Source of the DNA: Candidatus Anoxychlamydiales bacterium
GTDB lineage: Bacteria > Chlamydiota > Chlamydiia > Chlamydiales > SM23-39
DNA: 64,000 nucleotides
NCBI GenBank assembly: GCA_011065125.1
Contig: JAAKFI010000001.1
Span: forward strand, 25,964 to 89,963
Reading direction: 5' to 3'
Under the pieces are notes generated by a model. It saw only the letters and a list, made by a program, of their open reading frames with translations, did not search any database and was not told the origin of the DNA. The position numbers and the translations under genes are program-made. This document shows, one piece after another, positions 1 through 64,000 of the stretch. Each line of letters starts with the position of its first letter. Positions within the stretch are counted from its first letter, which is position 1.

Positions 1-702
1 CATTGCATGTCTAATAACATTTTTATTGTAAGCTATTAATGCATGTCCTGATTTTATTACAATATGTTTATGCGAAGTAGACAAACAGGTTTCCTCAACT
101 GCTACTTTTCCATCATTTTCTTTGCCTATTAAAGGATTTATGCCACTATTTCCAGCTATTACCAATACATCTATTTCTTTTGGAAAAATCCCTAAATGAT
201 CAAAATTCTCATAGTTCATCAATTCTCTTCCAGCTTTTTTTCCAAAAAATAGTCTAGCTAATCTATATTTTTTTAATTGCCTAGCAATTATTGCTCCTTT
301 GTTTGGTGGAGCTAAAAGAACAGCTTTTCCTATTTTTGCTTGCATAGGGCAATTAGTTTTATTTACAGCGCTTCTTAAAACCAATCCTCCCATTGAATGG
401 GTAACAAATGAGATTTTAGAACTTGGGTTTTTTTTTGAAATTAAAATTAATTTTTCAACTAAATCATCAGCTAGATCCTCTATCTTTTTTTTTCTAGATG
501 GATAGCCATAATTTAAAACATCATACCCTTTTTTCCTAAAGGCTTTGGCTATTATGATCATATTTAATTTACTTCTATAAAAACCATGAATACAAACAAC
601 AGTTTCTTTTTTTATATTTATTGGATCTTGCATTTTATTTTTTGCATAAATATTTGAATTAAAAATAATTATTAACAAAACTAATGATATTATTCTAAAC
701 AT
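1..702 (-). CDS. alpha/beta-hydrolase fold protein (putative secreted lipase/esterase), C-terminus beyond window edge
   Basis: Minus-strand frame is open from the ATG (revcomp of 700-702) to position 1 with no stop. It is missing from the ORF track, probably because it is open-ended. My translation MFRIISLVLLIIIFNSNIYA... has a signal-peptide-like N-terminus and an HSMGG (GxSxG nucleophile elbow) motif. Confidence 0.65.
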   Translation of the reverse strand, partial: MFRIISLVLLIIIFNSNIYAKNKMQDPINIKKETVVCIHGFYRSKLNMIIIAKAFRKKGYDVLNYGYPSRKKKIEDLADDLVEKLILISKKNPSSKISFVTHSMGGLVLRSAVNKTNCPMQAKIGKAVLLAPPNKGAIIARQLKKYRLARLFFGKKAGRELMNYENFDHLGIFPKEIDVLVIAGNSGINPLIGKENDGKVAVEETCLSTSHKHIVIKSGHALIAYNKNVIRHAM

Positions 703-820
703 TTTTTTTATTTATTTTTTTAACAATTATATAAAAAAACAGTAAAATTTCACACCATATTTTGACTAACATTTTCAATTATGATATTTTATAATATATT
801 TAATTAAAAAATTTAAACTT

Positions 821-3673
821 ATGAAAGACTTAAATCCAAAATATGATCCCAAATCAATAGAAGAAAAACTTTATAAATTCTGGGAAGATAATAATTTTTT
901 TAAAGCTAATGAAAATTCCACTAAAAAACCTTACACTATAGTAATCCCCCCTCCTAATGTTACCGGCAATCTGCATATGGGCCACGCCTTAGTAGATACC
1001 ATTCAAGATATTTTAATTAGATATAAAAGAATGCAGGGATACGAAGCTCTTTGGATACCAGGTACCGATCATGCAGGCATTGCAACGCAAAGCGTTGTAG
1101 AAAAACATTTAATTGCTAAATTCAAAAAAAGAAGAAAAGATTTTACAAGAGAAGAATTTTTAAAACACGTATGGCAATGGAAAGAAGAAAAAGAGAGTAA
1201 TATATTAAATCAACTAAGAAAACTTGGCTGCTCACTTGATTGGTCTAGGCAAAGATTTACAATGGATGAAAAAAGTAATTTTGCTGTTAGAAAAGTTTTT
1301 AAAAAAATGTTTGATGATGGACTTATTTACAGAGGTGATTATTTAGTAAATTGGGATCCAATAACTCAAACAGCGCTAGCTGACGATGAAGTAGAATATG
1401 AAGAAAAAGACTCTTTTCTTTGGCATTTTAAATATCCGATAAAAGATAGTAAAAAATTTATAACAATTGCAACTACAAGACCAGAGACAATGTTAGGAGA
1501 CACGGCTATTGCTGTATCTCCTAAAGATGAAAGATACCAAAAATACATTGGAAGATCTTGCATACTTCCAATTATTAATAGAGAAATTCCAATTATTGAA
1601 GATAGATATGTAGATCCATCCTTCGGATCAGGAGCTGTAAAAATAACACCTGCCCATGATTCCAATGATTATGAAATTGGTATAAGACATTCTCTTCCTA
1701 TGATAAATATCATGACTCCAGATGGCAGAATAAATGAAAATGGAAAAGAATTTTTTGGACTTTCCATGCAAAAAGCAAGAGATGCTGTAGTTGATAAAAT
1801 GAAACAGTTAAATCTACTTGAAAAAGTAGAGCCTTATAAATTAAGAGTAGGCATTTCCTATAGGTCCAAGGCTACAATACAGCCTTATTTATCAAAGCAG
1901 TGGTTTGTTAAAATGACTCCATTTAAAAACAAACTAATGTCTGCTGTTAAAGAAAATAGAGTTAAAATAATTCCCAAAAACTTTGAAGACACATATTTTC
2001 ATTGGATTAAAAATTTAAGAGACTGGTGTATATCAAGACAGCTTTGGTGGGGGCATAGAATACCTGTTTGGTATAATAAAGAAGATATGGATGTTATGCT
2101 CTGCTCTGATGATGAAACCCCTCCTAAAGAAGTTTTAGAAAATCCTGATAAATGGGTTCAAGATGAAGATGTATTAGACACTTGGTTTTCATCAGCTCTT
2201 TGGCCTTTTTCAACGCTTGGCTGGCCAGATAACACAAAAGAGCTTAAAAAGTTTTATCCTACATCTATTTTAGTAACAGGTCATGATATCTTATTTTTCT
2301 GGGTTGCTAGAATGATTTTAATGGGCGAATATGTAATGAATGATGTTCCATTTCATGAAACATTCATTCATGGGCTAATCTACGGTAAATCGTACTGGAG
2401 AGAAGAAAAAGATGGATCTATCACATATGTTAGTATAGAAGAAAAAAATAGATATGACCTTGGCGAAAAAGTTCCAAAAGACGTTTTTTCAAAATGGGAA
2501 AAAATGTCTAAATCAAAAGGAAATGTAATTGATCCAATAGAAATTATTAATGAATATGGCACAGATGCTATGAGAATAGCGCTTACATCCTCTTGCACAC
2601 ATGCAAGACAAATTGATTTAGATAGAAGAAAATTTGATGAATATAAAAACTTTTCTAATAAAATTTGGAATGCTTTTAGATTTATCTTTTTAAACCTATT
2701 TGAAAACAAAGATAAAAACTTAAGTGCTTTATCAATAAAAGATATAGAAGAAGGACTTAATTTAAAAAGTTTAACTTTAGATGATAAATGGATACTTTTT
2801 AAATTAAATGAAACAATCAATAATGAAATTAACTATTTAGAAAATAAATCTTTTGATAAAGCAGCAACTATTATTTATGACTTTTTCTGGAATGATTTTT
2901 GTGCATATTACATAGAGCTTGTAAAACCATATCTTTTTGGAAATCTAGGAGATGAAAAATTTAGAAAAAACAAACAAAAAGTACTACTTTATACCCTTTT
3001 ATCCTCTATTAGACTTATGCATCCAATAGCACCATTTATCACAGAAGAGATCTTTTCAAAAATAAAAGAATTATATCCCCTTTTAAAAATAGATGATAAA
3101 TTAGATCCATTTACACTTGATTTTATAGAAGCTATGAATAGAGATGCTTTGATTGTATCTACCTATCCAAAACCTTTGAAAAATAATATATTTGATAATG
3201 TAGATGATGATTTTAATTTTTTAAAAGATTGCATACACTCAATTAGAAATATTAGAGCTGAGATGCAAATAGCACCGCATATTAAAACTAAGCTTTATGT
3301 TTATACTACTAAAAATTCAAAAAATTTAAATCTTTTAAAAGAAAATGAAACTTTTTTATATACATTGGCAAAAGTAAAAGAAATTATTTACATTACAGAT
3401 GAAAAAGATATGACTTCTCTTAGATCTAATGCAATCTTAAAAGATCTAAAACTAATAATACCACTTCCAAAAGAACTAATAGAAAAAGAAAAAAATAGAT
3501 TAAATAAAGAAAAGATTAAATTAGAAAAACAAAATGAAGTTTTTTCAAGTAAAATAAACGATAATTCCTTTTTAGAAAAAGCACCTAAAGAAGTTGTAAG
3601 TAAGATGAAAATGAATTTTGAAGAGAATCAAAAAAAATTAAAAGAAATTGATATTAAAATGAGAACTTTTTAG
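821..3673 (+). CDS. valS: valyl-tRNA synthetase
   Basis: 950 aa. Class I aaRS HIGH-type motif (NLHMGHAL) and KMSKS motif (EKMSKSKGN). C-terminal coiled-coil typical of ValRS. Confidence 0.95.
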   Translation: MKDLNPKYDPKSIEEKLYKFWEDNNFFKANENSTKKPYTIVIPPPNVTGNLHMGHALVDTIQDILIRYKRMQGYEALWIPGTDHAGIATQSVVEKHLIAKFKKRRKDFTREEFLKHVWQWKEEKESNILNQLRKLGCSLDWSRQRFTMDEKSNFAVRKVFKKMFDDGLIYRGDYLVNWDPITQTALADDEVEYEEKDSFLWHFKYPIKDSKKFITIATTRPETMLGDTAIAVSPKDERYQKYIGRSCILPIINREIPIIEDRYVDPSFGSGAVKITPAHDSNDYEIGIRHSLPMINIMTPDGRINENGKEFFGLSMQKARDAVVDKMKQLNLLEKVEPYKLRVGISYRSKATIQPYLSKQWFVKMTPFKNKLMSAVKENRVKIIPKNFEDTYFHWIKNLRDWCISRQLWWGHRIPVWYNKEDMDVMLCSDDETPPKEVLENPDKWVQDEDVLDTWFSSALWPFSTLGWPDNTKELKKFYPTSILVTGHDILFFWVARMILMGEYVMNDVPFHETFIHGLIYGKSYWREEKDGSITYVSIEEKNRYDLGEKVPKDVFSKWEKMSKSKGNVIDPIEIINEYGTDAMRIALTSSCTHARQIDLDRRKFDEYKNFSNKIWNAFRFIFLNLFENKDKNLSALSIKDIEEGLNLKSLTLDDKWILFKLNETINNEINYLENKSFDKAATIIYDFFWNDFCAYYIELVKPYLFGNLGDEKFRKNKQKVLLYTLLSSIRLMHPIAPFITEEIFSKIKELYPLLKIDDKLDPFTLDFIEAMNRDALIVSTYPKPLKNNIFDNVDDDFNFLKDCIHSIRNIRAEMQIAPHIKTKLYVYTTKNSKNLNLLKENETFLYTLAKVKEIIYITDEKDMTSLRSNAILKDLKLIIPLPKELIEKEKNRLNKEKIKLEKQNEVFSSKINDNSFLEKAPKEVVSKMKMNFEENQKKLKEIDIKMRTF

Positions 3674-3687
3674 ATATTAAAAAAATA

Positions 3688-4347
3688 TTACTTTTTTACT
3701 GGAGATTTCAAATCTAAGATAATTTTTAAATATTTCTCATAATAAGGATGTTTTATTAATTCATCAAATAAATTAGCTTTATCATTTTTATCTGTTGAAG
3801 CATTATGTTTTTTCAAAAGTTTCTCAAATTGATATTTAGACAAGCCGGGATCTGAATCTGTCGTATCCTGCGTTGCAGGGTCAAACTGCAGTTCATCTTC
3901 TATTTCTATAGAAAAAGGAATTGGACTAGATGAACTTATTATACTTGATGCACAACTAGGCGTAGGACTAGGAGTTGTTGATTGCAATGTATCTTTTGGA
4001 GGGGTTATTGGATATTGTCTGCTTTCCCAAAATAATGCATTAGTTCTTTTTGAAGTATTAGTTCCTTTTGGAAATTCACCTTTGGTTTCTTTAAAAATTG
4101 TTGCTCTTATTCCTTCCATTTCAGGTTCTTCAATCAACCATGTTAAACCAAAATAATCTTTTAAGTATTTCAATGAATTATTGAAAACATTTTTTATATT
4201 TTCATTTGTTTCATCCAACCTACTTAAAAAGCCGTTAAAACACATATTAAAAGCATAAACTTTTCTTTCAAAAAAATTACGCTCCTTAACGGGAATAAAT
4301 TCTCGTTTTTTTAAAGTATCGTATTCTGTTGTCCATCTTTCTAACAT
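3688..4347 (-). CDS. hypothetical protein with central Ser/Thr/Pro-rich low-complexity segment (effector candidate)
   Basis: 219-aa ORF with no signal peptide or TM segment. Contains the tract TPPKDTLQSTTPSPTPSCASSIISSSSPIP. No family recognised. An extended -10-like TGTTATAAT lies upstream (4405-4413, minus). Confidence 0.5.
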   Translation of the reverse strand: MLERWTTEYDTLKKREFIPVKERNFFERKVYAFNMCFNGFLSRLDETNENIKNVFNNSLKYLKDYFGLTWLIEEPEMEGIRATIFKETKGEFPKGTNTSKRTNALFWESRQYPITPPKDTLQSTTPSPTPSCASSIISSSSPIPFSIEIEDELQFDPATQDTTDSDPGLSKYQFEKLLKKHNASTDKNDKANLFDELIKHPYYEKYLKIILDLKSPVKK

Positions 4348-4553
4348 AAATTATTGCTCTTATTTGTTATAATTGTATTAATAGTAATTTATCCTTATAA
4401 GTTAATTATAACATATTTGTAATTATAATTAAATAGTTTATAAAAATAATATTTTAATTAATGTTTTTTTAAATAGTTAATTATTAGATGTTTATGCAAA
4501 AAGTTGAGATAACTTATGAATAGGATACTTATAACACCTTGAAAATCAATTGT

Positions 4554-5924
4554 TTATTTTTGAAATAAGCTTTTATCTTTAGTATGTTTTAAAAGAAAAT
4601 AGCTTTTTGTCTCATCTAAAACTACTTTAGATAACAAAAAGATAGCTATAATATTAAAAATTGCCATAAGCCCATTGAATATATCAGCAAGTGGCCAAAC
4701 TACTTTAATGCTAAGCATAGCCCCTAAAAATGACACTAATACAAAAACAATTCTAAGCATGAAAAATTTTTGATTTTTAAAAACATATTCAAAGCATTTT
4801 TCTACGTAATAAGCGTAACCTAAAATAGTAGTAAATCCAAATAGTATAACACATATTCCGACTATATAATTTCCATAAATTATATGTTTTGAAAAAGCCT
4901 TCATTACAAGAGGAGCTCCGTTGATAAAATTCCCACTTAGATCTTTTATTCCAACTACATTTGTGCACATAAGTAAAAGTACTGTAATTGTACAAACTAC
5001 AAAAGTAGATAAAAAAACAGAAGATATAGAAATTAATGCTTGTTTAGCAGGTTCATTAGTTTTAGCAGCGCTAGATGCAATAGCTGCAGTTCCAAGGCCC
5101 GCTTCATTAGAAGCGATGCCTCTCGCCACCCCTATTTGAATAGCGCTCATAATACCCGCTCCAAATGAACCTACGGCCATTGCTTTAGTATTAAAGGCGC
5201 TTTTAAAAATTAAAAAAAAGGAAGGTATTATCATTTGATAGTTTATAGCAATTATGTAAATAGCACCTGATAAATATAAAATTGCCATAATTGGTACTAG
5301 ATAAGAATTTATTTTTCCTAAATTTTTAATACCTTTAATTATTGAAATAAATGCAAAAAAAGAAATTAGAAGACCTGTAATAACGTGAGGGATATTAAAC
5401 AATTCATGAACACTATCCGAAATAGTTTGGCTTTGTATTAGATTGCCTCCACAAAAAGATGCTAAAATTCCAAAAATAGCAAAGCCATAGGATAAGATAT
5501 TTGAGTTAAGGCCATGCTTTATGTAATACATTGGCCCACCCGCTATTTTATTATTTTTGATTTGCCTATATTTTACAGCTAGGATTGCTTCAGAGTATCT
5601 TGCAGCCATTAATATTAAAGATACTATCCACATCCAAAAAATAGAGCCATAGCCACCTGCTAAAATAGTAGTCGCCATACCAGCAATACTACCTATTCCA
5701 ATAGTTCCTGCAAGAGATGTCATTAAAGCTCCAAAATGAGATATTTCTCCTACTCCCTCGTCTTTATGTTTAGAAAAAGCAAGTTTTAAGGATAAAAAAA
5801 AGTATCTAAATTGAAGTCCCTTTAATTTTATTGTAAGATATAACCCTACAAATATTAGTGGATATATTAAAAAAATATTCCAGAGATAAAAATCTATTTT
5901 TTCTAAAAAATATACTATATTCAA
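4554..5924 (-). CDS. alanine/glycine:cation (sodium:alanine) symporter, AGCS family
   Basis: 456 aa, polytopic. N-terminal pattern GEISHFGALMTSLAGTIGIGSIAGMATTILAGGYGSIFWMW and GGPMYY are typical of AGCS/AlsT-type carriers. Confidence 0.8.
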   Translation of the reverse strand: MNIVYFLEKIDFYLWNIFLIYPLIFVGLYLTIKLKGLQFRYFFLSLKLAFSKHKDEGVGEISHFGALMTSLAGTIGIGSIAGMATTILAGGYGSIFWMWIVSLILMAARYSEAILAVKYRQIKNNKIAGGPMYYIKHGLNSNILSYGFAIFGILASFCGGNLIQSQTISDSVHELFNIPHVITGLLISFFAFISIIKGIKNLGKINSYLVPIMAILYLSGAIYIIAINYQMIIPSFFLIFKSAFNTKAMAVGSFGAGIMSAIQIGVARGIASNEAGLGTAAIASSAAKTNEPAKQALISISSVFLSTFVVCTITVLLLMCTNVVGIKDLSGNFINGAPLVMKAFSKHIIYGNYIVGICVILFGFTTILGYAYYVEKCFEYVFKNQKFFMLRIVFVLVSFLGAMLSIKVVWPLADIFNGLMAIFNIIAIFLLSKVVLDETKSYFLLKHTKDKSLFQK

Positions 5925-6826
5925 ATCAACCCTTCTTGAGTTAGGAACTCTTTTACAAGATTATATATATATTTCTGTTTTTCATCTGCTAGATAATTTA
6001 AATATCTAATTTTTTCATTTGTTATTTTATTTTCTAAATTTTTAAATATTTTTTTTAATTTTGGAAATTTTTTATAAATATTATTATTTGCTAAAATAGC
6101 GCAGTTATATGAAGAAAATACTTTTTTATCATCTTCTAAAATTAAAAAATTAAAAGTTTTGATCTTTGAATCTGTTGAAAAACCATTTGTTACATCTATA
6201 ATATTGTTAGATAAAGTAAGATAAGTGAGCGACTGATCCATTAATTTATATGTACTATTAAAATTATAAGATTTTTTTAAGATATCAAACTCTTTTCTAA
6301 TTGAATATTCTGGAGTAAATGCAAACATTAGTTTTTTTTGATTTTTAAAAAGATCGCTTAGAGTTTTAATGTTATATTTTTTTGAAAGATTTTCATTTAT
6401 CAAAATAGAGTATGAATTTTCAAACCCAAGAGGAAATAAAAAAGAAATATTATATTTCTCTAAAAAAGTTTTATTTAAATAATCTATTGCTTTTACTTTA
6501 TCTTTGATTATATCTTCTTTTAAAATGGCAATAAGTGCAGTTCCCGTATATTCAGAATATAGATCAATTGCTTTTGACTTTAGAGCTTCAAAACATATAA
6601 AAGTGCCTTCTAAATTAAACTTTCTTTTTACTTTTATATCTGAGGTGTTTTGGATATATTGAACTAAAATTTCAGATACTATTTGAGATTCTGTGCAATT
6701 TTTAGATCCAATAATTAAATAATCTTTTCTACCTAAAACTTGAAAAGTATTAATTGTTATAAACAAAAGAAGAATACTAAAAGAAAAAATTAGAAATAAA
6801 AAAAATCTTTTTTTTAAAAGTTGCAT
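5921..6826 (-). CDS. osmoprotectant (glycine betaine/choline/carnitine) ABC transporter substrate-binding protein, OpuCC-like
   Basis: 301 aa with N-terminal signal/anchor. IGSKNCTESQIVSEIL...DLYSEYTGTAL resembles the OpuAC-fold binding proteins. Lies in an operon with a permease and an ATPase. Confidence 0.75.
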   Translation of the reverse strand: MQLLKKRFFLFLIFSFSILLLFITINTFQVLGRKDYLIIGSKNCTESQIVSEILVQYIQNTSDIKVKRKFNLEGTFICFEALKSKAIDLYSEYTGTALIAILKEDIIKDKVKAIDYLNKTFLEKYNISFLFPLGFENSYSILINENLSKKYNIKTLSDLFKNQKKLMFAFTPEYSIRKEFDILKKSYNFNSTYKLMDQSLTYLTLSNNIIDVTNGFSTDSKIKTFNFLILEDDKKVFSSYNCAILANNNIYKKFPKLKKIFKNLENKITNEKIRYLNYLADEKQKYIYNLVKEFLTQEGLI

Positions 6827-6828
6827 AA

Positions 6829-7488
6829 TTATAAATGATTTGGAGTTAAATATTTTGATAGTTTTATAAAGAAATGATCCATAGTAACTGCTAAAATAGC
6901 AGTTGGAATAGTACCTTTTAAAATTAGATCTATTTGCATAGATCTAAGACCTTGCATGATAAGATCCCCAAAGCCACCAGAGCCTACTAGTGATGTTAAA
7001 GTAGCAGAAGAGATTGTCCAAATTAAAGATATTCTAATTCCTGTAATTATGTAGGGAATAGATTTTGGAAGTTCTACATAAAAAAGAATTTGTTTGCTTG
7101 TCATGCCAAGAGCTTTAGCTACATCTTTTAAAATAGGATCTACATTTTTTATAGATTGCACTGTATTTGCTAAAATAGGAAGGATCGCATATGTAGATAA
7201 AACTAATATACCTGGAAAAAAACCAATAGTTGGCAGGTGTATAAAATTTCTAATAGAGACCATTATAACTATTAAAAGAGCAATTAATGCAAGCGATGGA
7301 ATCGTTTGTATTATAGAGCATATTTTTAAGATTAATGAAGATGTTTTTTGGAATCTAGATTTAGCAAGTATAATTCCAAGTGGAATAGATATCATCATAG
7401 CAATTAAAATAGAGTAAATACTAAGTTGTATATGCTCAAATAATTTTAATAAAATATAACTGGAAAAAAAACTTTTAAAAAAAATCAT
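6829..7488 (-). CDS. osmoprotectant ABC transporter permease, OpuCB/CD-like
   Basis: 219-aa polytopic protein of BPD-transporter type, located between the binding protein and the ATPase. Confidence 0.75.
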   Translation of the reverse strand: MIFFKSFFSSYILLKLFEHIQLSIYSILIAMMISIPLGIILAKSRFQKTSSLILKICSIIQTIPSLALIALLIVIMVSIRNFIHLPTIGFFPGILVLSTYAILPILANTVQSIKNVDPILKDVAKALGMTSKQILFYVELPKSIPYIITGIRISLIWTISSATLTSLVGSGGFGDLIMQGLRSMQIDLILKGTIPTAILAVTMDHFFIKLSKYLTPNHL

Positions 7489-7502
7489 ATTTTATTTTTA
7501 TC

Positions 7503-8450
7503 CTATAAAATTTCAAATATTGAATTTAGTAGTTTATTTTTTTCAAGAGATCCTATTAGTTTATTATTATCATAAACAGGCAAGATATTTTTTTTACTTT
7601 TTTTAAATTTATCCAAAGCATCGATTATTGATGATTTTGAAACTAAATAATTTTTTTTATCTTCCGGGAAATTTTTATTTTGGGAAATTAAATTATCTAT
7701 AACATTTGTTTTTAAAGATAGTTGGAATTTATGTTCTTTAAAAAACTGTTTTACAAATTCATTTTTTGGATTTTCTATTAAATTATAAGGAGTGTCTATT
7801 TGTATAATTTCACCTTTATCCATTAATGCTATTTTATCCGCCATTTTAACAGCTTCAAAAACATCGTGAGTTACAAAAATTACTGTTTTTTTTATGTAAG
7901 ATTCAAGCTTTAAAAAATCATTTTGTATCTGCTCTCTAATTATTGGATCTAAAGCTCCAAAAGGTTCATCCATTAAAATAATATCAGGATCAGATGCAAT
8001 GGCTCTAGCCACTCCTATTCTTTGTTTTTCACCACCTGATAGTTCTTTTGGGTATCTTTTATGATATTTTATTGGATCAAATCCCATTAAATCTAAAAGA
8101 TAAAAAACTCTTTTTTTTATTTTATCTTCCTTCCATTTAAGGAGGTTTAAAACAATTGCTATATTTTCATAAACGCTCATGTAATTAAAAAGACCGATAG
8201 ATTGGATGGCATATCCAATATTTCTTCTTAAATTAATAGGATTAAAATTTTTAATATTTTCATTGTTTATTAAGATATTGCCGCTTGTTGGATCTATTAA
8301 TCTATTTATCATCCTCATTGTAGTAGTTTTACCACAGCCACTAGTGCCAAGAAGAACTAAAGTCTCACCTTTTTTAACTTCAAATGAGACATCCTTTACG
8401 GATACAATATTTTTTTTAAAGATCTTAGTTACTTTTTCAAATTTGATCAA
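7503..8450 (-). CDS. osmoprotectant ABC transporter ATP-binding protein, OpuCA-like
   Basis: Walker A GTSGCGKTT, signature LSGGEKQRI, Walker B IILMDEPF. The C-terminal extension is consistent with a CBS-type regulatory tail. Confidence 0.85.
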   Translation of the reverse strand: MIKFEKVTKIFKKNIVSVKDVSFEVKKGETLVLLGTSGCGKTTTMRMINRLIDPTSGNILINNENIKNFNPINLRRNIGYAIQSIGLFNYMSVYENIAIVLNLLKWKEDKIKKRVFYLLDLMGFDPIKYHKRYPKELSGGEKQRIGVARAIASDPDIILMDEPFGALDPIIREQIQNDFLKLESYIKKTVIFVTHDVFEAVKMADKIALMDKGEIIQIDTPYNLIENPKNEFVKQFFKEHKFQLSLKTNVIDNLISQNKNFPEDKKNYLVSKSSIIDALDKFKKSKKNILPVYDNNKLIGSLEKNKLLNSIFEIL

Positions 8451-8520
8451 AATAAATTACTCTTTAATTTAGATAGAAACAATGTTAAATTACTTATAAA
8501 AAAAGTCAAGTTTTAGCCTT

Positions 8521-9510
8521 ATGTTTATAGAAAAGCTTTTAACTATAAGTAATATTAAAAAAAAATATTTATTAAGTGACTTTGATAAAAAGTTTATTGA
8601 AAGAGCAAGAAAAAAAGCTAAAAATATTTTTTTAAAAAAAAATAAAAAAATAGCAATTATTGTAGGACCATGTTCTATTCATAATTTTAATGAAGCTATC
8701 CTTTATGCAAAAAAACTAAAAGAACTCCAAGATGAAGTGGGTGATAAGTTTTTTTTAGTTATGAGGGTATACTTTGAAAAAGCTAGATCAAAAAATTCAT
8801 GGAAAGGATTTGTAAATGATCCATTTTTAGATGGATCTAATGACATTAAAAAAGGAATTGAATTAACTAGAAAACTATTAATTGAAATTACTAAATTGAA
8901 TATTCCAATAGCTTGTGAAATATTAGATATAAATATATTTAATTATTTTGATGATTTAATAACTTGGGGATTTATTGGAGCTAGAACTGTAGAGTCTCAA
9001 AGTCATAGACAATTAGCTTCATCCATGCCTTTTGTTGTTGGATTTAAAAATCCAACTAGTGGAGATATTTCAAAAGCTAAAAATGCTGTTGATATTTCAA
9101 AAAATCAAAATACATTTATCAAAACAGATGAAAACTCAAAACTTTCAATTTTTAAATCCCAAGGTAATTTATATTCTCATATAGTTTTAAGAGGAAGTGA
9201 CAGAGAAAGTAATTATAAAATGTTAGAAAATATTGAAAATTATAAAGTAATGGTCGATGCATCTCATGGAAACTCTAATAAAGACTATAAAAAACAAATA
9301 GATGTTTTTAATTATGTGATTTCTAAAACCAATAATCAAAATTTAATAGGAATAATGCTAGAGAGTAATCTAGAAGAAAGAAATCAAAAATTAGATTTTT
9401 TGAATTTAAGATTTGGGATATCTGTTACAGATGAATGTTTAAGTTTTTTAGAAACAAAAAAAATAATCTTATCTTCTTATAAAAAATCATCTAATAACAC
9501 TTACATCTAA
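8521..9510 (+). CDS. aroG: 3-deoxy-7-phosphoheptulonate (DAHP) synthase, class I
   Basis: Aligns by eye along its length with E. coli AroG: IVGPCSIH, MRVYFEKARS..WKG, IGARTVESQSHRQLAS, GFKNPTSG, VDASHGNS. Confidence 0.9.
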   Translation: MFIEKLLTISNIKKKYLLSDFDKKFIERARKKAKNIFLKKNKKIAIIVGPCSIHNFNEAILYAKKLKELQDEVGDKFFLVMRVYFEKARSKNSWKGFVNDPFLDGSNDIKKGIELTRKLLIEITKLNIPIACEILDINIFNYFDDLITWGFIGARTVESQSHRQLASSMPFVVGFKNPTSGDISKAKNAVDISKNQNTFIKTDENSKLSIFKSQGNLYSHIVLRGSDRESNYKMLENIENYKVMVDASHGNSNKDYKKQIDVFNYVISKTNNQNLIGIMLESNLEERNQKLDFLNLRFGISVTDECLSFLETKKIILSSYKKSSNNTYI

Positions 9511-9957
9511 ATCTATTTCTTTAATATCTTTATGTTCGTTGATATCGATGAGTGGTTTGTAAAATTGATGCTTCCACTCTTCAACTAATTCTTTATCTTC
9601 ATTTATTACTTCAACTTTATAAGTTAAGATCTTTGTTTCTTTTCCATCAATGGTATTAAACTTAAAAATTTGATATCCTCTTTTTCTATCAATTTTTTTT
9701 ACAAAAACATTTTGTTTGTTATCCCAAAATCTAACTGTTACAATCATTGTTAAATTTTCTCTAAACATACTAAGAGGAAAATCCCAACTAACAGATAATT
9801 TTTGTCCACTTGGAGGATTTAATAAATTAGGATCCGGTGTATTTACATGATAGGATGCTAAATCTGCTATATCCATTTTTTCATGTTGAACATATAAATG
9901 ATCTTTATAACATGAGCTTAAAACAAAAAAAGCTATAATTAAGATGTACTTTTTCAC
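9487..9957 (-). CDS. hypothetical lipoprotein
   Basis: 156 aa. N-terminus MKKYILIIAFFVLSSC has a lipobox-like LSSC. Confidence 0.5.
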   Translation of the reverse strand: MKKYILIIAFFVLSSCYKDHLYVQHEKMDIADLASYHVNTPDPNLLNPPSGQKLSVSWDFPLSMFRENLTMIVTVRFWDNKQNVFVKKIDRKRGYQIFKFNTIDGKETKILTYKVEVINEDKELVEEWKHQFYKPLIDINEHKDIKEIDLDVSVIR

Positions 9958-10010
9958 AAATATATTTTAATCTTTTATTAAAATACTATCACTATTAGTT
10001 TTTTAGTTCT

Positions 10011-10517
10011 ATGGATATCAAAGATCAAAGTGTAATATCTGTTTGTTTTTCAGATGATAGAAAACAAGTTTTATTAATAAAAAGAAGAGATGTCCCTGTT
10101 TGGGTACTGCCAGGTGGTGCTATAGAAGAAAATGAATCTTTTGAAGAAGCATGCGAAAGAGAAACTTTTGAAGAGACCGGGTATCAAGTTAAAATTTTAA
10201 AAAAAGTAGCTGAATATACTCCTATTAATAAGCTTTCAAAATATACTCATTTTTATGAGTGTCAAATAATTTCTGGAAAAGCAAAAATTACAGATGAATC
10301 AAAAGATATTAAATTTTTTAATATAGATAACCTTCCTAAAAGACTCCCTCCCCCATATCCTTATTGGATTGAAGATGCTTTTTTAAATAAAAAATTTATT
10401 ATTAAAAAAAAGATTTTCTCTGTAAATTACAGATCTTTAATTTTAAATCTTCTAAAGCATCCAATTTTAGTAATTAGATTTTTACTTACTAAAATAGGGC
10501 TTACTATCAATACATAA
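10011..10517 (+). CDS. NUDIX hydrolase
   Basis: Nudix box GGAIEENESFEEACERETFEETG (Gx5Ex7REUxEExGU). Confidence 0.85.
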   Translation: MDIKDQSVISVCFSDDRKQVLLIKRRDVPVWVLPGGAIEENESFEEACERETFEETGYQVKILKKVAEYTPINKLSKYTHFYECQIISGKAKITDESKDIKFFNIDNLPKRLPPPYPYWIEDAFLNKKFIIKKKIFSVNYRSLILNLLKHPILVIRFLLTKIGLTINT

Positions 10518-10649
10518 TTTAATAAATAATTAAATTATTTAAATTGTTAATTAATTCCTTATTATTGAATCTTTTTCATAAATTATATATAATTATATAA
10601 TACTTAGTTAATTATTAATAATAGATAATGCAAATATAAGGTAGTAATT

Positions 10650-21773: not shown

Positions 21774-22400
21774 TTAAACATTAAAAATTTTTTCTCTAAA
21801 ATCAGATCTAATATAATTGGCAATAAGTTCTTTTAAAGCTTTATTAGACATATCTATTGTAATTTCATTTTCATGAAGTTTAATTTTAGCTCCTCCTTCA
21901 AAGTCAGACAATATTACTTCTTTTTCTCTCAACTTATCTTTGATATGCGCTATTAAAAAATCATTTACAGCTTTAGGATTGGTGTATTTTGGGATATATG
22001 CAGAAATATCTACATCCAAACCTTCTTCTTCAATTATTTTAATAATTATATTGATTAAATTAGCTATGATTTTTGGCTCTTTAGTATTTTCAATAATTAG
22101 ATCTTTTAGATTTTTATTAAAAAGTTCTTTTTCAATTTTTTGCTTTAAATCATCAAAACCTTGCCTTGCTGCTAAATTCAAAGCAGAATCAAATATCTTC
22201 TTTTCTTTTTCTATTTCTTTTTTAGCATCATTTATAATTTTTTCACTTTCAATATTTGCTTTTTTAATAATACTTTTCGACTCTATTTTAGCATTTTCAA
22301 TAATCTTTAAAGCTTGTTGCTTTGCTGGATCTAAAGTCTCTTTTTTTATTACATCGCAAATTTTTTGAATCTTATCATCCCCTTTTAGCAAATCTTTCAT
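21774..22400 (-). CDS. atpE: V-type ATPase subunit E
   Basis: 208-aa K/E-rich N-terminal helix plus globular C-terminus. First gene of the operon. Confidence 0.8.
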   Translation of the reverse strand: MKDLLKGDDKIQKICDVIKKETLDPAKQQALKIIENAKIESKSIIKKANIESEKIINDAKKEIEKEKKIFDSALNLAARQGFDDLKQKIEKELFNKNLKDLIIENTKEPKIIANLINIIIKIIEEEGLDVDISAYIPKYTNPKAVNDFLIAHIKDKLREKEVILSDFEGGAKIKLHENEITIDMSNKALKELIANYIRSDFREKIFNV

Positions 22401-22559
22401 AAAATCCTTAAATTATTATATTGATAACTGCCTCATTATACATAATAACTATATTAAATGAAAACTCTATTGAAATGAAAGAATCAAAAAAAAAATTGAA
22501 AAATAACTTTGCAAAAAACTTTTTTTCTAATAAATTATTGAATAAAAAAAAATAAGCTT

Positions 22560-22784
22560 ATGAAAAAAATTATTTCAACTTTTTTAATTTCAACTTTTTT
22601 AGTCTTTTCTCCAACAAATTTAAAAGCTGATGAATCTACTAGATTAAAAGCTGATGCTGCAGCTGCTGGATCTTTTAATGCTACAGCATGGTCTATGGTA
22701 TTTTGGGGAGTTGTTTTAGTAACTTCAATGGCACTTGCTGCAATTTTTATAAATTCATCAGGCCATCAAGATAGTAAATCGTGA
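22560..22784 (+). CDS. small secreted/anchored protein (signal peptide plus C-terminal TM), module copy 1
   Basis: 74 aa. MKKIISTFLISTFLVFSPTNLKA signal-like N-terminus. C-terminal hydrophobic WSMVFWGVVLVTSMALAAIFI. Paralogous in layout to 23522-23722. Confidence 0.55.
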   Translation: MKKIISTFLISTFLVFSPTNLKADESTRLKADAAAAGSFNATAWSMVFWGVVLVTSMALAAIFINSSGHQDSKS

Positions 22785-23467
22785 AATTCTTTTTACTATT
22801 TTTATTTTTTATAACATCCTTTTTTGCAAATGAAAAATATGCTTATTTTATCGAACCTAAAGATTATCAAATAGTCAATCCCAATGCTTATACAAAACAT
22901 GTAAAAATTGGTTTTATAAAAAAATCTCTTAGTTCTTTTTCAAATTCAATAAATTTAGCAACCCAAGAAACCTCTTTAAATATTGATGAATATAGTAAAG
23001 AAGTAGAAAGAACGATTAATCAAGATGAAAATTCTAAATGGTCAAAAATAGGCTTTTTTAAAACTAAAAATTACAGTGTATATCTTGCTAAAATTGAAAA
23101 GTTAACAAAATTTGGGAATGTTCAAATGCTTCAAATGTATTACATAGAAAATAACTTTGCCTATGTAATTACAGCCGCTAGCTTAAAAGAAAATTTTTTA
23201 AAAAATTTGAAAATATTTAAAGAAGTAATTGAATCTTTTGAAATATCTGATGATATATTTTCTTTTCTTCATTCTTCTCAAAGTGAAGATATAAAAAAAG
23301 AATACTTTGATTGTATTAAAATAAATAAAGATAAAAATAAAAAATTTATATATAAAAATTTAAAAGAATTTGAAAAGATAATCTCTAAAAAGAAATTTAG
23401 ACTATCGAATCATTTCAAATTCATGCTTTTAAAAGATTTATCAAATAAACTTTTGAAAACTCTTTAA
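22781..23467 (+). CDS. hypothetical exported protein, module copy 1 partner
   Basis: 228 aa with N-terminal hydrophobic signal. Its GTG start overlaps the upstream stop (GTGA), which implies translational coupling. Confidence 0.55.
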   Translation: MKFFLLFLFFITSFFANEKYAYFIEPKDYQIVNPNAYTKHVKIGFIKKSLSSFSNSINLATQETSLNIDEYSKEVERTINQDENSKWSKIGFFKTKNYSVYLAKIEKLTKFGNVQMLQMYYIENNFAYVITAASLKENFLKNLKIFKEVIESFEISDDIFSFLHSSQSEDIKKEYFDCIKINKDKNKKFIYKNLKEFEKIISKKKFRLSNHFKFMLLKDLSNKLLKTL

Positions 23468-23521
23468 AAAAAAAATATAAATTTTGTAGTATCTATATCT
23501 TCTTTAAAAAAAGGACTGGTT

Positions 23522-23722
23522 ATGAAAAAAAAATTAACTGTTTTACTTACTTGCTTTAGTATTTTATTTAGCAATTTATGTTTTGCCGAATCTAAAGAGG
23601 TTCCTGCCGCAAAAGAATCCTCTTCAGCTATGGAAGAAAAAAACTGGCAACCTTGGGCTGTAGCTTTTGTTACTATTGCAATAGCAGCTGTTGGAATCAC
23701 ACTTCTAGTAATAGATGATTAA
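23522..23722 (+). CDS. small secreted/anchored protein (signal peptide plus C-terminal TM), module copy 2
   Basis: 66 aa. MKKKLTVLLTCFSILFSNLCFA signal. C-terminal WQPWAVAFVTIAIAAVGITLLVI. Preferred over the antisense ORF 23464-23700 because of its membrane-protein features and its paralogy to 22560-22784. Confidence 0.55.
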   Translation: MKKKLTVLLTCFSILFSNLCFAESKEVPAAKESSSAMEEKNWQPWAVAFVTIAIAAVGITLLVIDD

Positions 23723-24191
23723 ATATATTATTTTTATTTTTGTATTATTTAATTTTGATCTATTTTCAGATTTCAAAAAAATTGATCTTATAAATAGCAT
23801 AAAAAATTATAATTCAAAAAAAATAATCTATGAATTAGATGATTACAACATAAAGGCAAAACTAGAAATTATTTATTTAAATAACAAAGTTAATGCCTTT
23901 ATAAAGTTACTTTCCAATAAAGTAGATAAAAAAATTGATGAAATTAATATTTCTTTAAAAACTAGTGATAATAGCACTTCTAGTTTATGCAAAGTTTTTA
24001 TGGGATCTCAAGTTATAAAACTAGATGAAAAACTTACTAATTTTCTACTTTCATCTTTAGAAGAAAATGCAAATTTAAATATTACTTTTTTAAATTTTGA
24101 AATTAATCTAAAAAATCAAAAAATAAATAAATTTAAAAATAGTTTTTTTGATAAAATGATTAGCTTAATAGATTTTAAATTTAAAGGATAA
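23715..24191 (+). CDS. hypothetical exported protein, module copy 2 partner
   Basis: 158 aa with hydrophobic N-terminus. Its ATG overlaps the upstream gene end (ATGATTAA). Confidence 0.5.
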   Translation: MIKYIIFIFVLFNFDLFSDFKKIDLINSIKNYNSKKIIYELDDYNIKAKLEIIYLNNKVNAFIKLLSNKVDKKIDEINISLKTSDNSTSSLCKVFMGSQVIKLDEKLTNFLLSSLEENANLNITFLNFEINLKNQKINKFKNSFFDKMISLIDFKFKG

Positions 24192-24194
24192 AAA

Positions 24195-25157
24195 ATGCCC
24201 CAAAATACCAATGCATTAGATGAACTAAAAAAACACACAACAATAGTAGCTGACACTTCTGATTTCAACCAAATAGATAAATACAAACCACAAGACGCAA
24301 CAACAAATCCTTCTTTGATATTAAAAGCTTCTAAAATAGAAGATTATTCTCATCTAATTGATGAAGCTATCACCTTTGCTAAAAAAAGTAATGGAGGAGA
24401 TTTAATAACAAACATCTTAAATAGGATATTTGTAAATTTTGCAAAAGAAATCCTTAAAATCATTCCAGGAAGAGTATCTATTGAAGTAGATGCTAGAGCA
24501 TCTTTTGATACTAACAAAAGTCTTGAAATAGCAAGACATTTTATAGATCTTTTTAAAAAAGAAAAAATATCAAAAGATAGAATCTTAATAAAACTAGCTT
24601 CTACCTATGAATGCATAAACGCCTGTGAAGTTTTAGAAAAAGAAGGTATTCATTGTAATATGACACTTCTTTTTTCGATTGAACAAGCTGCTATGGCAGC
24701 TGAGAAAAAAGCTACTTTAATATCTCCTTTTGTTGGAAGAATTTTAGATTGGTATAAAAAAGAAAAAAATATTTCGTCATTTAAACCTACTGAAGATCCC
24801 GGCGTAATATCTGTAAAAAACATTTATAATTATTATAAAAAGTTTGATTATTCAACTTCTATTATGGGAGCTAGCTTTAGAAATATTGATGAAATATTAG
24901 AACTAGCAGGTTGTGATTTTTTAACTATTGCACCTAATTTATTAAATGAACTTGAAAATTTAAAAAAACCAATTGAAAAGAAATTAGATAAAAAAGATTT
25001 TAAAAATTTAGATATTAAAAAACTTAATTTAAACGAGAACACTTTTAGATTTTTACTAAATGAAAACGCAATGGCAACTGAAAAGTTAGCAGAGGGAATT
25101 AGAAACTTTTCAAAAGATTTAGTTTTATTAGAAGAGTTAATAAAACAAAAACTATAA
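24195..25157 (+). CDS. tal: transaldolase
   Basis: 320 aa. ADTSDF...QDATTNPSLILKA and the overall TalB-like pattern. Confidence 0.9.
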   Translation: MPQNTNALDELKKHTTIVADTSDFNQIDKYKPQDATTNPSLILKASKIEDYSHLIDEAITFAKKSNGGDLITNILNRIFVNFAKEILKIIPGRVSIEVDARASFDTNKSLEIARHFIDLFKKEKISKDRILIKLASTYECINACEVLEKEGIHCNMTLLFSIEQAAMAAEKKATLISPFVGRILDWYKKEKNISSFKPTEDPGVISVKNIYNYYKKFDYSTSIMGASFRNIDEILELAGCDFLTIAPNLLNELENLKKPIEKKLDKKDFKNLDIKKLNLNENTFRFLLNENAMATEKLAEGIRNFSKDLVLLEELIKQKL

Positions 25158-25160
25158 AAT

Positions 25161-26405
25161 TTATTTAATCTTTTGAATTAGTAAGTTAAATTCTTTTAAA
25201 TGTTTATTTAATCTTTCATATATCATTGTCTCTTCAGTTTTATTTATTTTTCCTTTTTGCTCACATCTTTTGAGATCCAATTTTGCTATTTCAATATTTT
25301 TACAGACTTCGAATATTTCTTTTAATAAAGGAATTCTTTCATATGCTTTTGGGAAATTCTTATAAAAAATAAAAAAATCTAATTTTTCTTCTTGGCTTTT
25401 ACATTTTTTAATTTCAGGAAATAATATATTTCTGGCTAAATGATAGATATCTAATGAAGTTTTTAAAACATAGTTTGTTTTATCTACATCTCGAATCTCT
25501 TTTTCAAATTTCAACTTATCTTCCTTAACTATAAAGCCATTTTTTTCAGCTAATAAATATAATTTTGCTTTAGAAACTCTTTTAGGAAATCTCACATAAA
25601 ATCTATCTTCAAGCTCAGTTTTTAGATCTTTTGGAGTTTTTGCATAAATTATTCCATAATCAGCTCCAAATTCTTTAAGATGTCTATCGCTAAATAGTAA
25701 CAAATCATCTATGTCCAAATCAATTTCAAGCTCATATTTAATCCTTCTTTGAATGACAATACAAAAACTTAATTTGGAGAAAGAAGCTATTTTTTCATCT
25801 AAATATGCTCTTAGAGATTCCAATGATTCGTAATCTTCATATATGTCTTCAACGCTTACACCTTTAGCTTTTAATAATTCAATCATTTTATTTACATCAT
25901 CTATTGCATCATCATAATATCCATCTATACCTGGCATTATTTCTTTTTCAATTTCTATTATTCCTTCCTGGCTAACTTTTATTCTGAAAGATATATTTTG
26001 ATCTTCAGCATAATTTTTAATAAATTCATTAAATATTTTTTTTAAAATTCTTAAAAATTCTTCAATATCAACTACCTTTTCTTTGCGAGCAATTTCTGAA
26101 TCAATATGAACTAATATTTCACCCTGTGAAAAATCTACTTTTTCAAAAATATCTTTTATTTTAGTAAGAGTCACAGAAGTTGCATGAAAAGTTACCCCCC
26201 TAATTAAAGCCCTAGGATCCTGACCTTCCACTTTTTCTAAAATAGCTCTAACTATTTCAGGAGGCATTTCTCCATGAGCTACTGTCTCTGCTGGAGATGC
26301 GCTAGATGGAATTGTAGATCCTCTAGATGGAATTGTAGATCCTCTAGATGGAGTTGTTAATTCTCTACTTATTGGTCCTCTTAGAGAAAAAACAGTTGAT
26401 GCCAT
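25161..26405 (-). CDS. hypothetical protein with N-terminal tandem heptad repeat (effector candidate)
   Basis: 414-aa ORF with no signal peptide or TM. The N-terminus TPSRGSTIPSRGSTIPS is encoded by the 21-bp tandem repeat. An extended -10-like TGTTATAAT lies upstream (26457-26465, minus). Confidence 0.55.
   Translation of the reverse strand: MASTVFSLRGPISRELTTPSRGSTIPSRGSTIPSSASPAETVAHGEMPPEIVRAILEKVEGQDPRALIRGVTFHATSVTLTKIKDIFEKVDFSQGEILVHIDSEIARKEKVVDIEEFLRILKKIFNEFIKNYAEDQNISFRIKVSQEGIIEIEKEIMPGIDGYYDDAIDDVNKMIELLKAKGVSVEDIYEDYESLESLRAYLDEKIASFSKLSFCIVIQRRIKYELEIDLDIDDLLLFSDRHLKEFGADYGIIYAKTPKDLKTELEDRFYVRFPKRVSKAKLYLLAEKNGFIVKEDKLKFEKEIRDVDKTNYVLKTSLDIYHLARNILFPEIKKCKSQEEKLDFFIFYKNFPKAYERIPLLKEIFEVCKNIEIAKLDLKRCEQKGKINKTEETMIYERLNKHLKEFNLLIQKIK
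26302..26357. repeat. 21-bp tandem direct repeat, about 2.7 copies, in-frame within CDS 25161-26405
   Basis: ctagatggaattgtagatcct occurs twice perfectly (26302-26322 and 26323-26343), followed by the partial copy ctagatggagttgt. Confidence 0.9.
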
Positions 26406-26554
26406 AGTTATTTCCTTACAATCATATAATTAAAATTCATTATTATTAATAATAAAATTATAACATAATTTAATTATTAACTAAATTAATTATTTAAATA
26501 TATTATATCGTTAATTATGCTGTTAATATTAAATAAGTTAAAAAAAAGAAAAAA

Positions 26555-26591
26555 AACAGACTTTAAAAAAAAATATTTTACAAAGTCTGTT
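26555..26591 (-). terminator. rho-independent terminator candidate downstream of rpoC
   Basis: 10-bp inverted repeat aacagacttt / aaagtctgtt with an A/T-rich loop. On the minus strand it is followed by a long T-run (complement of the A-run at about 26541-26556). Confidence 0.55.
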
Positions 26592-26604
26592 TTTAAAATT
26601 TATA

Positions 26605-29600
26605 TTATACGTTGGCTTCTTGAAGATCCGATACGCTCATATCATCATCAAAAGTAAATAGCTCTTCTTCTTTAGCTTCCATATCTCTAAATTTAGCAGT
26701 TTTTAAATGTGATTCAAATCCAGTACCACCAGGAATTATATGACCCATGATAAGATTTGATTTAAAGTCTCTTAGGTAATCGATGGCTCCATCTGTTGCA
26801 GCTCCAGTTAACACCTTAGTTGTTTCTTGGAAAGATGCTGCTGATACAAATGATTCCGAACCTAAAGATGCTTTAGTGATACCTAGTAAAACAGGTGCTG
26901 CTTGCGCTGGCTTTCCACCTTCATCTATTGTCTTTCTATTAGCTTTATGGAATACTTTTTTATCCACATCTTCTCCATATAAGAAAGTTGTATCACCTGG
27001 ATCTGTAACTCTTACTTTTTGAAGCATTTGACGAACGATAATTTCTATGTGTTTATCGTTAATATCTACACCTTGAAGTCTATAAACTTCCTGCACTTCA
27101 TTTACCAGATATTTTTGAAGCTCTCTAACACCACAAATATCTAATATCTCATGAGGTACAACAAGACCATCTGTTAACTGTTGACCTTTAACAACTATAT
27201 CACCTTTTTGAACTATTAAGTGTTTTGTTAATGGAATTAGATGTTCTTCTTTCATTCCTGTTTGTTTGTCTATTACAACAACAATTTTTTTATTTTTTTG
27301 AACACCTTCAAAGTCTATTTCCCCATCAATTTTAGCAATTTCTGCAACTACTTTTGGTCTTCTAGCTTCAAATAATTCAGCTACTCTTGGAAGACCTCCA
27401 GTGATATCCTTTGTTTTAATTGCTTCTCTTGGAAGTTTTGCCAATACCTGTCCTGATTTAACAAAGTCACCTTCTCTTATTGATATAATAGCGCCAGATG
27501 GAATAGCATATGTGCCTATTAACTCTTTGCATTCTTTATCTAAAAATACAGAAATTTGTGGATGCAATTCCCCACGATATTGTTTAACTATTAATTCAAC
27601 TTTATTTGTTTGTTTATTCACCTCTTTTTGTGTTGAAATACCTTCTACTAAATCTTCAAATTTAGCATATCCTTTTCTTTCACAAATAATTGGTGAACTA
27701 TATTGTTCCCACTCGGCAATTTGAGTTTTCGCATTTACTTTAACTCCATTTTCAAAAAGAATTTTAGTTCCAAGTTCAATTGAAAATATTTGCAAAGGTT
27801 CAATTGATTTAGAATCTAAAAGTTTTTTATATTCTTCAATTGATCTACCCTCATCTTTTACAATATTTAGCGTTCCGTTTTTATTTAGAGCTAAGTAATT
27901 TCCCTCTTCATCTTGAACATATCTTAAATCTTTATAAATTAAGATACCCTCTTTATCTACTATAAGCCGAGGGCTTATACTTGCAGATGCGATACCACCA
28001 ATGTGGAATGTTCTCATTGTAAGCTGTGTTCCTGGCTCACCAATTGATTGAGCTGCAATAATTCCAACAGCCTCTCCAAATCCTACCAATGTTCCAAGAG
28101 CTAAGTTATTGCCATAACATTTAGCGCAAATACCTCTAGAGGATTCACATGTTAAAGGAGATCTAACTTTTACTTTTTCTATTCCAGCATCATCTATGCT
28201 TTCTGCTTGTTTTATTGTTAATATATCCCCTGCCTTCGCTAGGTTTTTTGTTTTATCACCAGGAAGATATATATCTTCACAAATAGTTCTTCCAAATATT
28301 CTATCTTTTATAGCTAAAAGCTCTTCTTGACCTTGTTTTATAGAGCTAACTTCGATGCCATTTAATGTACCGCAATCAATTTCGGTTACAATTACATCTT
28401 GAGAAACGTCAACTAGTCTTCTTGTTAAATAACCGGAATCCGCAGTTTTTAATGCAGTATCGGCAAGACCTTTTCTAGCTCCGTGAGTAGATATAAAGTA
28501 TTCAAGTACAGTCAATCCCTCTCTAAAGTTTGAAATAATTGGATATTCGATAATCTCACCAGATGGTTTAGCCATCAGACCTCTTAAAGCTCCTAGCTGT
28601 TTTACCTGAGATTTATTACCTCTAGCACCAGAGTCCATCATTAAGTAAAGTGGATTTAATTCACCTTCTCTTAAATTTGCTAATAATTTAAATAGGTCTT
28701 TTGAAACACTATCCGATACTTCAGTCCAAATAGAGATAATTTTAGATTTTCTCTCGTTTTCAGTTATAACACCATCTGCATATTGTTTTTTTACTTTAGC
28801 AACTTTTTTATAAGCCGCTTCTATCACTTTAGATTTATTTTGAGGAACAGTAACATCTGTTACACCCATAGAAAGTGCTGCTTTAGTAGCTTCGGCAAAT
28901 CCTAGATTTTTCATATCATCTAAAAATCTAACAGTAGCTTCTAATCCAACTTTTTTATGACAATCTAAAACAAGCTCAGATAATCTTTTTTTACGTAGAA
29001 CATAGTTTTGAAAACCTAGCTCTTTAGGAACTATAGTATTGAATACTACTCTTCCTGGTGTTGTTTCAATAATTCCTGAGTCTGTTAATAATTTGATTTT
29101 TTCATGAATAAAAATTCCTTTTCCAGTCTCATCTGTTTGGAATCTTTTATTTGTTATTCTTTTCTCATATCTGTTGTAACTAACAGCTGCATTAAGAGCT
29201 AAAAGAACTTCTTCTCTATCTTTAAATATTTTAATTTTTCTCTCTTCTTGATCAGGATGAGAGAAAGGATCTAACATCAAGTAATATAATCCTAAAATCA
29301 TATCTTGAGAAGGAATAGTAACTGGTTTCCCAGAAGATGGCAGAAATATATTATCAGGTGCCATCATTAATAGTTTAGCTTCTAACTGTGCTTCTATAGA
29401 CAGTGGTATATGCACAGCCATCTGATCCCCGTCAAAATCGGCGTTAAATGCTGTTGTTACAAGCGGGTGAATTCTAATAGCTTTTCCTTCGATTAACACA
29501 GGTTCAAAAGCTTGAATACCAAGTCTGTGTAATGTCGGAGCTCTGTTTAACAATACTGGATGACCTTTAATGATTTCATCTAAAACATCCCAAACTATAG

Positions 29601-30807
29601 GATCTTGTTTTTGAATCATCTTTTTAGCCGATCTTATGGTATACACATAATCTTGGTCTTTTAATTTTTTTACAATAAATGGCTCAAATAATTCTAAAGC
29701 CATTTGTTTTGGTATACCACATTGATTGAATTTTAAATCAGGTCCAATTACGATAACAGATCTTCCAGAATAATCTACCCTTTTTCCAAGAAGATTTTGT
29801 CTAAATCTTCCTTGCTTACCTTTAAGCATTTCTGATAAAGATTTAAGTGGTCTATTACCAGCTCCCATCACTGGATGTCCATGTCTACCATTATCAAACA
29901 ATGCATCAACAGATTCTTGAAGCATTCTTTTTTCATTTCTAATAATTACATCTGGAGTTTTTAATTTTAAAATAGATTTCAATCTATTATTTCTATTGAT
30001 AACTCTTCTATATAAATCATTTAAATCAGATGTTGCAAATCTTCCACCATCAAGCGGTACTAAAGGTCTTAAATCAGGTGGTATTACAGGCACTGCAGAT
30101 AAAACCATCCATTCAGGATTATTAGGAGATGAGGTTAAACCCTCAACGATTTTAAGTCTCTTAGCAAGTTTTATTCTAGCTTGCATGGATTTAGTCTTTC
30201 TAAGCTTTTCTTTTAAATCTAATACTAACTGATTTAAATCTTCATTTTTCAATAAATCATAAATAGCTTCAGCTCCCATTTTAGCTACAAAAGCGTGTGG
30301 TCCATACTTTTCTTGAGCTTCTCTATATTCTGCATCATTTAAAAACTGCTTTCTTTCAAGTTCAGTTTCTTTAGGATCTGTTACTATATACTCTTCATAA
30401 TATATTACTCTTTCTAGTCCAGATACTGATAGTCCTAAAATATTACCTATTTTTGATGGCATTGTTTTAAAAAACCAGATATGCACTACAGGAACAGCTA
30501 AATCTATATGAGCCATTCTCTCTCTTCTTACTTTAGATAAAGTAACTTCTACTCCACATCTATCACAAACAATACCTTTGTGTTTGATTTTTTTATATTT
30601 TCCGCAAGCACATTCCCAATCTCTTGTAGGTCCAAATATTTTCTCACAGAAAAGTCCACCTTTTTCAGGTTTGAAAGTTCTATAGTTTATAGTTTCAGGC
30701 TTTTTAATTTCACCTCGAGACCAAGTATTTCTAATAACATCTTCTGATGCTATTTTAATTGATAATTTATCAAACTTCGAATCTGTAAATTCCTCGCTTT
30801 CGTACAT
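26605..30807 (-). CDS. rpoC: DNA-directed RNA polymerase subunit beta'
   Basis: 1400 aa. NADFDGDQM catalytic motif and zinc-binding Cys cluster CACGKY...CDRCGVEV. Confidence 0.98.
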
Positions 30808-30833
30808 TGATTGTCTCCTAAGGTAATTTATTA

Positions 30834-33800
30834 TTATTCATTTGCAGCTTCTGTCCTTACATCAAGACAAAGCCCTTTCATTTCATTCATAAGTACGTTA
30901 AATGATTCAGGTGTGCCAGCTACCAATTTATTATCCCCTTTAACTATGGATTCATAAATTCTAGTTCTACCAGCAACATCATCCGATTTAACTGTTAACA
31001 TCTCTTGAAGTAAATGTGCAGCGCCATATGCTTCAAGCGCCCATACCTCCATCTCTCCAAATCTTTGACCTCCCCTTTGAGCTTTACCACCAAGTGGCTG
31101 CTGTGTAACTAGCGAATAAGGGCCAACAGATCTAGCATGAATTTTATCAGCAACCAAATGCGATAGTTTAAGCATGTAGATATATCCTACTACTACGTGA
31201 TTGTCGAATCTTTCTCCTGTTCTGCCATCGTATAGAACAAATTTTCCATTTTCTGGTAAATTTTCTTTCTTTAACATTTCCCAAATTTTTTCTTCAGGGA
31301 ATCCTTCGAACACAGGAGTTTTAATATAAATACCTGCTTTTTTAGCAGCAAAACCTAGATGAGTTTCCAAAAGTTGTCCCATATTCATCCTTGATGGTAC
31401 ACCTAGTGGATTTAAAATAATTTCAATGGTTTCACCATTTTCTAAATATGGCATATCCGCTATTGGAACGATTTTAGCAACAACACCTTTGTTACCATGC
31501 CTTCCAGCCATTTTATCCCCAACTTGAAGCTTTCTTTTTGTTGCAACATAGACTTTAACCTGTCTGATTACTCCAGGCTCTAAGTCTACATCACCTTTTT
31601 TCATATGTTCTACTTCAAGTTTATGCTTACTTAGTAAAATCATATGTAAATCATATGATTCACGAAGAATTTTTCTAAGCTCATCAAAAGTTTCATTCTC
31701 TTCCATTAGAAGGTTATCCATATCTTCACTTTCTAATTTCTCAATTAACTCTTGAGTAAAAAGTTGATCTTGATTGATGATAATTTCACCACTTTTTCTA
31801 TGCATTATTGGTGATTGACATTTTTCATTTAAAAAAAGAGCTCCTAGCTTTTCATGTGTTTGCATTTGAATTTCTAATTCTTGAGTTTTGAATTCTTGAT
31901 GAACATCTTTAATTCTAGATGCTTCTTCAACAAGTTCATCATCAGTTTTAGAAAGTCTATCTCTTCTCGAAAACACTTTAACATCCATTACAACACCTTC
32001 TGTTCCAGGAGGAGCTGTTAAGGACGCATCTTTCACGTCTGCTGCTTTTTCTCCAAAGATAGCTCTTAAAAGTCTTTCTTCAGGTGAAAGCTCAGTTTCT
32101 GTTTTAGGTGTAATTTTTCCAACTAAGATTGATCCTGATTTTACCTCAGCACCAATTCTAATAATTCCATCTTCTTTTAAATCAGCTAAAGCTTCTTCAG
32201 AAACATTTGGAATATCTCTTGTGATTTCCTCTTTCCCAAGTTTAGTATCTCTTGCCGTTAATTCAAATTCTTGTAAATAAATTGATGTGTATGTATCTTC
32301 TTTAATCAACTTTTCAGAGATAACAATCGCATCCTCATAGTTATAACCACACCATGGCATGAATGCTACAAGAACGTTTTTACCAAGGGCAAGCTCCCCA
32401 TTTTCAGTAGCTGGACCATCTGCAATAACATCCCCTGCTTTAATCTTATCTCCAACTTGACAAATAGGAGTTTGGTTAATTGATGCACCTTGATTTGATC
32501 TAATGAACTTTCTAAGATTATATATTTTCTTATCGATCGGATTGTTTTTCGGTGCTATTACTATTTTAAATCCATCAACATAATCAATTACCCCATCCTC
32601 TGCGGCTATAACAACAGCACCTGAATCTCTTGCTGCTCTTCCTTCAAGTCCCGTTCCAACAATTGGAGCTTCAGGAATTAAAAGCGGAACGCCTTGGCGT
32701 TGCATATTAGAACCCATAAGAGCACGGTTAGCATCATCATGTTCTAAAAAAGGTATAAGACCTGCTACTATAGATACAAGTTGTTTTGGAGAAACGTCCA
32801 TATGTGTGATTTTAGAGGTTTCAATCTCTAGTGATTCACCTTTATGTCTCGCCCAACATATGTCATTTGCGAACATATTAAATTCATCAAGTTCAGCTGA
32901 TGCTTGAGCTATCACACAATCTTCTTCTAAATCTGCTGTCATATATTCAATTTCATCTGTAACCACCCCATCTTTTACTTTTCTATATGGAGTTTCAATA
33001 AAACCAAATTCATTAATTTTACCATATGATGAAAGGGATGTGATAAGACCGATATTTGGTCCCTCTGGAGTTTCAATTGGACAAAGTCTGCCATAGTGTG
33101 AAGAGTGAACATCTCTTACTTCAAATCCAGCTCTTTCTCTATTTAATCCACCAGGCCCTAAACATGAAAGTCTTCTTTTATGCGTAAGTTCAGATACTGG
33201 ATTTTGTTGATCCATAAATTGTGATAATTGTGATCTACCAAAAAAGTCTTTTAATACTCCAGCTAAACCTTTAGCTGAAATAATTTTACCTGGAGTCATA
33301 GTATCTGATGAGAAATCAAATAGATTCATTCTCTCTTTAACTATTTTTTCCATTCTAGCTAAACCAATTCTACATTGATTTTGAACTAATTCACCAACAG
33401 ATCTAATTCTTCTGTTTCCTAAATGATCGATATCATCTATAGATGCTGTCTCATCTCTTTTCTTTAGTCTTATTAAATATTTAACAGCTTCAATAACATC
33501 TTCTTTTCTAAGTGTTACCGTTTCTAATGTTTCATCATTAATTTCAAATGAAAGCTTTTTATTTAATTTATATCTTCCAACTCTTCCTAAGTTATATCTT
33601 CTAGGATCAAAAAACAGTCTCATTATAGCAGATCTAGCATTTGACAACGTAGCTGGTTCACCTGGTCTGATTTTTCTATAAAAATCTTTAAGAGCAGATT
33701 CATATGAATCGGTTGGATCTTTAGCTAGCATTTTTATAATTGGATGATTTTCATCCGCATCTTCTGCAATTTTTATAGCTGCTATTTTTTCATCTAACAT

Positions 33801-34595
33801 TCTTTTTAACATAGCTGTAGTTAATTTTTCAGAAGCTCTTCCAAATACAAGTCCCGTCTCTTCATCAATTACATCTTCAGCTAAGATTTTACCAACTAAC
33901 TTCACAAAATCTTTTTCAGATTTTATCTTTATTTTTCTTGTGTTAAAAAATTCTTCAATAATATCAGCATCGGAAGAATATCCAAGTGTTCTAATAAATG
34001 AAGTTGCTAAAACTTTTCTTCTTCTTTTCTTTCTATCAACAAATATATATATTAAATCATTAGTATCAAATGAAGCTTCTAACCAACTTCCTCTATATGG
34101 TATAATTCTAAATGAATATAACAAAATCCCTTTTGGATGCATTGTTTTTTCAAAAGCAATACCAGGTGATCTATGAAGTTGGGATACTATAACTCTTTCC
34201 GCTCCATTTATAATAAACGTTCCTTTATCCGTCATAATAGGAAGAGTTCCCATATAAACTTCTTCTTCTTTAATTCCAGTTTCATCAGTTAATTTAAATA
34301 AAACTTTTAAAGTTACGTTGTAGGTAATTCCTCTTCTAACACACTCTTCAGGAGAGTATTTTGGTACTCCTAAATTATAAGAATTATATTCTAAAATAGT
34401 TTTTTCATCGTATGATTTGATAGGAAATATTTCCCTGAATACTTCTTCTAAACCAACATTTCCCCTTTCATGTGGAAGTTTGCCTGTTTGCAATAATTGA
34501 TTAAAAGATTTAATTTGAATTTCAATTAAATTAGGAAGGTCTATTATTTCTTTACTTTTTCTAAAGCTAACCCTTTCTGGGGACTTTTTGAGCAT
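30834..34595 (-). CDS. rpoB: DNA-directed RNA polymerase subunit beta
   Basis: 1253 aa with conserved RpoB blocks ([20 protein letters not shown]). Confidence 0.98.
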
Positions 34596-34676
34596 CTTTG
34601 TTAACTCCTAAATGTTGATATATAATAAGCAAAATTTAAATTTATCAATGGATAAATTTAAAATATATATTGTTCA

Positions 34677-34696
34677 AGGGTAGTATATTTACTACC
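34677..34696 (-). terminator. rplL-rpoB intergenic hairpin (attenuator candidate)
   Basis: Perfect 8-bp stem gggtagta / tactaccc with a 4-nt loop, just downstream of the rplL stop. No clean U-tract follows, so it is a partial terminator at best. Confidence 0.4.
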
Positions 34697-34714
34697 CTCT
34701 AATAAATTTATTAA

Positions 34715-35104
34715 TTAAAGTCCTTTAGCAGTTGCTTTTGAACCCGCTGCTTGAATCTTCTTAATAATTTCATCTGCTTCAGCTTTTGGAGCAGTCTCTT
34801 TAATAACTTTAGGTGCTGATTCCACCAGTTCTTTTGCTTCTTTTAATCCAAGTCCCGTAATCTCTCTAACAACTTTAATTGCAGCTATTTTTTTATCAGC
34901 TGGAACTTCATCTAAAGTTATTTTAAAATCAGTTGCCTCTTCTTTAGCTGCACCTTCTTCTGCTGCTGCTGGAGCTGCTGCTACAGCTGCTGCTTGAGCT
35001 TTAACACCCCATTTTTCTTCAAGTGCTTTTTTTAATTTTGATAGTTCTAAAACAGGTAGATTACTTAATGTTTCTACTATTTCGTCTATGTTTACAGTTG
35101 CCAC
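34715..35104 (-). CDS. rplL: 50S ribosomal protein L7/L12
   Basis: 129 aa. Ala-rich hinge and C-terminal [14 protein letters not shown] motif. Confidence 0.95.
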
Positions 35105-35116
35105 GATTTTACCCCT

Positions 35117-35632
35117 TTATTTTTTTTCTTCTAATTTTTTCTTTTCTTCAATTGCATAAACAACGCTTGTTAAAAGGCTGTTCATAACTGATACTGTCTC
35201 ACTCATTGGAGCTTCTAAAACTGATAAGAATTGAGCTCTCATCTCATCTTTAGATGGTAGTTTCGATAGCAATTCCATCTCAGCTGCATCATATGATTTA
35301 CCTTCAATTTGAGCATTCAATACTGAAAGATTCATATGATCTTTAGCTTTATAAACAGCTTTTGTAGCACCCATTGGATCACCATACACAAATACAACGC
35401 CAATATGTCCTTTAAGCAGATCTAAATCTAATTTAATACCCGCTTTTTTAGCTGCTCTTATAAATATTCTTTTTTTAACTACTTCATATTCACTTTCACT
35501 TTTTGAAAGCATATTTCTTAAATCCCAACTAGATTTAGGATTTATGTTTTCATATGAAGTTATAATCCATGAATTTGAATTTTCAAATTTATCTGTAATC
35601 TCATCTAACAGAAATGTTTTTTCTTTTCTCAT
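35117..35632 (-). CDS. rplJ: 50S ribosomal protein L10
   Basis: 171 aa, positioned between rplA and rplL. Confidence 0.9.
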   Translation of the reverse strand: MRKEKTFLLDEITDKFENSNSWIITSYENINPKSSWDLRNMLSKSESEYEVVKKRIFIRAAKKAGIKLDLDLLKGHIGVVFVYGDPMGATKAVYKAKDHMNLSVLNAQIEGKSYDAAEMELLSKLPSKDEMRAQFLSVLEAPMSETVSVMNSLLTSVVYAIEEKKKLEEKK

Positions 35633-35644
35633 TTATCTAACCCC

Positions 35645-36340
35645 TTATGATGTAGAAAGTGATTGTAGATTTATAAAAATACCAGGACCCATTGTTGAAG
35701 ATAGAGCAAATGATTTAATATAACTTCCCTTAGCACTTGATGGTTTTGCTTTTGATATTGCTTGATAAAGTGTGTCTATATTTTCTATAAGCTTTTCTTT
35801 AGCAAACGATAGTTTACCTACCATCAAATTTATTGCTGCATTTTTATCTACTTTAAATTCAACTTTACCAGCTTTAATTTCTTTCACTGCTTTTGCAACA
35901 TCTATAGCTACAGTTCCAGCTTTGGGTGTTGGCATAAGTCCTCTTGGTCCTAAAATTTTTCCTAATTTACCAACTTCTCTCATCATATCTGGTGTTGCAA
36001 TTAGTACATCAAAGTCAGTAAATCCACCTTTGATTTTTTCAAATAAATCAGTTGATCCTACTATATCAGCTCCAGCACTTTTAGCTTCTTTCGCTTTTTC
36101 ACCTTGAGCAAATACTGCAAGTTTAATTGTTTTTCCTGTTCCATTTGGAAGCGATACTGTACCTCTTACTTGCTGATCTGCTTTTTTAGGATCTACACCA
36201 AGTTTTAGAGATATTTCGATCGATTGATCAAATTTAAGTTCAGGACATTTTTTAAGAAGATCAATTGCTTCATCAATTGATTTTTCTTCTTCATCCAATA
36301 TAACTTCATTTATTTTTTTTAATCTTTTACATTTTTTCAT
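35645..36340 (-). CDS. rplA: 50S ribosomal protein L1
   Basis: 231 aa. L1 pattern ([27 protein letters not shown]). Confidence 0.95.
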
Positions 36341-36345
36341 TTCTT

Positions 36346-36777
36346 TTATGCTCCTTCAATTTCGATGCCCATAGATTTTGCAGTACCTATAACCATATTA
36401 ATTGCTGTATCTACTGTTCTGGCAATCATATCCGGCATTTTTCTTTCTGCTATTTTTTTAGCTTGAGCAATTGTTAATTTAGCAACTTTATCTCTATTTG
36501 GCATTTTTGATCCAGATTCTATACCAACTTCTTTTAATATTAATCTTGACACAGGTGGTTGTTTAGTAATAAAAGTAAATGATCTATCTGAATAAACTTC
36601 TATCACTACTGGCAGTATATCTCCTGCTTGCTTTTGAGTTCTTGCGTTAAAATCTTTACAAAATGCCATAATATTAACACCTGCTGAACCTAATGCTGGT
36701 CCAATAGGAGGTGCAGGATTAGCTTTACCTGCTGGGATCTGAAGTTTTATAACTTTTACTACTTTTTTCTTAGCCAT
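36346..36777 (-). CDS. rplK: 50S ribosomal protein L11
   Basis: 143 aa. [21 protein letters not shown]. Confidence 0.95.
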
Positions 36778-36797
36778 TTTTTAATTACCTTATATTT

Positions 36798-37343
36798 TTA
36801 ATTTACATCTTCCGGAGAAACTTCTTCTATCTGCCAAAATTCTAAATCATCTACTCTAGTGTCTCTTCCAAAAATTGATACTAGAACGCTTAATTTTCCT
36901 TTTTCATAATTTACTTCAGTAACGGTACCCATAAAGTTAATAAATACGCCTTCATTAATTTTTACAACATCACCAACATCAACTTTATGTTTTTGAACAA
37001 CACCTGTTTTTTTGGCTTCTAATTCTACTAATATTTCATCCACTTCTTTTTGTGTTAAAGGTGTAGGCTGCCCCCCACCTAAAAAAGCAATAACTCCATT
37101 TGTATCTTTAATGCACTGCCATGTTTCATCTGTTAATTTCATTCTTAAAAGGATGTATCCTGGCCACAACCTTTTTTCTACAATTTTTTGTTCGCCTTTT
37201 TTTACTTCCTGCACATTTTCTATTGGAACAATAATTTCACTTATTAACTCTTCTAAATGCTGCCTTCTTATATTCTCTAAAAGAGCTTTTTTAATCTTTT
37301 TTTCGTGCCCACTCATCACTTGTAGTACGTACCAATTATGCAT
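36798..37343 (-). CDS. nusG: transcription termination/antitermination factor NusG
   Basis: 181 aa. NGN start WYVLQVMSGHEKK and KOW motif GDVVKINEGVF. Confidence 0.92.
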   Translation of the reverse strand: MHNWYVLQVMSGHEKKIKKALLENIRRQHLEELISEIIVPIENVQEVKKGEQKIVEKRLWPGYILLRMKLTDETWQCIKDTNGVIAFLGGGQPTPLTQKEVDEILVELEAKKTGVVQKHKVDVGDVVKINEGVFINFMGTVTEVNYEKGKLSVLVSIFGRDTRVDDLEFWQIEEVSPEDVN

Positions 37344-37349
37344 ATTTCA

Positions 37350-37595
37350 TTACCCTAAGATTATTTTTGCAAAAACATTTATCAAATTTAAAGCTGATCT
37401 AATAATGATATCAGAAAAATATATAGCAATTGCAAAAACAAAAATTCCAGTAAGCACAATTTTAGTAGATAAAATTAATTCTGCTTTAGTTGTCCAAGTG
37501 ATTTTTTTAAATTCATTTTGAACTTCTCTTAAAAAATTATTTTTTTTTCTTTTTTCTGTTTTATGCATGATTTTCAAATCAGATGCCATATACAC
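37350..37595 (-). CDS. secE: preprotein translocase subunit SecE
   Basis: Small protein with a single C-terminal TM and the EFKKITWTTKAEL motif. Conserved position upstream of nusG. The exact start is uncertain. Confidence 0.8.
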   Translation of the reverse strand: MYMASDLKIMHKTEKRKKNNFLREVQNEFKKITWTTKAELILSTKIVLTGIFVFAIAIYFSDIIIRSALNLINVFAKIILG

Positions 37596-37618
37596 CTTTT
37601 AAATATTTATTTTATAAA

Positions 37619-37691
37619 CGAGTGCGGAGGGATTCGAACCCCCGACCGGCGACTTTGGAGATCGCTGCTCTACCATCTGAGCTACACACCC
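37619..37691 (-). tRNA. tRNA-Trp (anticodon CCA)
   Basis: Folded by hand. Acceptor GGGTGTG/CGCACTC, D arm GCTC-AGATGGTA-GAGC, anticodon stem GCGAT/GTCGC, loop CTCCAAA, T arm with TTCGAAT. Confidence 0.9.
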
Positions 37692-37726
37692 CATGACAAA
37701 TAAGTCATGACAAATCTTTTCTAAAA

Positions 37727-38911
37727 TTACTCAATAATTTTAGAAACAGTTCCTGCTCCAATAGTTCTACCACCCTCACGAATAGCAAATCTCATGCCTT
37801 CTTCCATAGCAACCGGAACCATTAGTTCTCCTGTTATTTCAACATTGTCACCAGGCATAACCATCTCTGTGCCTTCCGGAAGAGCTACAGTGCCCGTAAC
37901 ATCAGTTGTTCTAAAAAAGAACTGTGGTCGATAACCAGTAAAGAATGGTTTATGTCTTCCACCTTCTTCTTTTTTCAATACGTAAATTGCACCTTTAAAT
38001 TTCTTATGTGGTGTACATGCTCCAGGAGCAGCTAATACCATTCCTCTTTCAACGTCTTTTTTATCAACTCCTCTTAAAAGAACTCCAACGTTTTCACCAG
38101 CTCTAGCTTCATCTAAAAGCTTATTAAACATTTCAAGACCAGTAGCAACAGATTCTCTTGTCTCTCTAAGACCAACGATTTGTATTTTATCGTTGATTTT
38201 AATAATACCTCTTTCAACTCTTCCTGTAACAACTGTACCTCTACCTGAAATTGAGAATACATCCTCAATCGGCATAAGAAATGGTTTATCAACTTCTCTT
38301 GTAGGTACAGGTATTTTTTCATCAATTGTTTTCATTAATTCTTTTATGCTCTCAATGCTTTCAGCATCACCTTCCAATGCTTTTAAAGCTGACCCCTTAA
38401 CGATTGCAACATTATCATATCCCTTTTCAGCTAAAAGTTCTTGTAATTCCATTTCAACTAGTTCTACTAATTCTTCATCACCTTTTCCGATTTGATCCAT
38501 TTTGTTTAAGAATACAACGATTGAAGGAACTCCAACTTGTTTCGCTAAAAGTATATGTTCTTTTGTTTGAGGCATAGGTCCATCTGTTGCCGCAACAACT
38601 AAGATAGCCCCGTCCATTTGAGCCGCTCCTGTAATCATGTTTTTTACGTAGTCAGCGTGACCTGGACAGTCAACGTGAGCATAATGTCGTTTGTCTGTTT
38701 CATATTCAACGTGTGATGAATTGATTGTAATTCCACGTGATTTTTCTTCTGGAGTATTATCTATAGAAGAATAATCTCTATAAGTTCCACCACCTTCTTC
38801 AGCTAAAACCTTTGTAATAGCTGCCGTCAAAGTAGTTTTACCATGATCGACATGCCCGATTGTTCCAATATTTACGTGAGGTTTTGTCCTTTTAAATGCT
38901 TCTTTTGCCAT
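37727..38911 (-). CDS. tuf: elongation factor Tu
   Basis: 394 aa. [14 protein letters not shown] and NKMD GTPase motifs. Confidence 0.98.
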
Positions 38912-38962
38912 CCTATTGATCCTCCATAGTCAGCGGTATTAAATTAATTTGTTTAATTCCTT

Positions 38963-39034
38963 TGCCCAGAATAGGACTTGAACCTACGACCTTTTGCTTA
39001 CCATGCAAATGCTCTACCTCTGAGCTATCTGGGC
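38963..39034 (-). tRNA. tRNA-Thr (anticodon GGT)
   Basis: Folded by hand. Acceptor GCCCAGA/TCTGGGC, D arm GCTC/GAGC, anticodon stem TTTGC/GCAAA, loop ATGGTAA, T loop TTCAAGT. Confidence 0.9.
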
Positions 39035-39111
39035 CCACTTTTATAAATAAAATCATATTTTATTTTTAAAAGTATATAAGTTTAATTCTCTAATTAAATA
39101 AAATCAATATC

Positions 39112-39336
39112 TTATTTTTGACGATAAATAATTCTTGCCTTTGTCAAATCATAAGGTGACATTTCAACAGTAACTTTATCGCCCACATAAACTCTAATAT
39201 TTCTCATTCTCATCTTTCCACAAAGATGAGCATGTACAGTCATGTCATTTTCTAATGTTATTCTAAAACTCATGTTTGGAAGAAGTTCTTCAACCCTTCC
39301 ATCAATCTTAATCGTCTCTTCTTTTGCCATTAGCAT
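39112..39336 (-). CDS. infA: translation initiation factor IF-1
   Basis: S1-like IF-1 sequence ([23 protein letters not shown]). The true start is probably the third codon (ATG at 39330). Confidence 0.92.
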
Positions 39337-39480
39337 TATTCACAAAATATTAATGTTAATAATTAAAACAATATTTTGGTTTCTTGTCAATAAGAAGATA
39401 AATTTATTTAATTAAAAAAATATTCTTCTTGCTTTTTTTAATTACCTCTTAAAAAATATTACAAAAAAATTAATCAGTCT

Positions 39481-39909
39481 ATGAATAAAAATATTAATAA
39501 TAAAATTAAAGAACTTATTTTAATGTTCTCTAAACTTGATACAGTCGAAGAGAGATATGAATTAATAATTAATTTTACAAAAAACTTAGAAAAATTTAAA
39601 GACGAAGACAAAACCGAAGAAAATCAAATCAAAAATTGTCAAAGCACAACTTATATTAAAACCCATTTAGAAAATAATAAAATTCAAATTTTATCTTATT
39701 CTGATTCACTGATTTCTTATGGCTTAAGTGCTTTATTAATATATGTATATAATGATGATGATCCAGTAAATATTTTAAAATACCCTCCAACTTTTTTCAA
39801 TGATCTTAAAATTGAAGAAAGCCTGTCTCCAAATAGATCAAATGGACTTTATTATATGTATGAAAGATTAAAAAAAGATGCTTTAAAATACTTACAAAAT
39901 AATAATTAA
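39481..39909 (+). CDS. sufE: SufE-family cysteine desulfuration protein
   Basis: Aligns by eye to E. coli SufE: EERYELII...DEDKTEENQIKNCQSTTYI (active-site Cys) and LSPNRSNGL. Confidence 0.85.
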   Translation: MNKNINNKIKELILMFSKLDTVEERYELIINFTKNLEKFKDEDKTEENQIKNCQSTTYIKTHLENNKIQILSYSDSLISYGLSALLIYVYNDDDPVNILKYPPTFFNDLKIEESLSPNRSNGLYYMYERLKKDALKYLQNNN

Positions 39910-40718
39910 TGACAACTCCTACTATTCAAAAATATCAAAGCCCGTATCTAAATGAAAACATTTCCCAAATTATAAAATCTAATACTTTAAAATATAATAT
40001 ATGTAGAGTTGCAAAAACAGTTAATGCTTTAGCTATATTTATTTTAATTACAACTATCACCTCTTTTTTTTCATCTTCCATTGAAATATTAGTTTTAGGT
40101 CACATTATAATAGGAGCAAGCATTCCAATTTTAGGATTTGGATATATTAAAATAAATAATTTATCGAAAAAATATTTTAACACAAAATTATTATACACTT
40201 TTATAAAAGAAGAAACTTTAAAATTAAAAACTCAAAATCCGACTCAAATAAAAAACTTTTTAAATTCAATTGATATTAAAAAACCATTTTCTAATGACGA
40301 TTTAAAAAAAATCTTACCCTTGATTGCAAGATATAAATATTACACAAAAAAAAGAGATGAGTTAAATAATGAAATTGATGAAATGTCAAAAATACAATTA
40401 AATGACATTGATCAAAGATTAAAACTTCAAAAATCCATTCATTCAATTTATGAAAAATATCTTTTAAAATATAAACTCAAAGCAGCTGAAATTTTTTATC
40501 ATATTAATAATTTAAATGAAAAAAGAACTCTAGAAAAGATGGGTAATATTTACCCTTTAAATTTTGATAAAAGAATGGCCTCCTTATTTCAAGGATCTGA
40601 TATTTATTTTATATTCAATAATGATATTAGAAAAAAAAGAAAATTGGATTATTTAAGTTTTACAACTGTTGATACATCAACTATTGAACAGCTTTCTAAA
40701 TATATATTTGTCACTTAA
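39909..40718 (+). CDS. Inc-like membrane protein (bilobed hydrophobic domain plus coiled-coil tail)
   Basis: 269 aa. Two closely spaced hydrophobic segments ALAIFILITTITSFFSSSI / ILVLGHIIIGASIPILGFGYI near residues 40-82, followed by a K/E/N-rich helical region. No signal peptide. Confidence 0.5.
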   Translation: MTTPTIQKYQSPYLNENISQIIKSNTLKYNICRVAKTVNALAIFILITTITSFFSSSIEILVLGHIIIGASIPILGFGYIKINNLSKKYFNTKLLYTFIKEETLKLKTQNPTQIKNFLNSIDIKKPFSNDDLKKILPLIARYKYYTKKRDELNNEIDEMSKIQLNDIDQRLKLQKSIHSIYEKYLLKYKLKAAEIFYHINNLNEKRTLEKMGNIYPLNFDKRMASLFQGSDIYFIFNNDIRKKRKLDYLSFTTVDTSTIEQLSKYIFVT

Positions 40719-42469
40719 CCATTAATACATTGAATTAAAGCTGACGCTGCAATTACTCTTAAAATTTGAAAAGGTTCTTCTAACACCTTTACTAAAAACT
40801 CTATTGATTCTTTAGAAGATATATGTGCTATTGCTTCTAAAATATGTATTTTCATTTCATGATCTGCTGTGAAATAAGCATTTTGCAAAGTTTCTATTAC
40901 AGATGGATCTTTTCCAAGCAAAGCAAGGACTAAAGCAGACTGAACTTTTATAGTATTATCATCCCCATTCATAGCCTCTTTTACAGTATCTAATGCTTTT
41001 TCATCCCCTTCCTTTAATAAAGTAGCTGCTGCAAAACCAGTAATTCCCCAACTTTCTTTTTTTAAAAAATGTTTGATTGCATCTAATGCTCTTGCATCTT
41101 CTAAAACACAAAGCATTGCTAATAAATTAAGTCTTGTCATCTGATCTATTGCTTCTGGATAATTTGGAATGTGATCAACATGTCTTATAGTAGAGGGTGA
41201 AAGCACTTCAAAATTTGGATTTTTAGAAGAATCAATCATCCACATTTGTTTATCATTTTCTAATAAGTTATATATTATATCTAAACTAGCCTTTACATTT
41301 TCTCTAATACCAATAAATCCAATTGCAATATTTGCTTTAACAAAATCATCTTTTTCTTTTTGCATAACTTCATATGCTAAATTTGGACATTTATTAATAC
41401 ATCTAGAAATAGCACTAGCAGCCATTCTTTTAATTTCTAAACTATCTTTTTTTATAAATTCTAATATTTTCTTTTTGCCAAATTCAAAGTCTTTTAAAAT
41501 TGCTATGTAATTTGCAGTAATTGCAACTTTATAGTCACTATCACTCGTTTTAATTAATAATTTTTCCTTTAGCTTTTTATTATCTATAGTATCTAAATAT
41601 GAAAAACAAATCGCATTTAAAGCAGCTATTCTAACATCTGAGATTGGATCGTCTAAAAGATTTAAAACAATATCCTCTACTTCTTTTACATTAAAATGAG
41701 ATGCTAAAATGCAGCTAAGTTCTCTAAGTGATGCTTTACCACTATTAGATAATGTTTTTATTTTATCTTTGCTTATACTATCGAAAATATTTACATACGC
41801 CTTAATTGCAAAACTTTTTTCTTCATATGTAGATTTATCAGATGTCAATATATCTTCTATTTTTTTTTCTTGATCTTCAATTTTCATTTGCCCTATTGCT
41901 TTGATAACTTCTAGTTTTACAAGCCAAAGTTTTTCATTATCCATTAATTTTCTAACTTCGTTTTTTAAAGGCTCATCCATATATGAACTTGCAAGTTGAA
42001 GAGCAATAGATCTAATAACAGCATTTGAATCTTTTAAGGCCTGATTGATTACCTTCACCCCATTTACATCTCGGGTTAAATAAGCTCCAATTAGCGAAGT
42101 TAGCCTTGTTTGAAACTGCATGGATTTAGAGCCTTTATTAATAATTTCAAATGCTAAGCCTTCCAATAAATCGTGATTTTTTAAAAAAGATGAATCTTTT
42201 TTATATAAAGATTTAAGCTCTTGAATTGCTTTTAAATCATCCTCATTTAAAGCAAGTGTATATATATATTTAGCTTTTAATTCTTTAGAATTTTTATTTT
42301 TTAAAGCAAGTTTTGCTTCTTGAAGTGCCGATTCATAATCTTCTATAAGTATATGATTATTAATCCTTTGAATGTATTCCTTTTCTGTTTTTGCAAAAAC
42401 AATAGAAACTAAAAATAAAAAAACAGCTAAATATTTCATAAAAACACCCTTAATATTTAATATATACAA
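40715..42469 (-). CDS. HEAT/ARM-like repeat protein with N-terminal signal sequence
   Basis: 584 aa. Hydrophobic N-terminus YLAVFLFLVSIVFA. Repeated helical motifs with DxxVRxxA-type HEAT signatures (DSNAVIRSIALQLA, DPISDVRIAALNAI). Confidence 0.5.
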   Translation of the reverse strand: MYILNIKGVFMKYLAVFLFLVSIVFAKTEKEYIQRINNHILIEDYESALQEAKLALKNKNSKELKAKYIYTLALNEDDLKAIQELKSLYKKDSSFLKNHDLLEGLAFEIINKGSKSMQFQTRLTSLIGAYLTRDVNGVKVINQALKDSNAVIRSIALQLASSYMDEPLKNEVRKLMDNEKLWLVKLEVIKAIGQMKIEDQEKKIEDILTSDKSTYEEKSFAIKAYVNIFDSISKDKIKTLSNSGKASLRELSCILASHFNVKEVEDIVLNLLDDPISDVRIAALNAICFSYLDTIDNKKLKEKLLIKTSDSDYKVAITANYIAILKDFEFGKKKILEFIKKDSLEIKRMAASAISRCINKCPNLAYEVMQKEKDDFVKANIAIGFIGIRENVKASLDIIYNLLENDKQMWMIDSSKNPNFEVLSPSTIRHVDHIPNYPEAIDQMTRLNLLAMLCVLEDARALDAIKHFLKKESWGITGFAAATLLKEGDEKALDTVKEAMNGDDNTIKVQSALVLALLGKDPSVIETLQNAYFTADHEMKIHILEAIAHISSKESIEFLVKVLEEPFQILRVIAASALIQCING

Positions 42470-42871
42470 TTTAAAACTTAAAAAAAGCTATTTTTTTAAG
42501 TGAGTTTTATTAAAACCTCACGGTTTTATTAATTATTAATATTTCATTAAGAGTAACCTGCGTAAATATCTAACTAAGAGAGGTTCGAATCAAAAAGCTA
42601 AAAAAGAAATTCAAAAATACAAAAATCTAATGAAAAAAAATCGATCTGAAATTAATAAACTTTTTAAAAGCATACAAGATTCTTTATCTTTTTTAAAAAT
42701 TGATACCGGATATACATCAGATGCGGGATCAACTACTAGCTCGATACCAGCTTATGAATAGTTGATAGGAAAAATGATTTTTAAAAAGTTTTAATAAGAA
42801 CTACACCATTTAAATGTTAATAAATAGATTAAATAAAAAAATAATAAAAAAATATAATAAGAGAAAAAAAC

Positions 42872-43094
42872 ATGCCTATAGAACTTAAATTTCTACCAAG
42901 ATCTTTTAAAGCAATTAAAGATGCTGAAGACCCAGTAAAAAAAACCTGAAAGTTTTGATACTGCTTATAATACTTTATTTGAAGAAATGGGAGAACAAAT
43001 TGATAGAGAAAAGATAGCTAATGCAAAAGCAAGAATATTTAATGATTACCATCACTTATTATCTAGAGCTAACAATTCACCCCATCGCATTTAG
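42872..43094 (+). pseudogene. small ORF interrupted at an A8 homopolymer (frameshifted or phase-variable)
   Basis: ATG at 42872 reads MPIELKFLPRSFKAIKDAEDPVKKT then a stop. Removing one A from the run at 42937-42944 restores a roughly 73-aa frame ending at 43094 (PESFDTAYNTLFEEMGEQIDREKIANAKARIFNDYHHLLSRANNSPHRI). Confidence 0.35.
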
Positions 43095-43418
43095 ATCTCT
43101 ACCACCAAGTAAATGAAAATGCAGATGGTATATGGTCTGACCAGAGGAAGTTCCTGTATTTGATAAAATTCTAAATCCTTTTTCAATATTAAATTCTTTA
43201 GCTAATTTGTTTGCAGCTTTAGCAACTTCTCCTAAAAGATAATAATCTTCTTCTTTCAATTCTTGAAAAGAAGGTATTACTTTTTTAGTAATTATTAATA
43301 TATGAACTGGAGCTTTAGGAGATATATCTTTAATAGCTATCACATGCTCATTTTCTAATAGTATTTCTGCTGGAATTTTTCTATTTATTATTTTTTCAAA
43401 TATCGTTTCCATAATCAA
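43077..43418 (-). CDS. HIT-family (histidine triad) nucleotide hydrolase
   Basis: 113 aa. HLHFHLLGG histidine triad. Confidence 0.9.
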   Translation of the reverse strand: MIMETIFEKIINRKIPAEILLENEHVIAIKDISPKAPVHILIITKKVIPSFQELKEEDYYLLGEVAKAANKLAKEFNIEKGFRILSNTGTSSGQTIYHLHFHLLGGRDLNAMG

Positions 43419-44292
43419 TCCTTGCTTTATTTAATGTATATTTCAAAGCTTTTATAGCATCTTCTTTTGTCTTCCATACAGATATAAATCTACCTTTGTG
43501 ACAAAAGATAGCACCTTCTACATTGGATGCTTTTTTAAGCTCCTCCTCTTGCAATCCAGCCCATTCTAATGGGAGAGGAAGTCTTACCATCATTCTATTG
43601 TTATTATCAGGTGGTATTGCTCTTAATTTCCAATGTCTTTCTGTTGGCATAATTAGAAAAAGGGCGGGATGAGATTCTCCATTTAATTCAAAAAAACCAT
43701 CTATCCATGGAATAGATTCTTCAAATATTAAATATTTTTTCCTACCTTCCATTGTTTTTTTTACTTTATCAGAGCATTTTTTTATATAAAAAAATCTATC
43801 TCTCATTCTAAGTAAATGACCATATGCAAAATCTAAAGCATGCATAAAAGCTATATATCTTTCTTTTTTAGAAGCGTTGTAATCGATTGGGGAAAAGTTT
43901 GCTATAACTTGCGAAAAACTGCAGCCCTTAGATTCCATTTTTCCAATATCATGAGCATCTACTTGCCTAACTAAAACTTTATTAAAATAATCATATAAAG
44001 TAGGGTCAATAAAAGCTTTTTCTTTTAGGTATAATAAAACCATTCCTGCTGAAGACATCTCCCCTGCGTAACCTTTTTGATGGTGATCAAATCTTTTAAA
44101 ATTTGGAACATATATACCTCCTACATCACATACATATTCACATTTTGATAAATCAACTAAATCTCTTGTTCTATGAATTTTATTTCTATCTATTAAATCA
44201 TATAATAAAAGAAGAGCGCATGCTGTAATTTCATCCGCATGAAATGAACCATCATGGGTACCAAAACTTTTTTTTATAATTTCTGCTTCCAT
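43396..44292 (-). CDS. MYG1-family (UPF0160) metal-dependent hydrolase
   Basis: 298 aa. N-terminal THDGSFHADEITACALL and FDHHQ motifs typical of MYG1. Confidence 0.8.
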   Translation of the reverse strand: MEAEIIKKSFGTHDGSFHADEITACALLLLYDLIDRNKIHRTRDLVDLSKCEYVCDVGGIYVPNFKRFDHHQKGYAGEMSSAGMVLLYLKEKAFIDPTLYDYFNKVLVRQVDAHDIGKMESKGCSFSQVIANFSPIDYNASKKERYIAFMHALDFAYGHLLRMRDRFFYIKKCSDKVKKTMEGRKKYLIFEESIPWIDGFFELNGESHPALFLIMPTERHWKLRAIPPDNNNRMMVRLPLPLEWAGLQEEELKKASNVEGAIFCHKGRFISVWKTKEDAIKALKYTLNKARIDYGNDI

Positions 44293-44409
44293 AACTTTTC
44301 CTTACACAAAGACAGTAGTTTATTTAGATTAGAATTTATGTACAAGTTAGAATAAAAAGATTTACTAATAAATTTTTGATTTATAAGATTAAGTTTTTTA
44401 GGATATTTT

Positions 44410-46521
44410 ATGGAAAGTTATTTAATCTCTTCTCACTTTGATTTAATTACTCCTGATGGATATATAGAAAGCATTGAAAAAATTGATGGAAATACAATTG
44501 ATGCTAGTATTTTAATAAAAGATATATCTGATGCTTTTATTGGATTTAGATGTAATGAAAAAAATTTAATATTTAATATTAAAAGCACTCTAGCTCAAAT
44601 TGGACTTGATGCTAAAGAGCTAGGCTTTGATATTAATAAAAAAAAGAAAACTCTTACTTGTCATATTCAATTTTTAGCTCATAGCAATATAGCAAAAGAT
44701 TTTTTGAAACTATTATCTACAGATATGTATGTTGGCAAAGTCTTTGCTCAAGAAGAGAGTAGAAAAGTAAGGGATCCTGAATATTTAATTAGAATGTTTG
44801 GAAGATGTGATAGATTTTCAAGACCACTGTTATCTTTCGGTTCAAAAAAAAGAGAAGATTTAATTTTAGATAAAAAAAAGGGATATACTATCGCTCTTTT
44901 ACCTTTAAAAACTGGAGTTGTTGAATACGACAAAGAGATCACATCTTTTCTACCTGCACTTTCTAAAATATTAAAACATAAAAAATTTCCAACAAGAGAT
45001 CTTTTAAAAATCTATCAGACCTTTGATGAACAATGTAAAAAAATTGTGAAATCAAATGAGATTTTGCTTGTTAAATCAGAGCCTTTGTATATTAGAACAG
45101 CTTTTGCAAAAGTAAAAGAAGAGTATTTACCAAAAGGTTTTCATCATACTTCTGCTTGTATACTAGAACCAAATACTTTTGAATCTGGAGATGTTTATGA
45201 ATTTTATGGATGTAGCGATGAGGAAATAAAAGCTGTTCCTCTTGAGTTTTATACACTAGAGCCTCATAGAGAGTTTGTTTTTTTTGAAGATAGAGATCAA
45301 CTACAAATATATCTAGATGATCCTAAAATGTTATTTAAAGCATTTGATACAGGACCTATGCCACAAGAATATTTATCTTCTGTTTATGTTGTAAAGGGAA
45401 CTCAACTAGAAAGTTTAGAAGCAAAAGATTGGATTAAAAGAGACCCTAAAAAAAATGATTTTCCAGGTCTTGAACAACCTAAAAGACAATTTCTTTTAGT
45501 AGAAAATTATATAAAAGAACAACCATCATATCCTTTTTTAAAAGCAATAGAAGATGGGCTTATTACATCACAAGGCGTTTTACTTACTAGACATTTCCCC
45601 TCTCCTCTTATGAAAAAAATGCTTTTATCGGATAATGTTCAAAGAACCTTAAAAGCCATCTATTTTAAATACCCATCTAGATCTATGGATGATTTTTTCT
45701 CTCATGAAGATAGAGCTTTTTTACTAGATCTAGCTAAATTTGCAATTCCTGTATTTTGGGTAGATCAGACAAGTAAAAAAATACTTCAATATGTTGTAAA
45801 GCCTCATAAAGATTCTGGAATGTTTGTTCCTTTAAATTTAACTGAAAATTTTAGAAAAGCTACTTTTTTTGGAGTTTATGGATCTAATTTAATAGAAGGA
45901 CATTTTGATATAGAACTAGAAAAGTTACTTCTTGGAATAAAAGAGTTAAAAGAAAAAGTAGATCATCCTCTTCTTTGCTCTAACACATCTCTTGCATTAG
46001 TTACAGGAGGAGGCCCTGGAGCTATGAATGTAGGAAATAAAGTAGCTAAAAAACTAGATATATTATCATGCGCAAACATTGTAGATTTCAGAGTTAAAGA
46101 TGCACCTGTAAATGAACAGTTAATCAACCCATACATCGATGCTAAAATGACTTATAGATTAGATAGATTGGTTGAAAGACAAGCAGAATTTCATTTAGAT
46201 TTTCCAATTATTTTAATGGGCGGAATAGGCTCTGATTTTGAGTATTCTTTAGAAGAAGTTAAAAGAAAAACTGGAGCTGCTCTTGCTAATCCTATATTAC
46301 TTTTCGGACCAAAAGAATATTGGAAAGAAAAAGTTACATCTAGATTTCAAATAAATCTAAAAACTAAAACAATTAAAGGATCCGAATGGATCTCTAATTG
46401 TTTTTATTGTATTCAAACAGCATCTCAAGGATTGCAAATTTATAAAGATTTTTTTGAAAACAAACTCAAAATAGGAAAAAATGGTCCTGTGTATGAAGAT
46501 GGTTTTTGCTCTGATTATTAA
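44410..46521 (+). CDS. large protein with C-terminal LOG/TIGR00730-like (lysine-decarboxylase-like) nucleotide-binding domain
   Basis: 703 aa. The C-terminal region has LVTGGGPGAMNVGNKVA and ILMGGIGSDFEYSLEEV, which resemble the GGGxGxM and PGGxGTxxE motifs of LOG/PpnN-type enzymes. About 500 N-terminal residues are unassigned. Confidence 0.45.
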   Translation: MESYLISSHFDLITPDGYIESIEKIDGNTIDASILIKDISDAFIGFRCNEKNLIFNIKSTLAQIGLDAKELGFDINKKKKTLTCHIQFLAHSNIAKDFLKLLSTDMYVGKVFAQEESRKVRDPEYLIRMFGRCDRFSRPLLSFGSKKREDLILDKKKGYTIALLPLKTGVVEYDKEITSFLPALSKILKHKKFPTRDLLKIYQTFDEQCKKIVKSNEILLVKSEPLYIRTAFAKVKEEYLPKGFHHTSACILEPNTFESGDVYEFYGCSDEEIKAVPLEFYTLEPHREFVFFEDRDQLQIYLDDPKMLFKAFDTGPMPQEYLSSVYVVKGTQLESLEAKDWIKRDPKKNDFPGLEQPKRQFLLVENYIKEQPSYPFLKAIEDGLITSQGVLLTRHFPSPLMKKMLLSDNVQRTLKAIYFKYPSRSMDDFFSHEDRAFLLDLAKFAIPVFWVDQTSKKILQYVVKPHKDSGMFVPLNLTENFRKATFFGVYGSNLIEGHFDIELEKLLLGIKELKEKVDHPLLCSNTSLALVTGGGPGAMNVGNKVAKKLDILSCANIVDFRVKDAPVNEQLINPYIDAKMTYRLDRLVERQAEFHLDFPIILMGGIGSDFEYSLEEVKRKTGAALANPILLFGPKEYWKEKVTSRFQINLKTKTIKGSEWISNCFYCIQTASQGLQIYKDFFENKLKIGKNGPVYEDGFCSDY

Positions 46522-47732
46522 AAACCATATGCAAAACTAAATCCATAATAAGTAGTTCTTTTATTCATAAATTGTCCATCTGGAGAATATCCATGATGAT
46601 AAAAACCATAGAGTCTAATTTTTTTACCAACACCTTGAAGTTTTGACCATTCATAACCTAGCATATATGTGCCATCGATATTCATATCATTTAATTGCCA
46701 ATTCCTAAAATATACAGCCGTAAAAAAAGTACCGAAAAGTCTATGATAATATATTCTTGTGCCCCAAAAAGAAGCATCAGCTCCATATTCAACATAGTAA
46801 TGTTTCATTGGGAAAGTATGATCACTATGTAAAATAACTCCAGGTCCAAAATAAAATCTTAAATAGTTATTAACTTGATAAGATGTAAAAATATCAAAAG
46901 CTTCAAAAGATGGATTTACTCTAGCATATTGTGGATGATTTACTAAAAATTCATCTCCTAAATGAGATGATATATGATAAATTCTAAATCTAAAAGACCA
47001 TTGATTTTTAGCATAAGATACAGGAATAGCAAGAGTATAATCTGTATTAAACATAGCAGTTCCTTTACCTAAATTTATTGCAGGTTTCATATCAAAGACA
47101 GACCAAATCCCAGCTTCTATTCCTATTTGTAAATCCCCTCCATTTATATCCAACCATCTAAAAACAGGGAAGTCATCCCCCATAGAAAAAGCAATTGACG
47201 TCCTTCCTGCAACTTTATCTCCTCCTCTATATCCAAATGAATATATAACTTGTCTTGGATTAGCTATCATCGGTTGATACAGCTCTGTTGCTTGAGGAAA
47301 CCAAATTCCTTTTACTTTTGGTCTATTAACATATTTTTCTCTGATTTCCACTTCTTCCGGAGGAACTCCATTTACAGCGACTACTTTTTTAACACCTGGA
47401 ACATCTTTTAAAAAAGTTATTATAGAATTTGCATAAACTGAATTTTTAGGCATATTAGCAAGCCATACATTTCCATCCTTTACCATTACAACTACTTTAT
47501 ATTCATAATAATGCATATCTATTAAAGCCTGTAAATATCCTTCGAAATATTCATCATCATTTTTTTGAGTAGATTCTTTTGGGATATTATTACTTCTAGA
47601 TAAAACAGTTGCAACTTCTTCACCATCTGCAATTAAGTTGCAAAAAATAAATAAAAATAATATACATAAAACTTTCATAATTAAGATGCTCCTTAATTTA
47701 TTTCTATAAGCTTTTAAAATATTAAGAGTCAA
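46518..47732 (-). CDS. putative outer-membrane protein (DUF1207-like, Chlamydia-type)
   Basis: 404 aa. Signal/anchor N-terminus and a BON-like segment. The aromatic-rich alternating C-terminal half ends in ...FSFAYGF (terminal Phe, beta-barrel signature). Size and pattern match my recollection of the roughly 410-aa DUF1207 family. Confidence 0.45.
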   Translation of the reverse strand: MTLNILKAYRNKLRSILIMKVLCILFLFIFCNLIADGEEVATVLSRSNNIPKESTQKNDDEYFEGYLQALIDMHYYEYKVVVMVKDGNVWLANMPKNSVYANSIITFLKDVPGVKKVVAVNGVPPEEVEIREKYVNRPKVKGIWFPQATELYQPMIANPRQVIYSFGYRGGDKVAGRTSIAFSMGDDFPVFRWLDINGGDLQIGIEAGIWSVFDMKPAINLGKGTAMFNTDYTLAIPVSYAKNQWSFRFRIYHISSHLGDEFLVNHPQYARVNPSFEAFDIFTSYQVNNYLRFYFGPGVILHSDHTFPMKHYYVEYGADASFWGTRIYYHRLFGTFFTAVYFRNWQLNDMNIDGTYMLGYEWSKLQGVGKKIRLYGFYHHGYSPDGQFMNKRTTYYGFSFAYGF

Positions 47733-47738
47733 TTTTTT

Positions 47739-48980
47739 TTAATTATTTTTTGAAAATAATAATATTTTTTTCTTATGCATAATAAATGCGCTATACAAAC
47801 AAAACATAGAGCCAATTAATAAAATATTATTTAGACTAAAAGAAAGTATTAATAAAGAACCTAAAAGAGGTGCAACAGCCCCTCTAATAGCTACCATAAA
47901 AACATTGATAGAGGTGTATTTTGAACTATCTTCACCTTTTGAAAAAACTGGGCCTGACATATTCCAAATCAAATGAGAGCCTGCTTGAGTAATCCCATAT
48001 ATAATATATGCAATATAAAACCATAAAATATTAAAAGTTGAAAAACTTAAAAAAATCATAAAAACAAAAGTATTTAAAAACATATAAGAAGATAATTTTA
48101 AAATACTTAATTTAGAAAATATTCTACCCCAAATTGGAGAAGATATTACATAACCAAGTCCTCTACATACTAAAATAGCAATAGCAAACTCTTGGTGGCT
48201 CATATTTAATTTATCAACCGCTAGAATTGGAATAATTGGTTGAACTAACATTAATCCAAATCCAGATATCATAAATCCAATTTGAAAAAGATTAAAATTT
48301 TTATCTTTTTTCAAAATATCTATTCCATCTTTAATTGGGTCTAATATTTTTAAATTAGTATCTGTATCTATTTTTTTTTCATCTTTTACTTTTCTAAGTG
48401 GAATTTTAAAAAGTAAAAAAATATTAGCCAAAGAAATCAAAGCTGCAAAAAAATATAGTCCCTTATATGAAACGCTTTTATTTTTTAGTAAATACCCAAG
48501 TATAAAAGCTAAAATAATTCCTTCGATATATCCGATAGAAGAGCTAAAAGAAAAAAGTTTTTCTCTATTTTTATTTGGGATATTCAATTTAATCATCTCT
48601 ATCCATGATGGAGATGCTGCTCTATAAAACATTATATAAATAGAAGATGCTAGTATTAAAAAAATAGCACTATTATTAAATGGCATTATAAAAAATAATA
48701 AAATAGCTAAAATATTTGCTATTATAAAATTTGATTTCACATCTTTTAATTTCGCAGATCCAAAATAGCTATAGTAATAAGAAAAAATAGAAACCATAGG
48801 ACGAAGCATTGTTAAAAGTGCTATTAAAAAAGCGCTAGCATGAAGATCTTTTCTAAGTATAAAAGCAGTTAAATTATACATAGAAAAAAGTGGTTCTTTT
48901 AAAATAGTCGATAAAATTAAGATAAATCTTGTTTTTCTATCACATTCATCTTTTGGCTGGGAAATATCAAAAATGCTCAT
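47739..48980 (-). CDS. MFS-type transporter
   Basis: 413 aa with about 12 hydrophobic segments and a central loop. Confidence 0.6.
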   Translation of the reverse strand: MSIFDISQPKDECDRKTRFILILSTILKEPLFSMYNLTAFILRKDLHASAFLIALLTMLRPMVSIFSYYYSYFGSAKLKDVKSNFIIANILAILLFFIMPFNNSAIFLILASSIYIMFYRAASPSWIEMIKLNIPNKNREKLFSFSSSIGYIEGIILAFILGYLLKNKSVSYKGLYFFAALISLANIFLLFKIPLRKVKDEKKIDTDTNLKILDPIKDGIDILKKDKNFNLFQIGFMISGFGLMLVQPIIPILAVDKLNMSHQEFAIAILVCRGLGYVISSPIWGRIFSKLSILKLSSYMFLNTFVFMIFLSFSTFNILWFYIAYIIYGITQAGSHLIWNMSGPVFSKGEDSSKYTSINVFMVAIRGAVAPLLGSLLILSFSLNNILLIGSMFCLYSAFIMHKKKILLFSKNN

Positions 48981-49113
48981 AAAAGATTTTTTTTATCATA
49001 ATTATAAAATATTCCCCGAATTTTTAATAGAAATCTATTTTTTTATAAAAAAAAACTTTTAATTAATTGTTAAAAAATTTTTAATCTAAGAAAAAAAAAT
49101 TTAAGGAGAGAAA

Positions 49114-49461
49114 ATGAATAGTTTACCTTCAAGCTTTGGTTCTGATCCAAATATGGATCCAAGAAAATATTTTAGAAATCTTTTAATTTCTTTCAAAAAA
49201 GAAATTAACAATTCAAATAATTTAGATACTTTGCAAGATCAGATGCAATCAATTTTAAATGCTGCTAAAGATCTAAATTACAAAGAGCATAATAATGCTA
49301 GATATCACAAAGAAGAAGCTGAAAAAGCATTAAAAAAAGTTTTTAATGAATTTGATAGATATTTTACATCTCTATCGAAAAAAGAAAAAACAAATTCACA
49401 AGATTTGTTAAATTCTATAAAAATGGTAGAGGTATTACTAGAAGAAGGAGATATATCTTAA
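49114..49461 (+). CDS. hypothetical protein
   Basis: 115-aa ORF preceded by AAGGAGAG about 6 nt upstream of the ATG. No recognised family. Confidence 0.5.
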   Translation: MNSLPSSFGSDPNMDPRKYFRNLLISFKKEINNSNNLDTLQDQMQSILNAAKDLNYKEHNNARYHKEEAEKALKKVFNEFDRYFTSLSKKEKTNSQDLLNSIKMVEVLLEEGDIS

Positions 49462-49529
49462 TTTAATTGTATTAAAAAAAATATTGCAAGCAAGTAACTT
49501 TTTAGATATTATTAATACTTTATTTCTTC

Positions 49530-49603
49530 GGGGCAGTAGCTCAGTTGGTTAGAGCATCGGACTCATAATCCGTTGGTCGCGGGTTCAAGTCCTGCCTGCC
49601 CCA
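49530..49603 (+). tRNA. tRNA-Met elongator type (anticodon CAT; lysidine-modified tRNA-Ile2 cannot be excluded)
   Basis: Folded by hand. Acceptor GGGGCAG/CTGCCCC, D arm GCTC-AGTTGGTTA-GAGC, anticodon loop CTCATAA, T arm GCGGG-TTCAAGT-CCTGC, discriminator A. The G1-C72 pair argues against an initiator tRNA. Confidence 0.9.
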
Positions 49604-49608
49604 TTTTT
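49562..49608 (+). repeat. attL-like direct repeat (3' half of tRNA-Met plus T-run)
   Basis: ctcataatccgttggtcgcgggttcaagtcctgcctgccccattttt recurs at 60349-60395 with 6 mismatches in 47 nt by my manual alignment. Confidence 0.8.
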
Positions 49609-49926
49609 TATTTATTAATATTGTATTGATAGAGCTAATGCAAACATGGCATAAAGATTTAATTATAATAATCCAACCTCTAAAAACCATATGCAAACAA
49701 ATTCATATAAAAGATTATCTCTTTTTCACATACATCCAGAACTTCAAACATGTCGATTAACCCTCTCATAAAACATCTTCTAAATCAGCTTCACTTGACC
49801 GAATCCAAAAATATTTTATATCAGATCTCTAAATGCTCTATTCGTTTCCATATGATAAAAACATTCAAGAAGGGTTTTAGGATTCGCTTACCTTGTAAAT
49901 GGGACAAAAATGAGGCATTAAGATTT

Positions 49927-52836
49927 TTAAAGACTTTGCATATCGACTAGATTTTTAAAAAAGGAATTTTTTTTATACAAAGTATCAAAATTCCCAAAAT
50001 CAACTATTTCTCCATTTATCATTAAATAAATTCTATCAGCATTTTTAATGGTATCTAATCTATGTGCTATAACAATTCTAGTTATTCTTAATTTATCAAT
50101 ATTTTCGCTTATTTCTTTTTGAAGAGAATTATCAAAAAAAGAGGTAGCTTCATCTAAAATCAAAATATTAGGCTTGGAAATTAAAGCTCTAGTTAATACA
50201 AGCTGTTGTTTTTGCCCCCCGGATAGATTTTTACCATTATCAGTTAAATAAGTTTGAAGTCCCATTGGAAAGCATTTTAAAGTTTCATCAAATTTTGTTA
50301 TTTTCATAACTCTTTCAATTTCTTGACTAGGTACTATTTTTGAAAAAATTAAATTTTCTTCAAGAGTTCCAGAAAAAACTTCACTTCCCTGAAGAACTAC
50401 ACCTAGCTGTTTTCTTACTTTTGTAATATCTAGATCATTTAAATTTTTACCATCAACAAATATTGAGCCAGAATTTGGCTTATAATAGTTAAGTAAAAGT
50501 CGAATTAATGTGGATTTGCCGCAGTTGGTCGGTCCGACTATTGCTATTAATTCACCAGGAGATGCTTTTATAGAGACATTTTTTAAAACTAAAGGAAGAT
50601 TTTCTTCATATCTAAAACTGACATTTTCAACATCCAAAAATCCTTTTATTATACCTGGGTCTAAAACTTCTTTTTTTCTCTCAAGTGGATAGGTTAATAT
50701 AATTTTAGATCTTTTCCATCTAGGAATTATCATGCCAATGTAACTTATTAGTGTTACAAATAAAGAATTCATGGCTGTTGCAAAAGCAGCAAAAGCTGCA
50801 TTGAATGCAATAAAATTACCCAGATTGAATTTATTTGTTTTTAATAGAAAAATAGCAAATGCAAATATAAAAAAGGTTCCCAGGGTTAAAAAAACAGCAT
50901 TTATTGAGCTTAAAAAAGATGCTAAATAATCAGATGAAAGGGTTTTAGATCTAATTTTAGAAAACCTACTGCCCCATTTTTCAAAAAGAATTTTTTCAGA
51001 AGAAGATAGTCTTATTTTTTCTATTCCTGATAAAATTTGAAGAATAAATCCATTTAGTTTTGATTGTTCATTTAATACATCTGTATCTATTTTGATTTTT
51101 ATTTTTAAAATAAAAATAAAAATAAATAAATAAACAGTTAAAAAAGCGAGATTAATTAAAGCAAGTTGCCAGCTATAAAAGAACATTTGAATAAAATATA
51201 GAAAGGAAAATATACCCATGAATAAAGAGCTTATAAATCCACTTGATAAGATTCTTTGAACTTCGAACATTTCAAAAAGTCTTTTTAGAAGATCTCCTTT
51301 TGTAAAATTTTTAAAAAATGAAATTGGAAGTCTTAAAAATCTATCAAACAGGCCTACTTGGAAACGAATCCTTATTTTTGATTGGATTCTTAATATTACA
51401 AATGAGCTAGTAAATGAAAAAAGAGCTGAAGATATTGCAGCTATAAAAAGACCAAAAGCAACTTGGTATAAAAGACCTTTTTCAAAATGGGGAATAATTA
51501 TATTAAATATCTTAGAATTTGCAAATGGTATATAAAATGCGAGCATTATAGAAATAAGGCTATAAAATATGAAATTGAAAACTTCTTTTGATTGGTTTTT
51601 TAAACAGAACTTTAATATTTTTTTGCCGTTTAGATTTTCATATCCAAATGTCTCATAAAATTCATAAGTTTCATTTTCAAGTAAATCTTTTGTGGTTTTA
51701 GTAATTTTTATTTTTGATTTTATATCAGGATCGATGATCTCATAATGTTTTTTATTTTTTATTATAGCTACAGGTTTTTTACCTTCTTTTAAAAAGCCTA
51801 AAAAATTAGAACTTTCTTTTTTATACCAAGTATTTTTTAATGTTACTTTTCTATAACGTACATTCGAATTTTCACATATTTCATAAATGATATTGTTTAT
51901 TTCTTTTTCATAAATTTTTTTAGAAATCTCAAAATGGATTTTTAAAGAATCCCCTACTACTTTTAAAGCATTAAAAAGTTTATCTTTTGTCTCAATTGGA
52001 ATTTCAATTGGCTTTTTTTCAAAAATATTAAAAAAAGAAACAAGTGTTTTGTTAATAAGATGTTTTTCAAGATCTTTTTTTTCAAAAATTCGATTTTTTT
52101 CATTTTTATTTTTTATTAACATTTGCTTGAAAAGATAATCTAAAATGATTTTATGAAAAAAATTGAGAATATTTTCAAAATTTTTATTTTTTATTACATT
52201 TTTTGTATCTAAAACATCTACTAAAATTTCATCTTTAAAAGAAAAAAAAGTTTTATAAGACATTGGAAAGATTTGATTTTCTTTAACAATCATTTTTTTT
52301 TCATTTAAAAAATTCATTGAACCTTTTTTTATTTCTATCCAGCGAATTTGGGTTTTATCTTTTAAGAAAAAATCTATCATTATATCTTTTTGATCTTTAG
52401 AGTAGAGTTTTGTTGGTTTATCAAAAAATAAAAAAGTATCTATCTCTTCTTTGAATATTATTATGAGATTTTCATATATGTTTACGATCCAACTGTTTAT
52501 TTTATTAGAAAAAGAATTTAAAAATTCTTCAGAGTTTAAATTTTTTAATATATCTTCAATGGATATTTCAAATATTTTACTATTATCTGATACTGCAGCA
52601 AAAATTTTAAGATCACTCGTTAAATTCTCAAAACTAAAAAAAATATTATCTTTTTCAATACTTGCTAAAAATGTTTTTCTAATGAATGTTTTATCTTTTT
52701 TTTCTTCAAAAAAGATATCGACACTTCCTTCTTCAACATAATATATTTTTTTTATGCTGCTCAAATCGATTTTTAAATTTTGTTGCTCTAAAAAGACTTC
52801 TTTTCCTATTTTTTTAAAATCATTTTGAGTTAACAT
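49927..52836 (-). CDS. NHLM/NHLP-type bacteriocin export ABC transporter permease/ATPase with N-terminal cNMP-binding-like domain
   Basis: 969 aa. The N-terminal ~340 aa are soluble with YYVEEGSVDIFF (cNMP-binding-like beta-roll). A six-TM ABC exporter domain follows, with Walker A GPTNCGKST, signature LSGGQKQQ and Walker B ILILDEATS. The gene starts immediately after the C39-ABC stop. Confidence 0.8.
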   Translation of the reverse strand: MLTQNDFKKIGKEVFLEQQNLKIDLSSIKKIYYVEEGSVDIFFEEKKDKTFIRKTFLASIEKDNIFFSFENLTSDLKIFAAVSDNSKIFEISIEDILKNLNSEEFLNSFSNKINSWIVNIYENLIIIFKEEIDTFLFFDKPTKLYSKDQKDIMIDFFLKDKTQIRWIEIKKGSMNFLNEKKMIVKENQIFPMSYKTFFSFKDEILVDVLDTKNVIKNKNFENILNFFHKIILDYLFKQMLIKNKNEKNRIFEKKDLEKHLINKTLVSFFNIFEKKPIEIPIETKDKLFNALKVVGDSLKIHFEISKKIYEKEINNIIYEICENSNVRYRKVTLKNTWYKKESSNFLGFLKEGKKPVAIIKNKKHYEIIDPDIKSKIKITKTTKDLLENETYEFYETFGYENLNGKKILKFCLKNQSKEVFNFIFYSLISIMLAFYIPFANSKIFNIIIPHFEKGLLYQVAFGLFIAAISSALFSFTSSFVILRIQSKIRIRFQVGLFDRFLRLPISFFKNFTKGDLLKRLFEMFEVQRILSSGFISSLFMGIFSFLYFIQMFFYSWQLALINLAFLTVYLFIFIFILKIKIKIDTDVLNEQSKLNGFILQILSGIEKIRLSSSEKILFEKWGSRFSKIRSKTLSSDYLASFLSSINAVFLTLGTFFIFAFAIFLLKTNKFNLGNFIAFNAAFAAFATAMNSLFVTLISYIGMIIPRWKRSKIILTYPLERKKEVLDPGIIKGFLDVENVSFRYEENLPLVLKNVSIKASPGELIAIVGPTNCGKSTLIRLLLNYYKPNSGSIFVDGKNLNDLDITKVRKQLGVVLQGSEVFSGTLEENLIFSKIVPSQEIERVMKITKFDETLKCFPMGLQTYLTDNGKNLSGGQKQQLVLTRALISKPNILILDEATSFFDNSLQKEISENIDKLRITRIVIAHRLDTIKNADRIYLMINGEIVDFGNFDTLYKKNSFFKNLVDMQSL

Positions 52837-55011
52837 TTATTTTAGTCCTTGATCTTTTACAAGTTTTTGATAGAGACCTTCTTTATGTTTTAAAGTCTCA
52901 TGATTTCCTCTTTGAATCACTTTTCCTTTTTCTAAAACTATTATTTCATCTGCATCTTTAATCGTGCTGAGTCTGTGAGCTACCATAATAAGAGTGCAAC
53001 CTCTTCTTTTTATGCTTTTTAAAATGTTATTTTCTGTTTGAGAATCAACACTTGATGTAGCTTCATCTAGTAATATTATTCTAGGGTTTTTAACTAAAGC
53101 TCTAGCTATTTCAACTCTTTGTTTTTGACCTCCACTCAAATTTCTACCTTCTTCATATATAGTAGCATTATAATTTAAATTTTGAGATATGATCTCATCA
53201 TGTATAGCAGCGTCTTTGGCAGCTTTGAAAATATTATTTTCTGAAATAGTGTGATCCCAAAGTGTAATGTTATCATTGTATGTTCCTTCAAATAAAAAGG
53301 AATTTTGATCAACAGAAGAAAGTGATCTTAAAAAAAGATCGCTATTAATATTACAGAATGGGATGTTGTCATATAGAATTTCTCCACTCCAAGGAGCATA
53401 AATTCCTTTTAATAAATTTAAAATTGTCGTTTTGCCAGATCCAATTAAACCTACAAAAGCAATTGATTGACCAGGAGTTAAACTGAAACTTAAATTTTCA
53501 ATATAAGGCTCTTTATTTTTATCGAATCCAAAAGATAGATTTTTTACTTCAATAAATCCTTCCAGATATGATTTATTTTTAGTCGTATCAGTATTTTTAA
53601 ATTCAAAAACTTGATCTTTTTTTTGATTTAGAACATCATCGATTCTATTTATATCAGATTTGCTTTCTTGCAGCATTTGACCTAAATTTATAAATCTTAT
53701 GAAGGGAATTAAAAAATTTAAAAGTAACATCTGAATTGCTAACATCATACCGATAGAAATTGTTCCATCCAATACCTTTAAAGTACCAATAAGTAAAAAA
53801 AATGAAATTGTTATTATTTGAAATATTTGTGGAAAAGAAGTTAAAAAAATGTCTTTTAAATTTATACTTTGTACACCAATAAGAGTTTTAGTAAAATATC
53901 CAGACCATCTAGCAAAAAAAACGGATTCTCCACCAGAAGCTTTGAGCGTTTCAATATTTGCAATCCCTCCAACTGTAATTCCTAGAATTTTTCCAAAATC
54001 CATTTGAAATCTGGCAAAATCATCACTTCTACTTCTATTGATGTATTTTAATAAAAAGAAGTTTAAGGCTACTGAGATTAAGGCTACTATTGCTATTTCA
54101 AAACTTAGTTGAATAATTACTAATAGATAAAAAATTACAAAAAACAAATTAACTATCGAAACTGCTAGCTGGGTTGTTAACATATATGTGATAAAATCAT
54201 TTAGATAAAGCCTGTTTGCTATTTCACCAGCATATCTCATTAAATAAAATTTAATTGGAAGTCTCAAAACATGTTTAAATAATTTTCCAGACCAGGAAAT
54301 TGAAGATTTAGCATTCAATTTAGCAAAAATATATCCTTGCAAAAAGTTCATTGATATTGAAAAAATAATTGTCAAAAAAAAGATAGAAAAGAAAAAAACT
54401 CTATTATAATTTATTTGAATTATTTGATCATAAAATATTTGTATTAAAACAGGAATTATAAGTCCTGGAAACACTAATAAAAAAGTTGCTATTATTGAAT
54501 ATGTAAGTGATTTTTTTACATTTTTAAATCTATTAAAAACAGATTCAAATAAACTAAACGGCCTTCCTGTTTTTTTAAATTTATCCGTCTTTTCAAATTC
54601 AATTGTAATACCAGTATAACTTTCATCAAATTCCTCAATGGATACTTTTCTAGGTCCTGATGCTGGATCATTTATATAAAAACCATTTCTATAATAACCT
54701 TCGAGTACTACAAAGTGATTAAATTTCCAGTAAATAATGCATGGAAATTTTAAAAAATTTAGTTCATTAATTTCTCTTTTATATCCATCAGCTTTTAAGC
54801 CTAATTTTGTAGCTCCATCAATAATTTGATAAGCATTGGATCCATCTCTTGTAATAGAACATAATTCTCTTAAATTCTCTAAGGATATAAATTTTTTAAA
54901 ATAAGCTAAAATAATCCCTAAGGCTACTGCACCACATTCAACTATTTCCATTTGAATAATAGTCGGTGTTTTAACTCTTTTTCTAAAAAATAATTTATTT
55001 ATAAATTTCAT
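52837..55011 (-). CDS. peptidase-C39-domain ABC transporter (PCAT; leader-cleaving exporter)
   Basis: 724 aa. N-terminal C39 domain with IQMEIVECGAVALGIIL (catalytic Cys26), NHFVVL (His) and INDP (Asp). TMD, then Walker A GLIGSGKTT, LSGGQKQRV and IILLDEATS. Confidence 0.88.
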   Translation of the reverse strand: MKFINKLFFRKRVKTPTIIQMEIVECGAVALGIILAYFKKFISLENLRELCSITRDGSNAYQIIDGATKLGLKADGYKREINELNFLKFPCIIYWKFNHFVVLEGYYRNGFYINDPASGPRKVSIEEFDESYTGITIEFEKTDKFKKTGRPFSLFESVFNRFKNVKKSLTYSIIATFLLVFPGLIIPVLIQIFYDQIIQINYNRVFFFSIFFLTIIFSISMNFLQGYIFAKLNAKSSISWSGKLFKHVLRLPIKFYLMRYAGEIANRLYLNDFITYMLTTQLAVSIVNLFFVIFYLLVIIQLSFEIAIVALISVALNFFLLKYINRSRSDDFARFQMDFGKILGITVGGIANIETLKASGGESVFFARWSGYFTKTLIGVQSINLKDIFLTSFPQIFQIITISFFLLIGTLKVLDGTISIGMMLAIQMLLLNFLIPFIRFINLGQMLQESKSDINRIDDVLNQKKDQVFEFKNTDTTKNKSYLEGFIEVKNLSFGFDKNKEPYIENLSFSLTPGQSIAFVGLIGSGKTTILNLLKGIYAPWSGEILYDNIPFCNINSDLFLRSLSSVDQNSFLFEGTYNDNITLWDHTISENNIFKAAKDAAIHDEIISQNLNYNATIYEEGRNLSGGQKQRVEIARALVKNPRIILLDEATSSVDSQTENNILKSIKRRGCTLIMVAHRLSTIKDADEIIVLEKGKVIQRGNHETLKHKEGLYQKLVKDQGLK

Positions 55012-55850
55012 AACTTTATTTTCTTTGAAAACCAGAATGGCAGTAAATAAGCTATAGGTTTTGTTTCAATCAATATAACATCTACATCAGATAAAGTTCC
55101 AAGAGGTATATCATCAGCTAAAGGAGGTTCAATTTTAGACTCTGCATATAAAGGATAAACAATAATGGGTATCACAGGACCGTCTTTAGTAAAATAATCA
55201 TAAAAACGTTTACCTAAAAGTATTTTGTTAAAATAAGTTTCATCAGCAGGAATATAGGATATTTTTTCCACTCTGCCATAAAATTGTTTTTTTTCATTAG
55301 GCTCTAATGCCCATGAAAAGATTTTTACTTTCATATTGTTTCGTATTTTATCACCTTCTTTAAAAGGAATGAAACAATAGAATTTCTCATGGTTGCTTTT
55401 GAAATAGTTGTTAGATTTTTGTAATTCTATCAATATCTGATTTTTTAATGCTGTATCTCCATTATTTAGATAGATATTAGTGATTAGACCATCATAAGGA
55501 GATTTTATATTAATTTTTTCATTTGTTTGTAGATCTTGTATAACAGCTACTATATCATCCTTTTTGACCTTTGATCCAATAAATTCTTTTACATCAACTA
55601 TGCCTTTAGAAGGTGAAACAATAGATTCTATTTTTGAAAAATCTAAGAAAATACCCTTTCCATCTGCAATAGTTGTTATTTTCCCCAAAAAAGCCCATGA
55701 TATAATTGAAATTATAATAATAATCCCAACAATTAAAGCTATCCAATCTTTTGGTTTAACAATGATTAAGAGTTTATCTAACTCTTCTAATGAAGATATA
55801 TTTTCAAGTGCTTTTTTTCTGAATATTGATTTTTTTTCTTCCTTAATCAT
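55008..55850 (-). CDS. HlyD-family / NHLM bacteriocin-system secretion adaptor protein (short form)
   Basis: 280 aa. N-terminus FRKKALENISSLEELDKLLIIVKPKDWIALIVG plus a single TM, followed by a lipoyl/barrel-sandwich-like SPSKGIVDV...GSKVKKDDIVAVI. 4-nt overlap with the C39-ABC gene. Confidence 0.75.
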   Translation of the reverse strand: MIKEEKKSIFRKKALENISSLEELDKLLIIVKPKDWIALIVGIIIIISIISWAFLGKITTIADGKGIFLDFSKIESIVSPSKGIVDVKEFIGSKVKKDDIVAVIQDLQTNEKINIKSPYDGLITNIYLNNGDTALKNQILIELQKSNNYFKSNHEKFYCFIPFKEGDKIRNNMKVKIFSWALEPNEKKQFYGRVEKISYIPADETYFNKILLGKRFYDYFTKDGPVIPIIVYPLYAESKIEPPLADDIPLGTLSDVDVILIETKPIAYLLPFWFSKKIKL

Positions 55851-56036
55851 AATTACCAGCCTAATTTCTTTAATATAATAATACTACTAATTAATTAGCA
55901 AGTATTTGAATAATTAATAGAATCTTTACTATATATGTAGATTTGTGTAGTTTTTTAGAAGCGATGAAAAAAAATTAGAAATTTATATTTTGATGAAATC
56001 AGAAAGAGGATCTCATGAAATAAAATCTGAATTTAG

Positions 56037-56109
56037 GTGAGTAGAGCGATGGCCCCCCCCCCTCAGCCTCTTGCAGAACCGTACGTGAGACTTTCGTCTC
56101 GTACGACTC
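56037..56109 (-). mobile_element. group II intron 3' remnant (domain V plus domain VI)
   Basis: Minus strand 56109-56076 reads GAGTCGTACGAGAC-GAAA-GTCTC-AC-GTACGGTTC. That is a 34-nt hairpin with a 9-bp lower helix, AC bulge, 5-bp upper helix and GAAA tetraloop, matching the domain V consensus except that the triad reads AGT rather than AGC. It is followed by a D6-like ...GCTCTACTCAC. No room exists for a full intron before the upstream gene at 56270. Confidence 0.65.
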
Positions 56110-56269
56110 CCATCAAGCAAATACACCTATCAAGTTTTAAACAAGATTTCTTTTTTTGATGACCTAAAAAAAAAGAACATGACTAATTTCACAGCTAAAG
56201 CTATAGGCATACGCCGTTTTCTTTTTCGCTCAGATACATTCTTTTTAATAATATATTGTTTAGAATTTG

Positions 56270-57244
56270 TTAATTTTTTTTAGCAATGTATACTTGCCAT
56301 CCTAAAACATCATTTATACCTACTTTAAAAATAGGAAAAAATGTATTAATAACTTTAAAACCAATTTTTTTCAAATCAGATGAATTTATCAATGACATAG
56401 TTTTACAAATTAAAATAATGTAGCCATTGAGATTTAAAAAATTATAGGCATTTTTTAAAAATTCAATGGCATTTTGGTGTTCTATTACGCCCTTTGCAAT
56501 CATTCCAGATCCAATGATTACATCTACTTTATCATCAAAAAAAATAGACTTTGAAATATCTTTATATTCAATTATTGCATTTTTATAATCCTTTAGTCTT
56601 ATTTTTATTTCATCCAAAATATTTTTGTTATCATACATATAATCCCATAGATAATAATTGGATATTTTGTCAGAAAAAGAGTTCAAAATCATTTTGGCTA
56701 AAAGACCATTTCCAGAGCCTATTTCTAAAATTTTATTTTTATTTTTTTTTTGTAAAATTAACTTCATTATTTCATAAAAAAAAGGATGAATAAAATTTTC
56801 ATAAATAGTGCGTAAATTAGGCTTAAAATAATCAAGCCAGTATTCTTTTTGTTTTAATGCAAAATTACTTTGAGAGTGGCTTTCTATCTCATTGCCATTT
56901 AAAAAATAAGATAATTTTGCAAGATTGTCTGTAATAGATTCAATTGTTTTTCTATCGGTAATAAAATACCTATTTTTTCCTTCGTCAATGACCAGATCTT
57001 TTTCCCAATAAAATTTATTTTCATGAAGAGAAATAAAATGAACTTTAAAAGATATATTTTTAAAATTAATAAAATAATTTATGTCTGAAAAACTATGTTT
57101 TATCTTAGCTTTATCAAAAGCTATATTAGATTTTTTTGCATCAGATAATATTTGATCAATAATTTTAAAAATTTCAGATGCATTAGCTTTTTTTTTGGGT
57201 TGAATTACTAGTTCATCAGAGATTTGAATATCAAATTTCAGCAT
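56270..57244 (-). CDS. class I SAM-dependent methyltransferase with unassigned ~140-aa N-terminal domain
   Basis: 324 aa. Motif I KILEIGSGNGLLA at residues 171-183. Its start overlaps the rSAM gene end by 14 nt. Confidence 0.8.
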   Translation of the reverse strand: MLKFDIQISDELVIQPKKKANASEIFKIIDQILSDAKKSNIAFDKAKIKHSFSDINYFINFKNISFKVHFISLHENKFYWEKDLVIDEGKNRYFITDRKTIESITDNLAKLSYFLNGNEIESHSQSNFALKQKEYWLDYFKPNLRTIYENFIHPFFYEIMKLILQKKNKNKILEIGSGNGLLAKMILNSFSDKISNYYLWDYMYDNKNILDEIKIRLKDYKNAIIEYKDISKSIFFDDKVDVIIGSGMIAKGVIEHQNAIEFLKNAYNFLNLNGYIILICKTMSLINSSDLKKIGFKVINTFFPIFKVGINDVLGWQVYIAKKN

Positions 57245-58661
57245 TAAAAACCTCGGAACCTTTTTTGATAAGTTGTTCTATTTGATAGTTTTTTATTTGA
57301 TTAGCAAATAAATCTCTTCTAAATAAATTATGTACTTTTTCAGAGTCATTAAAGGAAAAAATTAACCAGGAGAGCTCCTCATCTGTTACAATCAATTTAT
57401 TTTCGCTTAAATACTTATTAGGATCTAATAAAAAAAAATCTATATTTTTTTTTGAATTATAAATATTTAAATAAGCTTTTTGAAATGTTTTTTCTTTAAA
57501 AATATATTTTGTTTTATCAAAAAGATTATATTTTGATGATATAAAATCCCATTCTTGTTGAAAGTTTGTATTTAAATCTGGTTCTTTTCTTTCTATCTTT
57601 TTTAGATTAACTTTTCTTTTAATTTTGTCGATAAAACAAAAAGGATTTTCTGCAAAAGGATCCTTAGTATTTGCAAAAACTTTTGATGGACAGCCTCGAC
57701 AAACAGTATAAAAATGGCAATTTCCACATGCAGCATAATATTTAGCTCTTCTTAATTTTTTTAAGTAAATATTACCTAAAAAAACCTCTTCAAAACTTTG
57801 CTGAGGTAATTTACCTATGTTAATAGGAAGAAGTTTACAAGCATAGGCTCCACCATCAGGTCCTATTTGAGGAGGAGTAAATCCTGTAGAACATCCTAAT
57901 AGAAAATCAGGGTTCGGTATTGGTAAATATTTTCCTCTTTCAAAGAGTATAAGTTTTAATAAATGGGCATCATGATTAAATCTTAATTTGCAATTTTGTT
58001 TTTGAAGTTCATCTTTTGTATCAAGATATTTGGATAAAATTTCATAAAGTTCATCGGGAGTAAATGAAGTTAAGTTTTTTCTAGCATTTCCAATAGCACA
58101 TCCAACTGCAAACGAAAATTTTTCCAATTTTGTATCTTTTGCTAAAAATTTAATTAGTGGAATAAAAGAGTCTTTATTTGACGGATAAAGTGTAAATCTA
58201 ACTGATGATGCGAATCCAAAATCATTTATTAAATTAAGTGCATTAAGAGTATTTTTAAAACTTCCTTTTCTTCTGGTAAGATCATGATCTTTTTCTAATC
58301 CATCTAAACTTAATTGAATTTCTTTAACATTAAAATCTTTTAATTTTTTTAAATTTTTTTCAGTTAAAGATTCAGGATTTGCCAAGACTCTGATATTATC
58401 ACTTTTTTTTTGTAGTTCTTGAAAAAATTCTTCCCAATCTTTTCTGAGTAGTGGATCTCCACCTGTTATATTAAAATCAGACATCTTTACATTATATTTT
58501 TTTTCAAAGTCTTCAATTTGATCAAGGATCTTTACTAAATCTCTTATAGGAAGAGCATTTTTTCTTTCATTTTCATAAATAGAATCTTCATGCATATAAC
58601 AATGTTTACAGTTATTATTACAACTAGTTGTTATGCTCATGAGAATTCTAAATTTAAACAT
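57231..58661 (-). CDS. radical SAM enzyme with SPASM-like auxiliary cluster domain (RiPP maturase candidate)
   Basis: 476 aa. CX3CX2C at C14/C18/C21 (SCNNNCKHC) and a GGDPLL SAM-binding motif. C-terminal Cys set C257, C275, then C312-x2-C315-x5-C321-x2-C324 and C342. About 134 further residues are unassigned. Confidence 0.85.
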   Translation of the reverse strand: MFKFRILMSITTSCNNNCKHCYMHEDSIYENERKNALPIRDLVKILDQIEDFEKKYNVKMSDFNITGGDPLLRKDWEEFFQELQKKSDNIRVLANPESLTEKNLKKLKDFNVKEIQLSLDGLEKDHDLTRRKGSFKNTLNALNLINDFGFASSVRFTLYPSNKDSFIPLIKFLAKDTKLEKFSFAVGCAIGNARKNLTSFTPDELYEILSKYLDTKDELQKQNCKLRFNHDAHLLKLILFERGKYLPIPNPDFLLGCSTGFTPPQIGPDGGAYACKLLPINIGKLPQQSFEEVFLGNIYLKKLRRAKYYAACGNCHFYTVCRGCPSKVFANTKDPFAENPFCFIDKIKRKVNLKKIERKEPDLNTNFQQEWDFISSKYNLFDKTKYIFKEKTFQKAYLNIYNSKKNIDFFLLDPNKYLSENKLIVTDEELSWLIFSFNDSEKVHNLFRRDLFANQIKNYQIEQLIKKGSEVFNAEI

Positions 58662-58864
58662 AAATATCTCCTTTTTCAGATCATTTTTATTTTTTAAGCT
58701 CTATCCTAATATTTAATCTAAAAATTTTATATTATTTTTTTTTCTTATAAGAAAATAAAATTATTTTAACCTTGGATTAACATATTTTTTAAATTGGCAG
58801 CAATCATCCAACAATTAAATTGATTGGTTTTCGATGCCTATTTTACTTTTAAAAGAATTTTAAT

Positions 58865-59056
58865 TTATAGCTGAGCTGCAGCTACATCATCAAAACCGCC
58901 AGCTAATTCTTTTAATTCTTCATGAGATATTTTTTTACCTGAGGATTGATTCAAAACTGCCATCATATTTAGGGTAGCTGCAATTGCTCTTTTTCTATTT
59001 TCTTCATTTTTTAGACCCCATTCTAAAAATTCTTTCCAATTTTTTTTTTGATCCAT
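58865..59056 (-). CDS. RiPP precursor peptide A2 (Nif11/NHLP-like leader, double-glycine, 9-aa core FDDVAAAQL)
   Basis: 63 aa: MDQKKNWKEFLEWGLKNEENRKRAIAATLNMMAVLNQSSGKKISHEELKELAGG-FDDVAAAQL. AGGAAA RBS-like sequence 5 nt upstream. Sits directly upstream of the rSAM gene. Confidence 0.8.
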   Translation of the reverse strand: MDQKKNWKEFLEWGLKNEENRKRAIAATLNMMAVLNQSSGKKISHEELKELAGGFDDVAAAQL

Positions 59057-59144
59057 ATTGTTTCCTTTTTTTTAGGGTTTAAGATATTATAAATTAATAA
59101 TGTAATAAATTTAGCCTGTCAATTAAATATTTTTAAATTGAATT

Positions 59145-59345
59145 CTAGAGTTTAAATTCCAATTCATCAAAACTGTCAGCTACTTTGTTTAATTCTTCAC
59201 TAGATATTTTTTCATCTGGGGAACGATACAAAATTGCCAACATTTTTAAGCCAGCTGCCATAGCTCTTTTTCTATTTTCTTCATTTTTTAAACCCCACTC
59301 TAAGAATTCTTCCCAAGATTGTTTTGGATTCATATTTTTCTCCAT
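59145..59345 (-). CDS. RiPP precursor peptide A1 (paralogous leader, no GG, 8-aa C-terminal segment FDELEFKL)
   Basis: 66-aa ORF. It probably starts at the internal ATG at 59333 (GGAG 8 nt upstream), giving a 62-aa product that aligns gap-free with A2. The block EFLEWGLKNEENRKRA is identical in both. Confidence 0.75.
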   Translation of the reverse strand: MEKNMNPKQSWEEFLEWGLKNEENRKRAMAAGLKMLAILYRSPDEKISSEELNKVADSFDELEFKL

Positions 59346-59370
59346 TAGTAAATAAATTTGTTTAAAAATT

Positions 59371-59398
59371 ATTTTATTATATATTTTTTTTTAGTCAA
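59371..59398 (-). promoter_or_regulatory. sigma-70-like promoter candidate for the precursor/maturase operon
   Basis: Minus strand: TTGACT (59398-59393), 16-nt spacer, TAAAAT (59376-59371), about 25-40 nt upstream of the precursor start. AT-rich context makes chance matches likely. Confidence 0.3.
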
Positions 59399-59423
59399 TC
59401 TAAATAATTTAATTTTGACATAC

Positions 59424-59445
59424 TCCCACGACTAAAGTCGAGGGA
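59424..59445 (-). mobile_element. IS200/IS605-type right-end hairpin downstream of the tnpB fragment
   Basis: tcccacgac-taaa-gtcgaggga imperfect palindrome (one A.A mismatch). It is relatively GC-rich and lies just 3' of the TnpB remnant, where IS605-family ends and guide-RNA scaffolds lie. Confidence 0.45.
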
Positions 59446-59453
59446 TTCTGGTT

Positions 59454-59666
59454 TTAAGCGGGAATTGCTCTAGCATTTCGAGTCTTATTTTCCCTATTCC
59501 ACAAGACAATGCCCTGTCTTTTTATGTTTCTAGCAGCGTTTTTATCTCTCATTATTGTTTTTTTGCAATGAGGACAAATCCATATTCTATCTTTCAGAGT
59601 TAAATCTTCATTTATGTTGTTGCAGTGATAACAAGTTTCTCTAAGTTGATATTTTTTCTTTGCCAA
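59454..59666 (-). pseudogene. tnpB: TnpB (IS605 OrfB) C-terminal fragment
   Basis: ETCYHCNNINEDLTLKDRIWICPHCKKTIMRDKNAARNIKRQG matches the TnpB zinc-ribbon/RuvC-III end (CxxC...L.dR.w.CxxC...RD.NAA.NI). Only about 70 aa are present, against about 400 aa for an intact protein. Confidence 0.75.
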
Positions 59667-60009
59667 TACATTTTCAAAGCTTCTAAAACAATATCCATCC
59701 CAATCTTATTTCGAAATTTGATACAATCAATTAAAGTCTTTTCAATATCAAAAAATTTAACAATAATGCCGCCTATTTTATGCACATAGACTCCCGTAGT
59801 CAAAAGTTTTTCTGAATACCAAAAAAACGCATTGGAGGATAAGAAATAACAGGTTTATGAGCATCTTTAGGTAATGCCACATAAACAAAATGTGGAATTT
59901 GGGTTGTGATTTCATGGAAAGATATTTTTTCAATCGTTGTAATATATGAAACTAAACACTGATTACTACATATGAAATCAAAATTAATAAAAGAATTAAA
60001 TTTTTGCAT
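59612..60009 (-). pseudogene. AbiEi-family (type IV TA antitoxin) gene, frameshifted and 3'-truncated by the IS fragment
   Basis: Two abutting ORFs. The first has ...FHEITTQIPHFVYVALPKDAHKPVISYPPMRFF. The second has ...IVKFFDIEKTLIDCIKFRNKIGMDIVLEALKMY. Both match conserved AbiEi blocks (hgLTtQiP...v.lp; ErTliDc.ryrnk.G.d.alEAl). The frame switches at about 59800-59803, and the reading frame then runs into tnpB-derived sequence. Confidence 0.6.
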
Positions 60010-60348
60010 AAAACTTTGGGATGAAAAAGTGTATTGTAATTTTGGAAGAAAAATACAATGTGCAAATTGTGCAGCTCCTTATTTGCTATATAAATTAATT
60101 TCAAAAAAAGTTCTTCATGATGAAAAAGTGCCAAGATTGTCATTAGAAGATTGGAAAAAACTGTTAGATACTAAAATTTTTTAAATGTTAGCAAAAGGTC
60201 AAATTTCTATAAATGGTGCAAAAGCGATGCCCCGATTTAGACATTGAACCAACATTATCCAGTAAAATCCAATAGATTTTTAATCTTATCTTATTTATTT
60301 ATGTTCATAGCGATTGGATGTTGTTGAATAAATGGGAATATTCCCTCC

Positions 60349-60395
60349 CTCATAATCCGTCGGTCACAGGTTCAAGTCCTCTTTGCCCCATTTTT
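60349..60395 (+). repeat. attR-like direct repeat (displaced, diverged 3' half of tRNA-Met)
   Basis: ctcataatccgtcggtcacaggttcaagtcctctttgccccattttt. No matching tRNA 5' half lies upstream, so this is a fragment and not a second tRNA gene. Confidence 0.8.
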
Positions 60396-60481
60396 CAAAC
60401 AGCTAAAAAAAACAGCTTCTATTTTATTTTTTTTGTGATATTTCATACGTGTCCCCCTTTTGTGGCTTGCAGTGTGTCTCC

Positions 60482-61153
60482 TTAATTAAAATACTTAAAA
60501 CAATTCCCCCCAAAAATACCTAAAGGAATTATAGACAAAGCTCTAAAAAAAGCAGTTCCCTGCGCTTCTATGCCATGCACAGCAAATTTAGCTAAAGTCG
60601 CATCTAAAATACCACCAACTAAAGGTAAGGCCAGACCATAACCAATAGCAGCAACAACTAATCCAGCAAAACTCATCGCAGTAGCCATCACCCTTGGTCT
60701 GTTATTTTCTCCAATTATAGGATAACCAATCACTTGGGCTGCAGAACTAAAACCAAGTAGAAAAAAGAGTAAATATAAAAGACAATATGACAAATGCGGT
60801 GTATATAAAATAACCAGCATAAAAAATAAGCAACAAAAAGCACCTAAAATCATCGGCGGTTTTCTTCTTCGTATTTTATCAGAAATCCAAGCAAAAATAG
60901 GTGCACCGATAATATAGCCGATAAAAAGCATGGAAGTAACCCCTGCTGCTTGTAGATTAGTTAAATGATGCACTTTAGCTAGATAAGAAATGCCAAAAAG
61001 AGCACCCAATACTGAAATCGGCAGGTTAAGAAAACAGATATAAAAACTGCCTAACCAATTTTGTTTTTGTTTTATAATTTCTTTGAGCCCGTCCCAGACC
61101 GAAAGCTTTAGAGCTCTTTTTAAATTTTTTTCTTCATTTAAAAAATTTAATTT
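60482..61153 (-). pseudogene. 5'-truncated MFS transporter gene (C-terminal six-helix half only)
   Basis: The ORF-track protein (175 aa) has MFS C-domain features (ISDKIRRRKPPM loop). The frame stays open upstream to 61153 with no plausible start, and the N-terminal half is absent before the next gene at 61237. Confidence 0.6.
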
Positions 61154-61236
61154 TTAATAAAATTTCAGATATAACATTTTTAAAATCAATCTTATCCTTT
61201 TGAAAAATAGAAATAAAAAAAGTTTCCTAAAGAAAT

Positions 61237-64000
61237 TTATTCCAGAGGTAAGAATTTTTTCTTTTTAGCTGAAAAATAAATTTTTTCAAAAACTTCATAA
61301 CTTGAAAGCGTATCATTGTTTATATATTTTCTATATGATTCACAATCTAATATTATATAACTTTTCCAATGTCTATATGGAAAATAATTTATATCTTGAA
61401 GTCTATATAATATCTCAAAATTATCAATAAATGATGGTTTTTGCAGTGCAATAATAATCGGTGCAATAATAATTGGTTCTTTATAAAATATTGTAAAAGG
61501 AGATCCTCCTAAACTAGAATAAAAGTAGGTACTCCATATTTCTGTAGAAGAATTTACAAATAAAGTTCCTGGTATAAAGGTGGTATTATTTAAAGTTGCG
61601 CTGGACCCTATTTTATTATTTCCTCTTAATGCAGTAAATATTCTAAGGGAACCACCACCATTTCTTCCAACAGTTGACGAGGAAAATATTTTAAAAGCTC
61701 CATCCCCCAAATTTGGAAAAGTTGGAAAATCATTATCTACTACTAAAGTTAAATTTCCAAAGCCATTGTTTATTATTCTACTATGATCATTTAAAATAAT
61801 ATCTTTTCCTGCTTTTATGGTTAAATCATTTGTAGTATTGTTTATTTCAGTAGTATTAGATAAAGATCCTAAAAGAGAAATATTATTTCCCGCTTCTATA
61901 TTTGTTGTTGACGCCCCAGATATAAAAGATTGATTGGCATTTGATGAAGTTATAGAAATATCATTGGAAGCTGTGATATTTAATACACCTATATTTGTTT
62001 GTACATATCCACCATCAGAAATATTTAGATTAGCATTTAAATTTATTGTTGTAGCTGCACTAGATGTATTTAATATTTCGGAAGAAAGATTATTTATTGT
62101 ATCAGCTGTTATGTTCATAATACCGTTTGTTTTTATACTACACATTTTCGAAGCTGCCCCTAACAAATTTATTGTGCTATCGGAATTTATTGTCATGGTA
62201 TCTACTCCAACAATAGTTGCAATATCATTAGTTCCGGAAAAAAGAGAAGCATTTCCATTTAATGTAAGATTAAGATCATAGCCAGATGTATTTGGAAGCC
62301 CAGTTGTTATAATAACTTGATCTCCTGCATTTGAATTCATTAAAAGCTCATCATTTACTGTTACATTGATATTACAAAGAGCCGTTGGGCTATTAGTATT
62401 TACACTTAATGTTCCTATCAATACATCTGCAACATTTCCTGAAGTTCCTGTTAAATTTCCAATCATAGATAAGTCATTTGTAGCTTCAACATTCACTGAA
62501 CTTATTTTAAAGTCAGCGGTATTTGTTGCTCCTGTTATTCGACTCATAAGACCTCCAATAAAAGCAGTAGAATTTCTAGCTCCTGCCATAGAAATAGAGT
62601 CGTTTGCTTTTACTTTTACAATTGATGTAGAATCCACTATTAAAACTTCATTGACAGGGGGAACTCCCCCTAAGGTTACATACGATCCATGAAAGCCAAT
62701 TCCTACTACATTATTAGAAACATCTCCTGCAGAAAGATTATCATTTCCTGTCATTGTAATATTATTTGCTTCAATATTGATTTCACCTTGAAAAGTTATA
62801 GATTGATTAGTCCAAGCTCCACCATGGCCTATCAATGCAAAATTATTATTAGTATTTTTGCTCTCAAGAGATAAATTTCTTGTAATTACACCCGCTATAT
62901 TAGAAGAAGCTCCTCTAATATCACCTGTTATTGTTTGGGTTGATGTAGAACCTCTTTGCCTTAGATGCCCAATTAAAGCAAAGTCATTCGAACTACTTGA
63001 ACTAGCTTGCAATATGGCATCTCTTCCGACAGAATGAATAATAATATTACCGGTATAATTTCCGTTCATAACAACCGCTCCTATGCCAATATGAGCATAG
63101 GTAGTAGCAGCTGTTCCAGCAAGCATCTTTAAGTCTCTTCCTACTGTTAATTCTATATTCGTATTCGGATTTCCTGTTTGATTCCAACCAATAATTGCAG
63201 GAGTAGAAGCCAAACTTCCTCCTTGTAAAATTAAATCTTGATTTGCATTTACAGCTATTGTTCCGCTGAATGTTCCAATTATACTTTCAACAGAACCTGT
63301 GGTGCTAAGAAGTTCAATATTATTAGTTCTTGAAAAAGCTGAAATATTTCCTGAAGTATCATTTAGAATTCTACGCTTAACATTCAGAAGATTATTAGCA
63401 TCTAAAGTTAATTGACTTGATCTTGTCGAAATATTACTTATTGCATTGATATCACCCGCAGCTCCTGTTGTTTGAAAAAGAACAGTACCTGTTAAGCCAC
63501 TTGTAAATGTTAAAGGCTCATTAATTTCAATATTATTAAAAGCAATATAGCTTGCATTCGTAGCATTTTTTACTTCATAGAAATTAGCAGTAGAGGTAAA
63601 TGTTAAAGCTCCGGCTGTTGTTTTTAGAAGTACTATATCAGAGCTCTCTATGTCTAATCCATCAGTTAATGTGAGATCACCTACTGATTCAATAGAAAAA
63701 CTTCCTGTTTGAGTGCTATTAACTAATGATGAATTACTTTCCAAAATAAAAGTTCCAGATGAATTAATATCCACAGTATCAACATCTGTTAAAGTAAATT
63801 TTCTAAGTTGAATATTCCCAATTGAAGTAGTTATATTTAAATTACTAGCATCATCAATAGTGATAGTACCATTACGAACGCTTGAAAGTCGTTCAAAAAT
63901 TATATTTCCTGTAGTAGATGTTATGTTAATTTCATCTACATTTGTCATTACAAAAGGACGCTTAAAATGAACATCATCCACAGCTTGGAGGGTTAATGTT
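61237..64000 (-). CDS. large repetitive beta-helix-like surface protein (adhesin / FHA- or Pmp-like), N-terminus beyond window
   Basis: The frame is open from 64000 with no upstream stop, and the track start at 63981 is only an internal GTG. More than 900 aa are rich in N/S/T/G/I, with degenerate periodic motifs (..NITASNDISITSSN.., FALIGH recurring). Confidence 0.6.
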   Translation of the reverse strand, partial: TLTLQAVDDVHFKRPFVMTNVDEINITSTTGNIIFERLSSVRNGTITIDDASNLNITTSIGNIQLRKFTLTDVDTVDINSSGTFILESNSSLVNSTQTGSFSIESVGDLTLTDGLDIESSDIVLLKTTAGALTFTSTANFYEVKNATNASYIAFNNIEINEPLTFTSGLTGTVLFQTTGAAGDINAISNISTRSSQLTLDANNLLNVKRRILNDTSGNISAFSRTNNIELLSTTGSVESIIGTFSGTIAVNANQDLILQGGSLASTPAIIGWNQTGNPNTNIELTVGRDLKMLAGTAATTYAHIGIGAVVMNGNYTGNIIIHSVGRDAILQASSSSSNDFALIGHLRQRGSTSTQTITGDIRGASSNIAGVITRNLSLESKNTNNNFALIGHGGAWTNQSITFQGEINIEANNITMTGNDNLSAGDVSNNVVGIGFHGSYVTLGGVPPVNEVLIVDSTSIVKVKANDSISMAGARNSTAFIGGLMSRITGATNTADFKISSVNVEATNDLSMIGNLTGTSGNVADVLIGTLSVNTNSPTALCNINVTVNDELLMNSNAGDQVIITTGLPNTSGYDLNLTLNGNASLFSGTNDIATIVGVDTMTINSDSTINLLGAASKMCSIKTNGIMNITADTINNLSSEILNTSSAATTINLNANLNISDGGYVQTNIGVLNITASNDISITSSNANQSFISGASTTNIEAGNNISLLGSLSNTTEINNTTNDLTIKAGKDIILNDHSRIINNGFGNLTLVVDNDFPTFPNLGDGAFKIFSSSTVGRNGGGSLRIFTALRGNNKIGSSATLNNTTFIPGTLFVNSSTEIWSTYFYSSLGGSPFTIFYKEPIIIAPIIIALQKPSFIDNFEILYRLQDINYFPYRHWKSYIILDCESYRKYINNDTLSSYEVFEKIYFSAKKKKFLPLE

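Follow-up and report, generated by a model that had tools for sequence, protein, structure and literature searches.

The stretch of DNA analysed here, a window of 64,000 nucleotides from a Candidatus Anoxychlamydiales MAG, carries on its forward strand (49530-49603) an intact tRNA gene with the anticodon CAT, on which ARAGORN and Rfam agree (RF00005, 73.5 bits), as an earlier reading of the bare letters, the original prediction, had stated. Since its 1:72 pair is G-C, the tRNA is predicted to be an elongator Met or an Ile2 species and not the initiator. The last 42 nt of this gene together with the following TTTTT (49562-49608) recur in the same orientation at 60349-60395, and a repeat search aligned the two copies over 47 nt with 41 identical positions (87%) and six mismatches. 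When the region 59300-61100 was compared with the whole window by blastn, the pair was recovered at E 2e-10 as the sole copies, and an nhmmer profile run across the window returned the same two sites and none besides. Both copies begin exactly at the anticodon loop, CTCATAA (49562-49568 and 60349-60355), from which the block of identity runs to the 3′ end of the tRNA; its first part is the shared block CTCATAATCCGT (49562-49573). The recurrence of the tRNA 3′ half with its T-run was thus predicted correctly, as was the lack of a 5′ half at the second copy, where the preceding 32 nt give only random matches and no tRNA is called by either ARAGORN or Rfam. Further tRNA fragments were looked for inside the island or to the right of it, and none was found.

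Between the two copies lie a truncated gene, a transporter block, a peptide-maturation block and mobile-element debris. The leftmost gene, read on the forward strand (49691-49932), is a pseudogene that retains the first ~84 codons and has a frameshift near 49745. The corresponding position in the island of a related locus, L010, holds an intact homologue of 543 aa, which the pseudogene matches by tblastn with 100% identity over residues 1-18 and 58% over residues 20-84, and the DNA from 49604 to 49872 is 81% identical to L010. The L010 protein has a weak match to the antiphage protein GapS1 (E 2.4e-6, well below cut-off). The pseudogene is truncated where an ABC transporter gene ends on the reverse strand (49927-52836; 969 aa, Pfam ABC_membrane and ABC_tran, with no family assigned to the N-terminal ~400 aa). 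On the same strand follow a 724-aa C39-peptidase ABC exporter of the leader-cleaving type (52837-55011; Peptidase_C39, ABC_membrane, ABC_tran) and a 280-aa HlyD-like membrane-fusion protein, weakly assigned (55008-55850; Biotin_lipoyl 4.6e-5, HlyD_D23 0.009). A group II intron domain V/VI remnant (56036-56111, reverse strand; RF00029, 45.9 bits; gathering score 40) sits between this transporter block and the core block, which comprises a 324-aa SAM-dependent methyltransferase (56270-57244, reverse; weak Pfam methyltransferase matches), a 476-aa radical SAM/SPASM peptide maturase (57231-58661, reverse; Radical_SAM, SPASM) and, recognised from a repeat search and translations, two paralogous precursor peptide genes of 63 and 66 aa (58865-59056 and 59145-59345, reverse), which form a direct repeat of 176 nt at 82% identity (58865-59345). 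The top NCBIfam match of the maturase is rSAM_ACGX (188 bits, below cut-off), and its homologues comprise one at 71% identity and then others, from several phyla, at no more than 43%. The cluster is compact, with all its genes on one strand, and from the Pfam matches to maturase and C39-peptidase exporter together with the paralogous precursors, the cargo is predicted to be an rSAM/SPASM RiPP cluster, in agreement with the original prediction.

The right part of the island contains debris, and the tnpB fragment, the AbiEi pseudogene and the intron remnant named in the original prediction were all found. An IS200/IS605-type remnant on the reverse strand (59400-59666) is made up of a TnpB C-terminal zinc-finger fragment (59454-59666; Pfam Cas12f1-like_TNB 7.8e-9, NCBIfam TnpB models) and a downstream hairpin. 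It is followed by an AbiEi-like antitoxin pseudogene in two frames (59612-60009, reverse), which has 51-56% amino acid identity to an ORF at locus L053 that lies directly upstream of an AbiEii toxin gene; the window pseudogene itself has no Pfam match, and its partner toxin gene is missing. A 70-aa ORF on the forward strand (59972-60184), with no family match, has a homologue (66% amino acid and 77% nucleotide identity) at positions 1719-1937 of L012, within the variable DNA that follows this tRNA there. Alignments and nhmmer delimit a conserved arm of ~135 nt (60210-60348, forward strand) immediately 5′ to the displaced fragment; it is homologous to the arm next to the fragment in an element with an integrase at locus L013, and likewise in four other islands (L010, L022, L033, L074). 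Its identity is 79% to L013 (over 60213-60348), 72% to L010 and 75% to L022; the full arm with fragment was found by the nhmmer profile in all five of these loci, hence in six with the window, whose copy scores 191.7 bits. Its position beside the fragment and its homology to the L013/L008-type element family suggest that the arm is an attP-derived P arm, and its inverted repeat is degraded in the window copy.

That no intact integrase is present proved accurate: domain searches and tblastx found none anywhere in the window, and no integrase or primase remnants were detected inside or right of the island. Moreover, tblastn of the module carried by the L013/L008-type elements (int, 219-aa, 69-aa, primase/helicase) against the window gave no matches. 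The window copy is therefore a remnant and not a complete element, and only the att arm places it among the elements of the integrase family. Composition gives no sign of horizontal acquisition: GC3 of the island genes is 0.12-0.17, compared to 0.09-0.21 in core genes, their RSCU distances (0.54-1.03) fall within those of the core (0.41-1.16), and the tetranucleotide distance is unremarkable, so that by these measures the island is indistinguishable from the core genome.

The site was compared with about 90 related chlamydial loci, and the same tRNA turns out to be used repeatedly. In 16 of them a tyrosine integrase gene begins 170-450 nt past the tRNA, which there adjoins the same MFS/DUF1207 core genes. 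These integrases share 30-84% identity with each other, contain the Pfam Phage_integrase domain and match PHROG 1, and in L013 and L008 the integrase is followed by primase/helicase genes; against IMG/VR, the L013 integrase has only matches of 25-29% identity. The L013 element, integrase included, measures 8.8 kb and is terminated by a fragment of 42-44 nt. Displaced tRNA 3′ fragments that start at the anticodon loop (C32 of CTCATAA) occur in seven other loci, or eight including the window, and L022 and L013 have tandem fragments, which look like accretion. The left flank, in the order MYG1, 703-aa ORF, DUF1207, MFS, 115-aa ORF and tRNA, is conserved core synteny in relatives, although the DNA past the tRNA differs in every one of them; L008 and L009, for instance, share 99.2% identity as far as the tRNA 3′ end, past which they are unrelated. 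Related genomes thus hold different content at the same site. In the comparison with related genomes that the original prediction had proposed, site contents vary across relatives, but no empty site for the lineage of the window was recovered among the related loci. The right flank (an MFS fragment and TpsA/TpsB genes) has no counterpart at the relatives' loci.

The MFS pseudogene lies just outside attR, and the decayed region may extend past 60395. A segmental duplication of the left-flank MFS gene as its source was considered and dropped, as BLASTP shows no real similarity, and a scan of genome contigs with the left-flank MFS protein returned only distant Anaerolineales matches (24-26% identity).

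For the RiPP cluster, the suggestion of horizontal origin stood in one respect and not in another. None of the 88 relative loci has RiPP genes at this site, and the precursor/rSAM/methyltransferase core recurs at L096 in a different context, without transporters and with a single homologous precursor (the methyltransferase at 75% nucleotide identity), but the cluster has the composition of the core genome and no empty site was recovered. An attempt to place the L096 RiPP contig at the same tRNA through the Fic flank of L009 was rejected, the two showing no overlap.

The two copies of the repeat also bear on where the exchange took place and on its age. In L013 they first differ at position 39, and the crossover would therefore fall inside the 7-nt CTCATAA; the position is deduced from these L013 polymorphisms only. 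For the window this would put the crossover within the shared block. The window fragment differs from the 3′ half of the L013 fragment by a single base, G64>C, is nearly identical to the tRNA 3′ halves of L010 and L012, and is 1 nt from the 3′ half common to other Anoxychlamydiales. The 3′ half of the intact window tRNA, on the other hand, is identical to the tRNAs of L008 and L009. Because the fragment is one base from the L013 type and the tRNA 3′ half equals that of L008 and L009, five of the six mismatches are attP-versus-attB differences that predate integration. The divergence, read in the original prediction as a sign of old age, thus does not date the insertion, five of the six mismatches having already distinguished the element copy from the host copy. 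The remaining change, which disrupts a T-stem pair, looks as expected of a relic.

Taken as a whole, the region from ~49569 to 60348 is, we consider with good confidence, the immobilised mosaic remnant of an integrative element belonging to a family that would use a tyrosine integrase at the anticodon loop of tRNA(CAT) in Chlamydiae. Integration into the 3′ part of the tRNA, with the gene re-formed at attL, the old end left at attR and the element now immobilised, had been proposed in the original prediction, and is strongly supported by the integrases of the relatives, by the fragments and by the shared arm; the proposed mechanism matches that described for tDNA islands in general (PMC4383910). 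The attP of the circular element would have consisted of the ~135-nt arm, the 7-nt anticodon-loop core and the element's own tRNA 3′ part. By recombining with the tRNA gene of the chromosome, the element would have joined the host 5′ half to its own 3′ part, giving the intact tRNA at attL (49530-49603), whose 5′ part comes from the host and whose part 3′ of the crossover would be element-derived, while the host's original 3′ end would have come to lie beyond the element arm at the opposite end, as attR (60210-60395). The integrase would later have been lost, the left end retaining only ~84 codons of the cargo gene that is intact in L010, and the interior may subsequently have been rebuilt from separate modules, namely the two ABC exporters with the HlyD-like protein, the intron stub, the RiPP core, the IS605 TnpB stub and the AbiE stub. 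Both att sites, the homology of the arm, the integrase elements of relatives at this site and the lack of an integrase in the window are shown by the data; from these we infer the point of crossover, the direction of exchange, with one copy assigned to the host and the other to the element, and the sequence in which the interior was later rearranged.

Alternatively, the whole 10.8 kb could be the cargo of one element that entered in a single integration, the RiPP and transporter genes being original cargo and only the integrase having been deleted later. The presence of both att sites in correct orientation and the compact, one-stranded cluster are compatible with such an origin, yet the left-end gene, intact in the L010 island, is cut exactly at the end of the ABC gene, the core is found at L096 without transporters, and intron, TnpB and AbiE debris lies between the modules, all of which makes a single event unlikely. 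Still less probable is a wrong or collapsed join across the IS/TnpB fragment, by which 59841-64000 would not lie 10.8 kb downstream of the tRNA and the island would be larger or have another attL. The only other assembly retrieved, made from the same metagenome, breaks between the end of scaffold_178 at 59468 and the start of scaffold_2698 at 59841; the 372 nt in between (59469-59840) are missing from it, and it does not confirm that the half with the tRNA and the RiPP cluster is physically joined to the half with attR. However, the left end and the right arm of the island both resemble those of L010 and are correctly ordered and oriented, and in L010 these two ends are linked on a single contig of an independent assembly. 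Furthermore, an attR with a type-B fragment requires that an occupied tRNA(CAT) lie upstream, as it does in the window; the right-flank gene (61237-63981) also has codon usage inside the core-gene range. Finally, the second copy might have nothing to do with integration and be a chance match or a decayed local duplicate of the tRNA gene (pseudo-tRNA); tRNA fragments do often confound annotation (PMC9897764), but such a reading has next to no probability and appears already contradicted by the homology of the arm, given a repeat of E 2e-10, truncation exactly at the anticodon loop in eight independent loci, a conserved non-tRNA arm attached to the fragment in six, and integrase genes at the partner tRNA in relatives.

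The island can be compared with several known systems. P22 and HP1 are examples of the anticodon-loop class of tRNA-targeting integrases. This sublocation is a recognised class of tRNA integration (bioRxiv 10.1101/2020.11.02.365908), and the island would resemble it in having its crossover within the 7-nt loop, whereas the integrases of the relatives have no IMG/VR match beyond 25-29% identity and the crossover comes from L013 polymorphisms only. Islander tDNA islands are tyrosine-integrase islands in tRNA or tmRNA genes (PMC4383910), with which the island shares a regenerated tRNA at one end and, at the other, the displaced 3′ fragment as a direct repeat, as well as accessory cargo that varies and, in sister elements, an integrase beside the tRNA. 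Unlike these islands, the window copy has neither an integrase inside it nor a compositional signature, and its interior would be pieced together from pseudogenes and modules that were acquired separately. Among environmental chlamydiae, Protochlamydia amoebophila UWE25 has Pam100G, a 100-kb island at a tRNA-Gly that is G+C-deviant, with 17-bp repeats and an F-like tra unit (PMC548262). Both are tRNA-associated islands with direct repeats, but that of the window is 10.8 kb long and compositionally native, has a repeat of 42-47 nt at another tRNA, and carries RiPP and defence-type cargo. The retention of attL and attR without an integrase, and the tandem fragments in relatives L022 and L013, are likewise reminiscent of another group of elements. 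These are the CIMEs, described in connection with streptococcal ICEs: cis-mobilisable islands that are flanked by att sites and lack recombination genes. In contrast to them, the window island offers no evidence of excision or mobilisation in trans, and the inverted repeat of its arm is degraded.

tRNA-anchored islands are textbook knowledge and the island itself is ordinary. What is added here is the precise mapping of attL and attR in a member of the Anoxychlamydiales, together with evidence that elements have repeatedly integrated at this one tRNA gene in many environmental chlamydiae (16 integrase loci and eight fragment loci). Chlamydiae are usually seen as mobile-element-poor, and the site offers an entry point for the study of chlamydial gene flow; the natural integrase/att pair might also become a genetic tool. 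A predicted radical-SAM RiPP cluster occupies this variable site in an obligate intracellular, anaerobic lineage. We tentatively raise the possibility, itself somewhat doubtful, that the tRNA(CAT) beside MFS/DUF1207 is a phylum-wide landing pad, in environmental Chlamydiae, for a family of small integrase-primase elements, at which integrase-less cassettes such as those of the window and L010 are maintained and perhaps moved in trans in the manner of CIMEs; a limited literature search did not find small integrase-primase elements of satellite-like layout at a tRNA(CAT). If true, such movement would carry defence genes and a RiPP cluster from one obligate intracellular lineage to another.

An intact tRNA gene with the anticodon CAT lies at 49530-49603 on the forward strand, as both ARAGORN and Rfam agree. 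The 47 nt from its anticodon loop through the discriminator base and a TTTTT tract (49562-49608) occur a second time, in direct orientation, at 60349-60395, where a repeat search found 41 of 47 positions identical, leaving the six mismatches that the original prediction had counted. BLASTN of this pair against the whole window returned the match at E 2e-10 as the sole second copy, and a search of the whole window gave no third. The second copy had also been said to lack a tRNA 5′ half, and indeed the 32 nt preceding 60349 bear no resemblance to one and neither ARAGORN nor Rfam calls a tRNA there. The intact gene, designated tRNA-Met at the outset, encodes either an elongator tRNAMet or a tRNAIle2 (lysidine). 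It has a U27-U43 mismatch (49556 and 49572), and an A31-C39 mismatch occurs in the corresponding tRNAs of two relatives' loci, L010 and L013, with C39 missing from the displaced fragment of L013.

The repeat is real, and its reading as integration into the 3′ part of the tRNA gene is right, given the integrase genes at the same tRNA in relatives, the fragments that begin at the anticodon loop, and an arm shared between their junctions. Neighbourhoods of MFS homologues were retrieved, and then 80 further chlamydial metagenome loci by MFS alignment, about 44 of which have the same tRNA(CAT) just past the MFS gene. A tyrosine integrase homologue, matching Pfam Phage_integrase and PHROG 1, starts 170-450 nt past the tRNA on the same strand in 16 loci. 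The elements in L013, which comes from the same source metagenome as the window, and in L008 continue beyond the integrase with a 219/222-aa gene, a 69-aa gene and a primase/helicase (DUF927, or RepB_primase with DUF3987). The L013 element is 8.8 kb long and terminates in a 42-44-nt tRNA 3′ fragment, and fragments starting at the anticodon loop are also found in L010, L022, L024, L030, L033 and L074. In two loci of a sister population, L008 and L009 (JGI 3300037483 and 3300037424), 99.2% identity runs to precisely the 3′ end of the tRNA, after which the two are unrelated, L008 carrying the integrase-primase element and L009 a Fic gene; the tRNA(CAT) site is polymorphic for insertions at the level of strains. 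Two displaced fragments stand in tandem beyond a single tRNA in L022 (reverse complement 4415-4456 and 6502-6543), and L013 has an additional, more decayed fragment past attR (273-314), which together suggest repeated or accretive integration. The cargo at other loci includes restriction-modification, PDDEXK, AbiE, Fic and Schlafen-like genes, which gives the site the character of a hot spot for defence and accessory genes.

The ~135 nt of DNA immediately 5′ of the displaced fragment in the window (60210-60348) are 79% identical to that 5′ of the L013 fragment, 75% to that of L022 and 72% to that of L010, an island lacking an integrase, with homologues also 5′ of the L033 and L074 fragments; host intergenic DNA between a 115-aa ORF and the tRNA in the same genomes is only 61-62% identical. 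This arm is as expected of an attP-derived P arm and links the right junction of the window to the integrase-bearing family. The arms of L013 and L010 contain an inverted repeat, GGTGCAA...TTGCACC (columns 66-105 of the arm alignment A1), which is degraded at 60213-60250 of the window (TTGAACC); this repeat may be a site of protein binding whose maintenance has ceased there. In L024, L030 and one of the L022 fragments (L022a), the same anticodon-loop core carries a second, unrelated arm (..TTCAGAGTT..GAATGGG, then ACTCATAA), and thus a second type of element may target tRNA(CAT).

Identity between tRNA and fragment starts at C32 of the loop CTCATAA in every locus, and as the two L013 copies diverge already at position 39, the crossover would fall within the 7-nt loop if no later mutation intervened; that of the window would lie 5′ of position 44. 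The window fragment, CTCATAATCCGTCGGTCACAGGTTCAAGTCCTCTTTGCCCCA, closely resembles the tRNAs resident in L010 and L012 and is one base apart from the L013 fragment, the difference being G64>C, which disrupts the 50:64 pair of the T-stem. The 3′ half of the intact tRNA in the window is identical to those of L008 and L009. Between the two window copies there are a compensatory change at 49:65 (G-C to A-T), changes at 51:63 (G-U to A-U) and 7:66 (G-C to G-U), and one change in the variable loop, as two tRNA alleles that both function could show. Five of these six mismatches are therefore older than the integration, separating the copy brought by the element from that of the host, and only one is decay; the divergence of the repeat, which had been taken as a sign of age, fails as such.

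Between the two copies lie, on the forward strand, a 70-aa ORF (59972-60184) and, on the reverse strand, a 969-aa ABC transporter (49927-52836), a C39-peptidase ABC exporter (52837-55011), an HlyD-like protein (55008-55850), a methyltransferase (56270-57244), a radical SAM/SPASM maturase (57231-58661), a pair of paralogous precursor genes (58865-59345), a TnpB C-terminal stub (59454-59666) and an AbiEi-like pseudogene (59612-60009). The last is so named because it is 51-56% identical to the ORF ahead of an AbiEii toxin gene in L053. A group II intron domain V/VI stub (56036-56111), likewise on the reverse strand, sits within the RiPP operon between the HlyD-like and methyltransferase genes, and the sole indel between two assemblies (56053) falls inside it. 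The 70-aa ORF is conserved, at 66% identity and a length of 70-72 aa, in the variable region past the same tRNA in L012 (1719-1937), a distant relative of the window, and no family could be assigned to it. No integrase was found in the window, as in the original prediction, which could find no intact one. At the left end, 49691-49932 preserves, with a frameshift, the first ~84 codons of a gene that L010 carries whole (543 aa) in the corresponding place, truncated at the end of the ABC gene; hence the two islands have common ends and unlike interiors. The window island is an integrase-less, rebuilt remnant.

The RiPP precursors are 63 and 66 aa long with conserved N-terminal leaders, one having a GG motif nine residues before the C-terminus (GG|FDDVAAAQL) and the other DS in its place. 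The precursor, radical SAM and methyltransferase block (56266-59337) is 75% identical to one on L096, a contig that shares its source metagenome with L008. There a transposase fragment, Fic, ispF and an EPSP-synthase-family gene come after the block; neither transporters nor a tRNA are present on that contig. L096 has a single precursor (359-550), and exporters are not adjacent to it. Among radical SAM homologues one reaches 71%, and the remainder, at 43% or less, come from several phyla. Given this other context and the lack of RiPP genes at the tRNA(CAT) site in all 88 relative loci, the cluster is accessory and modular, and to this extent the proposed horizontal origin holds. A foreign source does not follow, however, because codon usage, GC3 and tetranucleotides of the cluster match the core genome and its divergence from L096 is near that of the core from L008 (80% identity), so that an origin inside Anoxychlamydiales and import from elsewhere are equally likely.

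Relatives share the left flank (MYG1, a 703-aa ORF, DUF1207, MFS, the 115-aa ORF and the tRNA, with a HEAT-repeat gene, tuf, secE and nusG farther left) as conserved core synteny, with nucleotide identities of 65-80%. A search for homologues of its MFS protein gave an identical one recorded under a Candidatus Anoxychlamydiales MAG, K1060chlam5. Directly outside attR lies the N-terminal pseudogene of an MFS protein (60482-61009, reverse strand, 175 aa, GC3 0.22), unrelated to the intact MFS gene left of the tRNA, which suggests decay, foreign DNA or an older island extending rightward. Beyond it, 61237-63981 encodes the C-terminal portion of a TpsA-like exoprotein of 1600 aa, followed by a ShlB/TpsB gene. 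The two make up a two-partner secretion pair (window 61237-63981 and L101 1397-8294), and the exoprotein matches a Simkaniaceae filamentous-haemagglutinin-domain protein at 33% identity. Among the compared relatives, neither a counterpart of the right flank nor an empty site for the window lineage was recovered. In the sole other assembly retrieved, from the same metagenome, one contig ends at 59468 and another starts at 59841; the missing 372 nt (59469-59840), covering the TnpB stub and AbiEi C-terminus, probably reflect a repeated IS fragment and are a possible point of mis-joining. The join is nonetheless plausible, as the left and right ends each resemble those of L010 and stand in the correct order and orientation.

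The island has the same anatomy as the tDNA islands defined for Islander (PMC4383910) and belongs to the anticodon-loop sublocation class (bioRxiv 10.1101/2020.11.02.365908). Environmental chlamydiae are already known for tRNA-associated islands, such as Pam100G at tRNAGly (PMC548262). The terms integrase, genomic island and RiPP are all absent from a chlamydial pangenome paper (PMC8242063), and thus a limited literature search found no prior description of the tRNA(CAT) hot spot. Otherwise modest, the finding has its main value in the phylum-wide use of the tRNA(CAT) site and in its RiPP cargo.

Follow-up and report, generated by a model that had tools for sequence, protein, structure and literature searches.

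The question raised by this locus is whether seven genes in a chlamydial genome make up a working RiPP pathway and, if so, what chemistry that pathway performs. The window analysed here, a stretch of 64,000 nucleotides, belongs by its NCBI names and locus tags to Candidatus Anoxychlamydiales K1060_chlam_5; a preliminary description of the DNA had already placed it in a chlamydial genome. (The genome is a MAG from marine sediment.) Within the window, positions 49927-59345 hold seven ORFs, all on the minus strand, which encode two small peptides (pepA and pepB), a radical SAM (rSAM)/SPASM enzyme, a class I SAM methyltransferase, a HlyD-like adaptor, an ABC transporter with a C39 peptidase domain (C39-ABC) and a second ABC transporter (ABC2). 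That the seven genes are co-oriented and intact, as had been claimed, is borne out: all of the ORFs are present, no frameshift interrupts the 9.4 kb, and the catalytic Cys, His and Asp residues and the Fe-S ligands are in place. The RiPP-type reading is likewise supported, a methyltransferase and an NHLM-type exporter accompanying a maturase of the rSAM/SPASM type, and the set is probably a real and functional RiPP cluster. Although the general design is familiar, the cluster has an uncharacterised peptide and methyltransferase, and its chemistry is likely to be uncharacterised as well. What distinguishes this lineage from its relatives is a combination of Cys-free cores, a near-orphan methyltransferase and altered residues at near-invariant positions of the rSAM enzyme. 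Literature searches returned no description of this cluster or of its rSAM family.

The main precursor, pepB (58865..59056, minus strand), has 63 residues. Its leader ends in ISHEELKELAGG, a canonical double-glycine end (…ELKELAGG), which is followed by the nine-residue core FDDVAAAQL. The leader end has the form I-S-x-E-E-L-x-x-L-A-G-G, the classic double-glycine pattern, and the same cluster encodes a C39 exporter in which the Cys, His and Asp residues are all intact. The paralogue pepA (59145..59345, minus strand) has 66 residues from the first ATG; its start is probably the second ATG (59333, 62 aa), because a GGAG lies just upstream, the orthologues at two related loci (L008 and L092) begin MNPKQ, and the ENA call is also 62 aa. 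The pepA leader ends in …ISSEELNKVADS (…VADS) and lacks the Gly-Gly site, which is present only in pepB; its putative core is FDELEFKL. Together the two genes form a 176-nt direct repeat that is 82% identical. At L008 the pepA orthologue has the end …LAEG and the core FDKLGFKF, while the cores of the pepB orthologues are FDDIAAAQL (L008 and P0122) and FDDIVGTYL (L002, the closest relative). F1 and D2 are invariant in all five known peptides of this clade, V, I or L always occupies position 4, and each peptide closes with L or F, giving the pattern F-D-x-[VIL]…L/F. Cys is absent from leader and core of all five, pepA and pepB included, in line with the earlier remark on Cys-free cores. With a dN/dS of 0.35 (against L008), pepA evolves faster than pepB (0.08-0.24). 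No precursor-like gene other than these two was found in the 64-kb window, and the interval from pepB to the rSAM gene showed no significant hairpin or attenuator (z = -0.5). A scan for promoter-like sites gave 60, fewer than the 71 in shuffled sequence, and is therefore uninformative in this AT-rich DNA.

The leaders had been described as being of the Nif11/NHLP type, an assignment that the profiles do not uphold. The Nif11 leader models (TIGR03798 and PF07862) matched none of the five family peptides even at E<=10, and neither did the NHLP leader model TIGR03793; as positive controls for the latter, peptides at L022 and L023 scored 79.8 and 69.2 bits (cut-off 50.9). Alignment of the clade peptides with Nif11-type neighbour peptides by hhalign gave a probability of 23%, in a sensible register. 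The clade leaders fit the Nif11/NHLP type by context only, in that relatives of the rSAM enzyme adjoin genuine Nif11/NHLP precursors with Cys-rich cores.

The rSAM gene (57231..58661, minus strand) encodes 476 residues with matches to PF04055 (83 bits) and PF13186 (22.8 bits, cut-off 21.5), the two families against which a search had been proposed. Both cysteine sets recorded in the preliminary description are there: the CX3CX2C motif at C14/C18/C21, and a SPASM-like C-terminal set of seven at residues 257, 275, 312, 315, 321, 324 and 342, which 31 or more of the 33 family members retain. The enzyme thus has the features of a SPASM peptide maturase: beside the motif and the rSAM core there is a seven-Cys SPASM region of the kind that holds two auxiliary clusters. 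It also has an all-helical C-terminal extension (approximately residues 367-475). In the AF2 model (pLDDT 91.6) the protein is predicted with confidence to fold as a SPASM RiPP maturase, and the nearest solved structures (SkfB, SuiB, anSME, ChlB and PqqE) are those of peptide-modifying enzymes. Judged by sequence, it is not close to any characterised enzyme. The best NCBIfam match is to TIGR04340, of the ACGX system, at 188 bits against a cut-off of 400; TIGR04082 (SbtM) scores 138 bits against 350, and a second tier of matches, to AhbD (104 bits) and NirJ2 (98 bits), falls far below the cut-offs. The NCBI record names the protein as the mycofactocin maturase MftC, a name that was rejected at 58.6 bits to TIGR03962 (cut-off 265). 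The clade precursors end in Leu or Phe.

The enzyme belongs to a wider family of rSAM/SPASM proteins of about 470 residues that are associated with Cys-rich (CxC) Nif11/NHLP peptides and occur in Chlamydiota, Halanaerobiales, Chloroflexia, Syntrophobacteraceae and other groups. Its members share 30-43% identity with the window enzyme from end to end, the helical C-terminal extension included; they have the same pattern of Fe-S ligands, lack an N-terminal RRE domain as it does, and, like it, directly adjoin a leader-bearing peptide. The named NCBIfam models nearest to the family are TIGR04340 and TIGR04082, but no member reaches the cut-off of any NCBIfam model, and so the family has no assigned chemistry. 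The window clade differs from the wider family in its Cys-free cores, its extra methyltransferase, its long branch in the tree and its replaced near-invariant residues. Since relatives of the enzyme adjoin cores rich in CxC motifs, and the best PDB match is the thioether-forming SkfB, the cluster might be expected to make a thioether peptide (a sactipeptide or ranthipeptide) as its relatives would. This is most improbable, and the sequences effectively refute it: none of the five known clade precursors has a Cys in leader or core, the window holds no other precursor-like gene, and the clade enzyme carries the replacements M155R, D185A, E230H, K231D and R277L at sites with 85-100% conservation among the Cys-associated members. 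The nearest rSAM relatives appear to act on Cys-rich cores, and are not a direct guide to the chemistry on a Cys-free one.

The pairing of peptide and enzyme is a conserved feature. At L002 a 71%-identical rSAM enzyme is preceded by an orthologous peptide and the methyltransferase is kept, with no exporter next to it; at L008 an orthologous peptide precedes a fragment of a 91%-identical rSAM enzyme. At least 12 more distant rSAM homologues, from other phyla and from four other chlamydial MAGs, adjoin leader-bearing peptides, among which two pass the NHLP profile and two the Nif11 profile. The gene order of the cluster is also seen at other loci, as peptide, rSAM, C39-ABC, ABC2 at L023, and as rSAM, HlyD-like, ABC1, ABC2 at L055 and L051. 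A search of the JGI metagenomes with the leader alignment added one further locus, L092, which is truncated. (Neither ARAGORN nor Rfam confirmed a tRNA-like 3' fragment that had been seen by eye upstream of the L092 peptide.) From this conserved adjacency we infer that the peptides are the substrates of the rSAM enzyme.

The methyltransferase gene (56270..57244, minus strand) overlaps the rSAM gene by 14 nt, as first described, and the ILEIGSGNG motif read from it is indeed present. Its clade-specific product of 324 residues has an N-terminal domain of about 125 residues. Profile matches are to generic families and lie below or near the cut-offs; two non-self relatives were found among 5.8 billion proteins and 197 weak relatives among 1.84 billion representatives, and a search of the JGI metagenomes with the methyltransferase alignment found nothing. 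The distant relatives sit in housekeeping contexts, and in the best of them Pfam detected only generic methyltransferase domains. Because Foldseek with the model (pLDDT 69.7) also returned generic class I methyltransferases only (NNMT, TehB and Rv2258c), the fold gives no clue to the methyl acceptor. Downstream, in the 419-nt gap between the modification and the export genes, lies a group II intron remnant (domains V-VI; 56036..56111, minus strand; Rfam RF00029, 45.9 bits, gathering threshold 40, E 5e-8). Given this remnant, and an L002 locus that lacks an adjacent exporter, the modification and export modules may not be an obligate unit.

These observations bear on a different account, in which the peptides are exported essentially unmodified, in the manner of a class II bacteriocin or pheromone, while the rSAM enzyme and the methyltransferase act on something other than a peptide, such as a tetrapyrrole or cofactor. 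The second-tier rSAM matches are to heme and heme-d1 enzymes, the distant methyltransferase relatives have housekeeping neighbours, and the intron remnant splits the cluster, all of which such an account would accommodate. It is nonetheless unlikely, because the adjacency of peptide and rSAM gene is kept at more than 12 loci in many phyla, genuine NHLP/Nif11 precursors included; because L002 retains peptide, rSAM enzyme and methyltransferase where the exporter is missing; because the solved folds nearest to the rSAM enzyme are peptide maturases; and because the overlapping rSAM and methyltransferase genes lie directly downstream of the peptides.

In the export module, the earlier assignment of the trio TIGR03794/03796/03797 stands in part. 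The C39-ABC protein (52837..55011, minus strand; 724 aa), with its peptidase, permease and ATPase domains, passes the cut-off for TIGR03796 over its full length (861.8 against 853.3 bits). For ABC2 (49927..52836, minus strand; 969 aa), TIGR03797 is by far the best match and covers profile positions 2-685 of 686 (protein residues 285-967), but its 674.2 bits fall short of the cut-off of 709.4. The adaptor (55008..55850, minus strand; 280 aa), which has a Biotin_lipoyl-like match and contains the reported sequence FRKKALENISSLEELD, has TIGR03794 as its top family, also below the cut-off (105.1 against 156.2 bits); the best stretch is profile positions 2-99 of 421, and the protein is about 140 residues shorter than the profile. 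Going by these matches, the exporter is of the NHLM type. The C39 domain is intact as claimed, with PF03412 at 121 bits and Q20, C26, H99 and D115 read directly from the sequence. The cNMP-binding-like domain proposed for the ABC2 N-terminus found no backing, as its first 284 residues gave neither a cNMP-binding match nor any other match in Pfam or among PDB sequences. No outer-membrane component or immunity gene is visible.

The cluster probably lies on a genomic island. At one border is an intact tRNA-Met (CAT) gene (49530..49603, plus strand; ARAGORN, and 73.5 bits in Rfam), and at the other is a partial direct copy of its 3' half (60349..60395, plus strand; 41 of 47 bases identical), the arrangement by which such islands are recognised. 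The repeat (49562-49608 and 60349-60395) is on the same strand, occurs only twice in the window, and its copies are 10,787 bp apart. Between the peptide genes and the second border are the zinc-ribbon end of a TnpB-type transposon protein (59454..59666, minus strand; PF07282, 36 bits, cut-off 26.3) and a fragment of an AbiEi-type antitoxin gene (59612..59803, minus strand). The fragment is 74% identical over 57 aa to an AbiEi_4 gene (PF13338) that comes after the rSAM homologue at L003. At the island edge stands a truncated MFS gene, to which the intact MFS gene across the island bears no relation, and no integrase-like ORF lies between the tRNA repeats. (In the same window, a 914-aa ORF at 61237-63981 was considered as a chlamydial Pmp and rejected, having no Pfam match at E<=1e-5.)

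Such debris raises the prospect that the genome is shrinking and that the cluster itself is a decaying, non-functional leftover of an island gained by horizontal transfer. An integrase is missing, the TnpB stump, the AbiEi fragment, the intron stump and the truncated MFS gene surround or interrupt the cluster, the adaptor is short, and pepA has lost its Gly-Gly and evolves faster than pepB. Decay of the cluster is improbable all the same. Its seven ORFs are uninterrupted and keep all of their catalytic residues and Fe-S ligands. All genes tested (the peptides, rSAM and methyltransferase genes) are under purifying selection, with dN/dS values of 0.08-0.35, well below 1, against two independent relatives. 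The GC content of the island (0.22-0.27) is like that of the flanks and agrees with the remainder of the genome, which speaks against a recent arrival not yet under selection. What we consider likely is a functional RiPP pathway carried on a decayed island that was inserted at tRNA-Met.

As to where the rSAM enzyme acts and by what reaction, which group accepts the methyl, and what the pathway does for the cell, we infer the following. Translation of pepB, and perhaps of pepA, would give a leader of about 54 residues followed by an acidic, Cys-free core of 8-9 residues, and the highly conserved leader would recruit the rSAM/SPASM enzyme. The enzyme would abstract a hydrogen atom from the core, with modification presumably at or near the invariant N-terminal Phe-Asp motif. 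Our best guess is that the Phe ring becomes joined to a side-chain carbon of residue i+2 by an intramolecular C-C crosslink, as in the triceptides; the main alternative would be that the conserved Val/Ile/Leu at position 4 is epimerised. A methyl group would be added by the dedicated class I methyltransferase, presumably as an O-methyl ester, either on an Asp or Glu side chain or at the C-terminus. Cleavage after Gly-Gly would fall to the C39 domain of the first ABC protein, and the two ABC proteins with the short HlyD-like adaptor would export the product. A bolder reading is possible, though doubtful: that the clade enzyme has switched from Cys chemistry to a new Phe-Asp-X reaction, for example a Phe-to-Asp/Glu C-C crosslink, which together with carboxyl or amino methylation by the orphan methyltransferase would constitute a new RiPP class, and that anaerobic chlamydiae secrete the product, with their host or competitors as its target.

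Cyclophanes from Phe(i) to C-beta(i+2), including those onto Asp, Asn and Ser, are a documented rSAM/SPASM reaction (PMC11002830). In the triceptides, which have an aromatic-X-X type of motif and such documented Phe-to-C-beta(i+2) crosslinks, they are likewise made by rSAM/SPASM enzymes (3-CyFE). The cores of the window clade are similar in that they start with F-D-D, F-D-E or F-D-K, the pepA type adding F-K-L or F-K-F; they contain the motif once or twice, whereas many triceptide precursors contain repeats. The window enzyme has no specific sequence relationship to the known 3-CyFE families, and a crosslink here is purely hypothetical. No 3-CyFE or other cyclophane-forming family is among the 25 best NCBIfam matches of the enzyme, those above E 1e-12 all being to other families.

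Should it prove active, the pathway would be the first of its kind, with an rSAM-modified peptide, to be defined in the Anoxychlamydiales, whose genome measures about 1.4 Mb, and would mean that such reduced genomes still spend about 0.7% of their DNA on a secreted modified peptide. A 63-aa precursor, an rSAM enzyme and a methyltransferase make a compact three-gene test case for what may be a new radical reaction, on a core that lacks Cys, for which the sister enzymes on CxC cores provide a natural comparison of how rSAM/SPASM substrate and chemistry change.

The cluster can be set beside two groups of known systems. The preliminary remark that no RiPP clusters were known to be described in the chlamydial phylum is outdated, since an antiSMASH survey reports RiPP-like, lanthipeptide, lasso, linaridin and thiopeptide clusters across Chlamydiae, for some of which the top MIBiG match is polytheonamide, an NHLP-type RiPP (Dharamshi et al. 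2022, PMC9666466). The present cluster shares with these the phylum and the broad RiPP category, but its set of an rSAM/SPASM enzyme and a methyltransferase is not among the cluster types tabulated there. Because K1060_chlam_5 itself was scored at zero BGCs (PMC9666466), this cluster has previously gone unnoticed, and the survey missed at least one RiPP cluster. The cluster also resembles the NHLP/Nif11 microcin systems (Haft et al. 2010, PMC2887384), which have the same three export parts in the same order. The C39-ABC protein is above the family cut-off, the long leader ends in Gly-Gly, and homologues of the rSAM enzyme lie beside true NHLP/Nif11 precursors and, at L023, beside the same two ABC genes. 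In contrast to those systems, the leaders here escape the models, the adaptor is short and below its cut-off, and ABC2 is just below; and whereas PMC2887384 describes a cyclodehydratase or LanM as the modifying enzyme, the window cluster has an rSAM/SPASM enzyme and a methyltransferase.

The seven genes at 49927-59345 on the minus strand form a real, and probably functional, RiPP cluster. The open reading frames are co-oriented and, as the preliminary description reported, all intact: two precursor paralogues, pepA (59145-59345) and pepB (58865-59056); a radical SAM enzyme (rSAM) of 476 aa (57231-58661); a methyltransferase (MTase) of 324 aa (56270-57244), whose gene does overlap that of the rSAM by the 14 nt claimed; an adaptor of 280 aa (55008-55850); a C39-ABC protein of 724 aa (52837-55011); and a second ABC protein, ABC2, of 969 aa (49927-52836). 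The GC content of the cluster (0.22-0.27) is that of its flanks. NCBI proteins of Candidatus Anoxychlamydiales bacterium (locus tags K1060chlam5_00073 and K1060chlam5_00075) match the rSAM, MTase, and pepB products at 100% identity, and K1060_chlam_5 is a marine-sediment MAG of 1.39 Mb with 26.4% GC (PMC9666466, supplement). The preliminary description was aware of no RiPP clusters in the Chlamydiae; however, a survey already reports many chlamydiae with RiPP-like, lanthipeptide, lasso peptide, linaridin, and thiopeptide clusters, for some of which polytheonamide is the top MIBiG match, and its table gives a count of zero for K1060_chlam_5 (PMC9666466). Such clusters are therefore not new to the phylum, and this one was overlooked; the host lineage is unusual, yet RiPP genes there are not unprecedented.

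The pepA and pepB genes constitute a 176-nt direct repeat with 82% identity. Translation of pepA most likely starts at the second ATG (59333), because this ATG has GGAG upstream, the orthologues begin MNPKQ, and a length of 62 aa is supported by an independent gene call. For pepB there is one non-self relative among 5.8 billion clustered proteins. Across the five known peptides the leader is nearly invariant and cysteine is absent from every one; the cores (FDDVAAAQL, FDDIAAAQL, FDDIVGTYL, FDELEFKL, and FDKLGFKF) all have F1 and D2, with V, I, or L at position 4 and L or F as the final residue. The pepB-type leader ends in I-S-x-E-E-L-x-x-L-A-G-G, which is the canonical double-glycine pattern; the pepA-type leader retains the helix, with D-S or E-G where the pepB type has G-G. 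The earlier designation of these leaders as Nif11/NHLP-type stands by context, as relatives of the rSAM lie beside true NHLP or Nif11 peptides, but not by sequence: the Nif11 and NHLP models, even at E<=10, match none of the family's five known peptides, pepA and pepB included, and profile-profile comparison of the window leaders with Nif11-type neighbour peptides gives a probability of only 23%. Nei-Gojobori dN/dS values of 0.08-0.24 for pepB, 0.35 for pepA, 0.14-0.22 for the rSAM, and 0.33 for the MTase indicate that all four are under purifying selection.

The rSAM carries PF04055 and a SPASM domain, and the cysteines attributed to it are present: the CX3CX2C motif lies at C14/18/21, and the seven C-terminal Cys residues are conserved in at least 31 of 33 relatives. 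Its best NCBIfam matches fall far below their cut-offs (ACGX-system rSAM, 188 bits against 400; SbtM, 138 against 350; MftC, 59 against 265). A confident AF2 model (pLDDT 91.6) combines a SPASM core with an eight-helix C-terminal domain, and the nearest solved structures, at 16-18% identity, are SkfB, SuiB, anSME, ChlB, TigE, and PqqE, which are peptide maturases of differing chemistries. The predicted fold confirms the enzyme class, not the reaction. The rSAM has more than 1,200 protein matches, and the full-length family, of about 470 aa including the helical C-terminal extension, extends across many anaerobe phyla; it is found in at least four further chlamydial MAGs (Parachlamydiales, Chlamydiales, Anoxychlamydiales KR126_chlam_5, and Anoxychlamydiales K940_chlam_1) and also in Halanaerobiales, Fuchsiella, Chloroflexia, Syntrophobacteraceae, Acidobacteriota, Desulfobacteraceae, Ignavibacteriales, and Cloacimonadota. 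Family genes in these other loci (L012-L028, L003, and L006) adjoin leader-bearing peptides whose Cys-rich cores are full of CxC motifs; the peptides of L022 and L023 pass the NHLP model and those of L003 and L026 the Nif11 model, the others being sub-threshold. In two loci from Halanaerobiales and Fuchsiella (L019, 3640-6683; L020, 4622-7668) a second rSAM gene precedes the family rSAM, and after the latter comes a 94-aa NHLP-clan peptide ending …SSDCDSCCNGGQPDGxCSECFAACCQ. Since all the Cys-associated members also score below the NCBIfam cut-offs, and literature searches found no description of the ~470-aa rSAM family, the whole family is uncharacterised.

In a neighbour-joining tree, which is rough but consistent with the identity values, the rSAMs of the window and of contig L002 form a long branch, sister to a group with the other chlamydial members. 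At positions showing 85-100% conservation among the remaining 31 sequences, both carry replacements, M155R, D185A, E230H, K231D, and R277L among others. These replacements, together with the loss of all substrate cysteines and the gain of a methyltransferase, point to a changed reaction in this clade relative to the family. The arrangement recurs on three independent contigs: L002 has a peptide, an rSAM (71% identical), and an MTase (56% identical), with the exporter absent; L008 has two peptides and then an rSAM; and L092 has the start of a pepA-type gene. Both the peptide and the MTase are extremely rare. For the MTase, 5.8 billion clustered proteins include two relatives other than itself, at 89% and 56% identity, and a full HMM scan of 1.84 billion representatives yields only 197 weak ones. 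Its profile matches are weak and generic to class I; the best is the carboxyl methyltransferase BioC (E 2.5e-6), a weak match that says nothing on specificity. The best distant relatives adjoin aminoacyl-tRNA synthetase or rpoBC genes, not RiPP genes, which hints that the RiPP MTase was recruited from a housekeeping methyltransferase family. The closest of them (L093 and L094-L096), stand-alone proteins of ~320 aa, align over most of the MTase, with its N-terminal domain partly included.

The proposed NHLM export trio was borne out in part. The C39-ABC protein passes TIGR03796 (861.8 bits, cut-off 853.3), with a strong C39 domain in which the Cys, His, and Asp described as intact can be read as C26, H99, and D115, together with Q20. 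TIGR03797 is the clear best match of ABC2 (674 bits) and TIGR03794 that of the adaptor (105 bits), yet both fall below cut-off, the former just under 709 and the latter under 156; the adaptor is ~140 residues shorter than the profile. The cNMP-binding-like domain ascribed to the N-terminus of ABC2 was not recovered: the first 284 residues of the protein match neither a cNMP-binding nor any other Pfam family, nor any PDB sequence.

The cluster and accompanying mobile-element debris lie between two copies of tRNA-Met sequence. An intact tRNA-Met lies on one side (49530-49603), and on the other its 3' half (49562-49608) recurs as a partial copy in direct orientation (60349-60395); the copies, the only two in the window, are 10.8 kb apart and identical at 41 of 47 bases (87%). 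These repeats bracket the whole cluster much as att sites would bracket a tRNA-integrated island. Between them there is neither an integrase nor a compositional anomaly, and the T-stem differences are partly compensatory, as expected if the copies derive from different functional tRNA genes. (A by-eye tRNA 3' part with a long variable arm at ~1140-1215 of L092, ~130 nt upstream of the pepA-type gene, was called by neither ARAGORN nor Rfam.) A TnpB/Cas12f-like zinc-ribbon stump (PF07282) occupies 59454-59666, minus strand; in L001, an independent ENA assembly of this organism, the contig is broken at the stump, which suggests a repeated element. Also on the minus strand is an AbiEi antitoxin gene fragment (59612-59803), 74% identical to an AbiEi gene of L003 (11935-12549), where AbiEi and AbiEii come directly after a homologue of the rSAM with its Nif11 peptide; both RiPP loci have mobile or defence-island neighbours in common. 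The MTase and adaptor genes are separated by 419 nt, which cannot accommodate a whole intron; a remnant of group II intron domains V-VI in this gap (56036-56111, minus strand; Rfam RF00029, above the gathering score) marks a seam between the modification and export modules. We read this as an old, immobilised island, whose modification and export modules may have been joined secondarily; L002 lacks export genes at the corresponding place. A truncated MFS transporter gene (60482-61009, minus strand), matching only the N-terminal half of the Pfam profile, ends immediately beyond the partial copy of the tRNA; insertion of the island may have cut it. Beyond is a repetitive 914-aa reading frame (61237-63981, minus strand), rich in Ser, Thr, Asn, and Gly; it was suspected to be a chlamydial polymorphic membrane protein, but has no Pfam match at E<=1e-5. 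Elsewhere in the window, the EF-Tu gene between tRNA-Trp and tRNA-Thr (37619-39034) is an ordinary conserved arrangement and a landmark of the core genome adjoining the island region.

In the pathway we propose, which would be leader-guided, the rSAM would modify the core at its invariant F-D-x motif or close to it, the MTase would methylate the product, the C39 domain would cleave after Gly-Gly, and the two ABC proteins with the adaptor would export the peptide. By analogy with the triceptides, the rSAM may form a Phe(i)-to-C-beta(i+2) cyclophane, the guess with the strongest chemical precedent; Phe and Trp crosslinks onto Asn, Asp, and Ser are documented in that class (PMC11002830). The main alternative would be epimerisation of the conserved aliphatic residue at core position 4. 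The acidic core suggests that methylation may yield an ester.

Uncharacterised rSAM-RiPP clusters number in the thousands, and the architecture of this one is of a known kind; what is new is its precursor family, its methyltransferase, and the likely chemistry. The gene orders of related loci, namely NHLP peptide, rSAM, C39-ABC (38% identical to that of the window), and ABC2 in L023, and rSAM, HlyD-like protein, ABC1, and ABC2 in L055 and L051, identify the general design that the window cluster shares with its relatives as that of Haft et al. 2010 (PMC2887384).

Follow-up and report, generated by a model that had tools for sequence, protein, structure and literature searches.

The gap between the methyltransferase (MT) gene and the HlyD-like gene of the locus described here contains the tail of a group II intron. 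Sequence comparison supports the assignment of this patch to the D5/D6 end of such an intron whose 5' part is lost, and we regard it as highly probable (about 0.9) that it is a non-functional, 5'-truncated piece of a bacterial group II intron of the endonuclease-lacking class. The surviving part corresponds to the last approximately 96 nt of the intron and comprises D5, D6 and, ahead of them, the final codons of the protein ORF. The window, i.e. the whole 64-kb stretch of DNA that was analysed, stems from a metagenome-assembled genome (MAG) of Candidatus Anoxychlamydiales bacterium (locus tags K1060chlam5_00072 and _00073) and has a GC content of 27.9%. The same locus is also found on the ENA scaffold BAEC19-1_SAMN10404973_METAG-scaffold_178 (L001). 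The relevant features are the following.

49927-52836, minus strand: second ABC transporter
52837-55011, minus strand: C39-peptidase ABC transporter, next after HlyD (TIGR03796, 861.8 bits, above the cut-off of 853.3)
55008-55850, minus strand: HlyD-like adaptor, first gene of the NHLP-type export module (TIGR03794, E = 4e-30, below the family's cut-off)
55851-55923, minus strand: conserved HlyD upstream region (85% identical to L050 over 73 nt)
56037, minus strand: inferred last intron nucleotide, ...CUACUCAC followed by C (uncertain by 1-2 nt)
56037-56132, minus strand: intron-derived remnant of about 96 nt with protein ORF end, D5 and D6 (blastn against 44 intron 3' ends)
56040-56072, minus strand: D6 (positional comparison with 41 distinct D6 sequences of relatives)
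56053-56062, minus strand: G10 run, read as C10 on the plus strand, that spans the terminal loop of D6 and a portion of its upper stem
56076-56109, minus strand: D5, a 34-nt hairpin (RF00029 alignment and minimum-energy fold)
56113-56127, minus strand: intron protein ORF end, GGT GTA TTT GCT TGA, i.e. GVFA (four codons) and stop
56133-56269, minus strand: spacer without detectable intron origin (HMM, alignment and blastn negative; MT flank to about 56255)
56270-57244, minus strand: MT, last gene of the maturation module (weak methyltransferase Pfam matches)
57231-58661, minus strand: radical SAM/SPASM enzyme
58865-59056, minus strand: small candidate precursor gene
59145-59345, minus strand: small candidate precursor gene

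The MT-HlyD gap has the length of 419 bp (55851-56269) that an earlier note on this DNA had given, and the wording of this note, which spoke of maturase and export halves, is fair for a modified-peptide cluster with an NHLP-type exporter. The candidate precursor peptides encoded at 58865-59056 and 59145-59345 (63 aa and 66 aa) have a common leader ...W(K/E)EFLEWGLKNEENRKRA... and gave no matches in Pfam and NCBIfam. The MT of the window ends with ...AKKN (56270-56282), whereas its homologues run on to AKKINRF or AKKIKKSLSKQRL before the stop codon; compared to contig L047, a 1-nt indel in an A run shifts the frame at this end. A 70-aa ORF at 59454-59666 (minus strand) is similar to Cas12f/TnpB-like proteins in their C-terminal TNB domain alone and is a transposon-gene (TnpB) fragment, i.e. 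another decayed mobile gene near the remnant. The ENA scaffold stops within this fragment, near window position 59468. Further on, a repetitive protein of 914 aa, rich in serine, threonine and asparagine and without a Pfam match, is encoded at 61237-63981 (minus strand) and could be a chlamydial surface protein.

In the covariance-model search that the earlier note had proposed, RF00029 (group II intron D5/D6) matched positions 56036-56111 on the minus strand with 45.9 bits, which is above the Rfam gathering score of 40 bits (E = 8e-06 for the whole window against 4227 Rfam families). The patch is indeed GC-rich, with 49% GC in 100-nt windows compared to about 20-30% in the flanks, and the remnant itself has 55% GC in a genome of 28% GC. 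The BLASTN comparison with bacterial introns, also proposed there, yielded 77-80% identity over 84-96 nt to annotated intron 3' ends. Our comparison set consisted of 44 intron 3' ends with the same D5 3' strand and linker, taken from 42 loci in species-representative genomes plus plasmid copies, and the alignments with this set were limited to a stretch from 56132 to 56030-56037. The best match is located in a Rhodothermales MAG (L012; 80.2% over 96 nt, E = 2e-20 in this small local database), and when full-length group II introns are counted along with the annotated ones, the identity at the 3' end is 76-80%. A plasmid-wide blastn search with the patch gave matches in 161 records; the plasmid intron matches span the same 56037-56132 stretch and, among the matches listed, represent 3' ends of group II intron reverse transcriptase/maturase genes or unannotated DNA. 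Of the approximately 220 nt (56037-56260) that had been claimed as a remnant, only the 96 nt or so at 56037-56132 are demonstrably intron-derived.

The two borders of the remnant can be compared with those of known introns. At its 5' side, GVFA and the following stop match the end of the intron protein of L012 (...GMTGVFA) and are close to the ends of those from Marinobacter and E. coli (...GAFA and ...SAFA); another stop codon is present in the same frame seven codons before GVFA. In L002, L003, L004 and L012, the intron protein ORF stops a few nucleotides before D5 or at the first bases of D5. The 3' end was placed with the help of near-identical E. coli-type copies at different sites (L003 and L032), which diverge directly after CAC. 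In a decayed intron from an Acidiferrobacterales MAG (L042, 1270-1290), ...CTACTCAC is followed by CTAAATT, the same 7 nt as at window 56030-56036, where contig L051 has CCTAAG after the intron 3' end. The heptanucleotide common to L042 and the window may reflect a target preference or chance.

The hairpin itself has the architecture that had been described from the sequence alone. The minus strand (56109-56076) starts with GAGCCGTACGAGACGAAAGTCTC... and reads GAGTCGTACGAGAC GAAA GTCTC AC GTACGGTTC, so that an AC bulge separates a lower helix of 9 bp from an upper helix of 5 bp, which is capped by a GAAA loop of the GNRA type. All 14 pairs are intact, and the minimum-energy structure predicted by RNAfold contains this hairpin. 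The catalytic triad reads AGU (AGT in the DNA, 56108-56106) in place of AGC, as noted before; pairing is retained as U-G. All 42 relatives compared (42/42) have GAGC at the base of D5, where the window has GAGT. The exact D5 occurs neither in 185,579 representative genomes nor in the JGI metagenome collection, and there is no other copy of the remnant within the 64-kb window.

The segment following D5 was likewise recognized correctly as D6-like with a candidate bulged branch-point A, which is located at 56042. It ends with ...GCTCTACTCAC at 56037 and its lower stem is AAGAGG/UCU-A-CUC. In the relatives, D6 consists of GAGAGG, a 7-bp stem with a 7-nt loop and then YCU-A-CUC. The window keeps 5/7 upper and 5/6 lower pairs, whereas 37 of the 41 distinct relative sequences keep at least 6/7 upper and at least 5/6 lower pairs. 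In addition, the G10 run replaces the 7-nt loop (e.g. UGAAACU in relatives) without changing the total length. Judged from this comparison, the D6 of the window is damaged, with two of seven upper-stem pairs broken and a G run as loop. The C10 run on the plus strand (56053-56062) had been called striking in such an AT-rich genome and is in fact the sole G/C homopolymer of at least 7 nt in the 64-kb window. It comprises ten G residues in the window and nine in the ENA scaffold, which is the sole difference between the two over 13.2 kb. The length of the run is therefore either heterogeneous or unreliable, and the mismatched base should not be trusted in either assembly. As far as base pairing and comparison with relatives can tell, the AGU triad, the broken D6 pairs and the G run show that the remnant is accumulating damage.

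The other parts of the intron are missing, as the earlier note had stated for domains I-IV and the reverse transcriptase. The D1-D4 families gave no match at E ≤ 0.5 in the 64 kb and none at E ≤ 10 in 55000-59500, the sequence GTGYG (corresponding to the GUGYG 5' end) does not occur in 56133-56260, and there is no reverse transcriptase gene in the window. Since neither a D1-D4 match nor a reverse transcriptase gene is present, the patch is a 5'-truncated tail and not an internally deleted or ORF-less intron. In the full-length relatives, by comparison, D1D4-2 (RF01999) was scored wherever that region was available and was found in all five with 82-106 bits, beginning approximately 70 nt after the GTGYG 5' end and approximately 1.7 kb upstream of D5. 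The intron proteins of three relatives possess the Pfam domains RVT_1 and GIIM but no endonuclease domain. An internal deletion that kept the 5' end was rejected in view of the missing GTGYG and D1D4-2 and of the lack of a blast match to seven full-length relatives. The idea that the radical SAM and MT genes are the cargo of a giant intron was also discarded, since no D1-D4 motif occurs anywhere in the window.

Upstream of D5, an HMM of the last 95 residues of the intron protein found nothing significant in the spacer, and blastn against the seven full-length relatives gave only chance matches of 11-12 nt upstream of the remnant. When 56127-56252 was aligned to seven intron protein C-termini by a frameshift-tolerant protein-to-DNA method, the score was 24, which is below the null means of 27.3 for shuffles and 26.3 for natural segments. 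A decayed coding sequence upstream of D5, suggested by eye from a resemblance of 'KKEILFKT' to 'KEQPRLFAHW', was rejected for this reason. We also considered that the MT tail ...LGWQVYIAKKN was borrowed from the maturase motif GWLNYYAKYY. This tail is the top HMM match and its spacing from the GVFA stop is about right, but it scores only -2.5 bits. The candidate was rejected, since the C-terminal GWQVYIAKK is conserved in the MT homologues P0002 and P0003; homologues with this motif include one from another locus with 56% identity.

The remaining spacer has several origins. The MT contig L047 (89% identical) aligns to the window as far as 56255, indicating native MT 3' flank up to this position, so that at most approximately 215 nt are left for any intron. 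A similarity of GCTTTAGCTGTG (window 56201-56190) to L051 222-233 was dismissed as chance (E = 7.6). On the other side, HlyD starts 186 nt downstream of the 3' end of the remnant, and the 60 nt of the upstream region that are proximal to HlyD are 84.5% identical to L051/L052. The conserved upstream region (55851-55923) holds a promoter-like site, TTGCTA-18-TATATT at 55901-55872, and also a near-palindrome, CTAATTAATTAG. No terminator-like site was predicted in the MT-HlyD gap. To judge from this conserved promoter-like site, a separate promoter between the remnant and HlyD probably serves the export genes, which need not be read through the remnant. Taken together, the analysis shows a composite spacer in which native MT flank is followed by unknown sequence, the intron tail, a second unknown stretch and finally the conserved promoter region of the export genes.

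Such a composite spacer fits the notion that the two halves are separable modules, which follows from their separate occurrence in relatives. Export modules whose HlyD proteins have 55% and 37% identity to that of the window adjoin rnhB or a nucleotide transporter gene, and MT and intron are absent; no intron was found upstream of the export module in L053, L054 and L055. Conversely, behind a maturation module with an MT of 56% identity lie a DUF4277 fragment and a Fic gene instead of export genes. The contigs of the closest relative, whose proteins are 88-89% identical, break within the spacer. Among the related contigs that break off close to it, L047 stops 5 nt past MT, L050 begins 159 nt ahead of HlyD and L051 begins within an intron.

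This last contig, JGI contig Ga0395805_0017957, encodes a HlyD protein 79% identical to that of the window. It opens inside the end of an intron protein ORF (WKLGVTGSFV and stop), which is followed by an RF00029 match of 47.3 bits on the HlyD strand that ends 301 nt before the HlyD start. Like the intron of the window, that of L051 thus lies on the HlyD strand at a similar place upstream of a homologous export module. Its D5/D6 recurs at another site in an essentially full-length intron (L057/L056) with D1D4-2 (93.9 bits) and a 429-aa reverse transcriptase and maturase protein ending with ...SFV, and the intron 3' end is CUACUCAC as in the window. In contrast, the D5 sequences of L051 and the window share only 16/34 positions, with compensatory changes in the lower helix, and L051 keeps the AGC triad. 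The L051 intron is therefore another lineage of the same class and not the ortholog of the remnant. Unlike the intron in the window, it is very probably not truncated at its site, as the contig begins in the open ORF end. Between its 3' end and the conserved HlyD upstream region, L051 contains a GC-rich element of approximately 130 nt (121-250) without an Rfam match at E ≤ 0.1 and without a match to full-length introns. A sub-threshold RAGATH-18 match (29.1 bits, gathering score 44.9) sits approximately 45 nt downstream of the full-length intron in L057 (1911-1985, plus strand) and L056 (527-601, minus strand).

The two insertions upstream of the export module may be due to a preferred target, to linkage with the module or to coincidence; the window no longer has the 5' exon, and L051 begins too late to include it. 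The similar placement of a same-class intron in L051 is a point against a mere dead remnant, since the position is perhaps not random. One could imagine that the spacer upstream of the export module is a recurrent landing site for endonuclease-lacking introns in Anoxychlamydiales-like chlamydiae, or that the intron travels with the module, and that the D5/D6 tail, still GC-rich and with a G run of variable length, was kept for an influence on export-gene expression, but we consider this quite unlikely.

We favour the simpler history of a decayed, 5'-truncated intron. The parent very probably belonged to a class whose full-length members are approximately 1.85 kb long, carry D1D4-2 near the 5' end and encode a protein of approximately 415-440 aa with reverse transcriptase and maturase but no endonuclease domain, and it once lay between MT and the NHLP-type export module in the orientation of the genes. 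Group II introns integrate by reverse splicing and by reverse transcription from the intron 3' end. Endonuclease-lacking introns use replication-fork primers for this purpose (PMC4424553). The truncation may have arisen from reverse transcription that stopped early and left the 3' part of the intron, or from the later deletion of a full copy in a genome that holds other decayed mobile elements. Since cDNA synthesis starts at the intron 3' end, precisely D6, D5 and the ORF end would remain after an aborted event. Splicing cannot be catalysed by D5 and D6 on their own, and the remnant, which has lost D1-D4 and the protein, cannot splice, although a partner copy outside the 64 kb may supply missing functions in trans. 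The GC content of 55% and the 14 intact D5 pairs of the remnant point to a recent origin or to some constraint.

As an alternative, D5/D6 might have been co-opted as a structured RNA, i.e. as a stabiliser, a processing site or a transcription roadblock between the modules, with the G run maybe serving as a variable switch. The high GC content and intact D5 helix in a very AT-rich genome, the difference of G9 and G10 between the assemblies and the same-class intron upstream of the homologous HlyD in L051 are compatible with this, and a cis-regulatory fate of intergenic intron remnants has been suggested (Toro et al., PMC4181065). On the other hand, the D5 of L051 agrees with that of the window at only 16/34 positions and belongs to a full-length mobile intron, so that no common element is conserved in sequence; more distant export modules lack an intron, a conserved promoter-like site follows downstream of the remnant, the gap contains no terminator-like site and D6 is damaged. 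We therefore regard co-option as quite improbable. The suggestion of the earlier note that the remnant could have kept a function as a structured RNA element or in transcript processing likewise finds no support in view of the mutated triad, the damaged D6, the varying G run and the promoter-like site downstream.

The other explanations fare worse. The source is a metagenome-assembled genome and related contigs break close to the spacer (L047, L050 and L051), so that a multicopy intron could have been collapsed or could have mis-joined two contigs. Such an artefact is very unlikely, since two assemblies are identical over 13.2 kb save one base of the G run, the remnant is preceded by 120 nt of unique, AT-rich DNA that runs on without interruption from the MT flank, and a collapse would not yield a mutated triad or a damaged D6. 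An isolated D5-D6 piece also looks like the 3' half of a split intron, since the 3' halves of trans-splicing organellar introns are isolated D5-D6 pieces, and natural break points in domain IV have been noted (PMC4424553). A 5' half elsewhere is nevertheless hardly to be expected: no open reading frame runs on from the 3' splice site, the start of HlyD follows only after 186 nt and is preceded by a conserved region of its own, the triad is AGU and no D1-D4 match exists in the 64 kb. Moreover, the break lies at the end of the truncated protein ORF and not in a D4 loop. Finally, only the short length of the patch speaks for a chance GC-rich hairpin unrelated to introns. This explanation has practically no probability left and is refuted by the RF00029 match (E = 8e-06 over the window), the plasmid blastn matches and the blastn comparison with the 44 real intron ends (E = 2e-20, small local database), and the stop-codon context of the protein is common with real introns as well.

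The preferred reading as a truncated intron tail supports the core of the earlier note, namely a D5/D6 remnant without D1-D4 or reverse transcriptase, based on the RF00029 match, the homology to introns and the absence of D1D4-2. It also bears out that the remnant records past retroelement activity, here in a Candidatus Anoxychlamydiales genome. A rearrangement joint at this place is plausible, yet no observation connects the intron with a joining event. The finding has little significance beyond annotation; mildly interesting is the second, different intron of the same class upstream of a homologous export module in another contig.

The closest known systems are full-length introns of the RF01999 type, for instance in the Rhodothermales MAG (L012, JBGCEN010000094.1), the E. 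coli plasmid pECTOK-001_1 (L003), the Marinobacter salarius plasmid pHL2708Z5 (L002) and the Neochlamydia sp. S13 plasmid pS13 (L004). D5, the D5-D6 linker, the D6 layout and the 3' end CUACUCAC of these relatives are 73-80% identical to the window. In L003 and L012, the protein ORF stops 2 nt before D5, and the ending ...G(V/A)FA and stop of the window resembles L012, L002 and L003, whereas the Neochlamydia protein ends differently. In L004 (about 797-1200), two tRNA genes and an A8G11 run precede the full-length intron at a short distance. Compared to these introns, the window possesses only the last approximately 96 nt, without GUGYG, D1-D4 and protein, and has AGU instead of AGC and a G run in place of the D6 loop.

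The remnant also resembles FRE652, fragmented RmInt1-like elements of Sinorhizobium, which are intergenic remnants persisting beside conserved genes (Toro et al. 2014, PMC4181065); intergenic group II intron remnants can last for long periods (PMC4181065). Both are group II remnants in intergenic DNA near conserved genes. However, FRE652 keeps the 5' part of the ribozyme (D1-D3) and has lost the 3' end, while the opposite applies to the window, where the 3' part was kept and the 5' part lost. The literature retrieved on group II introns native to Chlamydiae dealt mainly with gene targeting by intron-based tools and with Chlamydia biology in general. [quoted passage not shown] Such fragments are therefore common, and the present one is a real but ordinary finding: a new instance of a known phenomenon, whose exact parent lineage is unsampled in the searched collections, as the absence of the exact D5 from them indicates.
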